A stretch of 64,000 nucleotides of DNA from Bacteriovoracia bacterium (GTDB lineage Bacteria; Bdellovibrionota; UBA1018; CAIPTA01): assembly GCA_050246755.1 (NCBI GenBank), contig JBFWVL010000001.1:928001-992000 (forward strand), read 5' to 3'. Shown here in pieces: positions 1 to 64,000 of the stretch (its first letter is position 1; every line of letters starts with the position of its first letter). Made by a program: the position numbers and the translations under genes. The notes beneath the pieces were generated by a model that saw only the letters and a list, made by a program, of their open reading frames with translations, did not search any database and was not told the origin of the DNA.

Positions 1-1034
1 AGCACTAAAATCGATAATGCCCCGAGCACGCTAGCGATGATCCCATCCTCCGCCAGGAACCTAAGGAATTCATTATGAGGAGAGCGTTCCACAACTTTAT
101 CGTCGCGAAACAAAGCCATATTCCGGTAGGACACAAAACCAAACTCGTACTTTCCCACCCCTAAACCGTTAGGATGGTCGCTAATTAATGCGACGGTGCT
201 TTTCCAGGTTTCGGCCCGCCAACTCGCGTTCGCGCTTTTTTCCGTTACGAATCGCTCAGGGCCAATTTTTACCAACCCCAACACCGCAACTATCGACAGT
301 AGTGGCAAGAGCCAACGTAGCCTCCTCGACCTAGGCCTCCAGACAAGCAAAAGCGCAAACAGCAGCGCGAGTAAAACCGACCGGCATCCAGAAACTAAAA
401 TGTAAGTTGCTAAAACAAAACTGACGACCCCGAAAAAAATCTTCCTGCCAGTAGAGGGAGTGCGCGCAAATAAATAGCTCGAAAACAGCAGACAAATGCC
501 CAAAAATTCGGCCGCCATATTCGCGTGGCCAAACGTGGAAGAGACCGCAAAGTAAGGAACGCCATTAGAAAAATCCGAGCCTATCGCTTGAAATAGTCCG
601 AGGCTAGCCACCAAAAACCCCGAACTAACTGCCGCGAGCGCCAAAGCTTCCCAGCGAAGCGCTCCAAACTTAAAAAGCTGATAAGAATAAATCGCGATCA
701 AGACAAACCCAACGCGATCGAGGAAAGGCGTTTTATACGATAGCGGCCAAAGTCGATAGAGCGCGACGGCCAGGAGCGCCAACCAAAATGCGATGCTGCC
801 CCACTGAATTGCGGAGAACATTGGTAAGGCCATTTTTCGAAAACTTAAAAGCGTCAAAATGGACGCACAACCAAGCCAGTAGACCGCTAACCATTTAGGC
901 TGGGCGAAGTTATCGAAAAAAATTTGGGTATTGAACAGTGGGATCAAAAAAATAGCGGCAAGCAAAGGAAACCGCCGATAGTTACCTAATCTCAGCGGGT
1001 TTCCGAGAAAACTAATGTGCTTCCCGCGTGCCAT
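1..1034 (-). CDS. O-antigen ligase / O-oligosaccharyltransferase family membrane protein (Wzy_C), partial; runs off the left edge and is absent from the ORF track
   Basis: Manual translation from ATG 1034 gives MARGKHISF, many TM segments, STFGHANMAAEF, SWRAETWKSTVALISDHPNGLGVG and SPHNEFLRFLAEDG, which are the R..W / GxG / HNxxL motifs of the WaaL/PglL family. Confidence 0.8.
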   Translation of the reverse strand, partial: MARGKHISFLGNPLRLGNYRRFPLLAAIFLIPLFNTQIFFDNFAQPKWLAVYWLGCASILTLLSFRKMALPMFSAIQWGSIAFWLALLAVALYRLWPLSYKTPFLDRVGFVLIAIYSYQLFKFGALRWEALALAAVSSGFLVASLGLFQAIGSDFSNGVPYFAVSSTFGHANMAAEFLGICLLFSSYLFARTPSTGRKIFFGVVSFVLATYILVSGCRSVLLALLFALLLVWRPRSRRLRWLLPLLSIVAVLGLVKIGPERFVTEKSANASWRAETWKSTVALISDHPNGLGVGKYEFGFVSYRNMALFRDDKVVERSPHNEFLRFLAEDGIIASVLGALSILV

Positions 1035-1359
1035 TTCCTTCGATAGACTGCCCGGCACCTTTGGGTTGGTCCTTGGAGCGTACATGCCCTTCAATAACAC
1101 GGCCATCGCGTTCGCTGGAACTCCTAAACCAGTTCACCACGCGCTGAAAAATACCTGGGTAGCTCGGGTAAGAAGGAAATTGTGGCGGATAGCTGGGATA
1201 GGAAGGGCTATGCGGCGGATAGCTCGGGTAAGAAGGAAATTGTGGCGGATAGCTGGGATAGGAAGGGTTACGCGGATTTGCCAGTCGAACCGTTGGCTTA
1301 GCATCAGCTAAGTGACCTAAAAACATGCCCACAACAATAAAAATCATCAAAATTCTCAT
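1012..1359 (-). CDS. Small secreted Pro/Ser/Tyr-repeat protein
   Basis: Signal-peptide-like MRILMIFIVVGMFLGHLADA from ATG 1359, then four PSYPSYPP units; the ORF track starts further upstream at 1416. Confidence 0.65.
   Translation of the reverse strand: MRILMIFIVVGMFLGHLADAKPTVRLANPRNPSYPSYPPQFPSYPSYPPHSPSYPSYPPQFPSYPSYPGIFQRVVNWFRSSSERDGRVIEGHVRSKDQPKGAGQSIEGNGTREAH
1157..1270. repeat. Coding tandem repeat, ~30-bp unit x4 arranged as a 60-bp unit x2
   Basis: 1160-1207 is identical to 1220-1267; encodes PSYPSYPP(QF/HS). Confidence 0.95.
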
Positions 1360-1458
1360 AGGTAAGAGCTTCACATGAATTGCGGGTGCTAGTAAAATTT
1401 TATTTAGATAAACCACCCGAAATAGCCTTGCAAAAGACTATTTCGGATAAATCGCTGA

Positions 1459-2058
1459 CTAGTACTTAACCGAGCATCCGTAAGATTTCGTCTCAGCTAC
1501 TTCCACGGGCTTCTTCGCGGCCACGGCCGCAATCGCTTCCCGCACGTAGTTACGCGCACCCTTTACGTCGGCTTGGTCGGTAGAGGCCTTATCGTCGATC
1601 GCACCTTGGTAAACAATTTTACCAGCGGGATCGATCACGAACATATGCGGAGTAGTTTTCGCGGCGTAGGCCTTGCCCACTTTACCCTCGATGTCGAGAA
1701 GTACGTCGCTGGCGTTGGACTTATGCTCCTTGCGGTCCGCCTCGGCGCTTTCCGGAGTGGAAGCGCCCTGCTTCCCCTTCGCCGAGGAAATCACCGAGAG
1801 CCAAACCACGCCCTGTTTCGTGGCCTCGCCCTGAAGAGCCTGCATGTTTCCGCTGCCGTAATGCTTTTGCACGAAAGGGCAGCCGTAATTAAGCCACTCC
1901 AACACCACGGTCTTTCCTTTGTAATCGGAAAGCTTCACCGTTTTGCCCTTGCTATCCATCACGGAAAAATCAGGCGCGGCGCCGCCAGTGGTGGCCGCAG
2001 AAGCAATGTTTGCGATAAAAAAACCAGCCAGTACCCATTTCGAAATTTGCATTATCAA
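1459..2058 (-). CDS. Exported thioredoxin-fold redoxin (AhpC/TSA family)
   Basis: Signal peptide, APDF..LSDYKGK.VVLEWLNYGCPFV, TTPHMFVID, C-terminal YGCSVKY. Confidence 0.9.
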   Translation of the reverse strand: MIMQISKWVLAGFFIANIASAATTGGAAPDFSVMDSKGKTVKLSDYKGKTVVLEWLNYGCPFVQKHYGSGNMQALQGEATKQGVVWLSVISSAKGKQGASTPESAEADRKEHKSNASDVLLDIEGKVGKAYAAKTTPHMFVIDPAGKIVYQGAIDDKASTDQADVKGARNYVREAIAAVAAKKPVEVAETKSYGCSVKY

Positions 2059-2070
2059 TTACTCCTTCAG

Positions 2071-4089
2071 TTAAAAAGCCTTACGAACAATATCATCGGT
2101 CAGAATTTGCGGCAAAATCTTAGGCTGTTTGCTTCCTTTAGGAAAAGCTAAATAAAGAGGAACGCCGATGCGGCCGTGTCGCGCGAGCGCGGCGGTGATT
2201 TCCTGATCCTGATTCGTCCAGTCGGCCAGCAGCAGCGTTACGCCGCGTTCGCGGAAAAAATCCTGCAGTGCAGCCCTATCGAGCACAAGAGACTTATTCA
2301 CCTGGCAGGTTAAGCACCAGGCCGCCGTGAAATCCACGAATACCGGCCTCCCGTCTCGAAGAAGGGCTTCAAGGTTTGCATTGCTGTATTTTTTCCAAGA
2401 AGAATTTTCTGCAAGCGAACCCCCCGCCGCCATTCCTTGCTTCAGGGGCAAGAAACCAACTCCTAACGCCGTTATCGCCAACAAGAACGCGATAAGCTTC
2501 GCGGGCCGCGAGTGAAAGCTCAGCTGCACCCAAGCGGCAAAGCTCATCAGCAACAATCCGAGAGAAGTAAAGATCACTGCGTTCAATCCGAGTTGCTGCC
2601 CCAATACCCATAGCAGCCACACCATGGTGGCTAGCATCGGGAACGCAAAAAACTCTTTCATGCGTACCATCCATATCCCCGGCCGGGGCATGGAACGAAG
2701 CAGTGCCGGCCAGTACGCCAGTAGCACAAAGGGGGCCGCCAGCCCTACCGCGAGGCCGGTAAATACGCTGAATATGGCCCACGCTGGCTGCGAAAGCACG
2801 AGGCCGATTGCCGATCCCATAAAGGGAGCTGAGCACGGAGTAGCCACCACCACCGCGAGCACTCCGGTAAAAAAAGAACCGCTCCATCCTTCTTTTTCGG
2901 CGAGGCGGGAACCAAATCCCATCCAGTGCCCGCCCACCTCGAAAAATCCGCCAAGATTTCCCGCGAGCCCAAGAAAAAGAAACGAAAGCGCGATCACAAA
3001 CGCGGGCTGCTGCAACTGAAATCCCCAGCCAACGGCTTCCCCGGCCGAGCGCAGCGCCAGCAACACCGCCGTAAGAATCCAAAATGAAACTACTACGCCG
3101 AGCGCATATATTTTTCCGTGCAACCGAGCGCGCCAGGGATTCGTCGCCCCCTGTTCCAGCAGTGCCATTACCTTGATACCTAGCACCGGAAAGACACAAG
3201 GCATGAGGTTAAGCAGCACTCCGCCGAGAAATGCAAAAGCGATCGCCAGCCAAAGTGCGGGCGCCTCTTCTGTTGTGGGAGCAGGGCCGTTTACTCCCGG
3301 GAATTTTTCGTCGATTGCAATGGCGATTCGTTTTCCTCGCGGCCCCATCAGTAGCTCACCACGGAGGCCGGCGGCCTTCGCACTAAAGGGCTCGGCCTTA
3401 TCGAGCCAATAGATACCATTTTCTTTCACCGGCGGCGCTTTGCCATCTACCACTCCGCTTTCCAGCGGGAAAAAATCTAAGCTAGAGCCCAGCCATTTTG
3501 TGTCCGCACCGAAATCGAGGCCGACCCTATTTTCCTCTTGAATCACCGCAATTTTTTTGCCGGAAGGAATGCTCTTTGGCTGCTGCGCCCTCAGCTGATC
3601 GAAGGCGTTTGCTAGAGAAGTTTTTGCGGGATTTCCATCCGCCACTTTCAGCGAAAAATGCAACTCTGCTTTTTCGGGAACACACTCTTCTTTACAAACC
3701 AGCCAAGAGGCCTTCGCAGTTAAATTATACCCTCCCGGAGCCGTGCCCGGCGGAACCTGTATCTGAAAACCCAGAATCGTTTCACCGGAATAGCCAAAGT
3801 TCACGAGCGGCGGAAGTTCGATGCGTTGGGGAATTTCCCACGCAGGCGCCGAAATACTCCAGCCAGCCGGAAGCTGCCATTGTACTTTGGTAGGCAAACC
3901 TGAATCACCCGGAAATTTCCAGTAAGTATGCCAGTGGGGAATCATCTCGAGGCGAACCCCGATCCAGCCGCTGCTGCCCGGAGCAACTTGGCTTTCTTCC
4001 GTCACAATTTCGGCGGTCACGTGAGGCGTGCGAACGGTGTCGGCGGAGGCGTTAAACGCAACTAACAGGGTCAGTAGGGAAATCCACAT
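2071..4089 (-). CDS. dsbD: Protein-disulfide reductase DsbD family (DsbD-N, TM domain, thioredoxin)
   Basis: WHTYWKFPGDSG, VCKEECVP, NLMPCVFPVL, TPCSAPFM, DFTAAWCLTC. Confidence 0.9.
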   Translation of the reverse strand: MWISLLTLLVAFNASADTVRTPHVTAEIVTEESQVAPGSSGWIGVRLEMIPHWHTYWKFPGDSGLPTKVQWQLPAGWSISAPAWEIPQRIELPPLVNFGYSGETILGFQIQVPPGTAPGGYNLTAKASWLVCKEECVPEKAELHFSLKVADGNPAKTSLANAFDQLRAQQPKSIPSGKKIAVIQEENRVGLDFGADTKWLGSSLDFFPLESGVVDGKAPPVKENGIYWLDKAEPFSAKAAGLRGELLMGPRGKRIAIAIDEKFPGVNGPAPTTEEAPALWLAIAFAFLGGVLLNLMPCVFPVLGIKVMALLEQGATNPWRARLHGKIYALGVVVSFWILTAVLLALRSAGEAVGWGFQLQQPAFVIALSFLFLGLAGNLGGFFEVGGHWMGFGSRLAEKEGWSGSFFTGVLAVVVATPCSAPFMGSAIGLVLSQPAWAIFSVFTGLAVGLAAPFVLLAYWPALLRSMPRPGIWMVRMKEFFAFPMLATMVWLLWVLGQQLGLNAVIFTSLGLLLMSFAAWVQLSFHSRPAKLIAFLLAITALGVGFLPLKQGMAAGGSLAENSSWKKYSNANLEALLRDGRPVFVDFTAAWCLTCQVNKSLVLDRAALQDFFRERGVTLLLADWTNQDQEITAALARHGRIGVPLYLAFPKGSKQPKILPQILTDDIVRKAF

Positions 4090-4286
4090 AGGAAGAGTAT
4101 ACCTTCAGCTTTCTCGAACAGGCCTGTAATTCGGTTAGAGGTTCACTGCCAAGGTGACACCACTTTTTCATTTTGACTCTTATCCATAGAGAAACTTATA
4201 GAAAATATGACCTTGCGCGTTACCACTAAATTCATTCATTTCAGCTATTTGTATTTGCCTGAAAAAGCGCTGATTTTTTGCCGCCC

Positions 4287-4302
4287 TGGTGCATCTTTTG
4301 CA
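4287..4302 (+). promoter_or_regulatory. Putative sigma54 -24/-12 promoter
   Basis: TGGTGCATCTTTTGCA (GG-N10-GC) 25 bp before the 4328 ORF; IHF-like TTTCAGCTATTTG near 4239-4251. Confidence 0.6.
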
Positions 4303-4327
4303 CATTGGCCCCTAAGGGGATTCTCAC

Positions 4328-5086
4328 GTGATCTTTGGCTGGAAAAAAACAATCTCAGGAAAGGCCGGCCGCAAGGCCGATCCCGCTTTGGTTTTCGCCG
4401 ATGCCAGCCCTGAAACCGGCCTAATTCGCTTCGAAAACGTAAGTCTGCCCCCCGCCATTCAGGATCTTAGCCTCGAAATTCCTCTAGGCTCCTGGGTGAT
4501 CCTTTACGGCGACGACGACTTCGCCAAAGCCCTCTTTTGCGACCTATGCTTCACGTATATCCAGCCCGAACAGGGCAAGGTGCATCCCTGCCTCAAAGGC
4601 AGCGACGTAAGCTTCCTGGGCCGCTCCAACAACACCTACGGGCAAACCCTTACCGACCACCTAGGCTGTGGTGTGAAAGAAAACTCGCGGGAGCTGATGG
4701 CCTATACCGTGGAACACGTGCTCAGCAAAAGATTTCGGCGCCACCTCGATCCTAAATCCCCCCTTGAATTCGCCGGGGGCAAACGGGCTCCCGACGTGGA
4801 GCTCGACGAACGTGATTTTCTAGAGATTGCCGAGGCCAACGTTTTACTGCAACGGAGGAAAGCGGCGGTGATCGACACTACCTCTGATTTTTACCAAGTT
4901 GCCCTAGAGCAAGGATTTCGCCATTCCGAACTTTTCTTGAAGTCGGGAAAAACGATCATTTGGATCATCGACGAAGAGCATCCCCTTCCCCTCGACGCAT
5001 ACTATTGGAATGATACCCGCTATAAAGCGATTCAAAAAAATAGCCTTAGCTTCCCGCTCGGATCTCGCGCAGGTCACATAAACTAA
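4328..5086 (+). CDS. Degenerate ABC-ATPase-like protein
   Basis: IRFENVS..IQDLSLEIPLGSWVILYG and QPEQGKV match ABC NBD N-termini; Walker A reads GDDDFAKA, Walker B AAVIDTT; GKTIIWI near the switch region. Confidence 0.6.
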   Translation: MIFGWKKTISGKAGRKADPALVFADASPETGLIRFENVSLPPAIQDLSLEIPLGSWVILYGDDDFAKALFCDLCFTYIQPEQGKVHPCLKGSDVSFLGRSNNTYGQTLTDHLGCGVKENSRELMAYTVEHVLSKRFRRHLDPKSPLEFAGGKRAPDVELDERDFLEIAEANVLLQRRKAAVIDTTSDFYQVALEQGFRHSELFLKSGKTIIWIIDEEHPLPLDAYYWNDTRYKAIQKNSLSFPLGSRAGHIN

Positions 5087-5624
5087 AAAACTTCAGCCCG
5101 CGCGCGGTAATCACTTCCTTGGCGCCTTCCAAACGATCCACCACGGTGAGCACCGCGGAAACCTTGAACCCAGCCTCTTCGAGCTTCTCCACCGCTTTGA
5201 GCGCCGAGCCGCCGGTAGTGGCCACGTCTTCCAGCACCACCAGCTCCGCACCCTTCGGAAAAGTTTTGGCGCCTTCGATCCAGGCCAAGGTGCCATGCGC
5301 TTTGGTTTCTTTCCTCACGATAAATGCCGGCACGGCCATGCCGTTGGCAAAATAAGCGAGGCTCACGGAGGTAGCGAGCGGATCGGCGCCTAAGGTGAGG
5401 CCACCCACGGCGTAAGGATTGATTTTATTGCTCGCTAATTTTTCTACAGCCAGCGTGCCGATGAGGAAAGCCCCTTCGGGATGCAGCGCGGTCTCTTTCA
5501 CGTCGAGATAGAAACTGCTCTTCTTACCGGAGGCTAGGGTGAAGTCGCCCTCGCGGTAGCTCCTTTCGCGGAGGACCGCGATGAGCTTCTTTTTGAAAGT
5601 GGCAAAAGCTGCTTGAGTATCCAT
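5046..5624 (-). CDS. pyrE: Orotate phosphoribosyltransferase
   Basis: FTLASGKKSSFYLD, VRKETKAHG, PRPP loop VVLEDVATTGGS. Confidence 0.96.
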   Translation of the reverse strand: MDTQAAFATFKKKLIAVLRERSYREGDFTLASGKKSSFYLDVKETALHPEGAFLIGTLAVEKLASNKINPYAVGGLTLGADPLATSVSLAYFANGMAVPAFIVRKETKAHGTLAWIEGAKTFPKGAELVVLEDVATTGGSALKAVEKLEEAGFKVSAVLTVVDRLEGAKEVITARGLKFFSLCDLREIRAGS

Positions 5625-6454
5625 TTCTTGAGCTCCAGGAAGGCTCGCTCTTTCCCAGACTCATGAAAAGCCTCGTGGAAAAAGCGTTGAAATACTTTTA
5701 ACTCTACTTGGCCCGGATGAGCAACGGAGAGTTTCTGCGCAAATTTCTGCGCTGCCGCAGGATCGACCACTTTATCTTTGCCGTTAACCAAGAAAAGCAT
5801 GGGCAGATCCAATTTGGGCAATAAACCGTAAACGCCGGCGATTCCCGCTTCGATAGCAAGGTAGGCAGCCGGCGTGATCCAGCCGTGCACCAATGGGTCT
5901 TGCTCATAGCGGCGCACTTCCTCGCGATCGTGGCTAATATCTTTCGCCTTAATTCCCGACGGAACTTGGATCGTTTTCAGAAAGCCCGGCACATGCTTTG
6001 CCATCTTCGTTTCCACCAACCGTAAAGGATTCTGCGGTACTCCGAGGGCGGGCGCCGAGAGAACCAGTCCGCTGAGTGCCGGCTTTAGCGGGCCCGCAAT
6101 ATATCCTGCGGTGTAGGTAAGGGCAATCAGCCCTCCCAGGCTATGGCCCATAAGAAAACAAGGCTTATTGATGGCGAGATCCCCCGCCCCCACGAGGTGC
6201 TCGATCCAGGCATCGATATCCCGGTGGTGATCGGCGAGCTCATTGAAGTGCCCGCGCGTGCCCTGGGATCGCCCGTGACCGCGCAGATCGAAGAGATGAA
6301 CGTTCAGCTGCAGCTTATGGGCTTCTTCGGCCAACTCATGATAGCGGCCGCTATACTCGCCGAGGCCGTGCACCACCAGCAAGTTTCCGCGCGCCTTGGG
6401 CACGAGCAAACTCTCGCAAAACAGCAAAGTGCCATCGGCGCTGCGAAGGATCAT
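5534..6454 (-). CDS. Alpha/beta hydrolase, lysophospholipase (Hydrolase_4) family
   Basis: HGLGEYSGRY, DLRGHGRS, nucleophile elbow GHSLGG, D..V and FHE. Confidence 0.9.
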   Translation of the reverse strand: MILRSADGTLLFCESLLVPKARGNLLVVHGLGEYSGRYHELAEEAHKLQLNVHLFDLRGHGRSQGTRGHFNELADHHRDIDAWIEHLVGAGDLAINKPCFLMGHSLGGLIALTYTAGYIAGPLKPALSGLVLSAPALGVPQNPLRLVETKMAKHVPGFLKTIQVPSGIKAKDISHDREEVRRYEQDPLVHGWITPAAYLAIEAGIAGVYGLLPKLDLPMLFLVNGKDKVVDPAAAQKFAQKLSVAHPGQVELKVFQRFFHEAFHESGKERAFLELKKWILKQLLPLSKRSSSRSSAKGATARATSP

Positions 6455-7251
6455 TGGGAGATATACTTCTCGATCGCCGATTTTGCGTCTGAAGTGAGGT
6501 GCGTGAAGCGGAAACTAAACCCGCGTCCATCCTCGAGAATGCGAACCACTTCGCCTTCGCAGGCAAAGCCCGGCACATTTCCCTGGGGATTCACGTTGAG
6601 CTTCAGGGCCGTTCCCGCGGGGCCGGGAGACTGGTCCATGAGAACCTGCATTCCGCCCACGCTGATATCCCGGCAGATCGCCCATCCCACTTCTTTCCCG
6701 TCGGTGAGGAGGATCTTGGTTTCGAAAGGCTTACGCGGCGTAGAGCGCTTATCCGAAGCGGGAAGCTTGGCCTTCGCCGAAGGCAACTGCTTGACCCAGT
6801 AATCGATGTCCTTCATCTGCAGCCAGTCGGAAAAACCCTTCTGCCACATATGCGTTCCGGCACCGATACGGCCGGCCTCTAGGAGCCCGATTACTTCGCG
6901 GTCCGAGATGGGCCCGTAGTTGGCTTCGTCTAAATAGAGATACCAAGTGCGCAATTCTTCCTTCTGCTTAGGAGCTAAGGGAGGAGGTGCCGCCTGGGTA
7001 GACTTCTGGATTTCCGCAATTAAAGAGGCGGCCGGCTCGCCTGGGAGCAGAGGCTTAAAATCGATTACGTCGTAGATGCGGGTCCAGCCGCTGAAACCCT
7101 CTTTCCACACGTGGGAAGCGAAGTTCAATTCGCCGGCCTGAATTCGCTGCACAATTTCCTTCGCGCTAAGCGGGCCTGCGGGCCTGGCATTCATCACGGT
7201 ATACCATTTGAGGGCGGTGTCTTTAAGGAGGAGGTTTAGGGTATTTTCCAT
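6451..7251 (-). CDS. Tandem GYF_2 (DUF4339) domains plus PilZ domain
   Basis: Two W-Y..GP(L/I)S...VWKEGF/MWQKGF..W repeats; PilZ motifs RSTPR and DISVGG. Confidence 0.88.
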   Translation of the reverse strand: MENTLNLLLKDTALKWYTVMNARPAGPLSAKEIVQRIQAGELNFASHVWKEGFSGWTRIYDVIDFKPLLPGEPAASLIAEIQKSTQAAPPPLAPKQKEELRTWYLYLDEANYGPISDREVIGLLEAGRIGAGTHMWQKGFSDWLQMKDIDYWVKQLPSAKAKLPASDKRSTPRKPFETKILLTDGKEVGWAICRDISVGGMQVLMDQSPGPAGTALKLNVNPQGNVPGFACEGEVVRILEDGRGFSFRFTHLTSDAKSAIEKYISQ

Positions 7252-7305
7252 ATACTAATAGTAATAGTGCATCTAGCAGTCCAGCAAGGATGGCTATTAA
7301 ACACC

Positions 7306-7348
7306 TGTATAAAGTTACTACACTCTGGCGGAGTATACTTTCGGTACA
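7306..7348 (+). promoter_or_regulatory. Putative tandem enhancer (UAS) sites for a sigma54 activator
   Basis: TGTA-N9-TACA (7306-7322) and AGTA-N9-TACA (7332-7348), about 85-125 bp upstream of the sigma54 box. Confidence 0.45.
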
Positions 7349-7390
7349 CCTGCCTAAAATTCCAACGGATTAGCCAAAAATACCCATATT

Positions 7391-7403
7391 ATTCAATGGG
7401 TTA
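7391..7403 (+). promoter_or_regulatory. IHF-like binding site
   Basis: ATTCAATGGGTTA against WATCAANNNNTTR (1 mismatch), lying between the UAS and the sigma54 box. Confidence 0.5.
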
Positions 7404-7431
7404 TCATTTTCCGACCAGTCCCGTCTCCTTT

Positions 7432-7447
7432 TGGCATCAGGCTTGCT
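7432..7447 (+). promoter_or_regulatory. sigma54 -24/-12 promoter
   Basis: TGGCATCAGGCTTGCT, near-consensus TGGCAC-N5-TTGC; RBS TAGGAG precedes ATG 7486. Confidence 0.8.
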
Positions 7448-7485
7448 TTTACACTCCCGAGTTCCCTGAACTCTAGGAGTTATTT

Positions 7486-8589
7486 ATGAAGTTGTGTGGA
7501 TCGTTAAAAGTAGTGCCAGTGTTGATGCTCTTGAGCCTGAGCCTTCTGTCCGCTTGCGGCAACCCGAAGTTCCAAAAGCAAGAGCTTTCGGCCTCGGCAG
7601 TAGCGGGCCAATACACGAAGCCCAAAATCGATATCATTATCTTCCAGGATAATTCCGATTCGATGACGAATTCCCTTCAATACATTAAGCCGCAATTGAC
7701 GAGCTTTCTGAATTCGATCGATAGCCGCTGGGACTACCACTTCACGGTTATGCCCCTTCTCTATAAAATGACCATGAACCAAAAGTACATGGCCGCCCAA
7801 GACTGCACCGGTCTCTCGAACTGCATCACCGCAGGCCAATTCAACGTGGCTCCCGGCGACACGGGCTGGATCAATAGCAACGTACGTAACGGTAGCAATG
7901 ATTTTGGCTTCCAGTACATGCAGCAAACTCTAAACGACGCCAGCATGACGAGCTCGGGCTTCCTGCGCTCCGACGCGGCTCTTGCCACGATCGTAGTTTC
8001 CGATGGTAACGATATCTCGGCCGCTCACTACACCACCAACGCCGGCGGCCAGGTGATCCTTGATGGTCCCGCTACCCAAGCCGGCCTGAACACCTACGTG
8101 AGCTATATCGCCGGACTGAAGCCCAGCAACCTCATGAGCAAATTCTACGCGGTGGTTCCTCCGGGCAACGCGAACGACCTCACGAACTGCTACGGCTCGC
8201 AAGTATACGCTGGCAGCAGCTACTCGTACGTTTCTACCATGCTCGGTATACAGAACTCGCTGACGTACAACGTTTGCTCGGGCAATGCCCTCACCGGCGT
8301 GCTCGCCAATATTGGCAGCCAGCTCCAAGCCCTCGTAGACGCCTACAAATTCGACTACGTGGTTCTTTCGGAAAAGCCGGACGTGAGCACGATCAAGATC
8401 AAGAAGAACGGTGCGCTGATTTCCCAGTCGAACACCAACGGCTGGACCTACGTGGGCTACTTGGCCAACCAAGCCACTTCGTTCTACCCCGCCCCTTCGA
8501 ACGTGAAGTCGGGCTATATGATCAAGCTGAACGGCACCGCGGTCTATAAAGGCAGCGACAAGATCGACGTTACCTACAAAGCTTTCTAA
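7486..8589 (+). CDS. Lipoprotein with vWA/MIDAS domain (putative adhesin)
   Basis: Lipobox LSAC; KIDIIIFQDNSDSM (DxSxS); FLRSDAALATIVVSDGND; C-terminal beta domain with NGWTY. Confidence 0.8.
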   Translation: MKLCGSLKVVPVLMLLSLSLLSACGNPKFQKQELSASAVAGQYTKPKIDIIIFQDNSDSMTNSLQYIKPQLTSFLNSIDSRWDYHFTVMPLLYKMTMNQKYMAAQDCTGLSNCITAGQFNVAPGDTGWINSNVRNGSNDFGFQYMQQTLNDASMTSSGFLRSDAALATIVVSDGNDISAAHYTTNAGGQVILDGPATQAGLNTYVSYIAGLKPSNLMSKFYAVVPPGNANDLTNCYGSQVYAGSSYSYVSTMLGIQNSLTYNVCSGNALTGVLANIGSQLQALVDAYKFDYVVLSEKPDVSTIKIKKNGALISQSNTNGWTYVGYLANQATSFYPAPSNVKSGYMIKLNGTAVYKGSDKIDVTYKAF

Positions 8590-8624
8590 GAAGAAAGCCA
8601 CGCACACGATGAAGCCGGCGCAGT

Positions 8625-9938
8625 TTACTGCCCGGCTTCTTTTCTTTTCCCCGTATCCACGGTCTCTTCTCCGCCGCTGATACGTTCAAATTTTAGTACT
8701 CCATCGCAATTCCCGCATTCCCGCACCGGAATACCGAAAACGCCATAGGCCGAAAAATCTTTGTCTTGGGGATAGGGCTGGTAATGAATATGCGCCAGCA
8801 AGAATAAGCTCACCGCGGCCTGCACCACGATCAAGCTCGCCAATAAAATTTTTCCGTAACGGAATAAGCTGAGGCTACGTACCGCGCTCAGAAAAGGAAC
8901 GAAGCCCAAGCAAAGCGTAAAATACCGGGGGATATGCATGAGTGAGAGAGTGGCGATTAACCCCGTGCCGAAGCTCGCAAACAATTCAAGCTGAGTAAGC
9001 TCCGCACGCTGGCGCCGGCGCACGAAACGCCATGCGCGGAAAAAAAACATCAGCCCTCCCGCCACCGCCAGCAGAAGCAAAATAATAGCTAGGCCGGAAT
9101 AGAGGGGCTGGCGATAGGGAACCGTCCCAAATGGATAGGTACCCAGCACTCCGAAGGCATTACTGAACCAATAATTAGGATACTTAAAGCCGAATAAGCG
9201 GGAAAACTTGGAAGAAACCGAATCGCCCTTCCCGAGATCGGCCACTAGCCAGTAAATCCAAGGCGCGAGCGGCAAAATACTGAGCAATAAACCCCCGCCG
9301 AATGCGGGCCAGAGAACACTCCGCAAGGTTCGGAACCGATTATAAAGAAGATCACACAGAAAAAATCCCAGGGTCACGAAGAATCCGCTCATGTGCACCT
9401 GGCCGGGCAAAAGACAAAATAGTCCGAGAAAAAAAGAGCCCCACCGCGAGCGGCGCTTCATCCAGGCGAGAAAAAAAACGCTCACGAAGAGCCCCATCAC
9501 CGAGGGATGCCATAGTTTCCGATCCATCAGCACGAGGAAGGGATTCACCGCCATGAGGGCGACCGTCCACAAAAAATAGCGTCGCGCCAGTCCACGCAAA
9601 GCGAACCAAGAAAATCCCAGCAGCAAAGCTAGATTCAGTACCGCCAGCACCGGTGGAATGCGGGCCAAATCAACGAACGTTTCTACCGGAAATACTTTTC
9701 CCAGCAGCAAAAAAAGCCAAATACCGAGGCCGGGATGCCGTAGCCCGTTGGAGGAAGGCTGCCCGACCCAAGGAAAACTAATTTCTCCCCGGCGCCAGTC
9801 GCGCAGATAGTTAAACGTCTCGGTTTCATCGAACTTCATCTCGATATCGAGGGGCCATAAAAAGCGGAAAATGATTCCGGCAAAAATGGCGGCGGCAAGA
9901 AAAAGAAAGACTCGATTAGATTTTAAGAATGGCTTCAA
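8625..9938 (-). CDS. Polytopic membrane glycosyltransferase (GT-C, ArnT/PMT-like)
   Basis: First-loop FDE motif, G..SSNG..HPGLG, ~11 TM segments, RKLWHP and QVHMSG. Confidence 0.65.
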   Translation of the reverse strand: MKPFLKSNRVFLFLAAAIFAGIIFRFLWPLDIEMKFDETETFNYLRDWRRGEISFPWVGQPSSNGLRHPGLGIWLFLLLGKVFPVETFVDLARIPPVLAVLNLALLLGFSWFALRGLARRYFLWTVALMAVNPFLVLMDRKLWHPSVMGLFVSVFFLAWMKRRSRWGSFFLGLFCLLPGQVHMSGFFVTLGFFLCDLLYNRFRTLRSVLWPAFGGGLLLSILPLAPWIYWLVADLGKGDSVSSKFSRLFGFKYPNYWFSNAFGVLGTYPFGTVPYRQPLYSGLAIILLLLAVAGGLMFFFRAWRFVRRRQRAELTQLELFASFGTGLIATLSLMHIPRYFTLCLGFVPFLSAVRSLSLFRYGKILLASLIVVQAAVSLFLLAHIHYQPYPQDKDFSAYGVFGIPVRECGNCDGVLKFERISGGEETVDTGKRKEAGQ

Positions 9939-9979
9939 AGTAAATTCCGCCCCGGTGAATCACGGCAGCTAAGTATTCA

Positions 9980-11017
9980 CTACGGGGCGCGTTTTTGCGA
10001 ATTCAAAGTATCAAACTTTTGGCGCAGCGCAACCAGCGGGTAGAGACGCTGGAATTTTTGCACTTGGAACTCCGCGGTTTTCTGATTGCCGGAAACACGC
10101 ACGTCCCCAGAAAATCCCCACTTCGACAGCTCTTCAAATGCGCTCCACTCGAACGGTATCTTCTGGTTCTGCGCGGCCACGGCTTTTTGAAAAATCTCTT
10201 CCATATTCAGCTCTACGGTTTCGGTGCCGGCCTGAATCTTGGCGATCTCGGAATAAGCATTCACGGCATCGAGCACGGCGATTCCCTTCTCGCTAATCGC
10301 CAGCTGCTTATCATCGGGCTTTGCGCTTTCTTCGTGGCAGAAATAGATATAGCGCTCGAGGCGGTCGAGATCGAGCACCACCAGCTCCATCATGTCTTTT
10401 GCCTTCTCCATTTGCAGCACGCCGGCTTCATTCAAAACATCGGTGAAGGCCTGCACTTTCGACAAATGAAGGCCCATGATCTGCGCACCATAGAACTGCA
10501 GCCAGCCAGCCTTAACTTTTGTTTTCAAATCGGCGGTTCTTTCGCCATTGCGGGAAGCCGCTAATAAGAGAGCCGCGCCGAGCTTCAGCGTATCGGAAGT
10601 CGACAGAAATTCATGGATCTTGGAAGTGCGCCCCTGGTCATCCTTTGAATAAACCATCGAGGCATCTTCCAGCTCGCGCACTCGATTATTCGTGCTGCGC
10701 AGCCGTTTCACCAACGTGGAAATCAAGGACTTCATCCAAGAGGGTTGGGCCGCGATGAATTCATCGAACTTACCGCGCGGAATTTCTACGATATCGCAAG
10801 GCTGAAGCGCCTCCACTGAGGCCGAGCGGGGCTGATTGTCCAGGAAGCTCATCTCGCCTACCACTTCGCCCGAATGCACCACTCCGAGCTCAATGAAGCC
10901 AGAACCCTTTTTTTTAAATAAGCGAAGGGTACCGGACTGAACCCAGTACATCGAATTGCTCATTTCGCCCTCTTTCACGAGAGGATCACCTTTTTTTAAG
11001 TGCTTGATGGAAACCAT
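9980..11017 (-). CDS. Cyclic-nucleotide-binding domain protein
   Basis: LVKEGE..MYWVQSG, GEVVGEMSFLDNQPRSASVEA phosphate-binding cassette; unrecognised C-terminal half. Confidence 0.88.
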   Translation of the reverse strand: MVSIKHLKKGDPLVKEGEMSNSMYWVQSGTLRLFKKKGSGFIELGVVHSGEVVGEMSFLDNQPRSASVEALQPCDIVEIPRGKFDEFIAAQPSWMKSLISTLVKRLRSTNNRVRELEDASMVYSKDDQGRTSKIHEFLSTSDTLKLGAALLLAASRNGERTADLKTKVKAGWLQFYGAQIMGLHLSKVQAFTDVLNEAGVLQMEKAKDMMELVVLDLDRLERYIYFCHEESAKPDDKQLAISEKGIAVLDAVNAYSEIAKIQAGTETVELNMEEIFQKAVAAQNQKIPFEWSAFEELSKWGFSGDVRVSGNQKTAEFQVQKFQRLYPLVALRQKFDTLNSQKRAP

Positions 11018-11085
11018 GATTCATCTTAGCGGGATTTACGGAGCTGGCCAAGACGACAAAAAGGACAAGCTACCGTGTAGACGAT

Positions 11086-11490
11086 TTAGTTGTTTACCGA
11101 AGAAATCACGATCACGCCTTCGATTTCCTGGATCCAAACTTCGCCGTCACCCACCATCACGCCCTGATAACTGCAAAAAAGATCGTCGCGATTGAGCTTC
11201 GCGATGGCATTGAGCACTTTCGGGGTAAAAACCTTGGAAAATTTTCTCTTGAGCACGCTCTCATTTTTGATCCTGCCCTTTTTTCCCACCCGCAATGGGT
11301 AATTGGCCAGTTTCGATAATGCGCCCACATCTTTGGCGGCGGCGGCGGTCTGAAGTTTTCCTAAGAACTTAATCAGCTCTTTCTTGTCCTTGATTCCCGC
11401 CACGGAGAGATCGCAGGGGGCGTGGTCAACGGCGAAAACGAATCCGGTACTAGAAAATAAAAAAACAAAAACGAAAGCCAGGCGCCTCAA
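11086..11490 (-). CDS. Small exported hypothetical protein
   Basis: TTG start overlapping the scoB stop (TTGA); signal peptide [19 protein letters not shown]; [16 protein letters not shown]. Confidence 0.7.
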
Positions 11491-12146
11491 ACTGCGATCT
11501 CCGGCACTTCCCCGTTCACGATCAGCGGAGCCTCGGTGGCTTTGCGGATTTCTTCCACGCTCACTCCGGGGGCGCGCTCCTTGAGAACAAAGCCTTTCCC
11601 TTCTTGTAGCTCGAGCACGGCAAGCTCCGTGACCACCACACTCACGCAGTGGGTGCCGGTAAGCGGCAAATTGCATTCTTTTAAGATCTTCGATTCGCCG
11701 TCTTTCGAAATGTGCTGCATGGCGATGATGATCTTGCGCGATCCGGCCACGAGGTCCATCGCGCCGCCCATTCCCTTCACCATTTTCCCGGGAATCATCC
11801 AGTTGGCGAGACTGCCCTGCACGTCCACTTGCATGGCACCCAGTACGCAAAGATCCACGTGGCCGCCGCGAATCATCGCGAAGGAATCCGCCGAGGAGAA
11901 AAAACTGGATCCGGGGATCGTGGTCACGGTTTGTTTGCCCGCATTGATGAGATCGGGGTCTACTTCTTCTTCGGTGGGAAAGGGCCCGATACCGAGCAAG
12001 CCGTTCTCACTCTGGAGAACCACGTTCACGCCCTTAGGCAAATAGTTCGCCACGAGGGTGGGGATTCCAATTCCGAGATTCACGAACATTCCGTCTTTTA
12101 ATTCTTTGGCGATCCGAGCTGCAATTTGTTCACGCGTGAGTGCCAT
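11487..12146 (-). CDS. scoB: 3-oxoacid CoA-transferase subunit B
   Basis: VNLGIGIPT, catalytic [14 protein letters not shown]; start MALTREQ. Confidence 0.95.
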
Positions 12147-12150
12147 TATC

Positions 12151-12846
12151 TTAGCCCTTCCTAATCGTGCGTTGTTCAATGCGCTTCTCGAAAGTGCTCT
12201 TCACGAGGCGGTTTACGTAAACGGCCGGAGTATGAATGGAATCGGGATCGAGGGACCCGGCGGGAACGATCTCTTCCACTTCGGCGATGCAAATTTTTCC
12301 AGCCGTGGCCATTACGGGATTAAAATTCCTGGCGGTACGGCGGTACACGAGGTTGCCGAGGGTATCGGCTTTCCAGGCTTTCACGAAGGCGAAATCGCCG
12401 GTAATCGCCTGCTCGAGGATATACTCCCGCCCGTTGAACTTACGAGTCTCTTTGCCTTTGGCCACCAGAGTGCCGGCGCCCGTGGGAGTGAAAAAAGCGG
12501 GAATGCCCGCACCGCCGGCGCGCACGCGCTCGGCCAAAGTTCCCTGCGGGCAAAGCTCCACTTCGAGCTCGCCCGAAAGAAGGAGTTTTTCGAAAGTGGC
12601 GTTCTCGCCCACGTAGGACGAAATCATTTTCTTCACCTGTTTCTTCTGGAAGAGCAAACCGATGCCGTAATTATCCACGCCCGCATTATTGGAAACGCAG
12701 GTGAGGCCCATCGTGCCTCTTTCCATCAAGGCCTTGATGAGGTTCTCAGGGATCCCGCAGAGGCCAAACCCGCCCATGCAGATGGTAGAGCCATCTTTCA
12801 CGTCGAAGGTGGCCTCGAAGGCGTTATTGTAGATTTTTACGGCCAT
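12151..12846 (-). CDS. scoA: 3-oxoacid CoA-transferase subunit A
   Basis: [36 protein letters not shown]. Confidence 0.95.
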
Positions 12847-12854
12847 GCTTGCTC

Positions 12855-14036
12855 CTAGTACCGCTCTACGATCATCGCGATGCCTTCGCCCCCGCCGATG
12901 CAGAGAGAGCCAAGCCCGCGCTTCACATTTTTCTGTTCCATCGCGTTGAGCAAGGTAGCCAAGATGCGCGCGCCGCTGGCGCCGATCGGGTGGCCGAGCG
13001 AAATACCGCCGCCGTTGATATTCAATTTGCTCTCGGGAATCTCCACGGCTTTAGCGGCGGCCAAGGGCACTACGGCGAAGGCTTCGTTGATTTCGAAAAG
13101 ATCGATATCGGAAGGCTTCAGGTTCGCCTTCGCGAGCACCTTCTTGATCGCTTCCACCGGCGCGGTGGTGAACCACTCCGGCGCTTGGGCGTGGGTAGCC
13201 ACCGCTACGATGCGAGCCAACGGCTTGAGGCCGTGCTTATCGGCGAACTCTTTGCTTGCGATCACGAGAGCCGCGGCGCCGTCGTTGATCGAAGCGGCAT
13301 TGGCGGCGGTAATCGTTCCCGCCTTATCAAATACCGGCTTAAGTCCCGCCATTTTGGCGGGATCGCCCTTAGCGGGGCCTTCATCGGTATCGAACAAAAT
13401 TGGATCGCCCTTCTTCTGGGGAATCGGCACGCCCACGATTTCATTTTTGAAAGCGCCGCTCTTAATGGCCGCTTGCGCACGGGCAAAGCTCTGGGCCGCG
13501 TAACGGTCCTGCTCTTCACGGGTGAACTTGAATTCTTTCGCGCACATTTCACCGGCCGAGCCCATGTGGAAATTATTGTAAGGGTCCCAGAGGCCATCCG
13601 AAACCATCGAATCCACGATTTTCTTCTCGCCCATGCGCATCCCGGTGCGGGCGTCGGGCATGAGGTAGGGAGCCAGGCTCATATTTTCCATGCCGCCTAC
13701 CACCGCACATTCGCTTTCGCCTGCAATGATCGCATTGCGTGCCAGGTTCACGGCCTGCATTCCTGATCCGCAAACTTTATTCACCGTCGTGGCAGGAACC
13801 GACTGAGGAATTCCCGCGTAGATCATCGCCTGACGAGCCGGAGCCTGCCCTTGGCCGGCCGAAAGCACATTCCCCATGATTACCTGGTCTACCTTTTCGG
13901 GTGCCACTTTAGCGCGCTCCAGCGCGGCTTTAATCGCAATCGCGCCTAGGCGAGGGGCAGGAATCGTGGAAAGGGCACCTAAAAAGCTGCCCAACGGGGT
14001 ACGAACCGCGGATAAAATTACTACTTCTTTAGCCAT
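12855..14036 (-). CDS. atoB: Acetyl-CoA C-acetyltransferase (thiolase)
   Basis: [28 protein letters not shown]. Confidence 0.93.
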
Positions 14037-14156
14037 GAAATTACTCCCTGCGTTAATTTGCAAAAAACCTACTGAGGATTAAAAATTATTAGGGCGATTG
14101 TTCCTCCACCCAGGAGGTAAAGTCAAATCGCAACGCAAAAGGACATAGGAGAATCG

Positions 14157-15218
14157 ATGAAAACCACCCTCAAGCTCTTAGGCACTACCGCAGCGTTTAG
14201 CTTTGCTATTACCGCCTTCGCCGGAACTCCTCCTCTGGGCTCTATCGATATCCCCGAACTCGTTACCCGGGTAGACAAAGGCGTAGTGAATATCCAGGCC
14301 GTCACCCTCATCCGCGAGCGCTTCATCGATCCTCTTTCCGAAGACTTCTTCTTCCAATTCTACGGCGTGCCCCGGGAACGCATCCGCAAGCAGCCCTCGC
14401 TCGGCTCCGGCTTCGTAATCGACGAAAATGGATTCATCCTTACCAACCATCACGTGGTGGAACGCGCTTCCGAAATCGAAGTATTCTTCGACGACGGCAA
14501 AAAAACCAAGCTCAAGGCTAAGCTGATCGGCTCCGACAAAAAATCCGACATTGCCCTCCTGCAAGTGAAGGCCGGCCCCCATCTCCTCCCCCTCACTCTC
14601 GGAAACTCCGATGCCGTGAAGGTGGGCGAATCCGTAGTGGCGATCGGAAATCCTTTCGGTCTTTCTCACACCGTAACCGCCGGGATCGTGAGCGCGAAGA
14701 ATCGCGTGATCGGCCAAGGCCCCTTCGATAATTTCCTGCAAACCGATGCCAGCATCAATCCCGGAAATTCCGGCGGCCCGCTCTTCAATGCGCACGGTGA
14801 AGTGATCGGCATCAATGCGGCGATCAATGCCAGCGGCCAGGGCCTCGGCTTCGCCATTCCCGTGAACCAAGCGAAGAAACTTTTGCCCGACCTCAAAAAA
14901 TATGGACGTATTCTCCGCGGCTTCATGGGCGCTCTCGTAGTGACTACCCCCAACGGAGTGTACGTAGACGGCGTAGCCGTTCGCTCCGCCGCCTATAAAT
15001 CCGGTCTACAAAGCGGGGATCGCATCGCGGAAATCAACGGGAGCAAAGTGGAAGAGCGCGTGGATATCGACCGTGCCCTCGAGGATAAACGCCCCGGCGA
15101 TATCGTAACCCTCGAAGTGGAGCGCGCTGGCCGCGGCGTGAAGAAAGTGCAGAAGCATGAGATCAAGCTCGGCGAGGAACCTCAGGTTCAGGGCGAGATG
15201 CCGGTGGGATTGTTATAG
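14157..15218 (+). CDS. HtrA/DegP-family serine protease with one PDZ domain
   Basis: Signal peptide; GSGF, TNHHVV, SDIAL, QTDASINPGNSGG; C-terminal PDZ. Confidence 0.94.
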   Translation: MKTTLKLLGTTAAFSFAITAFAGTPPLGSIDIPELVTRVDKGVVNIQAVTLIRERFIDPLSEDFFFQFYGVPRERIRKQPSLGSGFVIDENGFILTNHHVVERASEIEVFFDDGKKTKLKAKLIGSDKKSDIALLQVKAGPHLLPLTLGNSDAVKVGESVVAIGNPFGLSHTVTAGIVSAKNRVIGQGPFDNFLQTDASINPGNSGGPLFNAHGEVIGINAAINASGQGLGFAIPVNQAKKLLPDLKKYGRILRGFMGALVVTTPNGVYVDGVAVRSAAYKSGLQSGDRIAEINGSKVEERVDIDRALEDKRPGDIVTLEVERAGRGVKKVQKHEIKLGEEPQVQGEMPVGLL

Positions 15219-15245
15219 CCGCCGCCTCATACGTTAAGCCCGTGC

Positions 15246-17606
15246 TTACTGGACCTTTTCTAACTTATCTAAACGCGCCCTCATTTCTGCATTTTCGGCG
15301 CGGAGGGCAGCGACCTCACGGTGAATTTCCCGGCTGTCGTCCATCCAGCGACGATACAAGTCCTTCACCGCGTTTATAAGAACGTAGGTGAACGCCGTAT
15401 AGTTCACCTGCTTGATCTCGGTAGTGCGCGCATCCCCGGGATACAGCTTAACTTCTCTCGTAGTCACCAATTGGGGCGCAGTCCTCTCCACCTCCTGCGC
15501 GAGCACACCAAGCTCCGGCTTCTCGGTCGCGGGATGTTCTCCTAGGCCGTTGTAGCGAAGAACGTATGAATTGATGCCCAGCAATGCCTCGAGCCCCAGA
15601 TCGAAAGAATGGACGTCCGTTTTCAGGCGTTCATCGGAAACGCATGTGCCCGAGGCGATACCTGCGCTGGATCGGAGACAGCCGGTGGCGTTCACGTCGC
15701 CGGTAATGTCGAGCTTATAGGCAGGTGTTGTTGTTCCGATGCCGACGTTGCCGTTCGAGTCAATTCGCATGCGTTCGGCATAAGAGTTGGCACCCGTCGT
15801 AGTGCCAAAAGTGAGGGCGGGATTGTAGTTGGCCGCTCCGGTTGTCGAAACGGCGCTAATGTATGCCTGTTGAGACAAGCTAGAAGAGTTATAAACACCG
15901 AGATTCAACGACGCCGTATTGCCATCGGTGTTATTAGCAACGTTGACAACTTGAAGCTGCTGCAGTCCCGGAAATGCCGCACTTGCGCTCGAACCGGTAT
16001 AGCCAGAATTGTTCCATTGCCACGACTGCATGGTTGGTGCACTCAACCCGCTTGCGAGGCTGAGCCATCCCACGCTGGTTACGGAGGCCTTGCTCGCACC
16101 TCCGACCTGCAGATCCATTAGGTACTGGTTGCCCGAACCCACGGCGGTTTGGGTCCGGTTGACCAAGAGATCCGTATTGGCTGCAGTTCCGGAAGCCTGG
16201 TTGTAACTCGAAGTTATCTGCAAACCCGTTACGGTCCCGGAAGTCGCAGTATTCGTAAAGGCGATATGCAAAGGTGAAGTTGGGGCCGATGTTCCAATGC
16301 CGACATTTCCTGCATTCGGATTTAATATCAAATTGCCGTCGCTTGCCACAGCCGTGTGAACGCCTTGAATGAAAGCATATCCAGCAGAGCCGACTCCCGC
16401 CAGTGCTCCGATTTTGACACCGACGTCGTTAGCGCCTGAGTTTGTATCAAAACTCATAATGCCATTGCCGTTTACGTCTGCAGACGTTCCTCTTACCTGC
16501 AAAGTCGAAAGGGGAGAGTTGGTTCCGATCCCCACGTTCCCATTCCCGAGAATGCTCACTTTGGTGGAAGGAGCCCGGTCGGCGGTGCTCGAAACCCCGG
16601 CACCCGCCGTTTGCAGATAAATATTCGAAGAGCCTGCTCCCGTGGCCGTTCCAGAGGCCAGATAAAGATCTCCCCCATTCTTATCCGTAGCAGCGCTCGT
16701 GGCGCTTCCCGCCCCAATGGTCAACGCATTCCCTGCCGTGTCGGCCGTGGTATTCCTCTCCATCGCCATCGTGCGGCTGGTATTGCCCCCTAAGCTGAAA
16801 TCGTAGGAAGGAGAAGAGGATCCAATACCCACTCGTCCATTGCTCCCATTCACGAGAAAGGAGCTCCCCACCGTGAAATCGCCGCCGTTGGAAATACCGG
16901 CCTTAGTAGAGCCGTTAATATTGAAATTGATCCCGCCCGCTCCGCCCGTGCCCGCATTCACCACGTAGTTACCGGATGATGTTCCTCCCGAAGAGCTACC
17001 CCCTGCGGCAAGTAACGCCGTGAGAGCAGGATAATTCGTGGCCGAAAAAATATTTTCCACGTTTGCTTGCGTGAGAGATCCCGCCCCAAGCTGCGCAAAT
17101 CCCGTCTTATCGATCCCCTGCAATGTTTCCGCTACGATTGCGCTTGGCACGCTTCCTAACAACATATCCGGGATTAGCTGATCGGTTATGCCAGTACTAG
17201 TTGGCGTCACGAACACGCGCACGTAACGGGTATCCCCAACGGCGGGAGTATAGGAACATGCACTCGCTCCCCCTATCGCTACTCGATTCTGAAATACGCT
17301 CGTCATGCTATTACCGGCATCGCTGCCCACCACGCGCCTGCCCGAGCCCACTGCCGTACCTACCGAAATACTAAAAGCCCCGTCGCTCGCCGAGGTATTG
17401 AAGCTCTGCTGTTCGTCGTAGAGGATACAGCTCTTGGCGGGGTTCATGATTTGCACGCGGATGGTTCCCGTGCCCTGAAGAGTGGCGGTGCCGGTCGGAG
17501 AATTGTAGAGTGTGCCATCGAGCACGAATCCATAGGGCACATCGCCGGTGGCTTCCGCTGAATTGGAATGTAAAAAAAATAACAGAAGAAAAAAAATGGT
17601 CCGCAT
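15246..17606 (-). CDS. Secreted trimeric fibre protein with C-terminal S74 chaperone/peptidase domain (MAT-like adhesin)
   Basis: Signal peptide; four G(N/R)VGIG(T/S)xxP repeats; SDERLKTDV, GVLAQEVE..P, VNYTAF..LINAVKDL, C-terminal coiled coil. Confidence 0.9.
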   Translation of the reverse strand: MRTIFFLLLFFLHSNSAEATGDVPYGFVLDGTLYNSPTGTATLQGTGTIRVQIMNPAKSCILYDEQQSFNTSASDGAFSISVGTAVGSGRRVVGSDAGNSMTSVFQNRVAIGGASACSYTPAVGDTRYVRVFVTPTSTGITDQLIPDMLLGSVPSAIVAETLQGIDKTGFAQLGAGSLTQANVENIFSATNYPALTALLAAGGSSSGGTSSGNYVVNAGTGGAGGINFNINGSTKAGISNGGDFTVGSSFLVNGSNGRVGIGSSSPSYDFSLGGNTSRTMAMERNTTADTAGNALTIGAGSATSAATDKNGGDLYLASGTATGAGSSNIYLQTAGAGVSSTADRAPSTKVSILGNGNVGIGTNSPLSTLQVRGTSADVNGNGIMSFDTNSGANDVGVKIGALAGVGSAGYAFIQGVHTAVASDGNLILNPNAGNVGIGTSAPTSPLHIAFTNTATSGTVTGLQITSSYNQASGTAANTDLLVNRTQTAVGSGNQYLMDLQVGGASKASVTSVGWLSLASGLSAPTMQSWQWNNSGYTGSSASAAFPGLQQLQVVNVANNTDGNTASLNLGVYNSSSLSQQAYISAVSTTGAANYNPALTFGTTTGANSYAERMRIDSNGNVGIGTTTPAYKLDITGDVNATGCLRSSAGIASGTCVSDERLKTDVHSFDLGLEALLGINSYVLRYNGLGEHPATEKPELGVLAQEVERTAPQLVTTREVKLYPGDARTTEIKQVNYTAFTYVLINAVKDLYRRWMDDSREIHREVAALRAENAEMRARLDKLEKVQ

Positions 17607-17917
17607 CAGCGCACCTTCCTTTTATTGAGAGAAAGACGAGCGCTGATATTCGTGCCTCTGGCCAATACATCGTTATTCGTAACGGCCGCCTTAGTGCCAA
17701 GGTCGTAGCCACTCGCACGCATAGAACCCGGCGTGATCTTCATTCCCGTGTCACCTCCCAAAGCAACCGGAGCGGAAGCAGGAACATCCACCACGGGAGT
17801 GGCCGGAACGAAGGGAATCCCCGGCTGAAAATTGCTGTCTACTTTGGGCTTCTGCCCCATTGGATTTCCGCAGGAGCTAAGAAATAGCAAACAGACCGCG
17901 CAGAGACGGTATTTCAT
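17606..17917 (-). CDS. Small lipoprotein
   Basis: Lipobox LSSC; overlaps both neighbours (translational coupling). Confidence 0.7.
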   Translation of the reverse strand: MKYRLCAVCLLFLSSCGNPMGQKPKVDSNFQPGIPFVPATPVVDVPASAPVALGGDTGMKITPGSMRASGYDLGTKAAVTNNDVLARGTNISARLSLNKRKVR

Positions 17918-18948
17918 GGCAGCCTCCAGCTGAAACCAATGGAAGCGCCCATGGTGGAAGTCTTCTGTTTTACGATCGAGCTGCCCTGATAGCTCTGTTC
18001 AAAGAACAGCTCCCCTCGGATCATCACGGAAGTGAGTTGGTGCTCAAGGAAAGCGGAGCCGCGCCCCGTCCAGCCGGTCTGAGTTTGGTTGGTGGGGCCA
18101 CCCCCTCCGAATAAAACTCCCCCGCTCGCGCCCACGCCGGCGGAAGCGCCTTTACCGCGCACCAGGGTTTGCTTATGCCGAAAAGCCGCCGAAGGCACAC
18201 CTACCCGGTCCAGTACGAGTGTTTGCGCATTCAGAGCCCGTACGAATAAACGATCCTCGCGGCCCAAGAAAAATCCGCTCATAGAATTTTTATTCCAACT
18301 ACGCTCTACGCCCATTTGAAAACCAAAAGAAGAAGCTCCGTCCTGCTGAATCGTTTTACTATTGCTATCGATCGGAAAAAGCCGATCGCGGCGGTATTTT
18401 AGACTCATCACGGTGGACCACTCGGAGCTCCAATCTAAATACCAGCCGGCATTTAGGGATGGGCTCATTTGCGAAAGAATAATGGCGGAACCGCCGCTGC
18501 TGCGGTCGCTGGCGTCGATGCGGAAATATTCGAAACCGGCGGAAAGACGGAGGTGGCTCACGGGAGCGAATCCTTCGGCCTGACTGGGAGATAGGCTGGC
18601 TATCTCCCTCTTGGACTCGCGCTTGGTTTCATTTTTGGCGGCCGGCGGCCTAGCTTTCGCCGGCGCAATATTTACTTTGACCGCTTGGGCAAAACCCTCG
18701 GCCACGCGGATGCGCTGATATAAATATATCTTATCTGGATTTCCTATCTCTGGATTCAACCGTAAGAGCTTAGCCAAGGTCCCCTTACGACCACGCCAAA
18801 CGGGGGAACCGAGGTAGCGCTTCGCTATCGAAGAGAGAGCGTCTCCCCTCTCCACCACGTGCACGCCCGTATCTCCCATCACCAGGCTAGGCCCGCATAG
18901 CATGCACGCCAGAATAGCGATCATTTCTTTTATTTCTAGACGCCCCAT
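17914..18948 (-). CDS. LysM domain plus outer-membrane beta-barrel protein
   Basis: HVVERGDALSSIA..LNPEIGNPDKIY (LysM); amphipathic strands ending GASIGFSWRLP. Confidence 0.8.
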   Translation of the reverse strand: MGRLEIKEMIAILACMLCGPSLVMGDTGVHVVERGDALSSIAKRYLGSPVWRGRKGTLAKLLRLNPEIGNPDKIYLYQRIRVAEGFAQAVKVNIAPAKARPPAAKNETKRESKREIASLSPSQAEGFAPVSHLRLSAGFEYFRIDASDRSSGGSAIILSQMSPSLNAGWYLDWSSEWSTVMSLKYRRDRLFPIDSNSKTIQQDGASSFGFQMGVERSWNKNSMSGFFLGREDRLFVRALNAQTLVLDRVGVPSAAFRHKQTLVRGKGASAGVGASGGVLFGGGGPTNQTQTGWTGRGSAFLEHQLTSVMIRGELFFEQSYQGSSIVKQKTSTMGASIGFSWRLP

Positions 18949-19039
18949 TGCATCTCCCGACCAACCTTTCGGGCACTTTGGCGAGAAGACATGAGGAAGA
19001 GAACAAATTAGCGTTCTGTTACGAAAAACGGTTAGGCCA

Positions 19040-20107
19040 CTAAAGACCTGCGGAAGCTAAACGCAAATGCCAGGAAAATGAATTAATGCAGGCTTCGGCA
19101 GTACCAAATTCATAGTCGACAATATCTGGAATTCGCGAGTTGTATGATAACGCTACATAAGATTGGAGCGGGACTTCCGGCGAAGTCGTCCGATATTGCT
19201 TTATTCCAAAATCAAGTGGCCAAGAAATAAAAACACTCCTTGCTCTATAAAAATCACCGGCATCTTCTCGCCCTTTTATTTTCTCGATACTATGGCATTC
19301 ATCGAAAGCGAATTTCTGCAAAGATTCATGGGTTGGCTTTTTAGAGAAGTCAAACTTGTGAGCCTTTCCCAGAATTGGATGAACTAAATTATATCTCTCG
19401 TAGTCAATGGTCCAAACTGGAAGCTGTCTCCACTCGACGGTTGTCCGCATGGGAAATGGTATTGCCAGCACATTACTCAGTGCCTCATAAGCCCTTGCCG
19501 GATCCTTGCTTAGAAAGCTGGAACTGAAGAAGGCACCAGTGATTTCTTGTGCGGTTCGCGCGGGCTGGAAAAATTTACTCCCCTCTTCCCGTACGGGCCG
19601 CACCAGGCTGTAAACCGCTTCGTGAATCAAAAGGGCCGCTTTATTTTCGTCGTTTAATCGATTCCAGCTTTCGCGGTGAATCCGGATGGTTGTCCCGAGC
19701 CGATTCGCGATCTGTACTACTTTCGATCCCGGCGGCAATATCACGGTATCTCCGGGATTATTGATCGGCGTTAATGGGAAATCCTGTAACACCCAAGTAT
19801 AGAGCTTCATGCTCACCAATAAGAAATCGCCCATGCCCGGAGCCACTCGGTTGAGGTCGGTTAACTTCCTCGCAAGCAGTTCTCTGGGAAAAGAAAACGG
19901 CATCGCCCGCGAGGTAGGAAATACCGGAAGCCGCGGATCAGTGCTTTCCCCGACAAAGGGAGACTCGTGGATCCCCAGCATCACGAGATCCCGAACGTAA
20001 AGCCTTCCTTCGATCTCTACTCCATCTCCGCCGTTTCCCACGAAGCCGGAGCCCCCCGCGAAAGCGACCGAGGAAATGAATATTAAGAAAGCGGGCCAAA
20101 TTTTCAT
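19040..20107 (-). CDS. Secreted GNGG-motif protein (Bdellovibrionota-type)
   Basis: Signal peptide then GGSGFVGNGGD; QIANR..W..L....AALLIHEAVY. Confidence 0.7.
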   Translation of the reverse strand: MKIWPAFLIFISSVAFAGGSGFVGNGGDGVEIEGRLYVRDLVMLGIHESPFVGESTDPRLPVFPTSRAMPFSFPRELLARKLTDLNRVAPGMGDFLLVSMKLYTWVLQDFPLTPINNPGDTVILPPGSKVVQIANRLGTTIRIHRESWNRLNDENKAALLIHEAVYSLVRPVREEGSKFFQPARTAQEITGAFFSSSFLSKDPARAYEALSNVLAIPFPMRTTVEWRQLPVWTIDYERYNLVHPILGKAHKFDFSKKPTHESLQKFAFDECHSIEKIKGREDAGDFYRARSVFISWPLDFGIKQYRTTSPEVPLQSYVALSYNSRIPDIVDYEFGTAEACINSFSWHLRLASAGL

Positions 20108-20853
20108 TTAAACTCCATGGGAAAAAGCTGGGTAGAAAACCGAAAAACTGTCGTATTGTTTTCCCCATCGTCCATTAGTGCCGAAGCTTTCTCATAAAGC
20201 TTCCGAATTTCTTCGCGCAAAAGGGAAATCTGCTTCTCGTTGCCCACGAAAGTGGAAGAAGCGAAATCCCGTTCCTCCGCCGGGATCTCTGCCAATGCTT
20301 TTCGTGAGAGGCTTAGGTTCATGTCATGAAACTGCCGGATAATTTCATCTGGGGGTCCGTCCGTTGTCTTCAGCACAGACTCAGGTCGACCAATTTCCCC
20401 ATTTTTCGCTTTCACCAGCAGCTCGCGGCGCAAGAGATCCTCTATAACGGCGCCCACCTTTTCTTCGCTTAGCCCTAACCGTTTTGCGATCGCCTTAGGC
20501 TGACGGCCTTCTGCGGGTAAGTCGAAAGAAAATAGAATCGGATAATATGTCCAATCGGTGAGAATCTCATAATCGGCCGCGGCAAGGTTTCTTTTTGGAA
20601 ATTGAGGGCTTTTTCCCATTTGAGCAAGCAAACGATTTCTTACGCTCGAGCCGATCGATACTTTCTCTAATATTTCCGCGGCGCGCTCTGGCCTAAGCTT
20701 CCACTTGCTTTTGCCCTGAAAAGTATCGGACAAAGACCCAGCGGAAAGCCCTATTTTTTTTGCAAATGCGCGCATGGAAAATTGTGGGTTTTTTTCCTGT
20801 ATGAAATGGAATTCATTTTTTAGAATTTTTATAAATTCCTTTTGCCAACTCAT
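20104..20853 (-). CDS. TIGR02147 / DUF4423 family HTH protein
   Basis: KNPQFSMRAFAKKIGLSAGSLS, DWTYY, IRQFH, ERDF..T, FSTQLFP; start MSWQKEF. Confidence 0.85.
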   Translation of the reverse strand: MSWQKEFIKILKNEFHFIQEKNPQFSMRAFAKKIGLSAGSLSDTFQGKSKWKLRPERAAEILEKVSIGSSVRNRLLAQMGKSPQFPKRNLAAADYEILTDWTYYPILFSFDLPAEGRQPKAIAKRLGLSEEKVGAVIEDLLRRELLVKAKNGEIGRPESVLKTTDGPPDEIIRQFHDMNLSLSRKALAEIPAEERDFASSTFVGNEKQISLLREEIRKLYEKASALMDDGENNTTVFRFSTQLFPMEFK

Positions 20854-20915
20854 AAATACCCCTATGCACCAAAGGTAGCGTGATCCATCACTAGTGGCAA
20901 TCCAAGGGGGGTGTC

Positions 20916-20957
20916 GTTCCACCGTTCTGTTTTACAGAACAACCAATAAGTTGGAAC
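20916..20957. promoter_or_regulatory. Nested inverted repeat, possible operator
   Basis: GTTCTGT-TTT-ACAGAAC (20924-20940) flanked by GTTCCA and TGGAAC. Confidence 0.45.
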
Positions 20958-21053
20958 ACCGGTCTGCCGGTGAACCTTTTGGCCGACCGCAACAACGCAA
21001 CGCTTCTTCCGTGCAGAATGTATTTTTTACAGGCAAGGTGCTAGGAAGAAGCT

Positions 21054-21545
21054 ATGTCCCTCCGGGCCGGCGCCATTAAAAAAACCACCCTTTGCTTCGT
21101 CTTCGACGAAATCAATAATTCCTTGCTCATGATCCATAAAAAGCGCGGCCAAGGCGCGGGAAAATGGAATGTGCCCGGCGGCAAGATGCAAGAAGACGAA
21201 ACCCCGGAAGCGGCCGCGATCCGGGAAACAAAAGAAGAAACAGGAATTACTCCCTCGAATCTTCAATACGCCGGAAAATTAGAGTTTTATTTCCCCGCCG
21301 GAAACTCCTGGGACAATATCTGCGAAGTTTTTACCGCCAACCAGTTCAGCGGCCAACTGATCACTGACGGCGAAGAATGCTCCGCGAGCTGGGTGAGCTT
21401 AGATAAAATCCCGCTGGAAAAAATGTGGGACAGCGATAAGCGCTGGCTGCCGCTCCTCCTGTCCCGAAAAAAATTCCACTGTAGTTATACCTTCGACGCG
21501 AACGACAACGTCACGCACGAAAAAATCGAAAAAGCGGAAGACTAA
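21054..21545 (+). CDS. NUDIX hydrolase, 8-oxo-dGTP diphosphatase (MTH1-like)
   Basis: KKRGQGAGKWN.PGGK, Nudix box ETPEAAAIRETKEETG, MWDSD. Confidence 0.9.
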   Translation: MSLRAGAIKKTTLCFVFDEINNSLLMIHKKRGQGAGKWNVPGGKMQEDETPEAAAIRETKEETGITPSNLQYAGKLEFYFPAGNSWDNICEVFTANQFSGQLITDGEECSASWVSLDKIPLEKMWDSDKRWLPLLLSRKKFHCSYTFDANDNVTHEKIEKAED

Positions 21546-21895
21546 TAGGGATCCGCCGCTTCGATGATCTCGAAGCCGAGTGAAGCGCAGCTATCTTTGA
21601 TCTGCGCGTAGAGCACGCGGATGCGATAGTCCGCTCTGTAGACGCTGCCCCAAACTTCCAGCACGTCGAGCTTACCCTTGCCCTTTAACGCCCGGATTGG
21701 CGTCATGGTGGTCACCTTATCGTCGAGGGTGGCGCGCTCGTCGGCCTGGGTATGGAGCTTCAGCGCTTCCATGGCCACTACCTTAGCGTCTTCAGCGCAA
21801 TGGTGAGGACTGCTAGCCACATTTCTGGTTTTGGCCATACCCGATAGCGGCGCGATTAAGGCAAGTATTAGGGCTAAGCTAATTTTGTTTGTCAT
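21542..21895 (-). CDS. Small secreted protein
   Basis: RBS GGAGG before MTNKISLALILALIAPLSGMA; two Cys. Confidence 0.75.
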   Translation of the reverse strand: MTNKISLALILALIAPLSGMAKTRNVASSPHHCAEDAKVVAMEALKLHTQADERATLDDKVTTMTPIRALKGKGKLDVLEVWGSVYRADYRIRVLYAQIKDSCASLGFEIIEAADPY

Positions 21896-22040
21896 TCTTC
21901 CTCCAAGAAAATGGTACCCGAATCTTATTTGCCCGGCGATCCCTTCTCGTACACGGTGAGTACGGTACTTTTTTCTACCGTTTTTGGGTAATCGAGGAAA
22001 ATCACTCAATTGCATACCCTAGCAGTCCGATCATAAAGGT

Positions 22041-23879
22041 ATGAAGCCAGCGGCATACAAGTGGAATCTCGCGGTGTTGGACGCTATCGCACCGCAGCCA
22101 CGCTCGAATGAGCCCTATTCTGCTTTCCGTGAGATCGACGGTAGCCACCCTTGGAAGTACGCCGTGCCAAATGGCTTCATCGACTACGAAGCCCGTATCT
22201 TGCGCGGAAGCAAAATCGTCTATTTTAATTTTAGTTTAGCCAAAGACATGGGCCTGATCGACAAAGATCATCCTCATAAAATGACCAAAGAGCTCGAGCG
22301 CACGCTGGTGGAAACCTTCGCCCTGCGCATCATCAATGAGTACGACCAGCTCATGGGCACGAAATTCCCCTCTAAAGACGTAAAGCCTCAGCGCTATATG
22401 GCCACGCGCTACCTGCAGCTGCAGCACGACTGTAAGAAAGGCGCCACCTCCGGAGATGGCCGCAGTATCTGGAATGGGCAATTCGTGGGAAGCAACGGAG
22501 CCGCCTGGGATGTATCCAGTTGCGGAACCGGCGTTACGCGATTGAGCCCCGCCGCCGCCCTGCATGGCCGCCCGCTAAAAACGGGCGACGACCAAGTTTC
22601 CTACGGCTCCGGCCTCGCGGATATCGATGAAGGACTCACCGCCGCCATTCTGAGCGAATCGTTTCAGGCCCGCGGCATTCACACCGAACGCACGTTGGTG
22701 GTGCTCGAAAGCCCCGATGGCCAGGGAATCAACGTAAGAGCCGCGAAGAACCTTCTTCGCCCCTCTCACCTCTTTTTGCACCTCAAACAGGGCAATCAGC
22801 TGATGCTAAAATCGGCCCTCGATTTCTATATCGCCAAGCAGATTCACAACCGCGATTGGCCGGTGCTCAAAGAGAGCGACAAATACCAGCACTTTCTCAC
22901 TACCCTGGCAAAACAATATGGCGAATTCGCGGCCCGCTTAGAGGACGAATACATTTTCTGCTGGCTCGACTGGGATGGAGATAACGTGCTCATGCCAGCC
23001 GGGATTATCGACTACGGATCGATCCGCCAGTTCGGGCTCTGCCACCACCAGTATCGTTACGACGACGTGGATCGCTTCTCGACGAACCTCAAGGAGCAAA
23101 AGCAGAAGGCCCGTAATCTCGTGCAAACCTTCGTGCAGCTCGTGGATTTTGTGCGCACCGGGGAAAAAAAGCAAATTCCGGCATTCGCCGAAGATCCCAT
23201 CCTTAAAATTTACGATCGCGCTTTTCGCAAAACGCTTTCCGATAGCTTGCTCCGCCGCGCCGGTCTCAGCGCTTCCCAGCGAAAGCGCGTGCTGGCCTAT
23301 AAGCCGGAACTAGCCCGCGAATTCGAACGTTGCTACCGGGCCTTCGAGCGCCAGGAAAGCGACCGCGGCATGCGTCGCACTCCGGACGGGATCAATAATC
23401 CGGCCATTTTCTGCACCCGCACTTTATTGCGTGAGCTTCCTAAGCAACTCCTACTCCGTGAACGGTCACTCGACACCCTCTCGTTCCTGGAACTCATGCG
23501 AACCCCCTTCCTCACCAAAAAAATGATGAAGCGGCCCGAGCGGTTCTCTTTAGCGGTGAAGAAGTTTCAGGTAGCTTATTTGGAATTGATTAGCTTTGCC
23601 CACAAAGGGAAGTCGCTAAAACGCGGTGTTCTCGAAACCGCCATGCGGGCCGGCAACGAAAACCAAAGCCAATTCGCCACCGGGGACGGAATCATCTACG
23701 TAGTGGACCACTTGCTGGCGCGCCGGAAAGATTTAGGCCGCGTGGAATTTTCCCGGGTAGTGGAAGCTTTTATCCACTTTCAGCAAGGCCGCGCCTATAA
23801 AGGTAAGCTGCGAAAGCGCACGCGCCGCGTGCTCGAAACCATAGTCGAAATCGTGCAGCAGAATAAGTTCTCGCTCTAA
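22041..23879 (+). CDS. Divergent SelO/YdiU-family protein (putative AMPylase)
   Basis: SGDGRS, GTG.T..S, SESF..RGIHTER.L, DGDNV, IIDYG. Confidence 0.75.
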   Translation: MKPAAYKWNLAVLDAIAPQPRSNEPYSAFREIDGSHPWKYAVPNGFIDYEARILRGSKIVYFNFSLAKDMGLIDKDHPHKMTKELERTLVETFALRIINEYDQLMGTKFPSKDVKPQRYMATRYLQLQHDCKKGATSGDGRSIWNGQFVGSNGAAWDVSSCGTGVTRLSPAAALHGRPLKTGDDQVSYGSGLADIDEGLTAAILSESFQARGIHTERTLVVLESPDGQGINVRAAKNLLRPSHLFLHLKQGNQLMLKSALDFYIAKQIHNRDWPVLKESDKYQHFLTTLAKQYGEFAARLEDEYIFCWLDWDGDNVLMPAGIIDYGSIRQFGLCHHQYRYDDVDRFSTNLKEQKQKARNLVQTFVQLVDFVRTGEKKQIPAFAEDPILKIYDRAFRKTLSDSLLRRAGLSASQRKRVLAYKPELAREFERCYRAFERQESDRGMRRTPDGINNPAIFCTRTLLRELPKQLLLRERSLDTLSFLELMRTPFLTKKMMKRPERFSLAVKKFQVAYLELISFAHKGKSLKRGVLETAMRAGNENQSQFATGDGIIYVVDHLLARRKDLGRVEFSRVVEAFIHFQQGRAYKGKLRKRTRRVLETIVEIVQQNKFSL

Positions 23880-24517
23880 TTTACGGTATTTGGCTGAAAG
23901 GCGTCGGGATGGCTGGCCGCACATTCCGGGGTAGCCAATGCGTATTCGTAAATCGATTTGCAAATCGGAAAAGCATCAAGTTCCACCTGAAATCGCAAAG
24001 CCGAATAGCACTGCGGAACCAAGCAAATATCAGCGATTGTCGGGTTATTCGAAACGGAAAATTGCATGCCTTCGCGATTCACCGAGCGGAGAATAGATTC
24101 GTACACTCCCAGGCCGCGCATCATCCAGTGCCGGGCCCATTCACTCTGCACGGTCTTATCATCGGATATTTTTCGGATCACATCTAGATTCTGCAGAGGC
24201 TGCGTGCCGGAATTTATGGTTTCGGCCAAGCGGCGGATCAGGGCGCGCTGAAATGAATCTCCAGCAAAAAGAGAAGGCTCGGGATAATTTTCTTCGAGCC
24301 ACTCCAAGACCGGGATCGACTCCGCCAGAGAGCGATCGCCCACCACCAGGCAGGGTAAATATCCGGCCGGATTTCTTTCTAGGTAGGTTTCCTGTTTTTC
24401 CTGCGCGGAAAGAAGATCAACGGCTACTTTTTTATGCGGAATCTTCTTAAGCTCCAGGCCCCACCGGACTCGCCACGAGGCGCTTGATCGCCAGTAATGG
24501 TAGAGCAGGATATCCAC
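23876..24517 (-). CDS. maiA: Maleylacetoacetate isomerase (GST zeta class)
   Basis: YWRSSASWRVR, INSGTQPLQNL, ADICLVPQ, SHPDAFQP. Confidence 0.88.
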   Translation of the reverse strand: MDILLYHYWRSSASWRVRWGLELKKIPHKKVAVDLLSAQEKQETYLERNPAGYLPCLVVGDRSLAESIPVLEWLEENYPEPSLFAGDSFQRALIRRLAETINSGTQPLQNLDVIRKISDDKTVQSEWARHWMMRGLGVYESILRSVNREGMQFSVSNNPTIADICLVPQCYSALRFQVELDAFPICKSIYEYALATPECAASHPDAFQPNTVN

Positions 24518-24518
24518 C

Positions 24519-25826
24519 TTAGTCCTTGCTGGGCCTATGCTTGGATTTCGCGGAGGCCACTCGTCGTGTTTTCTTCTCGGATCTCACCGTAGTGGTGGTG
24601 GCAGTGGGATTATAATATTTCAGACGTTGGCCCGGATGAATGCGGCCGCGGCGAATGCCGTTGATCTTCATCAGGGTGCGTACCGAAATCCCGATATGCT
24701 TAGAAATCGTATAGAGATTGTCTCCGCGGCGAACCACATAAAAATCATAGGAGCCACCGGAACGCGAAGAAGCCTTACTCACGAGCCCTCGATCGGGACG
24801 GCCGCTCTTATACTGCTTCAGCTGCGCAATCGCGTCCTTCGTTTGCTCGAACTTTGCGGCGCTCCCTTTGGGCACATAGATATCCACGGTGCCGGATTTC
24901 GTGATCGGGGTAATACCAGCCACAAGATCGTAGTTCCAGCGCTTCAGCGTAGCCACCGGAATATCGGTTACCTTCGCGAGATCGGTAAGGCGGGCGCCGG
25001 AAGGCACGCTAACCGATTCGTACGGCTCCCAAATATCTTCAGGGCCAAGCTGTACTTCGAAGCCGAAACGTTTCATGTTTCTGCCCACGATATGAGCGGC
25101 CAAAAATTTCGGAACGTAGTCTAAGGTTTCACGGGGTAAGAGACCCGCTTCGGCAAGCGCCCAAAAGTCGCGGGTTTTGCCCTTCATGATCGAACGCACG
25201 ATACGGTGCTCGCCCGCATTATAGGCGGCGAGGGCCAAGTACCAAGAACCAAACACGTTGTGCAGATCTTTGAGGTAACTAGCGGCAGCTTCCGTTGCCT
25301 TGATCCAATTGCGGCGTTCATCTACTTGCTTGTTCACTTGCAAGCCGTAGTTTTTGCCAGTACCAGTCATGAACTGCCATACGCCCACGGCCTTCGCCCT
25401 GGATTTTGCGTGGGTCACGAAGCCACTTTCGATCATGGCGAGATAATAAAGCTCCGGCGGAACCTCATTTTCCTTAAGTATAGCTTCGATACGGGGGCGC
25501 AAGGCTTCTCCCCTCTCGAAATAGCGCATAGTCATATCGCGCTCGCGCACGGTAAAGAAATTAATCCACTGAGAAACCTTGCGGTTGATCTCCACCGGAA
25601 TTTGTAAAGGTACCTTTTCGCCGCCCTCGGAAACTTCCGAAAGAAGAGGGTTGGTGTCTTCTAAGATTTTATTAATTTCTGAAGGCGATTCGGGAGCGGA
25701 TCCGGCAGCGGACTTTGCGGCGGCCGGATCGCGGTTAGCATCATCGGCAGGAAGCATTCCTCTTTGATGAGCGCACCCGAGCAACGCGAAGGCTAAACCT
25801 AAGCAAAATAAACTTCGCAGCTTCAC
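24519..25826 (-). CDS. MltD-like lytic transglycosylase lipoprotein with LysM
   Basis: GGAGG RBS and GTG 25826; lipobox LLGC; LAMIESG, AVGVWQFM, AAYNAG, PRETLDYVPK; LysM. Confidence 0.92.
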   Translation of the reverse strand: MKLRSLFCLGLAFALLGCAHQRGMLPADDANRDPAAAKSAAGSAPESPSEINKILEDTNPLLSEVSEGGEKVPLQIPVEINRKVSQWINFFTVRERDMTMRYFERGEALRPRIEAILKENEVPPELYYLAMIESGFVTHAKSRAKAVGVWQFMTGTGKNYGLQVNKQVDERRNWIKATEAAASYLKDLHNVFGSWYLALAAYNAGEHRIVRSIMKGKTRDFWALAEAGLLPRETLDYVPKFLAAHIVGRNMKRFGFEVQLGPEDIWEPYESVSVPSGARLTDLAKVTDIPVATLKRWNYDLVAGITPITKSGTVDIYVPKGSAAKFEQTKDAIAQLKQYKSGRPDRGLVSKASSRSGGSYDFYVVRRGDNLYTISKHIGISVRTLMKINGIRRGRIHPGQRLKYYNPTATTTTVRSEKKTRRVASAKSKHRPSKD

Positions 25827-25942
25827 GCAGGAACCTCCCTGAAGATCGTTGGTCTGCGTTAGAATACCGGATTCTCGTCGAGCGAGCACCCGAAAACGAC
25901 CTTGTAAGTACTTAATATCCAAAAAATTCCACCCATCGCGCA

Positions 25943-26641
25943 CTATTGGCTAATCGCGCTGGATAGTGCTGATTCGAATTTGGATTGAGCCAATTCTGGC
26001 AAGTTATCCGCGAATTTGCTGCGTCTATTGCCTGATTCTTGGATCGCGGTAATCCAACTTGCCAGCTGCGCCACAAAAGTTTTTTCTTCCTGCCCAAAAA
26101 TTTGATCGCGCGCGTGCCAATCGTAAAAACTCACGGTTAGGTATTCGCCCGAGCTCAGTACGCGCCGTGTACCGATGAAAGTTTCCCAGCCTAAATCCCG
26201 ATGAGCCGAATGGAGGCGCCAATCGGAGAGACTGGCAAAATCAATCGCTAAATTTTCACGGCTTTCATTCAGCAAACCACAGTAAGTAAGCGCGAGCGAA
26301 ATTTCGCGACCGGCGCTGAGCCAGTGCGGGGCCACGTCGTCGGACGTAACGATAGAAATTACTTTTGCGCTGTCGCGGCTATTGAGCGTGATGATTCCAC
26401 ATCCGATCCGCAGTCGTCGCATTCCACTGCGTAAAGCGAGTTCGATTCGCTCACTCGCCGTGAGCCCTTCATCATAACTAGCGAACAACCCCATGGCGAT
26501 TTCCTGCCAAAGCTTCGAGTCTGCCGGCGAAATGGTGGCCTGCCGCAACCGGCGCAAGCGATAACGACGGCGCACCGTGAGCAACGCTGCGAATGAAATG
26601 GTCCCAAGGAAAAATAGGGAAAAAAGAGAAATTGCCTTCAT
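25943..26641 (-). CDS. Membrane-anchored GAF-domain protein
   Basis: N-terminal TM helix; TYC..LAI..HSAH..ETFIG..TVSF..FVAQLASWI GAF pattern. Confidence 0.65.
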   Translation of the reverse strand: MKAISLFSLFFLGTISFAALLTVRRRYRLRRLRQATISPADSKLWQEIAMGLFASYDEGLTASERIELALRSGMRRLRIGCGIITLNSRDSAKVISIVTSDDVAPHWLSAGREISLALTYCGLLNESRENLAIDFASLSDWRLHSAHRDLGWETFIGTRRVLSSGEYLTVSFYDWHARDQIFGQEEKTFVAQLASWITAIQESGNRRSKFADNLPELAQSKFESALSSAISQ

Positions 26642-26805
26642 TAGCCTCCAGCTGAATCAAAACCAGAATCCTTCTGGTAATTAGAACTGCTTAGATTGTA
26701 CCTCAGAGGTTTCGGAACTCGGTATGCGCAATCGAGAAGGAATGGAAAAAATTGCCTGTCAAATTCGTTCGGGTTCTACCAATGGCGCCATAAGCGGGCC
26801 GAGCT

Positions 26806-27420
26806 ATGCTATATACAAGCTCTATGATCGACTTTTCTCGCTATACCTTTCATCCGGTAATCCACCTGCCCCTCGGCTATGAGATTTATGATTTTACCTC
26901 CAGCTACGATCCGGAACGAAGCTTAGCCACCGGATTCGGGATAGGCCGTTATAACGAGAAGCGATCGGGCATGTATACGGCGGAGCTATTTCGCCAAAGC
27001 TCCGGCATGCGCGATATTCATATGGGGATCGATATCGGAGCTCCCATCGGTACCCCGGTGCATTCCTTCTGGGAAGGCGAAGTATTTCTCGTAGGTAATA
27101 ACAAGGCGGAAGGTGACTACGGCCACACTCTCATCACCAAACACCAGTTCAACGGCACGGAACTCTACGCACTGTATGGACATCTTTCTGCCAAGTCGAT
27201 TGCGGAAAAAATTCCAGGAATGAAAATCACTGCCGGAGAAATAATCGCCTGGGTTGGTGATAAGCACGAAAATGGCGGCTGGAATCCTCACCTTCATTTT
27301 CAGCTCAGCTACGTGAAACCATCCGTATGCGATATGCCAGGCGTCGTGGAAGATAGCCGGCGCGACGAGGCCCTGCGCATTTATCCAGATCCCCGCCTGG
27401 TACTAGGCCCGCTGTACTAA
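26806..27420 (+). CDS. M23 family metallopeptidase
   Basis: HMGID (HxxxD), YGHLS, ENGGWNPHLHFQ; start may be ATG 26824. Confidence 0.9.
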   Translation: MLYTSSMIDFSRYTFHPVIHLPLGYEIYDFTSSYDPERSLATGFGIGRYNEKRSGMYTAELFRQSSGMRDIHMGIDIGAPIGTPVHSFWEGEVFLVGNNKAEGDYGHTLITKHQFNGTELYALYGHLSAKSIAEKIPGMKITAGEIIAWVGDKHENGGWNPHLHFQLSYVKPSVCDMPGVVEDSRRDEALRIYPDPRLVLGPLY

Positions 27421-27537
27421 AATATTCTGCCTAATCCCCCGCTTCTCCCTTACTTTTTGCCTCTTTACCCTTTTGCCTTCTCTCCCCCTGCCGCATCGCC
27501 CCTTGAAATGCGAATCCCCCGAGCACAATAATTTCGC

Positions 27538-27927
27538 ATGCGAGCACTATTCCTATTCTTAGCCCTCTCTCTACTTCCAGGCCTGTCCCACGCGGAGGGG
27601 GAGCGCGTACTGCTGCTATCCTGCCCCTATAAGCTCATGGGAACTGATTTCGCGAAAAACGATTTGGGAATTCTCGCCAACGGGGAGCCTGAAGAATATG
27701 TCACCATAACCCACTACGGCAGCTCTCACCGCGAAGGCATCACACCGCAAGCACCAGCTCCGGGAGAATGGCTGCATTTTTGGATTTCCAAAGACACTAA
27801 AAATGAGATCGAAGTGATCGTATTTCAAGAAAGTAAAAAATTCGGGAACAGCGTGATGTATAACCACAGCATTCCCTACGGCAAAGAAATGTGGGCCGCT
27901 TGCACCACTTCTCCCGTGCGCCTTTAG
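27538..27927 (+). CDS. Secreted hypothetical protein
   Basis: Signal peptide MRALFLFLALSLLPGLSHA. Confidence 0.7.
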   Translation: MRALFLFLALSLLPGLSHAEGERVLLLSCPYKLMGTDFAKNDLGILANGEPEEYVTITHYGSSHREGITPQAPAPGEWLHFWISKDTKNEIEVIVFQESKKFGNSVMYNHSIPYGKEMWAACTTSPVRL

Positions 27928-27929
27928 CT

Positions 27930-29372
27930 TTACCGCGCGGGAATCAAAATACTGGCCGCTCCCCCGGCAGGAACGCTTACTCGAAAGAAATCCCCGTTAG
28001 GCGTGGCCACCACGAAGGTTCTGGCCGCTGGGCCAGTATTCTCCACCACCTGTAACACTGAACTATCGCGATTTACGTAAGCGATCGTAGAATATCCCTC
28101 GTCCATCGGAGCGGCCGTAGCAATACGGTAGGCCCCCCTGCCCAAAAATTTTCCGGCGTGAGCCATCGCGATGAGTTCAGGATTAAACGTAATGTTTTTG
28201 GTATTTGTATCAATGTCCACGAGTCCCCGGCAGTTTCCGCAATATCCGAAATAAGGCCCATGATCTTGGTCGAGCGCAAGATTCCAGCCCATAGCCAGGC
28301 GATTTCCCAATAAACCCCCGCCAATCACCTGGGTTTGCAGCCAGAAATGCAAAGTCCCCGGGCCATCGCCCCACGTTCCCCCGCTGCACTCTGTTTGGTA
28401 AAGAGGAGCCGAGGAACCTTGCATTTGATCAAAGGTGCCGCCGTAGCAGTGGTAAGCGATGCCGGCGATTTTATTTCCCAAAGCCGTATAGATCGCGTCG
28501 CCCTCGGAACGAAGATCATAATTATGATCGAGCCCCAAGATCTTTGTTTTAACGCGAGCTGCTTTAAACGCGGGAAAAAGATGATCTCGGATAAAAGAAA
28601 TTTGCTCTTCCGAAGACATCTCCATCGAAGGATACTGCTCTGTAGAATGAAAAGGCTCGTTTTGAATCGTAATCGAATCCACGGGAATGCCAGCGGCTTC
28701 GAAACTCCGCACAGACTTTAAAAGATAGCGCGCGAACGCGCCGTAGTATTCGGGCTTGAGGCTTCCGCCATTAAGCTGTCCGGAAGTTTTCATCCAGGCA
28801 GGCGGCGACCAGGGGCTCAGTAAAATACGCAAATTTGGATTAATCCGTTTCACCCGCCGAAGGAACCTCACCAGTTTATGGGCGCGATGAAAACTAAAAC
28901 GCTTAAGCTGGGGGTCCACTTGCCCAGGGGGTAGATCCAAGTAGGTATACGAAGTGACCCCAAAATCAGTGGCTCCGATAGGAATTCGGAGATAATTGAT
29001 ATTCAGGCCGCGTTTGGGATGAAAAAGCTTCTCTAAAAGTTTGGCCCGCTTACGCGGAGGGAGTTTCCCGATCGCGATCAACGAAGAATCAGTAATGGCC
29101 GCACCATAACCTTCTACTTCCTGAAACTTCACGCTGGCGTCGAAAGAAAGCAGAGTGTCTTCGCTGCTGGGCGCCCCCACTCTCGCGGGTACAGTGGCAC
29201 GCAACGATTGGCCTTCCTGATAAGGATCGGTCACGAAAGTCGTTACGAGCCATGGATTCAGGTCGAAACCAGCAGTGGCGCTCGCCGCAAACGAAATTCC
29301 CATGGCCAGTCCCATAGCCAAAATTCGGCAATAATGCGCTCTTCTTGATCGCATGCGATTCCCCTCTGCCAT
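27930..29372 (-). CDS. Glycoside hydrolase family 30 (glucosylceramidase / beta-1,6-glucanase-like)
   Basis: GYGAAITDS, LRIPIGATDF, SPWSPPAWMK, TIQNEP (acid/base), YQTEC (nucleophile), WNLALD. Confidence 0.92.
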   Translation of the reverse strand: MAEGNRMRSRRAHYCRILAMGLAMGISFAASATAGFDLNPWLVTTFVTDPYQEGQSLRATVPARVGAPSSEDTLLSFDASVKFQEVEGYGAAITDSSLIAIGKLPPRKRAKLLEKLFHPKRGLNINYLRIPIGATDFGVTSYTYLDLPPGQVDPQLKRFSFHRAHKLVRFLRRVKRINPNLRILLSPWSPPAWMKTSGQLNGGSLKPEYYGAFARYLLKSVRSFEAAGIPVDSITIQNEPFHSTEQYPSMEMSSEEQISFIRDHLFPAFKAARVKTKILGLDHNYDLRSEGDAIYTALGNKIAGIAYHCYGGTFDQMQGSSAPLYQTECSGGTWGDGPGTLHFWLQTQVIGGGLLGNRLAMGWNLALDQDHGPYFGYCGNCRGLVDIDTNTKNITFNPELIAMAHAGKFLGRGAYRIATAAPMDEGYSTIAYVNRDSSVLQVVENTGPAARTFVVATPNGDFFRVSVPAGGAASILIPAR

Positions 29373-29469
29373 AAAGGGTAAACAAATCGCATTCTTATGT
29401 AAACCAGGTGCGGCTGGCTAAACGCGGGGAAGCCAATAGCGTAAATAAATAGCCGTTTCAGTGTAACGC

Positions 29470-30981
29470 CTACTTGAAAATTTCCGAAAGAACCCGTCCC
29501 TCGTTAGTGGCGGGCGGCAAAGTGCCAAGAAGAAAACTAAGCGTAGGGGCTAAATCTATTACTTTTGCCCCCGAGTACACTCCTGGTTTTACCTTCATGC
29601 CCGTGATCACGAGGGGAACCATGCGATCGTAAGCCCAGTTCGTATTGTGATTTCCGGGGTACCCATCCAGCTCGATGAAATAAGGCCGCGGTAAAATAAC
29701 CAAATCCCCGCCTATCTCTGGCAAATAAGAACGGGAAACCTCGGTGGCCAATGGGCCGTTCCGGTAACTGCCATCGAGAAACTCCGATTTGGTAAGCACG
29801 CCGAGCACTCCCGGCTCTTTAAGCAGCACCGCCTTAGCGACCACTTCGGCTTTCCTTGCTGAAACCTTTTTCTCCCTTAAGCTGCCTTCATCGAAGTAAA
29901 TATGCAGAGAATGCCCCGCCGCGATCCAGTTTTTAGATTTAGGTGTCCCGAATGCCTTGGATAAGGCCCCATTCAGTTTCGCGTTCAAAGATGCGTATTC
30001 GAAACCGCCCGCGTCGATTTTCGCCGCCTTGGACACTTCGATCAGTGGTGCCACCCCGTGATCCGCGGTAAGTGCCACCACGAGGTTATCCATTCCTCCC
30101 ACCTTTTTTCCGAGCGCCCCGATAAGCCGGGATATTTCTTTATCTTCCACGAGCGTCATGTCCAGCATGAACGGAGAATTCGGCCCCACTTGATGTCCTA
30201 AATAATCATGACTGGAGAAGCTCACGGCCAAAAGATCGGGGGCCTCATTTGCTCCCAACGAAAAGGCGGTGGCAGCTGCGAGCGCAGCATCTACCGTCAT
30301 CGTCGCGGCCGCAGTAGAACGCATGAGCTCTTTCACCGTGAGCGCCTTTATCGTTGGGGCCATTGACTCATTGAACTTATTCAGCCATGTGGTACCGGAC
30401 TTTTCATAGTAGCCGCTACTTACCCACTCTTTTTTCTTATTATCAAACCAAGCCACGCCATTGGCGTTCCTTCCGCCAAGCAAAATAGCCGCCCTATCCT
30501 TAAGCGCCACCGCCACCGTCTTTGACTCCACATTCACATTTTTCAGCTCATCTCCAACCGTAGTAGTGAGCAATTTTCTAGGAGAGAGGCCATATTGGGC
30601 ATCCGCCACACAGTAAGCGATTTTTTTTTCTTTTCGGTCGTACCAGTCGTTCAGCGTGATGCCGTTGGTGGCCGGCCGGGTGCCGGTGAGGATCATGGCG
30701 TGGCCGGGGCAGGTCATATTCTGCAGAACGTCGTACTCGGCAAACGGAAAATAAGCTCCCTTTTCCAAAAGGTAACGAAAGCCGCCCGGCTCGGCACTGC
30801 TCCCAGCAGGCAAAAACTTCGCTTCGTAACGCGTGAGATAATCGGCGCGGAATTGGTCAATTACGATTACCACCACTAACTTAGGTCGGCGCAAAAAGGC
30901 ACCAAGGTCCATCGCTTGCGCGAAAGTTGAACCCAAGAGGCTAATCACAATTGCTCCGGTCAGAATAAAAGGCCGCATCAT
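29470..30981 (-). CDS. Alkaline phosphatase superfamily protein (PafA/NPP-like)
   Basis: VIDQFRADY, Thr nucleophile TCPGHA, DYLGHQ.GP, LTADHG. Confidence 0.9.
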   Translation of the reverse strand: MMRPFILTGAIVISLLGSTFAQAMDLGAFLRRPKLVVVIVIDQFRADYLTRYEAKFLPAGSSAEPGGFRYLLEKGAYFPFAEYDVLQNMTCPGHAMILTGTRPATNGITLNDWYDRKEKKIAYCVADAQYGLSPRKLLTTTVGDELKNVNVESKTVAVALKDRAAILLGGRNANGVAWFDNKKKEWVSSGYYEKSGTTWLNKFNESMAPTIKALTVKELMRSTAAATMTVDAALAAATAFSLGANEAPDLLAVSFSSHDYLGHQVGPNSPFMLDMTLVEDKEISRLIGALGKKVGGMDNLVVALTADHGVAPLIEVSKAAKIDAGGFEYASLNAKLNGALSKAFGTPKSKNWIAAGHSLHIYFDEGSLREKKVSARKAEVVAKAVLLKEPGVLGVLTKSEFLDGSYRNGPLATEVSRSYLPEIGGDLVILPRPYFIELDGYPGNHNTNWAYDRMVPLVITGMKVKPGVYSGAKVIDLAPTLSFLLGTLPPATNEGRVLSEIFK

Positions 30982-31134
30982 CGAATTCCTCTTAGAAAGG
31001 CTTACCGCTCCAGTACTTTTGGCACAATCGGAATGCGGCTAAAAGTTGATTGTGACATCCCGCAGCCCAAGCTATTTCCCTCGAATTTGCCTTGGTCCAA
31101 TGAATTTATCTGTAGCATAATCGGCCCACTCACT

Positions 31135-32664
31135 ATGGCGTCTCCCCTCAATCCCAATATAAGCGCCCTCACTGATTCTTTGAGCCAATCATTTAGCCAA
31201 GCTCGCCCATTTCCGCATGTTGTGGCCGATAACTTTCTCGCGCCGGAATTTGCACAAAAACTATTCGCCCAGTTTCCTCCTTTTGCCCAAGAACGGGCAA
31301 TCGCCGAGCACGGAAAAGTGGGAGGTAAAGCTACCCGGGAAAACATGCGCGAGCTTGGCTCTGCCTTTCAGGAGCTAGACGAATTCTTCGCTTCTGCCGA
31401 TTTTTTGGGCTGGATGAGTCAGCTAACTGGAATTCCTGATCTGCTCTATGACCCCGAATATTTTGGGGGGGGCACTCATGAAAATCTCCCGGGCCAAGAC
31501 ATGAGTGTGCACGTGGATTTCAACTACCACCCCACGCGCGGCTGGCACCGGCGCTTAAATGTGCTCATTTATCTAAATCCCGAGTGGGAAGAAAGTTGGG
31601 GCGGGTCGTTAGAGCTTTGGCAAAATCCTTGGGATGCACCGAACAAAAACTCCATCGCAAAAATCACTCCCCGCTGGAATCGCATGGTGGCCTTTCCCAC
31701 CACGGAGCATTCTTGGCATGGATTTGAGACAGTAAAAATTCCTGAATATGCCCGAAATCGTGTTCCTTCCCGCAGGAGCATTGCACTTTACCTCTATTCG
31801 AAAGATAGGCCGGCCGCCGAAATGGGTACCATGCACAGCACGGTCTACTACGAAAGGCCGCTGCCGGAATCCATCCGGGCGGAAAAAGTGATTAGTAGGG
31901 CAGATTGGAACGAAATGACGCGCCTCATAGCAAGGCGGGATGATTTGCTGAAGATGATCTACGCAAGGGAAGGTCGATTTAATGGCCTTATCGCTGAGCT
32001 AGAAAAAAAGAATAGGGAACAAGAGCACGCCCTCCGGATCGCTGGTGGATCTTTGTCATCCGCTTCGGCCAGTGTGCCGCTTGAAATCGTAAAAGAACAA
32101 CAAGAGACGATTCATCAACTTATGACGCTGGTGACTCAACTCGCCAATAGCCCTACCTCCACGAGTCCACTGCTTTTTTTGCCCTCCGTTTCCGACGTCC
32201 ATACCGCCTGCTCCGGTTTTTGGCGGCTAAAAATGCTGAGCGCTGGCGTAAAAGTAAAAGTGCTTCAGAAATTTCAGCTTCGCCCGAAGATATGGGCCTT
32301 GGTTAAACTGCGCGATTCTGATCGCTTGCAACTCGTTTACCTAGCGCAGGAATTTCAGAATTTTTTTCTCGCCCATCAGGCCACTAGCCCCGGAACCCTG
32401 CTGATTCCCCACCGGGCCGTTTACGGCCAAGTGGTAGAGCTGAGAAATCAGATGGGCGAAAGAATTTTTCTGCCCAATGAACTCAGGACTCGCTTTTATA
32501 GCCTGGCCCTTGCTTGGCTCTTCGTGCTCGTACACGTGGCCAAAAACATCTTGTTTCGCCGGGTGCGCAGTCCCTGGCTTTGGCGCGCTTCCGTGCTCTA
32601 CCGCCGCGCCCTAAAAACGCTTGGGATTCATGTACCCGTAGTGCCTCCGCCCTCTGGACTCTAG
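31135..32664 (+). CDS. 2OG-Fe(II) oxygenase with coiled coil and C-terminal extension
   Basis: PFPHVVADNFL, HVDFN (HxD), SWHGF, RRSIA; start at MASPLN. Confidence 0.88.
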   Translation: MASPLNPNISALTDSLSQSFSQARPFPHVVADNFLAPEFAQKLFAQFPPFAQERAIAEHGKVGGKATRENMRELGSAFQELDEFFASADFLGWMSQLTGIPDLLYDPEYFGGGTHENLPGQDMSVHVDFNYHPTRGWHRRLNVLIYLNPEWEESWGGSLELWQNPWDAPNKNSIAKITPRWNRMVAFPTTEHSWHGFETVKIPEYARNRVPSRRSIALYLYSKDRPAAEMGTMHSTVYYERPLPESIRAEKVISRADWNEMTRLIARRDDLLKMIYAREGRFNGLIAELEKKNREQEHALRIAGGSLSSASASVPLEIVKEQQETIHQLMTLVTQLANSPTSTSPLLFLPSVSDVHTACSGFWRLKMLSAGVKVKVLQKFQLRPKIWALVKLRDSDRLQLVYLAQEFQNFFLAHQATSPGTLLIPHRAVYGQVVELRNQMGERIFLPNELRTRFYSLALAWLFVLVHVAKNILFRRVRSPWLWRASVLYRRALKTLGIHVPVVPPPSGL

Positions 32665-32690
32665 GCCCAAAAGTATGGTTCACTAGGGCC

Positions 32691-34619
32691 ATGCTCCCCT
32701 CAACACAGCGCAATGAAAGGCTTGTGGGCTTTTGTAGCGCTCCCTGGACCGATTGCATCACCTACGCCGATGGCGAGCTCAAAGCTTGCGATCGAAACGT
32801 GGCGTCTTTCGGTAACTGGCAAAAAGACGGGCTGAAAAAAACCTGGAACAGCGAAAAATTTCAAAGTTTCCGAGCCGCCGTTCGTGAAGGCCGTTATCCA
32901 GACCAAGACTGTGCCAGCTGCCACAACAATGGAACTCAGCGCACGGCGGAAAGCAGTATGGGCGGTGCTTACCACGCTCATAATGAATTTCTTTGCCGGT
33001 TCTTGGGTGTTTCCACGATCGAAGAGATTGAACAATTCCGGCAATTTTTCAGCCTAAAAAAACGTAACGCCGAAAGCGATCTAGCGTTCCCTGTTTTTTA
33101 CCGCTATCTGGATCAGCTAAAAGCCGATCACCCGGGCGCATTTGAGAGCAATCGCGAATTCCACAATGCGGTAGTGAAACTGCGGGTACTGGCGGAAGCA
33201 CTAGAGGATTATCTCGGCGGCGCGCTCGAGCCGCGAAGAGTGGCCACGTTCCGCCAGTCTCAGCTGCAAGCAAAATGCACCGCCCGCTGCGTAATGTGCG
33301 CCGGAAAATTTACCGGCGAAATTGTGGATGGTCCTACGATGGACGAGCAGTTCGTGGATGAGGCCTTTGCCGAGATTGAAGACGTGACTGATTTCTGGTG
33401 CAACGGCGCGGAGTATCTCTACTACAAAGAGTGGAAGAAAATCGCGCTCATGCTTGCCAATGAAGGAACCAAGCTCCGCGTTTCCACCAACGGCATTCTG
33501 CTCACCGAGCCCACGATCAAGTTTATGATCGACAACGGCATCCTGCGCTTTCTCACCGTAAGCATCGATGCTGCCACCAAGGAAACCTTGGAATCCACGC
33601 GCGTAAATGTGAATTTCGAGAAAACCATGGCGCGCATAAAATATTTGCTCGAATACGCCCAAGAGAAAAATCTCGTGTTCGAGTTCACCGCCGCGTTCGT
33701 GATGATGAAAAGAAATCTCGCCGAGCTTCCTGCTTTCGTTCGTCTGATACATAGCCTGCGTCCGCCAGGCTGCAAACAGCTGGTAACCGTGCTTTGCCAG
33801 CCACTCGAGAATTTCGACGTCCTGAACTATCGGCGTTTCGTGCACGGAGAACATCACTCGCTATTTGGCGAGGAAAAGCTAAAAGAAATTTTCCAGGAAA
33901 CTTACCGTGCCCACCTCGAAACGGGCGTGCAGGTCTCCTTCTATAATCAAAAGCTGAAGGAATTTATGGAAGCGGGCATGCCCTTCCCCCGTTTTTTCCC
34001 ACGCCGTACCGATATGGATATTTTGTTGGCGGATCTAGCTCGTTCCGAAGCCCGCATTCCCTTCCTCCACGAGGCGATCGAAAAGGATTTTAACTCTATC
34101 CTGGAAAGCACCAAGGGCGATGCCGCGGCGCTGCACCGGGCGGTTTTATGTCAGGCGAACGCGCTGCTGGAAAAGAACGCGGTTGTCCAGGAGATCGTTC
34201 TGGCGTTTCCCGAGCTGAAGTCCCGGCTCGAAACGATTATGCCGAACTGGGCTTCTAATTTTTTGGCGAAAAAAGTTCCTTCCACGGCCCAAGCGAGCGA
34301 ATCGGAAGTAGAGGTAAGAAATTTGGAATCCGAAAGCCCTGCGGCAAAATCCGCCCAGCATTTCGGCGTAATGGTAAGCTCGGCGAACGGATCGGTATTA
34401 TTGGAATCTTCAGTTCCGGGATCAAATCCTTTGCGTCGAGCTTTTGTCGGGCTTTTAGGAAAAGTGTATATTGCCGTTCACCGTCTAAAGACCAAGCTAG
34501 TCGGTGATCGTAAAAGCCTGCTCCTATGGAATTTATCGGTAGCTTATCGCCGCGCTCTGGCCGCATTCGGCCTACGCGTGAATCCGTTGCCCATCGACAA
34601 TCAACGAAGTGGCGGCTAA
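32691..34619 (+). CDS. Radical SAM protein with N-terminal SPASM/twitch domain
   Basis: FCSAPW..ACD..GNW..TWNS..FR..CASC, then CTARCVMC, STNGILL, SIDAAT. Confidence 0.88.
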   Translation: MLPSTQRNERLVGFCSAPWTDCITYADGELKACDRNVASFGNWQKDGLKKTWNSEKFQSFRAAVREGRYPDQDCASCHNNGTQRTAESSMGGAYHAHNEFLCRFLGVSTIEEIEQFRQFFSLKKRNAESDLAFPVFYRYLDQLKADHPGAFESNREFHNAVVKLRVLAEALEDYLGGALEPRRVATFRQSQLQAKCTARCVMCAGKFTGEIVDGPTMDEQFVDEAFAEIEDVTDFWCNGAEYLYYKEWKKIALMLANEGTKLRVSTNGILLTEPTIKFMIDNGILRFLTVSIDAATKETLESTRVNVNFEKTMARIKYLLEYAQEKNLVFEFTAAFVMMKRNLAELPAFVRLIHSLRPPGCKQLVTVLCQPLENFDVLNYRRFVHGEHHSLFGEEKLKEIFQETYRAHLETGVQVSFYNQKLKEFMEAGMPFPRFFPRRTDMDILLADLARSEARIPFLHEAIEKDFNSILESTKGDAAALHRAVLCQANALLEKNAVVQEIVLAFPELKSRLETIMPNWASNFLAKKVPSTAQASESEVEVRNLESESPAAKSAQHFGVMVSSANGSVLLESSVPGSNPLRRAFVGLLGKVYIAVHRLKTKLVGDRKSLLLWNLSVAYRRALAAFGLRVNPLPIDNQRSGG

Positions 34620-34627
34620 GAGGCGCG

Positions 34628-36043
34628 ATGGCAAAATACACCAAAAAACTTCCCGAAAACTTTTGCATCCTTCCTTTTACGACGATGCTCGTCCGGGCAG
34701 ATGCCAGCGTGTCTGTTTGCTGCCTGAATTCTTCTTCGGCCACCAATGAAGGTGGCGAACAGCTGCACTTATATAAAGATCCGCTGAAGCGGGCCTTCCA
34801 TTCGCCCCTGTTTCAAGAGCTGCGGGCCGATATGTCGGCGGGGAAAAGACATCCCAGCTGCGAAAACTGCTGGCGCGACGATGACGCCGGAATTCCCTCG
34901 AAACGCATTGCCGATAATGAGATTTGGGGCCACTGGGTGGATCCTAGCCTAGAAGGAAAAGGCCCCGACTCCCCCATAGACGTAAGCTTTAATCTCGGCA
35001 CGCTTTGCAATCTGAAATGCCGGATTTGCGGATCCACTTCTTCTTCGCGCTGGGCCCAGGAATATCTCGAGCTTTTTGGCACCGACCATATTCCTCGCAA
35101 TAACGATTTCATTAAGAAAATGCCGCTCGAGGAATCTCGAGCGCTGCTTTCGAACTGGCCGCAGAAAAATCCTGAGCTCACTTCCACTATTTTCGAGTGG
35201 CTTCCCCATATGGAAAGAATGGAGTTTCTCGGCGGAGAACCTTTCCTGAATATGAAGCAGTTTGAAATTGTGGCGAAGTCAGTGGAGATCGGCGCGGCCA
35301 AGAATCAAGCGTTACATTTCGCCACCAACGGGTCACAATTCCCCGACGAATCAGCGCGTGAGAAGTGGTCCCACTTTAAGTACGTAAACGTGAATATAAG
35401 CGTAGACGGCCTCAGGGATCAGTTTGAGTACCAGCGCTTCGGCGCAAAATGGGATCAAGCACTCGCCAATATCGAGAAGTACCGAGCGCTCGATAGCGTG
35501 GATCTCGTGCAGATCTATTTGAGCATCAGCGTTTTCACGGTATTTTATCTGCCGGAAATTCTTTCTTTCTGGCATAAACGTGGCTTAAACGTTTGCCTAT
35601 CCACCGTTACGAACCCACATCGGTTCGACGCGCGGGTGATTCCTCCGCCGCTCAAGAAAATGATCCTGGAAAAATACACCCATTACCAGAATGAGCTCCC
35701 CGCTGATCTTCGGGAAAAAATGAACGGGGTGGGCAACTTCATGAATTCCGCGGACCACTCCAATCTTTGGCTGAAGTTTATCGAGTCCGTTTGGTTTCAC
35801 GATGACTATCGTAAGCAGTCTTTCTCTCAGACTTTTCCCGAATTTCACGCGGAAATCGAACGCCAGGGATTCTGGTACGATTATGTCTCTCAAAAAGACT
35901 TGTTTCTTCAGCATTCTGGCGAAGAACCGATTCCCTCGCAAAAGAAAGAAGCCGTGCTTGGCTCCTCCGTTCCTATTCCGAAAATAGCCCAACGCAAAAC
36001 CTGGATATCTCGATTTATGGGCCGTGGCAGCGATTCACTCTAG
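34628..36043 (+). CDS. Twitch-domain radical SAM protein
   Basis: FCILPF..VCC..CENCW, LGTLCNLKCRICG..SSSRW, GGEPFL, SVDG. Confidence 0.9.
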   Translation: MAKYTKKLPENFCILPFTTMLVRADASVSVCCLNSSSATNEGGEQLHLYKDPLKRAFHSPLFQELRADMSAGKRHPSCENCWRDDDAGIPSKRIADNEIWGHWVDPSLEGKGPDSPIDVSFNLGTLCNLKCRICGSTSSSRWAQEYLELFGTDHIPRNNDFIKKMPLEESRALLSNWPQKNPELTSTIFEWLPHMERMEFLGGEPFLNMKQFEIVAKSVEIGAAKNQALHFATNGSQFPDESAREKWSHFKYVNVNISVDGLRDQFEYQRFGAKWDQALANIEKYRALDSVDLVQIYLSISVFTVFYLPEILSFWHKRGLNVCLSTVTNPHRFDARVIPPPLKKMILEKYTHYQNELPADLREKMNGVGNFMNSADHSNLWLKFIESVWFHDDYRKQSFSQTFPEFHAEIERQGFWYDYVSQKDLFLQHSGEEPIPSQKKEAVLGSSVPIPKIAQRKTWISRFMGRGSDSL

Positions 36044-36051
36044 GAGAGGGT

Positions 36052-37002
36052 TTGGCGCAAAAGAAAAAATTATCGATCATCATTCCCGTCTTCAACGAAG
36101 CCGAAAACATTACGCGCATCTATGAGGAACTGTGCTCTGTTCGCACCTCCTCGCTCGCGCCTTATGAATTTGAGATCCTTTTCATGGATAATCATAGTGA
36201 AGATGCCTCCTTCTCCACGATCGCTTCCCTGGCGCAAAATGACTCCTCGGTGCGAGTGATCCGGCTGAGCCGAAATTTCGGTTACCAAGCGAATATCTTA
36301 ACTGGATTCAGAAACTGTACTGGCCACGCTGCTATTCAGCTGGACGCCGACGGGGAAGACGATCCCGCACTGATTCCAGCCTTGGTAAAGCGATGGGAGG
36401 AAGGCTTCAAGGTGGTGTACGGCATTCGGCGTAAGCGCTTTGAAAGCATATTCCTATCGTGGCAGCGAAAGATTTTCTACCGGCTCCTCAGATGGCTATC
36501 TTCCGTGCCGATTCCGGTAGACTCCGGAGATTTCCGCCTAATAGATCGCCAAGTAATCGAATGCCTGCGCTCTTTCGATGAAGCCAATCCCTACCTGCGG
36601 GGCCTAATCGCTTTCGCCGGGTTCCGGAGCACTGGCGTGCCCTATGACCGGCGTCCGCGATATAAAGGGCAAGGCAAACTTTCGTGGTGGAGCTATGTTT
36701 TTCTGGGAATCGACGGAATATGCTCTTTCTCTAAAAAGCCGCTCGCCGTGGCAACCTGGGCGGGCCTTTTTCTCTTTGGTGCCGGTGGAGTTCTATTTGG
36801 TTTTCAGCTTTGGAAAATGCCCCATATGGAGGAAACGGTCTCCTGGGCGCCTTTCCTTCTTAGCACTCAGCTGTTGGTGGGCGGAATTCAGCTTCTCTGT
36901 TTAGGCATCATGGGTCTATACGTGGGCCGAATTCTCGATGAGGCGAAGGGCCGGCCCATTAGCGTGATCGAGAACACTCTTTCTTCGAAAGGCGACGAAT
37001 AG
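36052..37002 (+). CDS. GT2 polyprenyl-phosphate glycosyltransferase (GtrB-like)
   Basis: SIIIPVFNE, LSRNFG, LDADGEDDP, SGDFRL, two C-terminal TM helices, GRI..EAKGRP. Confidence 0.92.
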   Translation: MAQKKKLSIIIPVFNEAENITRIYEELCSVRTSSLAPYEFEILFMDNHSEDASFSTIASLAQNDSSVRVIRLSRNFGYQANILTGFRNCTGHAAIQLDADGEDDPALIPALVKRWEEGFKVVYGIRRKRFESIFLSWQRKIFYRLLRWLSSVPIPVDSGDFRLIDRQVIECLRSFDEANPYLRGLIAFAGFRSTGVPYDRRPRYKGQGKLSWWSYVFLGIDGICSFSKKPLAVATWAGLFLFGAGGVLFGFQLWKMPHMEETVSWAPFLLSTQLLVGGIQLLCLGIMGLYVGRILDEAKGRPISVIENTLSSKGDE

Positions 37003-37947
37003 TTGTCCAGCTCCATTAAAAAATCCGTCTCACGAAAGATTCTGATCACGGGAGCTTCTGGATTTATTGGCTCGCACTTAACGAGCCACTTTCTATCCCT
37101 TGGCTACGAGGTTCACACAATCAACAAACGCGAAGTCGCGTCTTTGCCCTCCGCGGCTCGCCAACATATTGCAGATTTCGCCGATCAATCCTCGCTGGGA
37201 TCCACGCTCGAAAAAATTGCCGCGCCAATCGTTGTTCACTTAGCGGGCCGAACGGTGCCTGGCCGCGACTTTGCGGAGTTCGGGAAGCAATTTGAAAATA
37301 CAGTATCGCCCGCCATTCACATGGCATTGGAGCTTCCAGTCGCTACCAAGCTAGCGTTATTTTTTGGCTCTTGTGAAGAGTATGGAAACGGACCGGCTCC
37401 CTTCCGTGAAGAAAACTGTCCGGTGGCATTCTCCCCTTACGGCTGGGGAAAAATTTCAGCCTTCTACGGCGCCACCTTGATCGCCCGGCAACGCCAATTG
37501 AACTGGTGCTGGCTGCGGCCTTTTCTCACGTTCGGGCCAGGCCAAGAATCCCAGCTTTTGATACCCACCTTGATCCGGGGCTGCTTGGCGGGCGAAGACG
37601 TAGACCTCTCGCCGGGCGAGCAAACTCGCGACTTTTTATACGTTGAGGACTTATGCCAGATGATCTCCACGATTGTCGGCACCCCTGAACGCGCGCGCGG
37701 GGAAATCATCAATCTATGCTCAGGAGTGCCCCGCACAGTAAAATCCGTGGCCGAGAAAGTAAGGGATCTTGCGGGCGGAGGCAACTTAAGATTTGGCGCG
37801 TCTCCTTATCGGGCCGAAGAGGCAATGCAGTTTTTTGGCTCTGGAGAAAAATTCACGCGGCTCTTTGGGAAACCTCGCCTAACCGAATTTGAAAAAGCCC
37901 TGCGCCTCACCCTGGACTTTCAACGCTCGGAAGAGATTAAAAAATGA
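37003..37947 (+). CDS. NAD-dependent epimerase/dehydratase (extended SDR, NDP-sugar reductase-like)
   Basis: GASGFIG, GSCEEYG, YGWGK, TRDFLYVED. Confidence 0.9.
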   Translation: MSSSIKKSVSRKILITGASGFIGSHLTSHFLSLGYEVHTINKREVASLPSAARQHIADFADQSSLGSTLEKIAAPIVVHLAGRTVPGRDFAEFGKQFENTVSPAIHMALELPVATKLALFFGSCEEYGNGPAPFREENCPVAFSPYGWGKISAFYGATLIARQRQLNWCWLRPFLTFGPGQESQLLIPTLIRGCLAGEDVDLSPGEQTRDFLYVEDLCQMISTIVGTPERARGEIINLCSGVPRTVKSVAEKVRDLAGGGNLRFGASPYRAEEAMQFFGSGEKFTRLFGKPRLTEFEKALRLTLDFQRSEEIKK

Positions 37948-39299
37948 CCGCATTTTTTCGTAGAGAATGGCTACGGCAGCTCGTTCCTTGCCTTGGCCTA
38001 CTTGCCGGATTCATTTATCTGATTTTTTCGCTTAATGCGGAGCTTCGGGGGGCCGCCAGGTACTTGGGACAACCGATCTATCCCCGGGTAGAGGATTGGA
38101 TTTCAAGTGCCGAATGTTCCCAAAAAACGCATACGTTTCTCGTATTATGCCAAAAAGATGAGGCCGGAAATTATATTCCCATTGAAAATGCATCTTATGG
38201 AGATGACCGGGCCCATGCCCTAATTGGAAATATCTTAAGCTGGATTACTAGTGAAAAGGTGGGCCTGCTCACTTACATAAAAGTTAACTTCTTCCTTAAT
38301 GCCTTCGGCATTTTCTCTTTAGCCCTCTCGCTTTTTTTTTCCGACAGAAAGTTGGCATCGTTGGCGGCTCTATTCTTTGGCGCCCAATTCGGGATTAACC
38401 ACGAATACGCCTCGGCCGATGTAACCGCCGCGCATATCGGGATTGCCAGTCTCGCCCTAACTCCGATCGTCTGGTGGTCACACTGGGCAAAACTCGGCAC
38501 CCTTCCGAGACGATGGTTTTGGGGCTCTCTCCTCCCCGGTCTCTCGCTCACGTTTGCCGTGCTTCTCCGCGAGCCCGTGGGTCGTGCGGCGGAACTAGGA
38601 TGCCTATTCATTGCCGCTTGCGTATTATGGAAATTTATTCATATGGCAGCCGGAGAATCCCGCGCGCAAAGTAAAAAAATTCTTTTTGCCCTGTTTCTCT
38701 CCGTGTTTTTTGCCCATTTCGGAACCTGGATTATTTTATCAGCGCGAAACCTTCTCTACCCCGTGGCTCCTAGTTCGCATTCTATTTCTCACGGAATCGC
38801 GCACAATTTGTATATGGGCCTAGGATACCTACCTAATTCTTTTGGCATTAAAAACGAGGATGAATTCGCGATGGAGGCCGCCAAGAAGGAAGAGCCCGAT
38901 TCGAACTATCTAACTGATCTTCATTTCAAGGTCATGTGGCGCCTTTATTTTCGGGCGGTTAGCGAGAACCCGCGCGAAGTTCTACGTATCTATACCCAAA
39001 AGACGAAAAAAATATTTAAGCTCTACTTCTTTCGTGATTTTTTGCTCTGGAAAGCATTCGCGGTCGCTTTTCTCCTGAGCGCGGCCGCCTTTTTGCTGGT
39101 GCGCCCCTCGCCTTGGATGGAGTTTTTGCCGATTTACCTTTACCTCGCGCTTTATTACCTGCAGGGCGTGCTAGCCACCCCGGTGGAAGTTTTCCTGTAC
39201 GGGGGAAAAACAATCGTTGTCCTAATTATAATTTTATCGGTAAATCGAATCTTTAGCTGGATCAGAAATTCATATCCAGACGGATTTTTGCGTTCTTAA
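37944..39299 (+). CDS. Polytopic membrane protein, probable GT-C glycosyltransferase
   Basis: ~10 TM segments with large loops, acidic first loop (YGDD), HNLYMGLG motif; in an operon with the GtrB-like gene. Confidence 0.55.
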   Translation: MTAFFRREWLRQLVPCLGLLAGFIYLIFSLNAELRGAARYLGQPIYPRVEDWISSAECSQKTHTFLVLCQKDEAGNYIPIENASYGDDRAHALIGNILSWITSEKVGLLTYIKVNFFLNAFGIFSLALSLFFSDRKLASLAALFFGAQFGINHEYASADVTAAHIGIASLALTPIVWWSHWAKLGTLPRRWFWGSLLPGLSLTFAVLLREPVGRAAELGCLFIAACVLWKFIHMAAGESRAQSKKILFALFLSVFFAHFGTWIILSARNLLYPVAPSSHSISHGIAHNLYMGLGYLPNSFGIKNEDEFAMEAAKKEEPDSNYLTDLHFKVMWRLYFRAVSENPREVLRIYTQKTKKIFKLYFFRDFLLWKAFAVAFLLSAAAFLLVRPSPWMEFLPIYLYLALYYLQGVLATPVEVFLYGGKTIVVLIIILSVNRIFSWIRNSYPDGFLRS

Positions 39300-40806
39300 G
39301 AAGATCCTGCTTTAGTTCCGTAAGCTCGGTGCGGTGGGGGTGCTCCGGCAGATGCACGGCTTCCTGCTCATAGTGTTCCACGGCCATTCCGTTCCACTGC
39401 ACGAACTGCGAAAAATCTATACAATCCGCGCCCACTTCTTCCGCCAGCCTCACGAACTCACGCATGGTGCGAAAATTCGCCTTTCTCACCACGAAACGCA
39501 AAGCAAAATCCTTAAATTCCCCCTTGCGGCGCTTCTCTCCCACCCAGCGTAAATTTTCCCAAAGCCGATCCCAGTCGCCGCCACGCACCTCGGCATATAC
39601 TTCTTTTGTGCCGGCATCCACCGACACGGCCACGCGGCGAATAAGCTCAGTTCCCGGGCGAAGCTCGTCGAAGGTTTTTTGGTTGAATAGTATCCCGTTC
39701 GTAACCAGGTCTACCTCGCGCAACCGAGGAAAGCGGCTCTTGTCGCCCGCACTCTTTAAAAGTTCGCGCAGGTAAGAACTGAAAAAAACTTCGCCATCGG
39801 CCGACATTTTCATCACTTCAATTGTGCTCGCAAATCGCGCCAGCGACTCGTCGGTCTTTTTCAGCAAGCCTTCGGCGTAAGGAGTAAGTTTCGTAATTTT
39901 TTCTTTCCGGCAGGAAGGACAAGCCAAATTGCAGCGCGGATCACCGGTGATCGAAGCATACGCCGGTCCTTCGGCTAAAAACTCCACACCTTCCGCCATC
40001 GCCGCAATATTACGTTCAGAAATCGGGGGATAAAGAGGCTCTTTCCGCTCTCTCATTTCTTCAATTTCATCGAGGCTATATAGCTTGGCCTGGCAGATAT
40101 CCCGGCGGCAATAACGGTAGTCTCCCGCCAGAACGGCTTTTCTTAGAGCAGTGGCGCCCGGGCCGCTCCAGGCATCGTGCTTCCCTTGAAGGTTCGCGTA
40201 GTATTCACGCGGCTCGAGGGCATAGTACTCATCGGTGAGCCAAGTATAGCAGCAAGGCACAAATGGGCCGTACGCCGGGATATCCATTTGGGAAAAAGGA
40301 TGTGGACAAATTTTCGTTTCAAAATAAGCGGGTGGCCCGGCACGAACGGCGGTAAAGGCAACCGACATCTGGCGGCTGTCTTGTGGATAGTCGGTGCCCC
40401 GTTCGTTCCAGGCGGAATACCGAAAGCTTAGAACGCGGGAGCTGTTCGATGCGGGAACGCGCAAAACTGAAGTTATTTTTTCCAGCTGAGAATTTATCTG
40501 AAACTCGCCGATCAACTTTCCGTCTATTCGGACGGAGATTTTTAGGTCGGGAATTTGCGAAGCCAAGGTGAACTTAACAGCCGATTCTTGGCTCGAAGAG
40601 CCCAGCGAAAATATGGTTTCTGGCCCTTTAGACCAGCGCCAACTATGCCCGGTCTGGGAATCAATTTCCAAATCATATAGGCCAGAGGGTATGGCTCCGC
40701 CCGGGAAACGAAGTAAATCGCTAAGGACCGAATTTTCTTTTGGCGCGTTTGGTACGGCCTTTTTCCAGCGAAACATCAAAATTATTTGTAGCACAGCCGC
40801 GAACAT
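39262..40806 (-). CDS. Radical SAM protein with N-terminal beta-sandwich and twitch domains
   Basis: WRWS..DSRQMSV domain; ICPHPF..PCC..YCRRDIC; CNLACPSC, VTNGILF, SVDAGT. Confidence 0.88.
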   Translation of the reverse strand: MFAAVLQIILMFRWKKAVPNAPKENSVLSDLLRFPGGAIPSGLYDLEIDSQTGHSWRWSKGPETIFSLGSSSQESAVKFTLASQIPDLKISVRIDGKLIGEFQINSQLEKITSVLRVPASNSSRVLSFRYSAWNERGTDYPQDSRQMSVAFTAVRAGPPAYFETKICPHPFSQMDIPAYGPFVPCCYTWLTDEYYALEPREYYANLQGKHDAWSGPGATALRKAVLAGDYRYCRRDICQAKLYSLDEIEEMRERKEPLYPPISERNIAAMAEGVEFLAEGPAYASITGDPRCNLACPSCRKEKITKLTPYAEGLLKKTDESLARFASTIEVMKMSADGEVFFSSYLRELLKSAGDKSRFPRLREVDLVTNGILFNQKTFDELRPGTELIRRVAVSVDAGTKEVYAEVRGGDWDRLWENLRWVGEKRRKGEFKDFALRFVVRKANFRTMREFVRLAEEVGADCIDFSQFVQWNGMAVEHYEQEAVHLPEHPHRTELTELKQDLLKNAKIRLDMNF

Positions 40807-40840
40807 TCACAAAAAGCGGCATTAAGGCAGGTTCAGTATA

Positions 40841-40931
40841 TGGTGCCGAGGACGAGAATCGAACTCGTACGGTCCGATGAAGGTCCGCAGGATTTTAAGT
40901 CCTGTGTGTCTACCAATTCCACCACCCCGGC
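40841..40931 (-). tRNA. tRNA-Leu(TAA)
   Basis: GCCGGGG..GGAATTGGTAGAC..CAGGA-CTTAAAA-TCCTG, long variable arm, GAGTTCGATTCTC, CCTCGGC-ACCA. Confidence 0.96.
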
Positions 40932-40972
40932 TTAGGAGCAAAGAACCTATTCAAACTAATACGTCTAAAGAC

Positions 40973-41000
40973 AAAAAAAAAGCCTCCGCTGCGCCGAGAA
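40973..41000 (-). terminator. Possible intrinsic terminator after hup
   Basis: Imperfect stem GCTTCTCG/CGGAGGC followed by a T8 tract on the minus strand. Confidence 0.45.
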
Positions 41001-41022
41001 GCTCATTTCGCGCCAAAATGCC

Positions 41023-41295
41023 TTATTTGACGGCTTTCTTGAATTCCCGGCCAGGCCGAAACTTCGGAATGCTATGCGCGGGAATTTTAAGCTCGTTCCC
41101 CGTCTGCGGGTTTCGGCCTTTGCGAGCCTTGCGCTTCGCCTTAAAAAAACTGCCAAAACCTACCAGAGTAACTACTTCTCCCTTTTTTACCGACTTCTTG
41201 ATGATTTCCATCGTGCTATTCAGCAACGATTCGGCTTGATTCTTAGAAATGGGATGCTCCTTAACGAGCTGGTCTACGATTTCAGCTTTATTCAT
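41023..41295 (-). CDS. hup: HU family DNA-binding protein
   Basis: MNKAEIV, LVGFGSF, RKGRNPQTG, PKFRPG. Confidence 0.95.
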   Translation of the reverse strand: MNKAEIVDQLVKEHPISKNQAESLLNSTMEIIKKSVKKGEVVTLVGFGSFFKAKRKARKGRNPQTGNELKIPAHSIPKFRPGREFKKAVK

Positions 41296-41362
41296 TGTTC
41301 AAATCCTCAATTGAGTCCCTGAGAACGGCCACTGGCGCGGATCTTGGAGATTTCTAATTTTT

Positions 41363-42718
41363 TCAGACGCTATCAGGAATAGGTTTTGCGTCAAGTGCTT
41401 TCCCGTAATGGGAAATTTTTTTCTCGAGCCATTTTTCGGGCCTAGAACTGGATTCCAGCCACCAAGCCTCCCCGCGAAATAGAAATTCCCATTCTCTTAG
41501 CCAATCGGGAAGAAAATTGCCTTTTTTACTTCGGCATCGGTCGCATTTTCCGCAAGGTTGCTGCTTCATCCCGAGCCGCTCCGCTACCGCCACTTTGCGG
41601 CATGCCCCTTTCACCCAAGCCCTCCATAGAGACGCAAAACGCTCTCTCTGCACAGAGTCCATGGATCGCATGCGCGCTAGCTCACTTCTTCGCCAGAACG
41701 CCACGCCGTACGCCTCATGGCCATTCCGGCCGGCTCGGCCCACTTCCTGCCAATACGACTCTAAATCATGCGGAAGCGAAAAATGCAGAACTCGATCTAC
41801 CCACGGATAATCAATTCCCATTCCGAAAGCCGACGTGGCACATACGATCCTTAGCGCACCCGCCCGAAAGGCCCGCGATCGCTCTCTTCTCACCATGTTT
41901 GGCAGGCCCGCATGGTACGTCGCGGCCGGGAATCCAGCCGAGGCGAGCCACTGCCCCACTTCGTCGCATTCTTTCTGGCTAGCGCAATATATCAGCGCGC
42001 TTTTCGGCGCCTCAAGATTGCGGAGGAAAGAAGTCAGTAAGAGCCAACGCCAATGCTCCCCTTCAATTGGAATAACCAGTAAAGACAAGTTTTCTCTGGC
42101 GAGGGCTCCTTCCACCCGCAAATGTTGGTCGCAAAACTCGTTCATCCATGCGCTGCTCTCGGATTCACGAAAACTAGCCGAAAGTCCGAGTAAAGCTGTA
42201 CCGCCGCCCACCATCCTGCGAATCGGCGCAAACACCTCCTGGTAACCTTCGCGGAAACGGCGCCAATCCTCGAAACAATGCATTTCGTCGAGTACGAGCA
42301 GATCGGGTTTCAAGCCCCTCTCCTCCAGTTTCGCTACTGTCCCGTTTTCCCACCAGATACCTAGCCGCTCCGGAGAAAGGAAAAGAACTTCCCACTTACC
42401 GTACAGCGCGGTTTCCATGGAGTCTTTCTCCATTCCCGAATGAATTGCCGTCGCCCTTAATCCAAGACTTTTGCAGGCGGCCACTTGATCTTCCATCAAC
42501 GAAATAAGCGGGCTCACCACCCATAACCGCCAGCCCCAGGCGGCCGCGGGAAGGCTGTAACAAAGAGATTTTCCGTAGCCAGTGGGCAACGAAGCAAACA
42601 CATTTTGGCCTTGGGCCAAACCTATGAGTACTTCACGCTGGTGCGGCTTAAGTTCGACATGGGGAAGAATAGCGGAGAGCTTCTCTTCTGCGTCAGACAG
42701 CATTTGCGCGAGATTCAT
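41363..42718 (-). CDS. RecQ-family helicase, short form
   Basis: LPTGYGKSLCY, SPLISLMEDQ, DEMHC, ATSAFGMGID, QEVGRAGR, Zn site C..CGKCDRC. Confidence 0.9.
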   Translation of the reverse strand: MNLAQMLSDAEEKLSAILPHVELKPHQREVLIGLAQGQNVFASLPTGYGKSLCYSLPAAAWGWRLWVVSPLISLMEDQVAACKSLGLRATAIHSGMEKDSMETALYGKWEVLFLSPERLGIWWENGTVAKLEERGLKPDLLVLDEMHCFEDWRRFREGYQEVFAPIRRMVGGGTALLGLSASFRESESSAWMNEFCDQHLRVEGALARENLSLLVIPIEGEHWRWLLLTSFLRNLEAPKSALIYCASQKECDEVGQWLASAGFPAATYHAGLPNMVRRERSRAFRAGALRIVCATSAFGMGIDYPWVDRVLHFSLPHDLESYWQEVGRAGRNGHEAYGVAFWRRSELARMRSMDSVQRERFASLWRAWVKGACRKVAVAERLGMKQQPCGKCDRCRSKKGNFLPDWLREWEFLFRGEAWWLESSSRPEKWLEKKISHYGKALDAKPIPDSV

Positions 42719-42767
42719 ACTGGCGCCAGTGCAAGCGGGTGGCCAGTAACCTGACTTAAAAATTCAT

Positions 42768-43757
42768 CTAGGGAGTAGTCTGCGGTTGAGCTTTTGGACT
42801 GGCCAGATAGAAAAATATACCCGTGAGATTTAATAATATCTGAATCGTTACCAGCATCGTAAAGATCTCTGCCCCCATCGAAGAACCTGCTAGCTTGAAT
42901 AATGCGGCAAAGGCTACGTGGCCCACGCCGAGGCCCGAAGGTGCCACCGGCACGGCCGTGGTCAAAAGGCCAATCGGTACCAGCAAAAAATACTGGTAGA
43001 AGGCTATGCTGTTTTCCCCTAGGGCGTGCGAGCAGAAAATCACCACCGCAACGATAAAAAGATGAGTACAAATCGAAAGCAACAGCGCCTGGACCAAAAT
43101 TGCCGGGTGCTCACGGTAATTTAGCCAAGCATCATAGGCCTGCAACAAAACCTTGCCGGGCCTTGAGCGATTAAGAACTTCCATTTTTACGCGTAGCCTT
43201 GCGATCGGCCCCCATGCGGCCAAAAGCATGTATAGGTAAAAAAATACGACCCCACAAAAAAGCAAAAGTACGATCGCGGCCAAATGAGCAAGCTGAGGAA
43301 CCGCCCATACGTGACTCCACTGAAGTAAAATTGGCGAAGCGCTCACGATCACTAAGCCAAATACACCCATTATCCGATCGAGAAGAATAGAGGTTAATAC
43401 CGGAGTTTTCTTTTGGTCTTTATGATCGCCCAGAACATACCAGGCCTTAATTAAATCCCCGCTTACCGCTCCAGGCATAGTGGTGTTGAAAAATGCGCCG
43501 ATCATACTGTAGCGAACCAACTGCCCCAAGGTAAATTCGATTCCTTGTCCACGCATTAAGAGCCCCCAGCGATACACCGAGGTAACTAACGCGAAAAAAA
43601 CCAAAGCGCAGGAGGCTAGTAGCATCGCCGAGTGCGAAAACCCGCGCTTCACCACCTCTAAATCGAGGCGGCCGGAATAAACCATGTAACCGAGGATCGC
43701 GAAAGCGAATCCGAATTTAGCGATAATCTTTATCGTGGAAAAAAAATTAGCGCGCAT
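42768..43757 (-). CDS. Lysylphosphatidylglycerol-synthase TM domain / flippase-like protein (UPF0104)
   Basis: RW..L, FFNTTMPG.VSGD..K, LDRIMG, PSGLGV; TAATG overlap with the upstream gene. Confidence 0.88.
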   Translation of the reverse strand: MRANFFSTIKIIAKFGFAFAILGYMVYSGRLDLEVVKRGFSHSAMLLASCALVFFALVTSVYRWGLLMRGQGIEFTLGQLVRYSMIGAFFNTTMPGAVSGDLIKAWYVLGDHKDQKKTPVLTSILLDRIMGVFGLVIVSASPILLQWSHVWAVPQLAHLAAIVLLLFCGVVFFYLYMLLAAWGPIARLRVKMEVLNRSRPGKVLLQAYDAWLNYREHPAILVQALLLSICTHLFIVAVVIFCSHALGENSIAFYQYFLLVPIGLLTTAVPVAPSGLGVGHVAFAALFKLAGSSMGAEIFTMLVTIQILLNLTGIFFYLASPKAQPQTTP

Positions 43758-44467
43758 TAGCGACCCGGCCAAATATGGCGGAGGAAATTCCGAAAAATCG
43801 TTTTCCCCACATTTGGATCATAAACTTTTTCCGCCTTATCACGATTAATCACGACGGATCCGGGCACGTTTGCCAAGCGCCGATCCAGTCCACGATTCCC
43901 CGCCTCCAGATCGCGTTCGGGATGAAACTGAATGCCCCACATGGGCACACCCTCCACGTCAAAGGCTTGCACCTGGCAGGCGCCGCTTGAGGCCGTAACC
44001 TTGAAGCCTTTGGGTAACTTGTAAACTTCGTCGCTATGAAATTCGAAACTATGAAATTTATTGGGTAACCCCTCGAGAATCGCGCTCTTCTCTTTCATTT
44101 CAATTTCTTGCCAGCCATGCTCCGACTGCTTGGCGGCACCAGTATATTCTTCCCCACCGAGCGCTCGGGCGATGAGTTGCTCGCCGTAGCAAATACCGAG
44201 GGTGGGGATCTTCAGTTCGTGCAATTTTTTAATCGCCCCAATCTCAAGATCGATCCAGGGAGCATTTTCATAGATTCTCGTTTTGGAACCAGATAGAACG
44301 GCACCCGAGAATTGCTCCAAATTCTCCGGAATCTGGCTTTCGGGCCCACGCACAGCCACGATTTCGGCCCCGCCGAACTCCGCCGCGCCTTCTTGCAATA
44401 ACCGGCAAATCTCCGGGCTCCCGTGGGGGGGATCGAAAGTATTATCGATGACGAGAATTTTTTTCAA
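43757..44467 (-). CDS. Class I glutamine amidotransferase
   Basis: LGICYGEQ, QFHPE. Confidence 0.9.
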   Translation of the reverse strand: MKKILVIDNTFDPPHGSPEICRLLQEGAAEFGGAEIVAVRGPESQIPENLEQFSGAVLSGSKTRIYENAPWIDLEIGAIKKLHELKIPTLGICYGEQLIARALGGEEYTGAAKQSEHGWQEIEMKEKSAILEGLPNKFHSFEFHSDEVYKLPKGFKVTASSGACQVQAFDVEGVPMWGIQFHPERDLEAGNRGLDRRLANVPGSVVINRDKAEKVYDPNVGKTIFRNFLRHIWPGR

Positions 44468-45221
44468 ATCTCAACTCCACGTATTTCATGAACAAAGAAT
44501 GCGCCGCATTTATAGATATCACGAGGCCGGGAAAGCCATCAAGAAAGCCGCGCTTCCAAACGTAAGTCTCAAGAAATTTTCCCACGGGCTTGAGCAAGAT
44601 ACGAAGGATAGTGCCGCTTTCCCCCCTCGCCGCCGCAGCCGCCGCGCCGAGACGAGAGAAACGCACATTCGTGATTACTTGATCTCCCACGTCGCGGAAG
44701 GTGTAGTGAAAAAGGTCGGCCCCGAACCGGTGAATATTTCCCTGTACCGAAAGGGCCTCGTGCACGGGCGGCTCTGTCCAGCGGCCAAATTTGCGATTTG
44801 CTAAACGCACTAGCCGATTGGGGTACCAGCCTCCGTGAAGAATCCAACGGCCGAGAAACCAGGTTCTGCGGGGCATATCCGCCCCCCAAAACTGCTGAGC
44901 CCCTACTTTCCCGTTGGCGTTCACGAATTCCACAATTTCTTGCTGAAGCTCTGGGCTCAGCTCTTCGTCGGCATCAAGAAAAAGAACCCAGGGTTCGCGC
45001 GCCTGCGCGAGCGCCCAATTTTTTTGTTGGCCATAACCTTCCCACGTGTGGCGCAGCACAACAGCCCCTTCGGCGGCCGCTATTTCGCAGGTTCTATCGG
45101 TAGATCCAGCGTCCACCACTACACGCTCCGCCGCGAAATTTACGCTGCGCAAACAACGAGCGATATTATGCTCTTCATTGAGAGTGATGATAATCGCGCA
45201 GAGGGGTGGACGGGCAGCCAT
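44442..45221 (-). CDS. GT2 glycosyltransferase, LPS core WaaE/KdtX-like
   Basis: IITLNEE, DAGSTDRT, WVLFLDADE, VHE, GFLDG. Confidence 0.9.
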   Translation of the reverse strand: MAARPPLCAIIITLNEEHNIARCLRSVNFAAERVVVDAGSTDRTCEIAAAEGAVVLRHTWEGYGQQKNWALAQAREPWVLFLDADEELSPELQQEIVEFVNANGKVGAQQFWGADMPRRTWFLGRWILHGGWYPNRLVRLANRKFGRWTEPPVHEALSVQGNIHRFGADLFHYTFRDVGDQVITNVRFSRLGAAAAAARGESGTILRILLKPVGKFLETYVWKRGFLDGFPGLVISINAAHSLFMKYVELRFEKNSRHR

Positions 45222-45299
45222 CCCCTCCAGTATAACTGAGATTGCACAAGACTTAGCGCGAAAAACTTTCCTTGTTTTTGGCGCGTTGGAAAGGATTCC

Positions 45300-46619
45300 A
45301 TGAAAGTAGCAATCGTAGGCACGGGTTATGTTGGCTTAGTGGCCGGAACCTGCTTTGCCGAAACCGGAAATAACGTAATTTGCGTAGATATCGATCCCGC
45401 TAAGGTAGCCAAACTGCAGAGTGGCGAGCCGACGATTTTTGAGCCGGGCCTGCAGGAGCTGATGCGTAAAAATCAAGAAGAGGGTCGGCTTCTCTTTACT
45501 ACCGATTTGAAAAAGGCCGTGGCCGAGTGCGCGGTGATTTTCTTGGCCGTGGGCACCCCCTCTTCCGAGGATGGTTCCGCCGATCTCACGGTGGTGCTAA
45601 AGGTGGCCGGCGACATCGGTGCCGCCATGACCGCACCTAGAATTATCGTAAACAAGTCTACGGTTCCCGTGGGCACCGCCAAGAAAGTGACCGACCTCAT
45701 CGCGAGTAAAACCAAACACGCCTTTAGCGTGGTTTCCAATCCTGAGTTCCTTAAAGAAGGCTCGGCAATCGACGATTTCCTTAAACCCGATCGCGTGGTT
45801 ATCGGCACGGAAAATGAAGAGACCTGGAACGTGATGCGTGAGCTCTATGAGCCCTTTGTCCGCCAAGGAAATCCAATTATCCGCATGACGAACCTTTCTG
45901 CAGAAATGACGAAGTACGCCGCCAACGCGATGCTCGCTACGAAAATTTCCTTTATTAACGAGATCGCTCTCCTGTGCGACAAAATCGGCGCCGACGTGGA
46001 CAGCGTGCGGGCGGGAATTACCAGCGACGTACGCATCGGCAAACATTTCCTCTATCCAGGACCCGGTTACGGCGGCTCCTGCTTCCCGAAAGACGTTAAG
46101 GCCTTATTAAAAACCGGCTCTCAAGTTGGCTTACCCATGCACGTAGTGAGTGGAGCAGAAAAAGCCAACGATCGCCAAAAACAGGTGCTTGGGCATAAAA
46201 TCGAAAAGCATTTCAGTGGCTCCCTTAAAGGCAAAGTAATTGCCATTTGGGGCCTTGCATTCAAGCCCAATACCGACGATATGCGGGAAGCACCGGCGCT
46301 CGTGCTGGTGGATAGCTTGCTTAAGGCCGGCGCGATTATACAAGCGTTCGACCCCATTGCCCACGAAACCGCCCCTATCGCCCTAAGAGAACAGGGTACC
46401 AACCTCGAGAATTTTCGCCTGGTCGAATCCGCCTACGCGGCCCTCGAAAAGGCCGACGCCCTGGCCATAGTTACGGAATGGAATGAATTCCGCACGCCGG
46501 ATTTCGAAAGAGTAAAATCTCTGCTGAAAAATCCTATAGTGTTCGACGGCAGAAATATCTGGAAGCCCGAAACCGCTAAAAAGCATGGCCTTACTTATTT
46601 TGGAATGGGACGGGCTTAG
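45300..46619 (+). CDS. ugd: UDP-glucose 6-dehydrogenase
   Basis: GTGYVG, NKSTVPVG, SNPEFLKEG, GYGGSCFPKD, FKPNTDDMRE. Confidence 0.95.
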   Translation: MKVAIVGTGYVGLVAGTCFAETGNNVICVDIDPAKVAKLQSGEPTIFEPGLQELMRKNQEEGRLLFTTDLKKAVAECAVIFLAVGTPSSEDGSADLTVVLKVAGDIGAAMTAPRIIVNKSTVPVGTAKKVTDLIASKTKHAFSVVSNPEFLKEGSAIDDFLKPDRVVIGTENEETWNVMRELYEPFVRQGNPIIRMTNLSAEMTKYAANAMLATKISFINEIALLCDKIGADVDSVRAGITSDVRIGKHFLYPGPGYGGSCFPKDVKALLKTGSQVGLPMHVVSGAEKANDRQKQVLGHKIEKHFSGSLKGKVIAIWGLAFKPNTDDMREAPALVLVDSLLKAGAIIQAFDPIAHETAPIALREQGTNLENFRLVESAYAALEKADALAIVTEWNEFRTPDFERVKSLLKNPIVFDGRNIWKPETAKKHGLTYFGMGRA

Positions 46620-47133
46620 CCGCCGGGGCATTCGCCAGCCCCTCTTTTAAAATCACTTCAAGATCTATCTCAAGGGGCCCCTCTACATAAGAAGCGTCCG
46701 TTTTTCCCACCGAAATCGGCATCGCCAAGATTCTGCGAACGCAAACCGCCTCACCCGGTTTTGCACAAATGTAAAAAACCGCGCGCATTTCATATTTTCC
46801 AGCTTCATGCAGAGGCCCTACCAGCACTTCGCGCTCGGTGAGCTCGCGGTAGCCTAAGTTGATTTTGGGCTCGAAACTGCCATCTATTTTCCGTAGGCCC
46901 ACTTGAAGCTGCGTCGGAAATCCTGGGACTAAAAAGTAGCCCGGCTCCTGCAAATATTTTAGTCGTACGCTGCCGTCCACCGGCAATTTCGCTTCCGACC
47001 TAGCTTCCTGCGAATCCAAAAATTTTGGGGCGAAGGTGCGTTTTAGAATATTAGTCATTACCAAAACCGAGAGGCCAATCAACAAGCCCCCGAGATAGGT
47101 TGGAAATCGCCGTTTAAATTCTGGACTCATCAC
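46591..47133 (-). CDS. Membrane-anchored hypothetical protein
   Basis: N-terminal TM helix; Cys pair CAKPGEAVC. Confidence 0.65.
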   Translation of the reverse strand: MMSPEFKRRFPTYLGGLLIGLSVLVMTNILKRTFAPKFLDSQEARSEAKLPVDGSVRLKYLQEPGYFLVPGFPTQLQVGLRKIDGSFEPKINLGYRELTEREVLVGPLHEAGKYEMRAVFYICAKPGEAVCVRRILAMPISVGKTDASYVEGPLEIDLEVILKEGLANAPAAKPVPFQNK

Positions 47134-47858
47134 TAAGAACTGATGCGCATGCCGGCAACACGCATCATGGCCTCTACTACGATGCGCTTGGACATTTTAG
47201 ATTTACCGCGAGTGCGATCTTCAAAAATAATGGGGAACTCCACCAGCTTGAAGCCCTTCTTCCAGGCCCGCCATTTGAGCTCAATTTGAAACGCGTAACC
47301 TTCCGAACGGAGGGCACTGATATCAACTGCCTCGAGCACTTCCCGCCTCCAGGCGTTATACCCACCGGTCATATCGTTCACCGGCATGCCAAGAATCGTC
47401 TGGGCGTAAATACTACCGCCACGGCTAATTAACTTACGGCTAAATCCCCAGTTACGAATGCCTCCGCCGGAAACATAGCGCGAGCCCATCACTACGTCGT
47501 GGTCTTTCAATAAACGCCAGAATTCGGGAAGGTAAGTTGGATTATGGGAAAAATCGGCGTCCATTTCACAAAAGGCATCAAACCCTTTATCCAGGCCCCA
47601 AGCAAATCCGGCCACGTAGGCCTTGCCCAGGCCATTTTTTTCTTGGCGATGCAAAACATGAATGCGGGATTCTTTTTTTGCTAATTCATCGGCCAGGGCA
47701 CCGGTGCCATCGGGGGAATTATCGTCCACCACGAGCACGTTCACCTCTTTGATGCCGTAAAGATGCGCCTTGGAGTCCACTACATGGAATACGGATTCCG
47801 TCATTCCAGTTAGGTTTTGGATTTCATTGTAGGTCGGAATGATAATCAGGAACTTCAA
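47133..47858 (-). CDS. Polyprenol monophosphomannose synthase (DPM1/Ppm1-like GT2)
   Basis: IPTYNE, VDDNSPDGTG, MDADFSH, GYAFQIE, SKMS. Confidence 0.92.
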   Translation of the reverse strand: MKFLIIIPTYNEIQNLTGMTESVFHVVDSKAHLYGIKEVNVLVVDDNSPDGTGALADELAKKESRIHVLHRQEKNGLGKAYVAGFAWGLDKGFDAFCEMDADFSHNPTYLPEFWRLLKDHDVVMGSRYVSGGGIRNWGFSRKLISRGGSIYAQTILGMPVNDMTGGYNAWRREVLEAVDISALRSEGYAFQIELKWRAWKKGFKLVEFPIIFEDRTRGKSKMSKRIVVEAMMRVAGMRISS

Positions 47859-47901
47859 GGCGCTCGAGCTTTCCGCAGTATTTTACTGCCGCACTAACGA
47901 T

Positions 47902-48336
47902 CTAAAACGGAATCTCGTCTTCGGTGAACGAACTCTCCGTTACAGCGGGAGCTTCGTGCATTTCGGGCTGAGAATCCGAAGCTTGCGCTCCAGAGGTTGC
48001 TTGTGCGGATGGCCCGCCAAGGAACTGAATAGTGGCAGCTACGATTTCCGTCGTATACTTTTTGTTGCCATCTTTATCGTCCCAAGAACGAGTTTGCAGG
48101 CGGCCTTCTACGAAACACTGACGGCCCTTGGCGAGATATTTCTCACAAAGTTCTGCCAATTTTCCCCAAACCACCACGCGGTGCCACTCCGTGCGCTCCT
48201 GACGTTGGCCATTTTTATCATTCCAATTCTCGGAAGTGGCCAAGTTGAAGTTTGCTACGGCAGTGCCAGTGTTGGTGTATCGAATTTCGGGATTGTTACC
48301 TAGGCGACCGATAAGAAGTACTTTATTCACAGACAT
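47902..48336 (-). CDS. ssb: Single-stranded DNA-binding protein
   Basis: [24 protein letters not shown], acidic DEIPF tail. Confidence 0.97.
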
Positions 48337-48417
48337 ATTACCCTCTCTCTCCCACAGGGAGATAACTAACGTACGATATAACTACAGGGATTTATTTATC
48401 GGTTCTGTAGAATCGAG

Positions 48418-48906
48418 TCAAGGAGAGGGAGCGGCAGAAGCGTTGTTTGTTTTCTTCGCGTCAGTAGAACTAACCGCGCCCGAATCTGCTGCCGGCGTTT
48501 TGTTGATGGCCTTGGTTGAGTAATTTTTTAATTTCAGGCCTTCAAAAAGATTTTCAGCTTCAATGCGCTGTTCCCAATGTTTGCGCAGTGCCTTACGAGC
48601 CTTGTGAACGTCTTGCTTATATAGAAAAGGATCAAACCCGCAACTCTCGCAAACCAAGGCATGACGCTTACGCATGCGATAAGCCACTTCGAATGAGAGC
48701 CAAAAGAAAAAATAAAGACTAAGGCCCTTCCAATCGAAAATCGGCCAAGCGAGGTACGTGATGGTGAGAGTGAGCACTAGTAAGGAAAGATGATGCTTTG
48801 CCTTCATCTTATCGATCGTGTTGGTGCTCTGATGGTAATGGCAAAGGGGACAGAAAAAATGTAGCTTCCCGGCACGCGTGAACTGAAATTGGTCTTTAGA
48901 CGCCAT
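48418..48906 (-). CDS. Two-TM protein with split CxxC pairs
   Basis: GGAGG RBS before MASKDQ; CPLC, two TM helices, CESCGFDP. Confidence 0.7.
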   Translation of the reverse strand: MASKDQFQFTRAGKLHFFCPLCHYHQSTNTIDKMKAKHHLSLLVLTLTITYLAWPIFDWKGLSLYFFFWLSFEVAYRMRKRHALVCESCGFDPFLYKQDVHKARKALRKHWEQRIEAENLFEGLKLKNYSTKAINKTPAADSGAVSSTDAKKTNNASAAPSP

Positions 48907-49003
48907 CCTTAGCCTCCCCCTATTTATTGTACTAAAACCTAGGCCACAATCCACCAGGCGTTTTTGTTTGGCCATTTCCCCCAAGGATTCCTACAATTTA
49001 CCT

Positions 49004-49579
49004 ATGCTAAAAAAGCTCGCCTTAACCTTATTCTCCATTGGCCTGCTAGGAACCTCCTCCGCGGCTTATGCCGAGTTTGGTGGTCATGTGGGGGCCCACC
49101 TAGGCATTGGTAATGAAGGAGGCGGTGGTCAGCCGGTAGGCAATACCAGCATTGGGACCCTTGACCTGCATCTAATGCCGGGTTTTCGCCTCTTCGGAAA
49201 ATCCCTTATGCCGGGCGTCTTAATGAACCTGCGCTTCCTGAGTCAGTTAGCAGGAAGCAACCGGCCGGGAAAAGAATTAAGCGGCTCAGGGTCTCTATTT
49301 GGGCTAGCCCTTGTCTACGAGTTCGATGTTTTTAAAATTCTCGCGTCCTATGACTTCCGGGCGCGACACGCTCATTCGAATCCCGACTCCACCTTTAAGG
49401 GATCAGGATACACCCTTCTATTTGGGTATAAGACCCTGCCAGACTTCTACGTGGATCTTGAGTTCAATAGCACCAGCTACTCGAGCCGCGAGGTGGCAGG
49501 AATAGTTCAAACATTCGATAAGCCCGCTTTACCCCTTGCCCATTGGAATTTGGCTTTGGGCCTCTCTTATAGCTTTTAG
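49004..49579 (+). CDS. Small outer-membrane beta-barrel protein
   Basis: Signal peptide; amphipathic strands; C-terminal LGLSYSF. Confidence 0.8.
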   Translation: MLKKLALTLFSIGLLGTSSAAYAEFGGHVGAHLGIGNEGGGGQPVGNTSIGTLDLHLMPGFRLFGKSLMPGVLMNLRFLSQLAGSNRPGKELSGSGSLFGLALVYEFDVFKILASYDFRARHAHSNPDSTFKGSGYTLLFGYKTLPDFYVDLEFNSTSYSSREVAGIVQTFDKPALPLAHWNLALGLSYSF

Positions 49580-49739
49580 CGTCGTTTATGCCGTTTTAGC
49601 CACAAATAGCTTCCTAATTTGCCCCAAATTGACCGCTCCTCGCGAAAAAAATTCTCTCCCCTATACTAAGAAAAGCTTTTCTAGGGCCGAAAGCTCATGC
49701 ACTACAAAGAAAAATGTAACCCATTGAAACCAATGAAGT

Positions 49740-49865
49740 AAATGACGCGGACCGGCCCCTCCTAGTTTCACTAGGGGGGCGGTTAGGTAGGTGGTAGTAG
49801 CGGTGGAAGTAGCAGAGTTATTGTGAACTATCAGCAGCAGCGTCAACATACGTACAACGTGAACA
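49740..49865 (-). ncRNA. Candidate sigma54-dependent small RNA (or small-peptide mRNA)
   Basis: Lies between a sigma54 box and a strong hairpin in a 450-bp gap; C/U-rich linker; ends approximate. Confidence 0.45.
49751..49783 (-). terminator. Strong GC hairpin, probable 3' structure of the candidate sRNA
   Basis: ACC-GCCCC-CCTAG/TGAAA/CTAGG-A-GGGGC-C-GGT on the minus strand; no immediate U-tract. Confidence 0.5.
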
Positions 49866-49875
49866 CCAACTACTT

Positions 49876-49891
49876 TACAAGGTCTATGCCA
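49876..49891 (-). promoter_or_regulatory. Putative sigma54 promoter
   Basis: TGGCATAGACCTTGTA on the minus strand (TGGCA-N6-TTG; GT in place of GC at -12). Confidence 0.6.
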
Positions 49892-49907
49892 AAGCCGGCG
49901 AAAGAGC

Positions 49908-49920
49908 TAAGTGACTGATT
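49908..49920 (-). promoter_or_regulatory. IHF binding site
   Basis: AATCAGTCACTTA matches WATCARNNNNTTR, 17-29 bp upstream of the sigma54 box. Confidence 0.55.
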
Positions 49921-50031
49921 AGATAGCGCAAGCTGATGGCATGATGCGCCAAAAAAGGCCCGGCGAAAGCGACACCGGTAACGATTTGACTCTGAAAGTT
50001 GCGTGTAAATTTTTCCGAAGGGGCAAAAACC

Positions 50032-50658
50032 CTAGTCTACCACCTTGAAAACATCGACGGCCTTCATGTTCACCAGTCCGCCGTCTTCAAACACTTTGCT
50101 CTGATCGCCATACGCCGTGAACATGTCGATGCGCTTGTTTTTAATGGCCGAACCGATATCCACCGCCATGAAGTAACCATCATGACGGGTTCCATCTGGC
50201 AGGAGAATGCCTACCGCCTTAGGAATATAAATTTTTGAGCCAATCTTCACCACTTCCGGATCCACCGCCACGGAACGAAACGGCACAAGGGGGATAAAAT
50301 CCAACCCATAGCCATAGGGAGCCTCCGGAGGACAAACCAAAAATCTAACTTCCAGCCCCCCGCCCTCTTTCGGAGCGCGGCCCGCGAAATTTAGGATTCG
50401 GCCGTCGAGCATTTTGCCCGTGCCCTCCATACGTATGTCTTTATCGAACTGCTCCGTGACCCTTGCCATCACGTTGCCGTCCATATCTTTCAATTCTCTG
50501 TTTCTTTCCGCGGCTTCGGCGGTCTCCACCGCCACCCAGTAAAAAGTGGGCTTAAGGGAGCCGATCTTTACCAATTTTTCAGTGCCTGCGGCACTCGCAG
50601 AAGTGGCGAGAGAAATAAAAAATAAAGAAAGTAGTGCGAAATGAGTTCTAAAAACCAT
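50032..50658 (-). CDS. 3D-domain (MltA-like) cell-wall protein
   Basis: Signal peptide; SVAVDP, AVDIGSAIK..RIDMF (three Asp). Confidence 0.85.
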   Translation of the reverse strand: MVFRTHFALLSLFFISLATSASAAGTEKLVKIGSLKPTFYWVAVETAEAAERNRELKDMDGNVMARVTEQFDKDIRMEGTGKMLDGRILNFAGRAPKEGGGLEVRFLVCPPEAPYGYGLDFIPLVPFRSVAVDPEVVKIGSKIYIPKAVGILLPDGTRHDGYFMAVDIGSAIKNKRIDMFTAYGDQSKVFEDGGLVNMKAVDVFKVVD

Positions 50659-50702
50659 CTGCCATCCTCCATGATGCAGCCGGCTCCTTTTTTAAAGGGG
50701 GC

Positions 50703-51686
50703 CTACACGTCTTTCCACGTACTGTGGAACTTTCTGAGAAACCTTACCCCGAGAGGGATGTAATAATTATAAGCGTTGGTCCAATCGATACAAACTCTAT
50801 CTGCTTTATTTAGTAATAAAAGTTGTAGCGAAAGACCGAGTAAAATTTTTCCGGCGCCGCGCCCTCTCTCGGTAGCGGATATTCCGATCGGCCCCAGACA
50901 AGAATCCGCGTAATGCCTGCCGGGAGAAACATCGTCTAGCGGCAACCGCATCGCCCCCGGCGTCCACCCCGCCTCAAGCACGGGGATATTCCCCCTCAAT
51001 GCGAGCCGGGAAAATCCGAGCAATCGACCATTATCGTCACGCAATAGATTCCAGAATGCCCGTCGCGTGTCGGCGCGGCTCTTCCAACAACGAAACTCTC
51101 TTTCCCAGCGGCCCGGAAATTCTTTTAAAAGAAATTCTGCCAGTAAACGAAAGTCCTCTTCGGTATGAGCCGTAACTAACTTGCAACCAACTTTTTCAGC
51201 CGCTTCTCGAGCCTGCGTAATGTAAGAAGATATTTTATAACTGCTCAAAGAGCCGCCGAAGTCTGCCGCCTCGGCGAAGCCGAACCCTTGTGCCGCAAAT
51301 GCTGCGGCAAGACGAGCTCCATTCGGTTCGTCGATGGGCACCCCCGCGACAAAATGAAACTCCTCTCCCCCCACCTGCACCCGCGTTTTCCCGGCGTACT
51401 TAGCGGATCGTAAAAAAGCATCGATGAACTGCGACTCTTTACCTGCTGGCACTTCCCCGTGAAGGCTAAGCCACAGCGTCTTACCTGAAATTCCCGCCGC
51501 CATTCCCGCTCTAGTCGGTAGCGCCAGCAAAACCGGCACCCCGCCAAAATCCTCAACGCGATATTCCAGCCAATCCTGCTCCAGAAGGTTCCAACGCAAA
51601 TCCGCTTCGTGTACCGCGTAGAATGCACCGTGACACTGGTTCCACTCTGTGACTACTCGTAGTGCTGCTTCAAGGCTGTTTGGCAT
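50703..51686 (-). CDS. GNAT-family N-acetyltransferase
   Basis: EFPGRW, LGPIGIS..ERGRGAG (AcCoA loop), CIDWT..YY..LG. Confidence 0.8.
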   Translation of the reverse strand: MPNSLEAALRVVTEWNQCHGAFYAVHEADLRWNLLEQDWLEYRVEDFGGVPVLLALPTRAGMAAGISGKTLWLSLHGEVPAGKESQFIDAFLRSAKYAGKTRVQVGGEEFHFVAGVPIDEPNGARLAAAFAAQGFGFAEAADFGGSLSSYKISSYITQAREAAEKVGCKLVTAHTEEDFRLLAEFLLKEFPGRWEREFRCWKSRADTRRAFWNLLRDDNGRLLGFSRLALRGNIPVLEAGWTPGAMRLPLDDVSPGRHYADSCLGPIGISATERGRGAGKILLGLSLQLLLLNKADRVCIDWTNAYNYYIPLGVRFLRKFHSTWKDV

Positions 51687-51797
51687 GTAGAAAGTCTACC
51701 TTTTCCCGCGCGCCTCCCAAGCAAATTTTCTCCACAAGAACGAAATTCACGTCTATGATTATCGGTACTGAGAATTCGACACAAATTTGGAGGCACT

Positions 51798-52841
51798 GTG
51801 ACCCTGAAACAAAAAATCCTTGCGCTTGGTTCGATAACGGCTCTTGCAGTCGTAATCGCGGCCTGCACGCAAAATGAAAGCGTGGCCAACGAGTCAGGCA
51901 TTCACTTCGTAAACAAAGAAGGCACTAACCCGAACGTAGTTGCCAAATACCAAGGCAAAGAAATTTCCGTCGATGAGCTAGAAAAGGCCAGCCCTGATAT
52001 TTATTCGGCCCGCCTTGAAGTTTATAAAGCGCAAAAAACCGCGCTCGAAGATTTCATCCGTAACTCCGTGCTCGAAGGCCTCGCCAAGAAAGCAAATCTT
52101 CCCATGGAAGATTTTATGAAGAAGGAAATGGATGCTTCCAAGAAAAAAGTTTCCGACAAAGACGTGGAAGCCTTCTTGAAAGAGCGCAAAGTTCCCGACA
52201 CCAGCAAGGTTCCTCCGGAAGTGAAAGATCAAGTACGTGGCCTCCTTCATATCCAGAAGCTAGTTGCTAATGAAACGAAGGGGAATCAAGTTGAGTTTTT
52301 CCTGAAGCGCCCAAGAGCGGTTCAGCTTGATTTCAAAACCGAAGGCGAAGCTACCTGGGGCAGTGCCGACGCTCCGATCAAGGTTGTAGAATTCTCCGAT
52401 TTCCAATGCTACTACTGCGGCCAGGCCCGCGAGCGCCTGACGGAACTCAAGAAAATCTACGGCAAAAAGCTGCAGATCGTATTCAAGCACTACCCTCTGC
52501 CATCCCACACCGAAGCCCGCCCCGCGGCGGAAGCCTCGATGTGCGTGAACGAACAGAGCTCAGAAAAGTTCTGGAAGTACCACGACATTCTTTTCGACAA
52601 CCAAAAAGCCTGGACGGATGAAGATCTCAAGGAATACGCTAAAAAAGCCGGCGCCGACGAGAAGAAGTTCGAAGAGTGCTTTAAGTCGAAAAAATACGCC
52701 GCCCAAATCGAAAAATCGATTGCCGAGGGCCAAAAGCTTGGCGTGAACTCCACTCCGTCGTTCTTCGTGAACAGCCAGTTGATCAAAGGCGCACAGCCGA
52801 TCGCTGAGTTCCGCGAAGTAATCGACCAAACCGCGAACTAA
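51798..52841 (+). CDS. DsbA/DsbG-like lipoprotein with helical N-terminal domain
   Basis: Lipobox IAAC; EFSDFQCYYC; cis-Pro GVNSTPSFF. Confidence 0.88.
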   Translation: MTLKQKILALGSITALAVVIAACTQNESVANESGIHFVNKEGTNPNVVAKYQGKEISVDELEKASPDIYSARLEVYKAQKTALEDFIRNSVLEGLAKKANLPMEDFMKKEMDASKKKVSDKDVEAFLKERKVPDTSKVPPEVKDQVRGLLHIQKLVANETKGNQVEFFLKRPRAVQLDFKTEGEATWGSADAPIKVVEFSDFQCYYCGQARERLTELKKIYGKKLQIVFKHYPLPSHTEARPAAEASMCVNEQSSEKFWKYHDILFDNQKAWTDEDLKEYAKKAGADEKKFEECFKSKKYAAQIEKSIAEGQKLGVNSTPSFFVNSQLIKGAQPIAEFREVIDQTAN

Positions 52842-52842
52842 G

Positions 52843-54291
52843 ATGAGACGGGCTAAGATCGTCTGTACTCTTGGCCCGGCTTCGTCCTCCCCCGAAATGA
52901 TCAGGGAACTGATGCGTCGGGGGATGGACGTGGCTCGCTTGAATTGCAGCCATGGCTCCCACGAGGATCTCACCCGACTGGTGAAACTCGTACGTGAAGC
53001 GAGCGAAGAACTGGCCCGGCCAGTAGCCATCCTTCTAGACTTACAGGGTCCGAAAATCCGCATTGGTAAATTTCCCGGCGGCCCGGTAGACGTAAAAAAA
53101 GGCGATAAGATCTCCATCACCACGGACGAGAACGCGCCTTGCACCGCCACCCAGCTTTCCACTACCTACCAACAGCTCGCCAACGACATTAAAGTGGGCG
53201 ACCGAATCCTACTCGACGATGGCAACGTAGAGTTACGCGCCCTCGCAAATGACGGAAAAATTGTAGAAACCGAAGTCGTATTTGGCGGCCGTCTTTCCAA
53301 CAATAAGGGAATGAATCTTCCCGGCGTAAAAACTTCCATCCCCAGCCTCACGGAGAAAGACCGCGAAGATCTCATTCACGGACTCTCCCTCGATGTCGAC
53401 TATATCGCGCTCTCCTTCGTGCGCTATCCTTCCGACGTGCGCGAGGTGCAGCAGCTAATTCATTCACAGCTGAAAAACGTGCCCGTAATTGCCAAGATCG
53501 AAAAGCCAGAGGCCATCAAAAATATCGATGATATCATTGCCGTGGCCGACGGCGTAATGGTGGCTCGCGGCGACATGGCGGTAGAAATTTCTCCGCAAAT
53601 GGTTCCCAGTGCGCAGAAAATGATCATTCATAAATGTAACGTGGCCGGCCTGCCGGTAATCATTGCCACGCAAATGCTCGAAAGCATGATCGACCATGCC
53701 CGCCCCACCCGCGCCGAAGCCTCCGATGTGGCCAACGCCATTTTCGACGGCGCCGACGCCCTTATGCTCTCCGCTGAAACGGCCTCGGGAAAATATCCCT
53801 CCCAGACCGTTCAGATCATGACGGATATCATTAAACAGGCTGAGAAAGACCGGGAATCCCTTAAAGTACGTAAGCCCGAATCCCCCCCCATCATTTCCAT
53901 CCCGGACGCGATTGAAAACGCCGCGTCACATATCGCCGTAGAGACCGGGGCAAAAGCCATCGTCTGCGTAACTAATTCCGGAAAAGCAGCCCAGGCTATT
54001 TCAAAGTTCAGGCCTCGCGTACCCGTGTTTGCAATTACCGATCGGCGCGATGTTCTCCAGCGCCTTGCTCTCATCTGGGGAGTAAAGGGTGTATTGATTT
54101 CGCAGGTAGTACCCGAGGTAGACGCCCTTTCGATGGCCGAAAAGGCCGTGGTGAACTGGTGGAATACCTACTTGGTGCCGGCGTTGCGCCCCCTACAGAA
54201 GGGCGACCTACTCATCATGACGATCGGGATCCCCACCATGGTAAGGGCCAAAACCAATACCGTAATCGCGCACTTCATTAAGGGTGTTTAG
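52843..54291 (+). CDS. pyk: Pyruvate kinase
   Basis: KIVCTLGPAS, DLQGPKIR, AKIEK, MVARGD, ATQMLESM, MLSAETA. Confidence 0.97.
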   Translation: MRRAKIVCTLGPASSSPEMIRELMRRGMDVARLNCSHGSHEDLTRLVKLVREASEELARPVAILLDLQGPKIRIGKFPGGPVDVKKGDKISITTDENAPCTATQLSTTYQQLANDIKVGDRILLDDGNVELRALANDGKIVETEVVFGGRLSNNKGMNLPGVKTSIPSLTEKDREDLIHGLSLDVDYIALSFVRYPSDVREVQQLIHSQLKNVPVIAKIEKPEAIKNIDDIIAVADGVMVARGDMAVEISPQMVPSAQKMIIHKCNVAGLPVIIATQMLESMIDHARPTRAEASDVANAIFDGADALMLSAETASGKYPSQTVQIMTDIIKQAEKDRESLKVRKPESPPIISIPDAIENAASHIAVETGAKAIVCVTNSGKAAQAISKFRPRVPVFAITDRRDVLQRLALIWGVKGVLISQVVPEVDALSMAEKAVVNWWNTYLVPALRPLQKGDLLIMTIGIPTMVRAKTNTVIAHFIKGV

Positions 54292-56891
54292 AAATCTTCT
54301 AGCGCGCGTATCCATTTTTTGGATATTTGATCCCACTGACCGCGTGATTCCGCATTCATATGGGGCACAAGCTCACCAATACTCAGCAGGGCGAGCGTAA
54401 GTTCACGCAGGTTCACCATGCGCCCGTTAGCCCCATTAACGCCCAAGGCAGCCGAGTAAAATTGGCAACGGCGATCCCAAAACTTCCTATTCATGTAGTA
54501 GTAAGCATCCAGAGCCGCCCAGCGGAAAATCGGAAGATCCAGGCTCTTTGCGCTGGCATTGAGCGCACGGATGGTCAGTAGGTGATCCTCGAGCGAAAGC
54601 GGAGAATCTACGCGCTGTAGCTTACCGCCCTCCAAGGAAAACTGGCCGTTAACGGCCCCGTCTTTTTGCTGGGCCACGCTCACCAAAAAGTTCGTTAGGC
54701 CCATTTGCAGAAGGCGCAAGTAAGTACGCGCCTTTGCCAGCTGATCCACGATGCGGGTGGTTCTATTTTCATCGTCGGGATCTGGAATCACCTTCAAGAG
54801 CGGCGCGGCCTTGGTTTGTTCCACGCCCTCGGTCGCATCCAAAAATTCCGAGAGTGCCAAAATATAACGGGCCACTTCGGCGGTACGCACGGTTTTACCC
54901 CGCGCTCCATTTTCCATCGAAACCAGGCCCGCGATGGTAGAAACCTTATCTAGGCCGATCTCTTTATATTTGTCTCCCCAAAGAAGCTCTCCGTCCGGAA
55001 GCAGCAGAAAAGCCGGCGAGGAAGGGCGCACGATATTCTGAAGAATCGAGGCGGCGTCGGCTATGGCGAGAGAGAAGATCAGATCTTTAGGAAAGATGGA
55101 AAGATCCACGGCACCATCCGGAATTTCAGGAGCCAGCTCTTCGGCTTTGACAACACTGAGCTTTTCGTCGAATACGTTCTGCTCCCAGTCGCGATGGAAC
55201 TTCACTTGGCGGGCAATTCCTCGTAGCAACTCGGCCTGTGCGCCCACGCTGGAATTGCGTTTCGCATTCGCCCGGTCCATAAAAAAATCAGTACTGGCCA
55301 CAAAGGAGTCCGGAACCAAAAACGACGTATCCCCCTTAAGCAGCTCATCCACTTTGAATAATTCGGTGGGCTTTCCATCCATCGCCAGAAGAAGAGAGGG
55401 AAAGGCTTTCCCATTCAACTGGGGAAAACCGCCAATGGCGAGGAGCTTCAGGAGAGGCTCCACCAGCGCGGGGCGGATTCGGCTGGTATTGGATTCCGGC
55501 AAAAACTCATGGGAAAGGGCCAAGCTCAAGCCCATCGTTTCGGCGCCAGAATTAACTTTTTCGTTGGCGGCCACTAACGGCTTTACGGAAAATTTTCCTC
55601 GTCCGCCAAGCTTCACGGAAATCTTATCCACCTCGAGGCCGCGAAGCTCATCACTGAAATTTTGGGCACCCCATTTTGCGGCTCGAGGACGGGCAAAACC
55701 GGGAAAATCAGATTGAATTCCCGCAATGAGCGCCTGGTATTTTTCGGCTTCCACCACGATATTTTTTCGTGCCTCTACTGGGATCTGCGAAATGAGCTTC
55801 GCCGCCTGCAACCGAACCTCTTTGATGAGGAAATCTTTGGCGGCAGCCTCGATTTGATCGTGAATTTTGCGCACGCCGAAATCGGTGAGCTTGGGCAAAA
55901 TTCCCACTCGCTTGGCTACTTCTAAAACGGGATTCAAACAAAACGAAGCCGACAGGCAATCCAGACTCGTTTCCGATTTATCGCTTAAGTAATCGTAAAG
56001 CTCGGGAACCACCGGCTTAAATACTTGTTCGCGATTCGCCACGGGCACTAACCGCCAAACTTCAATGAGCAACGCGAGCGCATCTTGGCTAGTTTCCATC
56101 GTGGCCAGGCTCTTCACCATATTATCGGCCTTACCAATCAAGCTGGCCTGCTGCTCGGGTAACTTTACTTTGAGCGTGGCCAACGCCGTTTTCACGGCTT
56201 TCACGGCTTGCGCGAAATTCTGGGCGTTTTCTAAGCTATCCGCCATTTTAGCGAAACCGGGGCGGTATTTACCGTACTCTTTACGGATCGCCGCGGTCAC
56301 CGGCTTCTGCAGTTCGGGAGTGAGATTGAGGCGAGGAATGGCCTTCATCAGCCAAGTCACGTAGTTATCGGCCGATTGTACGGCCTGATTCAAATGGGTG
56401 ATTTCTTTCGGCCAAGGATAAGTGGCCGCGCTATCGTCCAATAAAACGGTTAGTTTCTGCTTCGTCACGCTGAGATCGCGCGCGATGATCGTTAATTGCG
56501 TTTGGGCCTCCGGCTGCGCAGCCCCGAGGATCGACTCCATGTAAAAACGGCTGAAGCTATTCTTCGTGTAGGCGTTGCTGTCCTTGTAGAAGGCGCCGTA
56601 CATCTCTCTCGCGAGCTCACCCAGCTTCTCGTTATTATCGATGGCAGAGAGGGCTTTTAGATCATCTACCAGCCGGAAATATTCGGCCGTGTTCATTTCA
56701 CCCTGCTCGGTCAGCCCCGTCTCCATAATTTGGAGATTCTTGGGAAGCGTAAAGTCTACCTTAACGTCTTTATTGGAGGGGCCAACCTTAACCGGAAGCG
56801 CATCGGCGAGTGGTTTTTTATCCGCATAGCGGGAGCAAGAGGTTAGCGAGAGCGTGGTAAGTATCAGGAGTAGGAATTTCCGTTTCAACAT
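54288..56891 (-). CDS. Large hypothetical lipoprotein
   Basis: 867 aa; lipobox LTSC; mostly helical; no recognised motif. Confidence 0.8.
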   Translation of the reverse strand: MLKRKFLLLILTTLSLTSCSRYADKKPLADALPVKVGPSNKDVKVDFTLPKNLQIMETGLTEQGEMNTAEYFRLVDDLKALSAIDNNEKLGELAREMYGAFYKDSNAYTKNSFSRFYMESILGAAQPEAQTQLTIIARDLSVTKQKLTVLLDDSAATYPWPKEITHLNQAVQSADNYVTWLMKAIPRLNLTPELQKPVTAAIRKEYGKYRPGFAKMADSLENAQNFAQAVKAVKTALATLKVKLPEQQASLIGKADNMVKSLATMETSQDALALLIEVWRLVPVANREQVFKPVVPELYDYLSDKSETSLDCLSASFCLNPVLEVAKRVGILPKLTDFGVRKIHDQIEAAAKDFLIKEVRLQAAKLISQIPVEARKNIVVEAEKYQALIAGIQSDFPGFARPRAAKWGAQNFSDELRGLEVDKISVKLGGRGKFSVKPLVAANEKVNSGAETMGLSLALSHEFLPESNTSRIRPALVEPLLKLLAIGGFPQLNGKAFPSLLLAMDGKPTELFKVDELLKGDTSFLVPDSFVASTDFFMDRANAKRNSSVGAQAELLRGIARQVKFHRDWEQNVFDEKLSVVKAEELAPEIPDGAVDLSIFPKDLIFSLAIADAASILQNIVRPSSPAFLLLPDGELLWGDKYKEIGLDKVSTIAGLVSMENGARGKTVRTAEVARYILALSEFLDATEGVEQTKAAPLLKVIPDPDDENRTTRIVDQLAKARTYLRLLQMGLTNFLVSVAQQKDGAVNGQFSLEGGKLQRVDSPLSLEDHLLTIRALNASAKSLDLPIFRWAALDAYYYMNRKFWDRRCQFYSAALGVNGANGRMVNLRELTLALLSIGELVPHMNAESRGQWDQISKKWIRALEDF

Positions 56892-56900
56892 TCTTTGCTC

Positions 56901-58136
56901 CTAAAAGAACATCGTTAGCGTCAGCTCGTTCACGAGCTGACGGTCGTTATTTACGCCGGCAAAGGTATTGGTTACTTCGAAGTCGAGCTTGAGGGGGGGA
57001 AACGTTTTCGTGCGCTTGTAGAGGGCGATCGTGTCGTAGGAAATGCCCGCTCTCAGGCGCTGGGCGATACTATTTGTTTCTACGGAAAGGAGGTCGTAGC
57101 GTTTCCCGCGCGCACCGGCATAGCGATCCGCACTTTTGCGGGAATATTCATATCCGCCCGCGATGGAGAATGAGTCGTAAATATTGAAAGTAACCGCCGT
57201 ACCCACCGTGATCGTATCGCCAATATTGCGGCTAAGCTTTTCCTTAGTTTCTGGACCGGGGAGTACATCATCCCCGCTGGTAGGAACACGCACATCCAGG
57301 CTATCCGCGAACACCATCTTATAGGCCGCCTTGGCGGCCAAACGAAGCGAGCGAATCGGGACCCAATTCATTACCAGCTGTGGCTCAAATGAAGTAAGGC
57401 CAAAGGCTCCGATGTCGGCCAAATCGTCTGGATCATTCTTTTTACCCGTGGGTAAGCTTAAGGACCCTTTGAAAAGGGCAGAAGTGCTATCTCGCTCGTA
57501 GAATTTATAGAGCCCTACGATCTGGGCATCGCCAATCATGGTCTCACTACGGTCTTCGAGAGCACGATATCCATTTGCGGCGAGCTTCTCTCTCACCGCA
57601 TCGGTGACCGCGAAATCGAGCTTCTCACACGCGCTTTTCACGTCGCCCACTTTACTGCTGAGTTGCCCGCAAATGCCCTTCACGTTGGAAGCCGATTGAA
57701 CCAGGCGTAATTTATTTTGGTAAAAAACCACCGGAAGAGCTCCGGCGAGAGTGAAATTACTCGTGATTCCCTGGGCGTAGACCGGCACTAAGTACTTAAC
57801 CGTCGGCTCAGTTTCGATACGAAGAGTGCCTAGGTCCACTTGTTGCCCGATATCTTGCTTGCTGAAGGCGTTCAGCGCGCTAACTAGCTTAGAAACGTTG
57901 GAATCCAATTTTTCAAGTTGGGCAGAGTTGAAGTGAATGGTGTTTATGTCGGAGAGCGAAAGGATGCTGCCATCGGAGGCATATTTAGAATCTACTCCCG
58001 TGATCATTCCGTACTTAAAAGCCGGAGAGTGGATCGTAGCCGGCAGGATTTCCGTGGAGTCCATAGCCCGAGCCGCGGGCGCAAGGAGGAGCAGTAATAA
58101 GCTAGTGAGCTGGCCGAGCATCTTCATAGGGTTCAA
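56901..58136 (-). CDS. Outer-membrane beta-barrel protein (MetA/phenol-degradation transporter-like)
   Basis: Signal peptide; IGDAQI..LSLPTGK..D motif; C-terminal LTLTMFF; start may be 58127. Confidence 0.7.
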   Translation of the reverse strand: MNPMKMLGQLTSLLLLLLAPAARAMDSTEILPATIHSPAFKYGMITGVDSKYASDGSILSLSDINTIHFNSAQLEKLDSNVSKLVSALNAFSKQDIGQQVDLGTLRIETEPTVKYLVPVYAQGITSNFTLAGALPVVFYQNKLRLVQSASNVKGICGQLSSKVGDVKSACEKLDFAVTDAVREKLAANGYRALEDRSETMIGDAQIVGLYKFYERDSTSALFKGSLSLPTGKKNDPDDLADIGAFGLTSFEPQLVMNWVPIRSLRLAAKAAYKMVFADSLDVRVPTSGDDVLPGPETKEKLSRNIGDTITVGTAVTFNIYDSFSIAGGYEYSRKSADRYAGARGKRYDLLSVETNSIAQRLRAGISYDTIALYKRTKTFPPLKLDFEVTNTFAGVNNDRQLVNELTLTMFF

Positions 58137-58203
58137 TAGAGTAACGTGAGATCGAGCAATTGTCGATCATTTTGGTCTGATTTTACCGACCGGCATATTT
58201 TAG

Positions 58204-58216
58204 CTAACTTATTGAT
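58204..58216 (-). promoter_or_regulatory. IHF binding site in the divergent barrel/mutS intergenic region
   Basis: Minus strand TATCAATAAGTTA, an exact match to WATCAANNNNTTR (coordinates within 1-2 nt). Confidence 0.5.
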
Positions 58217-58365
58217 ATTAATTAGGAATTTTGAGCGAATAAGGCTGGAACAGATGTCCTAAAAGTGATCAATTTTGGTAGTTTCTCCTGGCGATTTTTT
58301 CGTCACCAAGAGAATTTGACCACCCCCTCCCCAAAGGTTAGAAGTTTCCCGGGGAATTCAAAATC

Positions 58366-61044
58366 ATGAAAATGGCTGATTTAGAACGGCTGCCGAATAC
58401 GCCCATGTGGGTCCAGTATGCGGGGGTAAAGAAAGATGCACTCGATGCGCTTCTATTTTACCGAATGGGCGACTTTTATGAGCTCTTCCTCGAAGATGCA
58501 GTGGAGGCCTCCGCTATCCTTGGCATTACCCTCACCTCCCGCAATAAAGGAGAGGATCCCCCCATTCAAATGTGTGGCTTCCCCTTTCATAGCGCCACGC
58601 CTTATATCAATCGCCTCCTAAAAGCGGGAAAACGCGTTGCCATCTGCGAGCAGATTGAGAATCCGGCAGCCGCAAAAGGCATCGTAAAACGCGAGATTGT
58701 CCGCGTGGTGAGCCCGGGAATGGCCTACGACAATGACTCCTTGGATGGGGAACAAAATAATTTTCTCCTCGTGCTTAAGCCTCTAGAAGAACCCAATACT
58801 GGCGTTTACTGCCAAGCTGACCTCAGCACGGGCTCCATCGAGTACGCTTACTATTCCAACTTAGATCAACTTCGGGATGACCTCGCCCTTATTCAGCCCA
58901 AAGAAATCATCGCCCCCTCTGGATTGGTCGACACCCATTCCTGGAATGCATTCGCTGATGCCGTGGGCCGCGAGTATTTTCTTTGCGTAACTCCAGTACC
59001 AGATTTCTACTTCGAAGGCCGTGGCGCCACGGAACACCTACGACGGCATTTCGACGTACTGAACTTAGAGGGCTTTGGCCTCGCAGGCGACGACCCTGCA
59101 GTCGCTGTAGTGGGAGCCACCTTCCGCGCCATCAAGGACACCCAAAAACAGGGCAACCTTTGTCACCTCCAGGCTCCCCGTCCAAAATCACGCATAGGCT
59201 TCGTGCAAATGGACGAAAGCACCATGGAGCACTTAGATCTCTTTCCTAAGCCGGGGCAAAATCCCGCCGACAGCGTATTTCACCACCTCAATCGCACCTG
59301 CACGGCGATCGGTGCCCGCAAGCTGCGGGAGATCCTAGCTCGTCCCCTCGCCACTCTAGAAGCCATCGTGGCCCGCCAAGAGGCGATTTCCGAGCTGAAG
59401 GAAAAATCTTCACTCCTGAGCCGTATTCGAACCGAGCTTAGCGGAATGCGGGATCTCGAACGGCTTATCGCCAAGGTAGGCTTACGCACCGCTGGCCCCA
59501 GAGACATACAGGCCTTTCAACAAATTCTCGCACGTTTGCCAAAGCTAAAATCTTCTCTCGAAGACCTAGCACGCTCTCCGCTCCTCGCCGCGACAAAAAG
59601 CCAGCTTGGTGACTTTCACGAGCTGAACGCCTACTTAGAGTTAAGGCTGCGAGAAGAGCTTCCCGCTGTATCTCGAGAAGGAAATATCTTTCGTGCGGGC
59701 TGGCACCCCGCCCTCGATGAACTAATCCAGCTTACCGAAGACGGAAAAACCCTCTTGGCCTCGATGGAAGAGCAAGAGCGCGAGAAAACTGGGATCAACT
59801 CGCTGAAGATCAAATACAACCGCGTTTTCGGTTACTTCATCGAGGTAACCACGTCTAATCTCGCGAATGTGCCGCCGCACTACATTCGTAAGCAAACCAC
59901 CGCCAATGGCGAGCGATACCTCACGGAAGAGCTTAAGAAGTTCGAAGAAAAGGCACTGAGTGCCCAAGAAAAAAGAATTTCCCTCGAAGAGGCTCTTTTT
60001 CAGGAAGTACTGGACCGCGTTGCCTCCGAAAGCCAGGCTCTGTTAAAAACTGCGCGAGAATTGGCGTTGCTCGATGCCTTAAATGCTCTCGCTACCTCGG
60101 CCCTCGAATACGGCTACGAAAAGCCTATTATGGCAGAAGACGCCTCGCTTGAAATCGAATCTGGCCGCCACCCTGCGCTCGAACATATTGTAGGCCGGGA
60201 AAAATTCATCGCTAACTCCGTCAGCTTTTCTAACAAGGAAAAAGTCTTCTTGATCACTGGGCCGAACATGGCCGGTAAATCCACCTATATGCGCCAGGTG
60301 GCGCTGATCACGTTACTTGCCCATACGGGTTCCTTCGTTCCCGCGAAAAAAGCGCATATTGGCCTCGTGGATCGCATTGCTACCAGGGTCGGTGCTTCCG
60401 ACCGTATCGGACGCGGGCAATCCACCTTCATGGTGGAAATGAACGAAATGGCCCGCATCTTGCGCCAGTCCACCGGCAAAAGCCTGCTGATCATCGATGA
60501 AATCGGTCGGGGCACTTCCACCTTCGATGGTCTTGCTCTAGCCTGGTCAATCCTCGAAGAGATTGCTGAGGGACTTAGCTGCCGCACGCTTTTCGCCACC
60601 CACTACCATGAGCTTACGGCGCTCGAGCAACGTTACTCGGCTGTCCGCAACCTCTGCGTGGCCGTGGAAGAACAAAACGGCCAAATTGTGTTTTTGCACG
60701 AAGTGAGACGCGGCAAAGCTCCCGGTTCGTATGGACTTGAGGTCGCCCGCTTGGCTGGACTCCCCGCACCCGTAATTGAGCGAGCAAAGATTATTCTTAC
60801 TGGCTTGGAAAAAACCTCGGGTAAATCACAGAAAGCTCAAAAAGAAGTGTTATCTCAAGATGTTCAGCTTACATTTTTTAGCTCCCAACAGGCCTCCGCC
60901 GTTCCCGCTGAGGTGCCGGCACACTTGAAAAAGTTGGAGTCTGCTCTTCACCAGCTTGATCTCGAAAAATGCACTCCTTTCGAGGCGCTTTTAAAACTAA
61001 AGCAGTTTAAAGACGGCTTGCCCGCCGCCGGCCCCGCATGCTAA
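58366..61044 (+). CDS. mutS: DNA mismatch repair protein MutS
   Basis: RMGDFYELF, GPNMAGKST, STFMVEM, DEIGRGT, THYHEL, SYGL. Confidence 0.97.
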   Translation: MKMADLERLPNTPMWVQYAGVKKDALDALLFYRMGDFYELFLEDAVEASAILGITLTSRNKGEDPPIQMCGFPFHSATPYINRLLKAGKRVAICEQIENPAAAKGIVKREIVRVVSPGMAYDNDSLDGEQNNFLLVLKPLEEPNTGVYCQADLSTGSIEYAYYSNLDQLRDDLALIQPKEIIAPSGLVDTHSWNAFADAVGREYFLCVTPVPDFYFEGRGATEHLRRHFDVLNLEGFGLAGDDPAVAVVGATFRAIKDTQKQGNLCHLQAPRPKSRIGFVQMDESTMEHLDLFPKPGQNPADSVFHHLNRTCTAIGARKLREILARPLATLEAIVARQEAISELKEKSSLLSRIRTELSGMRDLERLIAKVGLRTAGPRDIQAFQQILARLPKLKSSLEDLARSPLLAATKSQLGDFHELNAYLELRLREELPAVSREGNIFRAGWHPALDELIQLTEDGKTLLASMEEQEREKTGINSLKIKYNRVFGYFIEVTTSNLANVPPHYIRKQTTANGERYLTEELKKFEEKALSAQEKRISLEEALFQEVLDRVASESQALLKTARELALLDALNALATSALEYGYEKPIMAEDASLEIESGRHPALEHIVGREKFIANSVSFSNKEKVFLITGPNMAGKSTYMRQVALITLLAHTGSFVPAKKAHIGLVDRIATRVGASDRIGRGQSTFMVEMNEMARILRQSTGKSLLIIDEIGRGTSTFDGLALAWSILEEIAEGLSCRTLFATHYHELTALEQRYSAVRNLCVAVEEQNGQIVFLHEVRRGKAPGSYGLEVARLAGLPAPVIERAKIILTGLEKTSGKSQKAQKEVLSQDVQLTFFSSQQASAVPAEVPAHLKKLESALHQLDLEKCTPFEALLKLKQFKDGLPAAGPAC

Positions 61045-61120
61045 GAAACCAGCCATGCCGCCATTCGATGAAATAGCACTTTTCGTGATCTTCGCCGCGC
61101 TTACGCTTTCGACGATGGCA

Positions 61121-62464
61121 TTAAAATTCGCCCAGATACTGCCTTAAAGCCCGATAGTGCGCTACCGACTCGGAACGCGCGTCTACCCCCGCAAATCGAA
61201 ATAGAAATAAACTGGAAAGCCGCTTGAATTGACGGCGCCAATGCACGGCTACATACCATATTACGCAGGAAAATATCGCATAGGCCACATAAGCCCCAAA
61301 TGGGTGCGCACATTCCGAGTATACGAAAAAATGCTTCACCAGCCAGAATTGCAATCCGAATATCAGGCTAAGTAAAATGGGAGCGGCAATTAAACGGATG
61401 CTCATTTTTTCCGTTTCATCCACGGCAACGTAGTCCACCAAGGTATTCAGGCAAAATTCGGGGAAGCTATTATTTATTAGATCAAATACGGCTAAGGGGG
61501 CGCATACGAGCATAAAAAGCCCGCGCGCGCGCCGACGCCAAGCTCCGATTTCTTTCCAGCGCAGTCGATGGCCCCAAGCCGGCACAGGAATGCGGTTATC
61601 TTTGGTGGCCTCCTCAAAAGCCCGCAAGCGAGCCTTCAACCCGTTCCAAAAATCCGTGTCGCTTTCTTTTCTCAGGAAAAGTTGCGCCGCCTCAAAACGA
61701 GATTTGCATAAGCCAAGCGCTACTAGTTTCCGCCCCAAATCTTGGGTTCTTTCGTCGCGAAAGTGGGGAAAATTACGAATCAGTTCCTGGGTGAAATCCT
61801 CCATGAACTTCGCCACGGCGGCATCACGGTCTTCATTATGCAGTTCCCGGTAGTCGGAAAATAAAAGCGGCTTGCCGTAATGAATGGTTAATCCGGATGC
61901 CACCTTGGTACGGCTTCCATATTCTAAACCAACGGGAAGAGCCTGCAATCCAAGTGAAAAGTCATGAGCCTCTTCCGCCGCAAATCCAAGCTTAGCCACT
62001 CCCGCCTTGAGTGGCAGCACTAAACCCGGCGCCACGATACTTGTGCCCTCCGGAAAGATGGCTAAGGGCCATCCCTCTTTGATCGCCTGAATCGCCAATC
62101 GAAAAGTAGCGCGGTTCTGCTGGCTCCGTGCCTCTTTAGAAATATTTTTTGCATCCTCTACGCGCGTAAGCGGCAGACAGCCCGCGAACTCAAGAAAACC
62201 TTTAATGGGAAATTGAAAAAGAGTGCTCTTAGCTAGAAACTTTGCCGGCATGGGTCCCTCGAATCCCGGGGGCATCGTATCGCACAGAAAATTTGAATGG
62301 GAGCTGGCCCAAATAAAACGCCCCGTAAGGTTCGGCTTATTCCTGCGCTTGATTGGATAGTAGGGAATAATCGTAAAGACGAAAAAAAAGAGAGCACGGA
62401 TAGGCGGGTAGAAAAATTTTTGCGTCAGCGAAGCAGACGATGGAAGTTTAGTTTGAACGGGCAC
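61121..62464 (-). CDS. Glycerol-3-phosphate/lysophospholipid acyltransferase (PlsC family)
   Basis: SHSNFLCD (HxxxxD), FLAKSTLF, IFPEGTS, PVGLEY; C-terminal TM helices. Confidence 0.85.
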   Translation of the reverse strand: MPVQTKLPSSASLTQKFFYPPIRALFFFVFTIIPYYPIKRRNKPNLTGRFIWASSHSNFLCDTMPPGFEGPMPAKFLAKSTLFQFPIKGFLEFAGCLPLTRVEDAKNISKEARSQQNRATFRLAIQAIKEGWPLAIFPEGTSIVAPGLVLPLKAGVAKLGFAAEEAHDFSLGLQALPVGLEYGSRTKVASGLTIHYGKPLLFSDYRELHNEDRDAAVAKFMEDFTQELIRNFPHFRDERTQDLGRKLVALGLCKSRFEAAQLFLRKESDTDFWNGLKARLRAFEEATKDNRIPVPAWGHRLRWKEIGAWRRRARGLFMLVCAPLAVFDLINNSFPEFCLNTLVDYVAVDETEKMSIRLIAAPILLSLIFGLQFWLVKHFFVYSECAHPFGAYVAYAIFSCVIWYVAVHWRRQFKRLSSLFLFRFAGVDARSESVAHYRALRQYLGEF

Positions 62465-64000
62465 GAATATCTTTGATCTTGAGCTCGAGACGGTTCAGGT
62501 TACGGAACGTATTGATCTGCGGATAACAAACGATATCTACCATTCCGTCCTCCGACTCTTTTATCCGGCCTTGGCCATTAGCCCAGAATCCCTCCAGGCT
62601 CTTATTTTGCGCCGTAGTAAACTGAATTTTCAAGTGCCGCTCTTTTAAAGTGCGCATTCCGGCCACTTTCCAGCCCGAAATAACAATAATTGGTTCGCTA
62701 TTGCCCATTCCGAAAGGAGAAAGACTTTCAAGGAAGGCAACCGACTGGTTCGAGAGATCTTCTTCGTCTTCCAGCTGAGCATCGGCCACCACTTCGCGAG
62801 TAAGAAGATTGGTAGGCCCTTCGGAAATAGCTTGCACTTGGGTGGCCACGGCAGCCACGAATGCCTCCCGAAACGCCGCCAGCTTACTACGCTCTACGGA
62901 CAAACCCGCGGCCGCTTTATGTCCCCCGAAACTCTTTAGATGAGCGCCAGCTTCTTCTAAGGCAGCCGTCATATCTAGCTTGCTGAATCCTCGCACCGAA
63001 CCCTTACCTAGGCCCGTTTGGGTACCGAACGTGATGATTGCCACTGGGCGGTGAAAGCGCTCTACGACCTTAGAAGCCACAATGCCGATCACGCCCTCAT
63101 GCCAGTCGTCGCCGCTAAGTACCAGCGCTGCGAGTTGATCGCCACCCACTGCCACCTGCTCTTCAGCTTGGGCTAACGCAGCCTCAGCAACCTCTCCCTG
63201 TACACGCATTCGCTCTTCGTTCACGCCCTGTAGCTTTTCCGCGAGTTTGGTAGCCTCCGCAGGATCATCGGTAGAAAGTAATTCGAGGGCCGCATTCGCG
63301 GAGCCTAGGCGGCCCGAAGCATTGATGCGTGGCCCGAGAATAAAACCTAAATGGTAGGTGCTTACTTCGTCTTGCTTCACTCCGGCCACGCGTAACATTT
63401 CGCGCAAGCCTACCGACGGAGACTTACGAAGCTTCTCCAAGCCGAATTTTACGATGATCCGGTTCTCATCTACCAAAGGAACCATATCGGCCACCGTGGC
63501 GAGAGCAGCAAGATCTAGAAGATCTCGAATGTCCGGCTCTTTTCCTCCAGGCCCATCGGGACCGAAATGCCCAATGTCCCTAAGAATGGAACGAGTGGCG
63601 ATCGCCAAATAAAATGCAACGCCCGCTCCCGAAAGCGAACGAATAGGCCCCTCATTATCGAGACGCTTGTGATCGAGTACCGCGTAGGCAGGAGGCAATA
63701 CTTCCTTGGGTTCGTGATGGTCACAGATGATCACTTCCATACCGAGTTCATTGGCGCGCTCTACTTCGGCAACACTCGTAATTCCGCAATCTACGGTTAG
63801 TAAGAGCTGGGCTCCCATTTCGGCAATGGCTTCGATTGCGGATTTATTTACTCCGTAACCTTCTTTCTGGCGGTCCGGCTGGTACACGATTGGATCATTA
63901 CCAAGCCCGCGCAAAAACCGGCGCATCAGTGCGGTTCCCACCGTTCCGTCCACGTCGTAGTCCCCATAAATGGCGATTTTTTGGCCTTCTACGATAGCTT
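62448..64000 (-). CDS. recJ: ssDNA exonuclease RecJ, 5' end beyond the window
   Basis: Frame open to the edge with IAIYGDYDVDG; TVDCG, DHH, GPRINASGR, GGHKAAAG. Confidence 0.96.
   Translation of the reverse strand, partial: AIVEGQKIAIYGDYDVDGTVGTALMRRFLRGLGNDPIVYQPDRQKEGYGVNKSAIEAIAEMGAQLLLTVDCGITSVAEVERANELGMEVIICDHHEPKEVLPPAYAVLDHKRLDNEGPIRSLSGAGVAFYLAIATRSILRDIGHFGPDGPGGKEPDIRDLLDLAALATVADMVPLVDENRIIVKFGLEKLRKSPSVGLREMLRVAGVKQDEVSTYHLGFILGPRINASGRLGSANAALELLSTDDPAEATKLAEKLQGVNEERMRVQGEVAEAALAQAEEQVAVGGDQLAALVLSGDDWHEGVIGIVASKVVERFHRPVAIITFGTQTGLGKGSVRGFSKLDMTAALEEAGAHLKSFGGHKAAAGLSVERSKLAAFREAFVAAVATQVQAISEGPTNLLTREVVADAQLEDEEDLSNQSVAFLESLSPFGMGNSEPIIVISGWKVAGMRTLKERHLKIQFTTAQNKSLEGFWANGQGRIKESEDGMVDIVCYPQINTFRNLNRLELKIKDIRARSN

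What the first reader, a model, noticed from the sequence alone, without database searches (positions are those of the whole stretch)
32476..34619. Two unrelated enzymes share the same ~57-aa C-terminal tag
Seen: the 2OG oxygenase ends NELRTRFYSLALAWLFVLVHVAKNILFRRVRSPWLWRASVLYRRALKTLGIHVPVVP (from 32476). The adjacent radical SAM ends NPLRRAFVGLLGKVYIAVHRLKTKLVGDRKSLLLWNLSVAYRRALAAFGLRVNPLP (from 34425). A hand alignment with one gap gives about 23/57 identities, including LW..SV.YRRAL...G..V..P. In both proteins it is separated from the catalytic domain by non-catalytic sequence. The next rSAM ends in a short amphipathic helix (RKTWISRFMGR). Inference: a new basic, amphipathic addressing module that docks tailoring enzymes to the membrane, to a lipid-linked substrate or to each other as a metabolon.
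Basis: partly seen in the sequence, partly recalled or inferred. Interest (0 to 1): 0.75.

Follow-up and report, generated by a model that had tools for sequence, protein, structure and literature searches.

The report
Peptidase-derived tail shared by three enzymes
Two unrelated oxidative enzymes end in the same two-helix tail, which comes from a small signal-peptidase-like protein encoded next to a peptide-chaperone gene elsewhere in the genome, so the tail probably ties all three enzymes to one rare, undescribed pathway.

Summary
The two tails align at 23/57 identities (BLASTP E 2e-6), and 0 of 20,000 shuffles reach the score. The tail matches no Pfam or NCBIfam model.

It is more than a 57-aa tag. 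A third copy ends a small S26/S24-type peptidase-like protein on another contig. In 5 of 5 genomes that protein lies directly downstream of a PqqD-family gene, inside a conserved glycosyltransferase/ABC-exporter cassette. In the 2OG oxygenase the homology runs back over a catalytically dead peptidase barrel. AlphaFold2 gives barrel plus helical hairpin (pLDDT 88.5; best fold match LexA C-domain, Z 8.2). The window's radical SAM enzyme keeps little more than the hairpin.

Among 1.84 billion representative proteins only 38 credible carriers were found. They fall into three classes: small peptidase, 2OG oxygenase and N-twitch radical SAM. All carrier genomes found belong to one family of uncultured Bdellovibrionota, the same five genomes that hold the PqqD cassette.

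Best reading (about 0.45): a peptidase-derived docking or recognition module that ties dispersed tailoring enzymes to the PqqD/peptidase pathway. The partner is unresolved. A WbdD-like membrane anchor is the main rival.

The parts
31135..32664 (+). 2OG-Fe(II) oxygenase gene. The open frame starts at 31033; the likely start is M35 at 31135, giving 509 aa.
   Evidence: ORF list. Pfam PF13640 scores 63.9 bits against a cut-off of 27. A 509-aa representative, P0005, is 100% identical over the aligned part.
31489..31794 (+). Catalytic 2OG-FeII_Oxy_3 domain (residues 153-254 of the 543-aa frame), with HVD...H motifs.
   Evidence: sequence.
32164..32445 (+). Degenerate S24/S26-type peptidase beta-barrel without the catalytic Ser, His and GDN motifs (a pseudo-peptidase).
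   Evidence: AlphaFold2 model of window:32158-32661: pLDDT 88.5, pTM 0.81, strands over residues 3-96. VIA-align: LexA C-domain Z 8.2, lambda cI 8.1, SEC11C 7.7, SipA 7.4, all on residues 11-101. Barrel-only hhalign against the small peptidases: probability 97.9%, E 5e-13. Motif loss is seen in alignments A3 and A6.
32476..32646 (+). The shared tail on the 2OG oxygenase: a two-helix hairpin (helices about 32494-32556 and 32572-32619) followed by GIHVPVVP.
   Evidence: H113-133 and H139-154.
32691..34619 (+). Radical SAM gene with an N-terminal SPASM/twitch-like Cys domain. The open frame starts at 32514; the likely start is M60 at 32691, giving 642 aa. CTARCVMC cluster motif.
   Evidence: Pfam Radical_SAM 51.3 bits and SPASM 39.2 bits. 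NCBIfam N_Twi_rSAM scores only 55.7 bits against a cut-off of 170.
34425..34592 (+). The shared tail on the radical SAM enzyme. Only a short two-strand remnant of the barrel lies before it.
   Evidence: positions 110-157 of the small-peptidase profile, E 3.1e-13. Alignment A8 shows the window protein and P0012 gapped over most of the barrel.
34628..36043 (+). Neighbouring N_Twi_rSAM family gene without the tail (context only).
   Evidence: NCBIfam NF033640 scores 295.2 bits against a cut-off of 170. Not hit by the tail HMM.
36052..39299 (+). The rest of the window operon: a GT2, an NAD-dependent epimerase and a 451-aa membrane protein (context only). These are not conserved partners of the tail-bearing genes in relatives.

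Best explanation
Shown: The intact and apparently active form is a roughly 220-aa cytoplasmic peptidase-like protein with GVSMWP, VHRL and GDN motifs, the Ser-His type of ER and archaeal signal peptidases. Its gene lies directly downstream of a PqqD-family peptide-chaperone gene, inside a conserved cassette (GT2, a multi-pass membrane protein with TPR repeats, an unknown 347-aa protein, and an ABC-2 permease and ATPase). The same domain, with the catalytic residues lost, has been fused to the C-termini of a prolyl-hydroxylase-type 2OG oxygenase and an N-twitch radical SAM enzyme. The hairpin is the part that every carrier keeps.

Inferred: The module lets tailoring enzymes encoded elsewhere in the genome find the same partner or substrate as the peptidase. 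That partner could be the PqqD-bound peptide, PqqD itself, or the peptidase through like-with-like association. This is the logic by which RiPP enzymes share a recognition element, done here with a peptidase-derived domain. Oxidation by the 2OG and radical SAM enzymes, cleavage by the peptidase and export by the ABC-2 transporter would then act on one product. The homology and fold part is near certain (about 0.9). The docking function and its partner are inference; the confidence value refers to them.
For: A third copy of the tail sits on an S26-like protein at G000:C3:209859-210527(-), found with a two-tail HMM at E 8.5e-11.

The profile of the five small peptidases aligns to 2OG C-termini well beyond the tail: L008 at positions 13-160 (E 6.7e-22) and the window 2OG at 54-160 (E 5e-18). 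The barrel-only profile-profile comparison gives probability 97.9%, E 5e-13 over 90 columns. The radical SAM C-terminal profile against the peptidase gives probability 98.7%, E 2e-16 over 131 columns.

The two AlphaFold2 models have pLDDT 87.3 and 88.5, both with pTM 0.81, and both show a barrel plus two helices. Best fold matches are LexA C-domain at Z 8.2 for both models, SipA at 7.9 and 7.4, and SEC11C at 6.3 and 7.7. The small-peptidase family profile hits signal peptidase I (4nv4, E 0.004) and SEC11A (E 0.01) in the PDB sequence set.

Distribution: 42 hits at E <= 1e-3 among 1,835,955,588 representatives. I count 38 as credible, and 37 of those carry the tail at the C-terminus. They fall into three classes. 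The tail occurs in 5 of 61 related genomes and 4 of 401 genomes sampled from the phylum, all in one family.

PqqD lies directly upstream of the small peptidase in 5 of 5 genomes and in 4 of 5 metagenome loci; the fifth contig is too short to tell. The cassette-type PqqD, the membrane/TPR protein and the 347-aa protein occur in the same 5 of 9 family genomes that carry the tail. They are absent from the other 4, apart from one weak partial hit of the 347-aa protein in G008. Every genome with a tail-bearing 2OG or radical SAM also has the tailed peptidase, and G004 has the peptidase alone.

The tail tree groups by enzyme class, not by genome, so the fusions are old and have been retained. Conserved tail positions are mostly polar or aromatic at fixed sites (K23, S32, W36, S39, Y42, R43). 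Tails are basic in 12 of 12 cases and PqqD is acidic in 5 of 5.

Precedent: the lasso-peptide RRE PadeB1 binds the leader peptide and hands it to the separate peptidase PadeB2 (abstract of PMC5067487).
Against: No binding was shown by any tool. No precursor peptide gene was found: no conserved small frame lies outside the large genes of the cassette, so a peptide substrate is assumed from PqqD alone.

Both the cassette and the window operon are rich in glycosyltransferase and ABC-2 exporter genes. That fits a glycan pathway and a membrane-anchor role equally well.

The conserved polar residues lie on one face of helix 2 and could be structural, packing against helix 1 or the barrel. With the tail removed, the small-peptidase HMM does not reach significance on the window's own 2OG (E 34 at genome-size Z); barrel homology for this protein rests on profile-profile comparison and predicted fold. 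The genomes compared are close kin, so the 5-versus-4 co-occurrence is few independent events. The E-values of the Foldseek matches are weak (about 1e-2).
Confidence: 0.45

Rival explanations
1. Peripheral membrane anchor. The basic hairpin holds cytoplasmic enzymes at the inner face of the membrane beside a lipid-linked glycan assembly and ABC-2 export machine. WbdD does this in ABC-transporter-dependent O-antigen synthesis, using a C-terminal amphipathic helix after a coiled coil.
For: Net charge is +3 to +13 in 12 of 12 tails. Helix 1 of the window 2OG reaches a mean hydrophobicity of 0.68 over 18 residues. The cassette holds several glycosyltransferases, a multi-pass membrane protein and a Wzm/Wzt-like ABC-2 exporter (best ATPase match is the galactan export Wzt/RfbE model, below its cut-off). 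The window operon holds a GT2, an epimerase and a membrane protein. The 2OG proteins have a variable-length linker between the catalytic and C-terminal domains (alignment A6). [quoted passage not shown]
Against: The helical hydrophobic moment is only moderate: the maximum is 0.40, 0.40 and 0.27 in the three tails of this genome. Hydrophobicity of helix 1 is not conserved; it is 0.24 and 0.15 in the radical SAM and peptidase tails. Both models place the hairpin against the barrel with pTM 0.81, which is not expected of a free membrane helix. Conservation sits at specific polar positions and is not a general amphipathic pattern. The hypothesis does not explain why PqqD and a peptidase accompany the module.
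Confidence: 0.25
2. No addressing role. The hairpin is simply an integral structural or regulatory cap of this lineage's S26-like barrel. It was carried along when the dead peptidase domain was fused to the two enzymes, where the barrel or hairpin serves only as a scaffold or oligomerisation piece, or is a relic.
For: The models show barrel and hairpin as one compact unit. The conserved face of helix 2 (S32, L35, W36, S39, Y42, R43, L46) has the spacing of a packing face. LexA-type domains commonly dimerise (lambda cI and LexA dimers or octamers are among the fold matches).
Against: The window's radical SAM and its relative P0012 have lost most of the barrel yet keep the hairpin with all invariant residues. 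That is hard to explain if the hairpin only caps the barrel. The module is retained in three enzyme classes over deep divergence, with 26-43% identity between tails, which speaks for a function of its own.
Confidence: 0.15
3. Chance or compositional similarity of two basic C-termini, or a recent DNA repeat.
For: Both tails are Arg/Leu-rich.
Against: 0 of 20,000 shuffles reach the score. BLASTP with composition adjustment gives E 2e-6. Homologues are found at E down to 5.8e-21 in 1.84 billion proteins, always in the same three contexts. DNA identity is only about 41%.
Confidence: 0.01

Closest known systems
Type I signal peptidases of the ER/archaeal type (S26B: SEC11A/C, archaeal SPase I) and the LexA/UmuD/lambda cI self-cleaving S24 domain
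   Same: Same beta-barrel fold: LexA C-domain Z 8.2, SEC11C Z 6.3 and 7.7, E. coli SPase I Z 6.5 and 6.8. The small protein keeps GxSMxP, a His in the position of the general base (VHRL aligned to the HRV of SEC11A) and GDN.
   Different: It has no transmembrane anchor or signal peptide. It has a conserved basic Ser/Thr-rich N-terminal arm and a C-terminal two-helix hairpin that no matched structure has (fold matches stop at about residue 100). Scores are below the curated cut-offs: sigpep_I_arch 17.6-28.1 bits against 51.85, and Peptidase_S24 21.2 against 23.3. The copies fused to the 2OG and radical SAM enzymes lack the catalytic residues.
SipA of Streptococcus pyogenes, a signal-peptidase homologue needed for pilus polymerisation (PDB 4n31; function as given in the entry title)
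   Same: It is a signal-peptidase fold put to a use other than signal-peptide cleavage. It is among the top fold matches of both models (Z 7.9 and 7.4).
   Different: SipA is a stand-alone extracytoplasmic protein. It is not a C-terminal domain on oxidative enzymes and has no helical hairpin. That SipA lacks catalytic residues is recalled, not tested here.
RiPP recognition elements (PqqD-like RRE), stand-alone or fused to several enzymes of one pathway, such as PadeB1 delivering the leader peptide to the peptidase PadeB2
   Same: The logic is the same: one homologous non-catalytic module on different enzymes of one pathway, and a stand-alone PqqD gene next to a peptidase (abstract of PMC5067487).
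   Different: The shared module here is not an RRE. It is a barrel plus two helices, not a winged helix, and has no PqqD Pfam match. It sits at the C-terminus. No precursor peptide has been identified.
WbdD of E. coli O9a: catalytic domains, a coiled coil and a C-terminal amphipathic membrane helix
   Same: Catalytic domain, then a variable linker, then a basic C-terminal helical element, in a locus with an ABC-2 type exporter and glycosyltransferases (PMC3447403 passage).
   Different: There is no sequence relation. The hairpin is predicted to pack on a folded barrel, its hydrophobic moment is moderate, and it is shared with a peptidase next to PqqD.

Membership tests
Peptidase S24/S26 (LexA / signal peptidase I) fold | Characteristic beta-barrel fold | tested here: met
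   Small peptidase model: LexA C-domain Z 8.2 (rmsd 2.4, 84 aligned), SipA 7.9, SPase I 6.5, SEC11C 6.3. Window 2OG C-terminal domain: LexA 8.2 (rmsd 3.0, 85 aligned), lambda cI 8.1, SEC11C 7.7. Foldseek probability is 1.00 but E is only about 1e-2.
Peptidase S24/S26 (LexA / signal peptidase I) fold | Sequence match above the curated family threshold | tested here: not met
   PF00717 scores 21.2 and 20.7 bits against a cut-off of 23.3, in 2 of 42 proteins scanned. TIGR02228 scores 17.6 and 28.1 against 51.85. PDB profile hits are weak (4nv4 E 0.004, SEC11A E 0.01).
Peptidase S24/S26 (LexA / signal peptidase I) fold | Catalytic Ser (GxSMxP) plus general base (Lys, or His in S26B) and the GDN(N) box | tested here: met
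   This holds for the small stand-alone protein only: GVSMWP, VHRL and GDN are present in all full-length small forms read. It does NOT hold for the domains inside the window. The 2OG C-terminal domain has SGFWRL, LVYL and QAT at those columns, and the radical SAM lacks the region. Enzyme activity was not tested.
RiPP recognition element / PqqD (is the tail itself an RRE?) | Winged-helix fold (three strands plus three helices) and a PF05402 match | tested here: not met
   The tail is two helices. Pfam scans of the tails at E <= 10 gave no PqqD match. The PqqD domain is a separate gene upstream of the small peptidase (PF05402 E 6.2e-17 in L013).
Amphipathic-helix membrane anchor (WbdD-like) | Strongly amphipathic helix that is free of the folded domain and binds lipid | tested here: inconclusive
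   Hydrophobic moment is at most 0.40. The models pack the hairpin on the barrel, pTM 0.81. Net charge is positive in 12 of 12 tails. Lipid binding and localisation cannot be tested with these tools.
C-terminal protein-sorting tags (PEP-CTERM, GlyGly-CTERM and the like) | Match to an NCBIfam CTERM model; signature motif, transmembrane helix and Arg cluster on a secreted protein | tested here: not met
   No such model was hit by the whole proteins at E <= 0.1. The carriers are a radical SAM enzyme, a 2OG oxygenase and a peptidase-like protein; I saw no N-terminal signal peptide when reading the sequences, but ran no predictor.
N_Twi_rSAM (NF033640) for the tail-bearing radical SAM | Score above the family cut-off of 170 bits | tested here: not met
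   It scores 55.7 bits, in the N-terminal twitch region only. The neighbouring gene 34628..36043 scores 295.2 bits and is a member.
2OG-Fe(II) oxygenase superfamily (PF13640) for the first carrier | Pfam match above the gathering score; HxD...H iron ligands | tested here: met
   It scores 63.9 bits against 27, covering positions 8-97 of 98 in the model. HVD and a downstream His (SWHGF) are visible in the sequence.

The most novel reading that the evidence does not exclude
The small peptidase is its own precursor. Its conserved N-terminal basic Ser/Thr-rich arm (consensus about KKxTKSxxSxxTKRSSxxTxTS, unique in the genome) would be the substrate. PqqD binds this arm. The 2OG oxygenase and the radical SAM enzyme dock onto the peptidase through their dead copies of its own barrel-hairpin domain (like-with-like association, as in LexA/UmuD dimers) and modify the arm, with the cassette's glycosyltransferases possibly acting on it too. 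The S26-like barrel then cuts the arm off in a UmuD-like self-cleavage, and the ABC-2 transporter exports it. That would be a new RiPP-like logic: a self-processing precursor-peptidase fusion with peptidase-derived recruitment domains in place of RRE fusions.
Probability: 0.1. Interest if true: 0.85.

Novelty: new variant of a known kind. Interest (0 to 1): 0.55.

Why it matters
Pathway enzymes that share a non-catalytic recognition or docking domain are a known principle; RREs and docking domains are examples. Here the shared piece is a peptidase-derived barrel plus a helical hairpin that is in no domain library. It links genes that lie on different contigs, so ordinary neighbourhood-based cluster mining would never join them. 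If the docking reading holds, the hairpin profile becomes a 'guilt-by-tail' marker that assembles a dispersed, undescribed pathway (PqqD, S26-like peptidase, 2OG oxygenase, radical SAM, glycosyltransferases, ABC-2 exporter) in uncultured Bdellovibrionota. It would also give a second example, beside the RRE, of how tailoring enzymes are brought to a common substrate. The range is narrow, one family and 38 representative proteins, so the general impact is limited unless the mechanism proves new.

Tried and rejected
(1) Complex prediction of the cassette PqqD (alignment A4) with the tail (alignment A2) gave no verdict: ipSAE 0.00 and 0.00, and the controls were not run. This counts neither for nor against binding.

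(2) Pfam at E <= 10 on the isolated tails gave only one chance-level row (EF_EFCAB10_C, E 0.21). NCBIfam gave nothing for the tail region.

(3) The profile of 12 tails against the PDB sequence set gave 0 matches at E <= 10.

(4) The ESM Atlas feature search with the tail gave a best score of 0.82, which is within the noise level the tool states.

(5) Fold searches gave only generic helical pairs for the hairpin (Z about 5).

A narrower alignment, A7, then worked.

(7) Search for a separate precursor gene. Frames of at least 25 aa conserved (blastp E <= 1e-4) in at least 3 of 5 other cassette loci all fall on the large genes or their opposite strands in L014. Very short or fast-evolving peptides would be missed.

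(8) A search of the six-frame genome with a profile of the peptidase's N-terminal motif found no second copy; the next hit has E 0.076.

(9) A crude hydropathy count on the 683-aa membrane/TPR protein gave about 9 hydrophobic segments. That is too rough to decide on which side of the membrane its TPR domain lies, so the idea that the TPR domain binds the C-terminal tails stays untested.

(10) The small-peptidase HMM with the tail removed did not reach significance on the window 2OG (E 34). Profile-profile comparison was needed.

(11) Literature searches. 'PqqD, S24, peptidase, radical SAM' found 3 papers, 2 listed, on biphenomycin-like peptides; I saw only the listing and the start of the abstracts. 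'PqqD, signal peptidase, glycosyltransferase, RiPP' found 0 papers. 'Bdellovibrio, radical SAM, RiPP' found 7 papers, 6 listed; from the listing alone none is about this module. I therefore found no description in print in that library.

Full report
OBSERVATION

The window carries a tight same-strand operon:
- a 2OG-Fe(II) oxygenase (frame 31033..32664, likely start 31135);
- a radical SAM enzyme with an N-terminal SPASM/twitch-like domain (frame 32514..34619, likely start 32691);
- a bona fide N_Twi_rSAM (likely 34628..36043);
- a GT2, an NAD-dependent epimerase and a 451-aa membrane protein.

Pfam and NCBIfam confirm the catalytic domains. A Smith-Waterman score of 85 compares with a mean of 24.1 and SD 4.8 (maximum 61) for shuffles, and 0 of 20,000 shuffles reach it. 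The two tail-coding DNAs share only 70 identical columns over about 170 bases, so this is old protein homology, not a repeat. No Pfam or NCBIfam model covers the tail. The short C-terminal helix of the third enzyme is unrelated.

A THIRD CARRIER AND THE CENSUS

An HMM of the two tails, run on all six frames of the laid genome, finds one more copy at E 8.5e-11. It lies at the C-terminus of a 222-aa protein on another contig, G000:C3:209859-210527(-).

In 61 related genomes the tail occurs in 5, all in one family (4 of 8 besides the window's genome, and 0 of 52 in twelve other families). All 12 matches lie at the end of an open frame of one of three sizes:
- 5 small frames of 203-253 aa;
- 3 2OG oxygenases;
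- 4 radical SAM enzymes.

A sample of 401 genomes of the phylum gives 4 carriers, again only in that family.

A profile of 12 tails against 1,835,955,588 representative proteins gives 42 hits at E <= 1e-3, of which 26 are at <= 1e-10. Four of the 42 are multi-stretch hits on repeat proteins such as LysM, and I discount them. Of the remaining 38, 37 carry the tail within about 20 residues of the C-terminus. The exception, P0041, is a 2OG oxygenase with the tail followed by a methyltransferase domain.

By Pfam, and by reading the sequences of those without a Pfam hit, the 38 break down as follows:
- 12 small S24/S26-like proteins;
- 9 2OG oxygenases, plus 3 fragments or truncated calls of that class (P0016, P0017, P0023);
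- 7 N-twitch radical SAM enzymes, plus 6 fragments;
- one oddity, P0018: the N-terminal part of a TIGR02147-family protein joined to the second half of the tail. It is a singleton on a 577-base contig, possibly an assembly artefact.

Record titles and one source name place the carriers in uncultured Bdellovibrionales, Bdellovibrionota or Oligoflexia genomes.

WHAT THE TAIL BELONGS TO

The small protein has GVSMWP, VHRLIG and GDN motifs. Its family profile weakly hits signal peptidase I and SEC11A in the PDB sequence set (E 0.004 and 0.01), aligned on exactly these motifs. NCBIfam's archaeal-type signal peptidase model is the best match, but it scores below its cut-off.

AlphaFold2 on the core, with a 10-row alignment, gives pLDDT 87.3 and pTM 0.81. 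The model is a beta-barrel (residues 1 to about 95) followed by two helices (106-129 and 135-150) and a short strand. The barrel matches LexA C-domain (Z 8.2), SipA (7.9), lambda cI (6.9), E. coli signal peptidase (6.5) and human SEC11C (6.3). Nothing matches the hairpin.

The profile of the five small proteins aligns to the 2OG oxygenases far upstream of the tail: positions 13-160 in L008 (E 6.7e-22), 44-160 in L007 and 54-160 in the window's enzyme (E 5e-18). Much of that score comes from the tail, so I repeated the test without it.
- The barrel-only HMM is significant for three 2OG relatives (E 1e-3 to 6e-3 at genome-size Z) but not for the window's own protein (E 34).
- A barrel-only profile-profile comparison, with the window's C-terminal domain as master, gives probability 97.9%, E 5e-13 over 90 columns.
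- The AlphaFold2 model of window:32158-32661 (pLDDT 88.5, pTM 0.81) is again a barrel plus two helices. Its best fold matches are the same set: LexA 8.2, lambda cI 8.1, SEC11C 7.7, SipA 7.4, signal peptidase 6.8.

At the catalytic columns the 2OG domains have lost the Ser, the His and the GDN. The 2OG oxygenase therefore ends in a dead copy of the whole small peptidase domain.

The radical SAM class as a whole also aligns over barrel and tail (hhalign probability 98.7%, E 2e-16, 131 columns). The window's enzyme and its close relative P0012 are gapped over most of the barrel and keep essentially the hairpin. The hairpin is the universally retained and most conserved part. Invariant positions are S32, L35, W36, S39, R43 and G50; K23 and Y42 are nearly invariant.

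CONTEXT

In 5 of 5 genomes a PqqD-family gene lies immediately upstream of the small peptidase. Its Pfam PF05402 E-value is 6.2e-17, and its best NCBIfam match is the lasso-type PqqD chaperone, below cut-off. The same arrangement holds in 4 of 5 metagenome loci; the fifth contig is too short to tell.

Around the pair is a conserved cassette:
- a GT2 whose best NCBIfam match is MftF, below cut-off;
- a roughly 680-aa multi-pass membrane protein with TPR repeats;
- an unknown 347-aa protein;
- an ABC-2 permease and its ATPase.

Further glycosyltransferases, a secreted repeat protein with a glucosaminidase domain and a metallophosphatase are conserved in 4 to 5 of 5 other loci. The cassette-type PqqD, the membrane/TPR protein and the 347-aa protein occur in the same 5 of 9 genomes of the family that carry the tail. 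They are missing from the other four, apart from one weak partial hit in G008. These genomes are kin, so this is suggestive and not statistical.

By contrast, the tail-bearing 2OG and radical SAM genes are scattered. They are adjacent to each other in two genomes (the window and L015). In G006 and G007 the radical SAM has none of the window's neighbours. In G006 the 2OG gene sits 7 kb from the cassette among nitric-oxide reductase genes. The window's glycan genes are therefore not the conserved partners. The conserved thread is the shared domain itself.

A tree of all tails groups them by enzyme class, not by genome, so the fusions are old and have been kept.

HOW IT MOST LIKELY WORKS

What is shown: a peptidase-derived barrel-hairpin domain exists in an apparently active stand-alone form next to PqqD, and as a dead C-terminal domain on two oxidative enzymes. 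The hairpin is the constant part.

What is inferred (about 0.45): the module brings the dispersed enzymes to the partner or substrate that the peptidase itself recognises. That could be the PqqD-bound peptide, PqqD, or the peptidase by like-with-like association. This is the logic of shared RiPP recognition elements, and of PadeB1 handing its peptide to PadeB2 (abstract of PMC5067487). Three points fit it:
- conserved residues at fixed polar and aromatic positions;
- retention of the hairpin where the barrel was lost;
- charge complementarity, with tails at +3 to +13 and PqqD at -2 to -6.

None of these proves binding, and no precursor peptide was found.

The main rival (about 0.25) is a peripheral membrane anchor beside an ABC-2-dependent glycan machine, as in WbdD (PMC3447403 passage). 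The basic charge and the glycan-rich loci favour it. The moderate hydrophobic moment (at most 0.40) and the predicted packing of the hairpin on the barrel speak against a simple amphipathic helix.

A purely structural role (about 0.15) fits the compact models, but not the retention of the hairpin without the barrel.

COMPARISON AND NOVELTY

The fold is S24/S26. By curated sequence thresholds it is not a member of any filed family, and the hairpin has no counterpart in Pfam, NCBIfam, the PDB sequence set or the fold libraries searched. A signal-peptidase homologue with a different job has a precedent in SipA (title of PDB 4n31). Shared recognition domains have a precedent in RREs. I rate the finding a new variant of a known kind: a new domain used in a known way, confined to one family of uncultured predatory-type bacteria. 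My three literature searches found no description of it.

LIMITS

The single complex-prediction job returned no verdict. Model coordinates could not be inspected, so which hairpin residues are exposed is unknown. Gene starts are inferred from homologue lengths. All functional statements are inference from sequence, predicted fold and gene context.

Noticed in passing
G000:C3:209859-210527(-) (L014:8860-9528), residues 1-40 of the small peptidase: A conserved, very basic Ser/Thr-rich N-terminal arm (about KKxTKSxxSxxTKRSSxxTxTS) precedes the peptidase barrel in most full-length homologues. One position is a nearly invariant Thr. Several gene calls in the databases start after it (152-aa forms). 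It has no second copy in the genome. It may be a self-cleaved arm, as in UmuD/LexA, or the pathway's substrate.
   Followed up: partly
P0018 (147 aa): The N-terminal part of a TIGR02147-family protein (92 bits against a cut-off of 50) is joined to the second helix of the tail. It is a singleton on a 577-base contig. It is either a fourth kind of carrier (a possible regulator) or an assembly chimera.
   Followed up: partly
P0041 (807 aa): A 2OG oxygenase with the barrel-hairpin domain followed by a class I methyltransferase domain. This is the only carrier in which the tail is internal.
   Followed up: no
L014:5978-8707(-) (G000 contig C3): A 909-aa secreted protein just downstream of the small peptidase has five or more tandem repeats of about GKGDKGKRVVVVVPPAPKDDSE and a C-terminal glucosaminidase domain. 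Its frame is conserved in 4 of 5 other cassette loci.
   Followed up: no
window 39262-40806 (-): A third radical SAM gene, convergent on the operon. It has an N-terminal extension of about 160 aa that matches no family, ahead of a twitch-like region. It scores only 44.8 bits on N_Twi_rSAM (cut-off 170).
   Followed up: no
window 37944-39299 (+): A 451-aa multi-pass membrane protein at the end of the operon has no Pfam or NCBIfam match.
   Followed up: no
G000:C5:116643-116930(+): A second, more distant PqqD-family gene in the genome (E 2e-19 to the cassette PqqD profile). Similar second copies occur in G003 and G004. Its neighbours were not examined.
   Followed up: no
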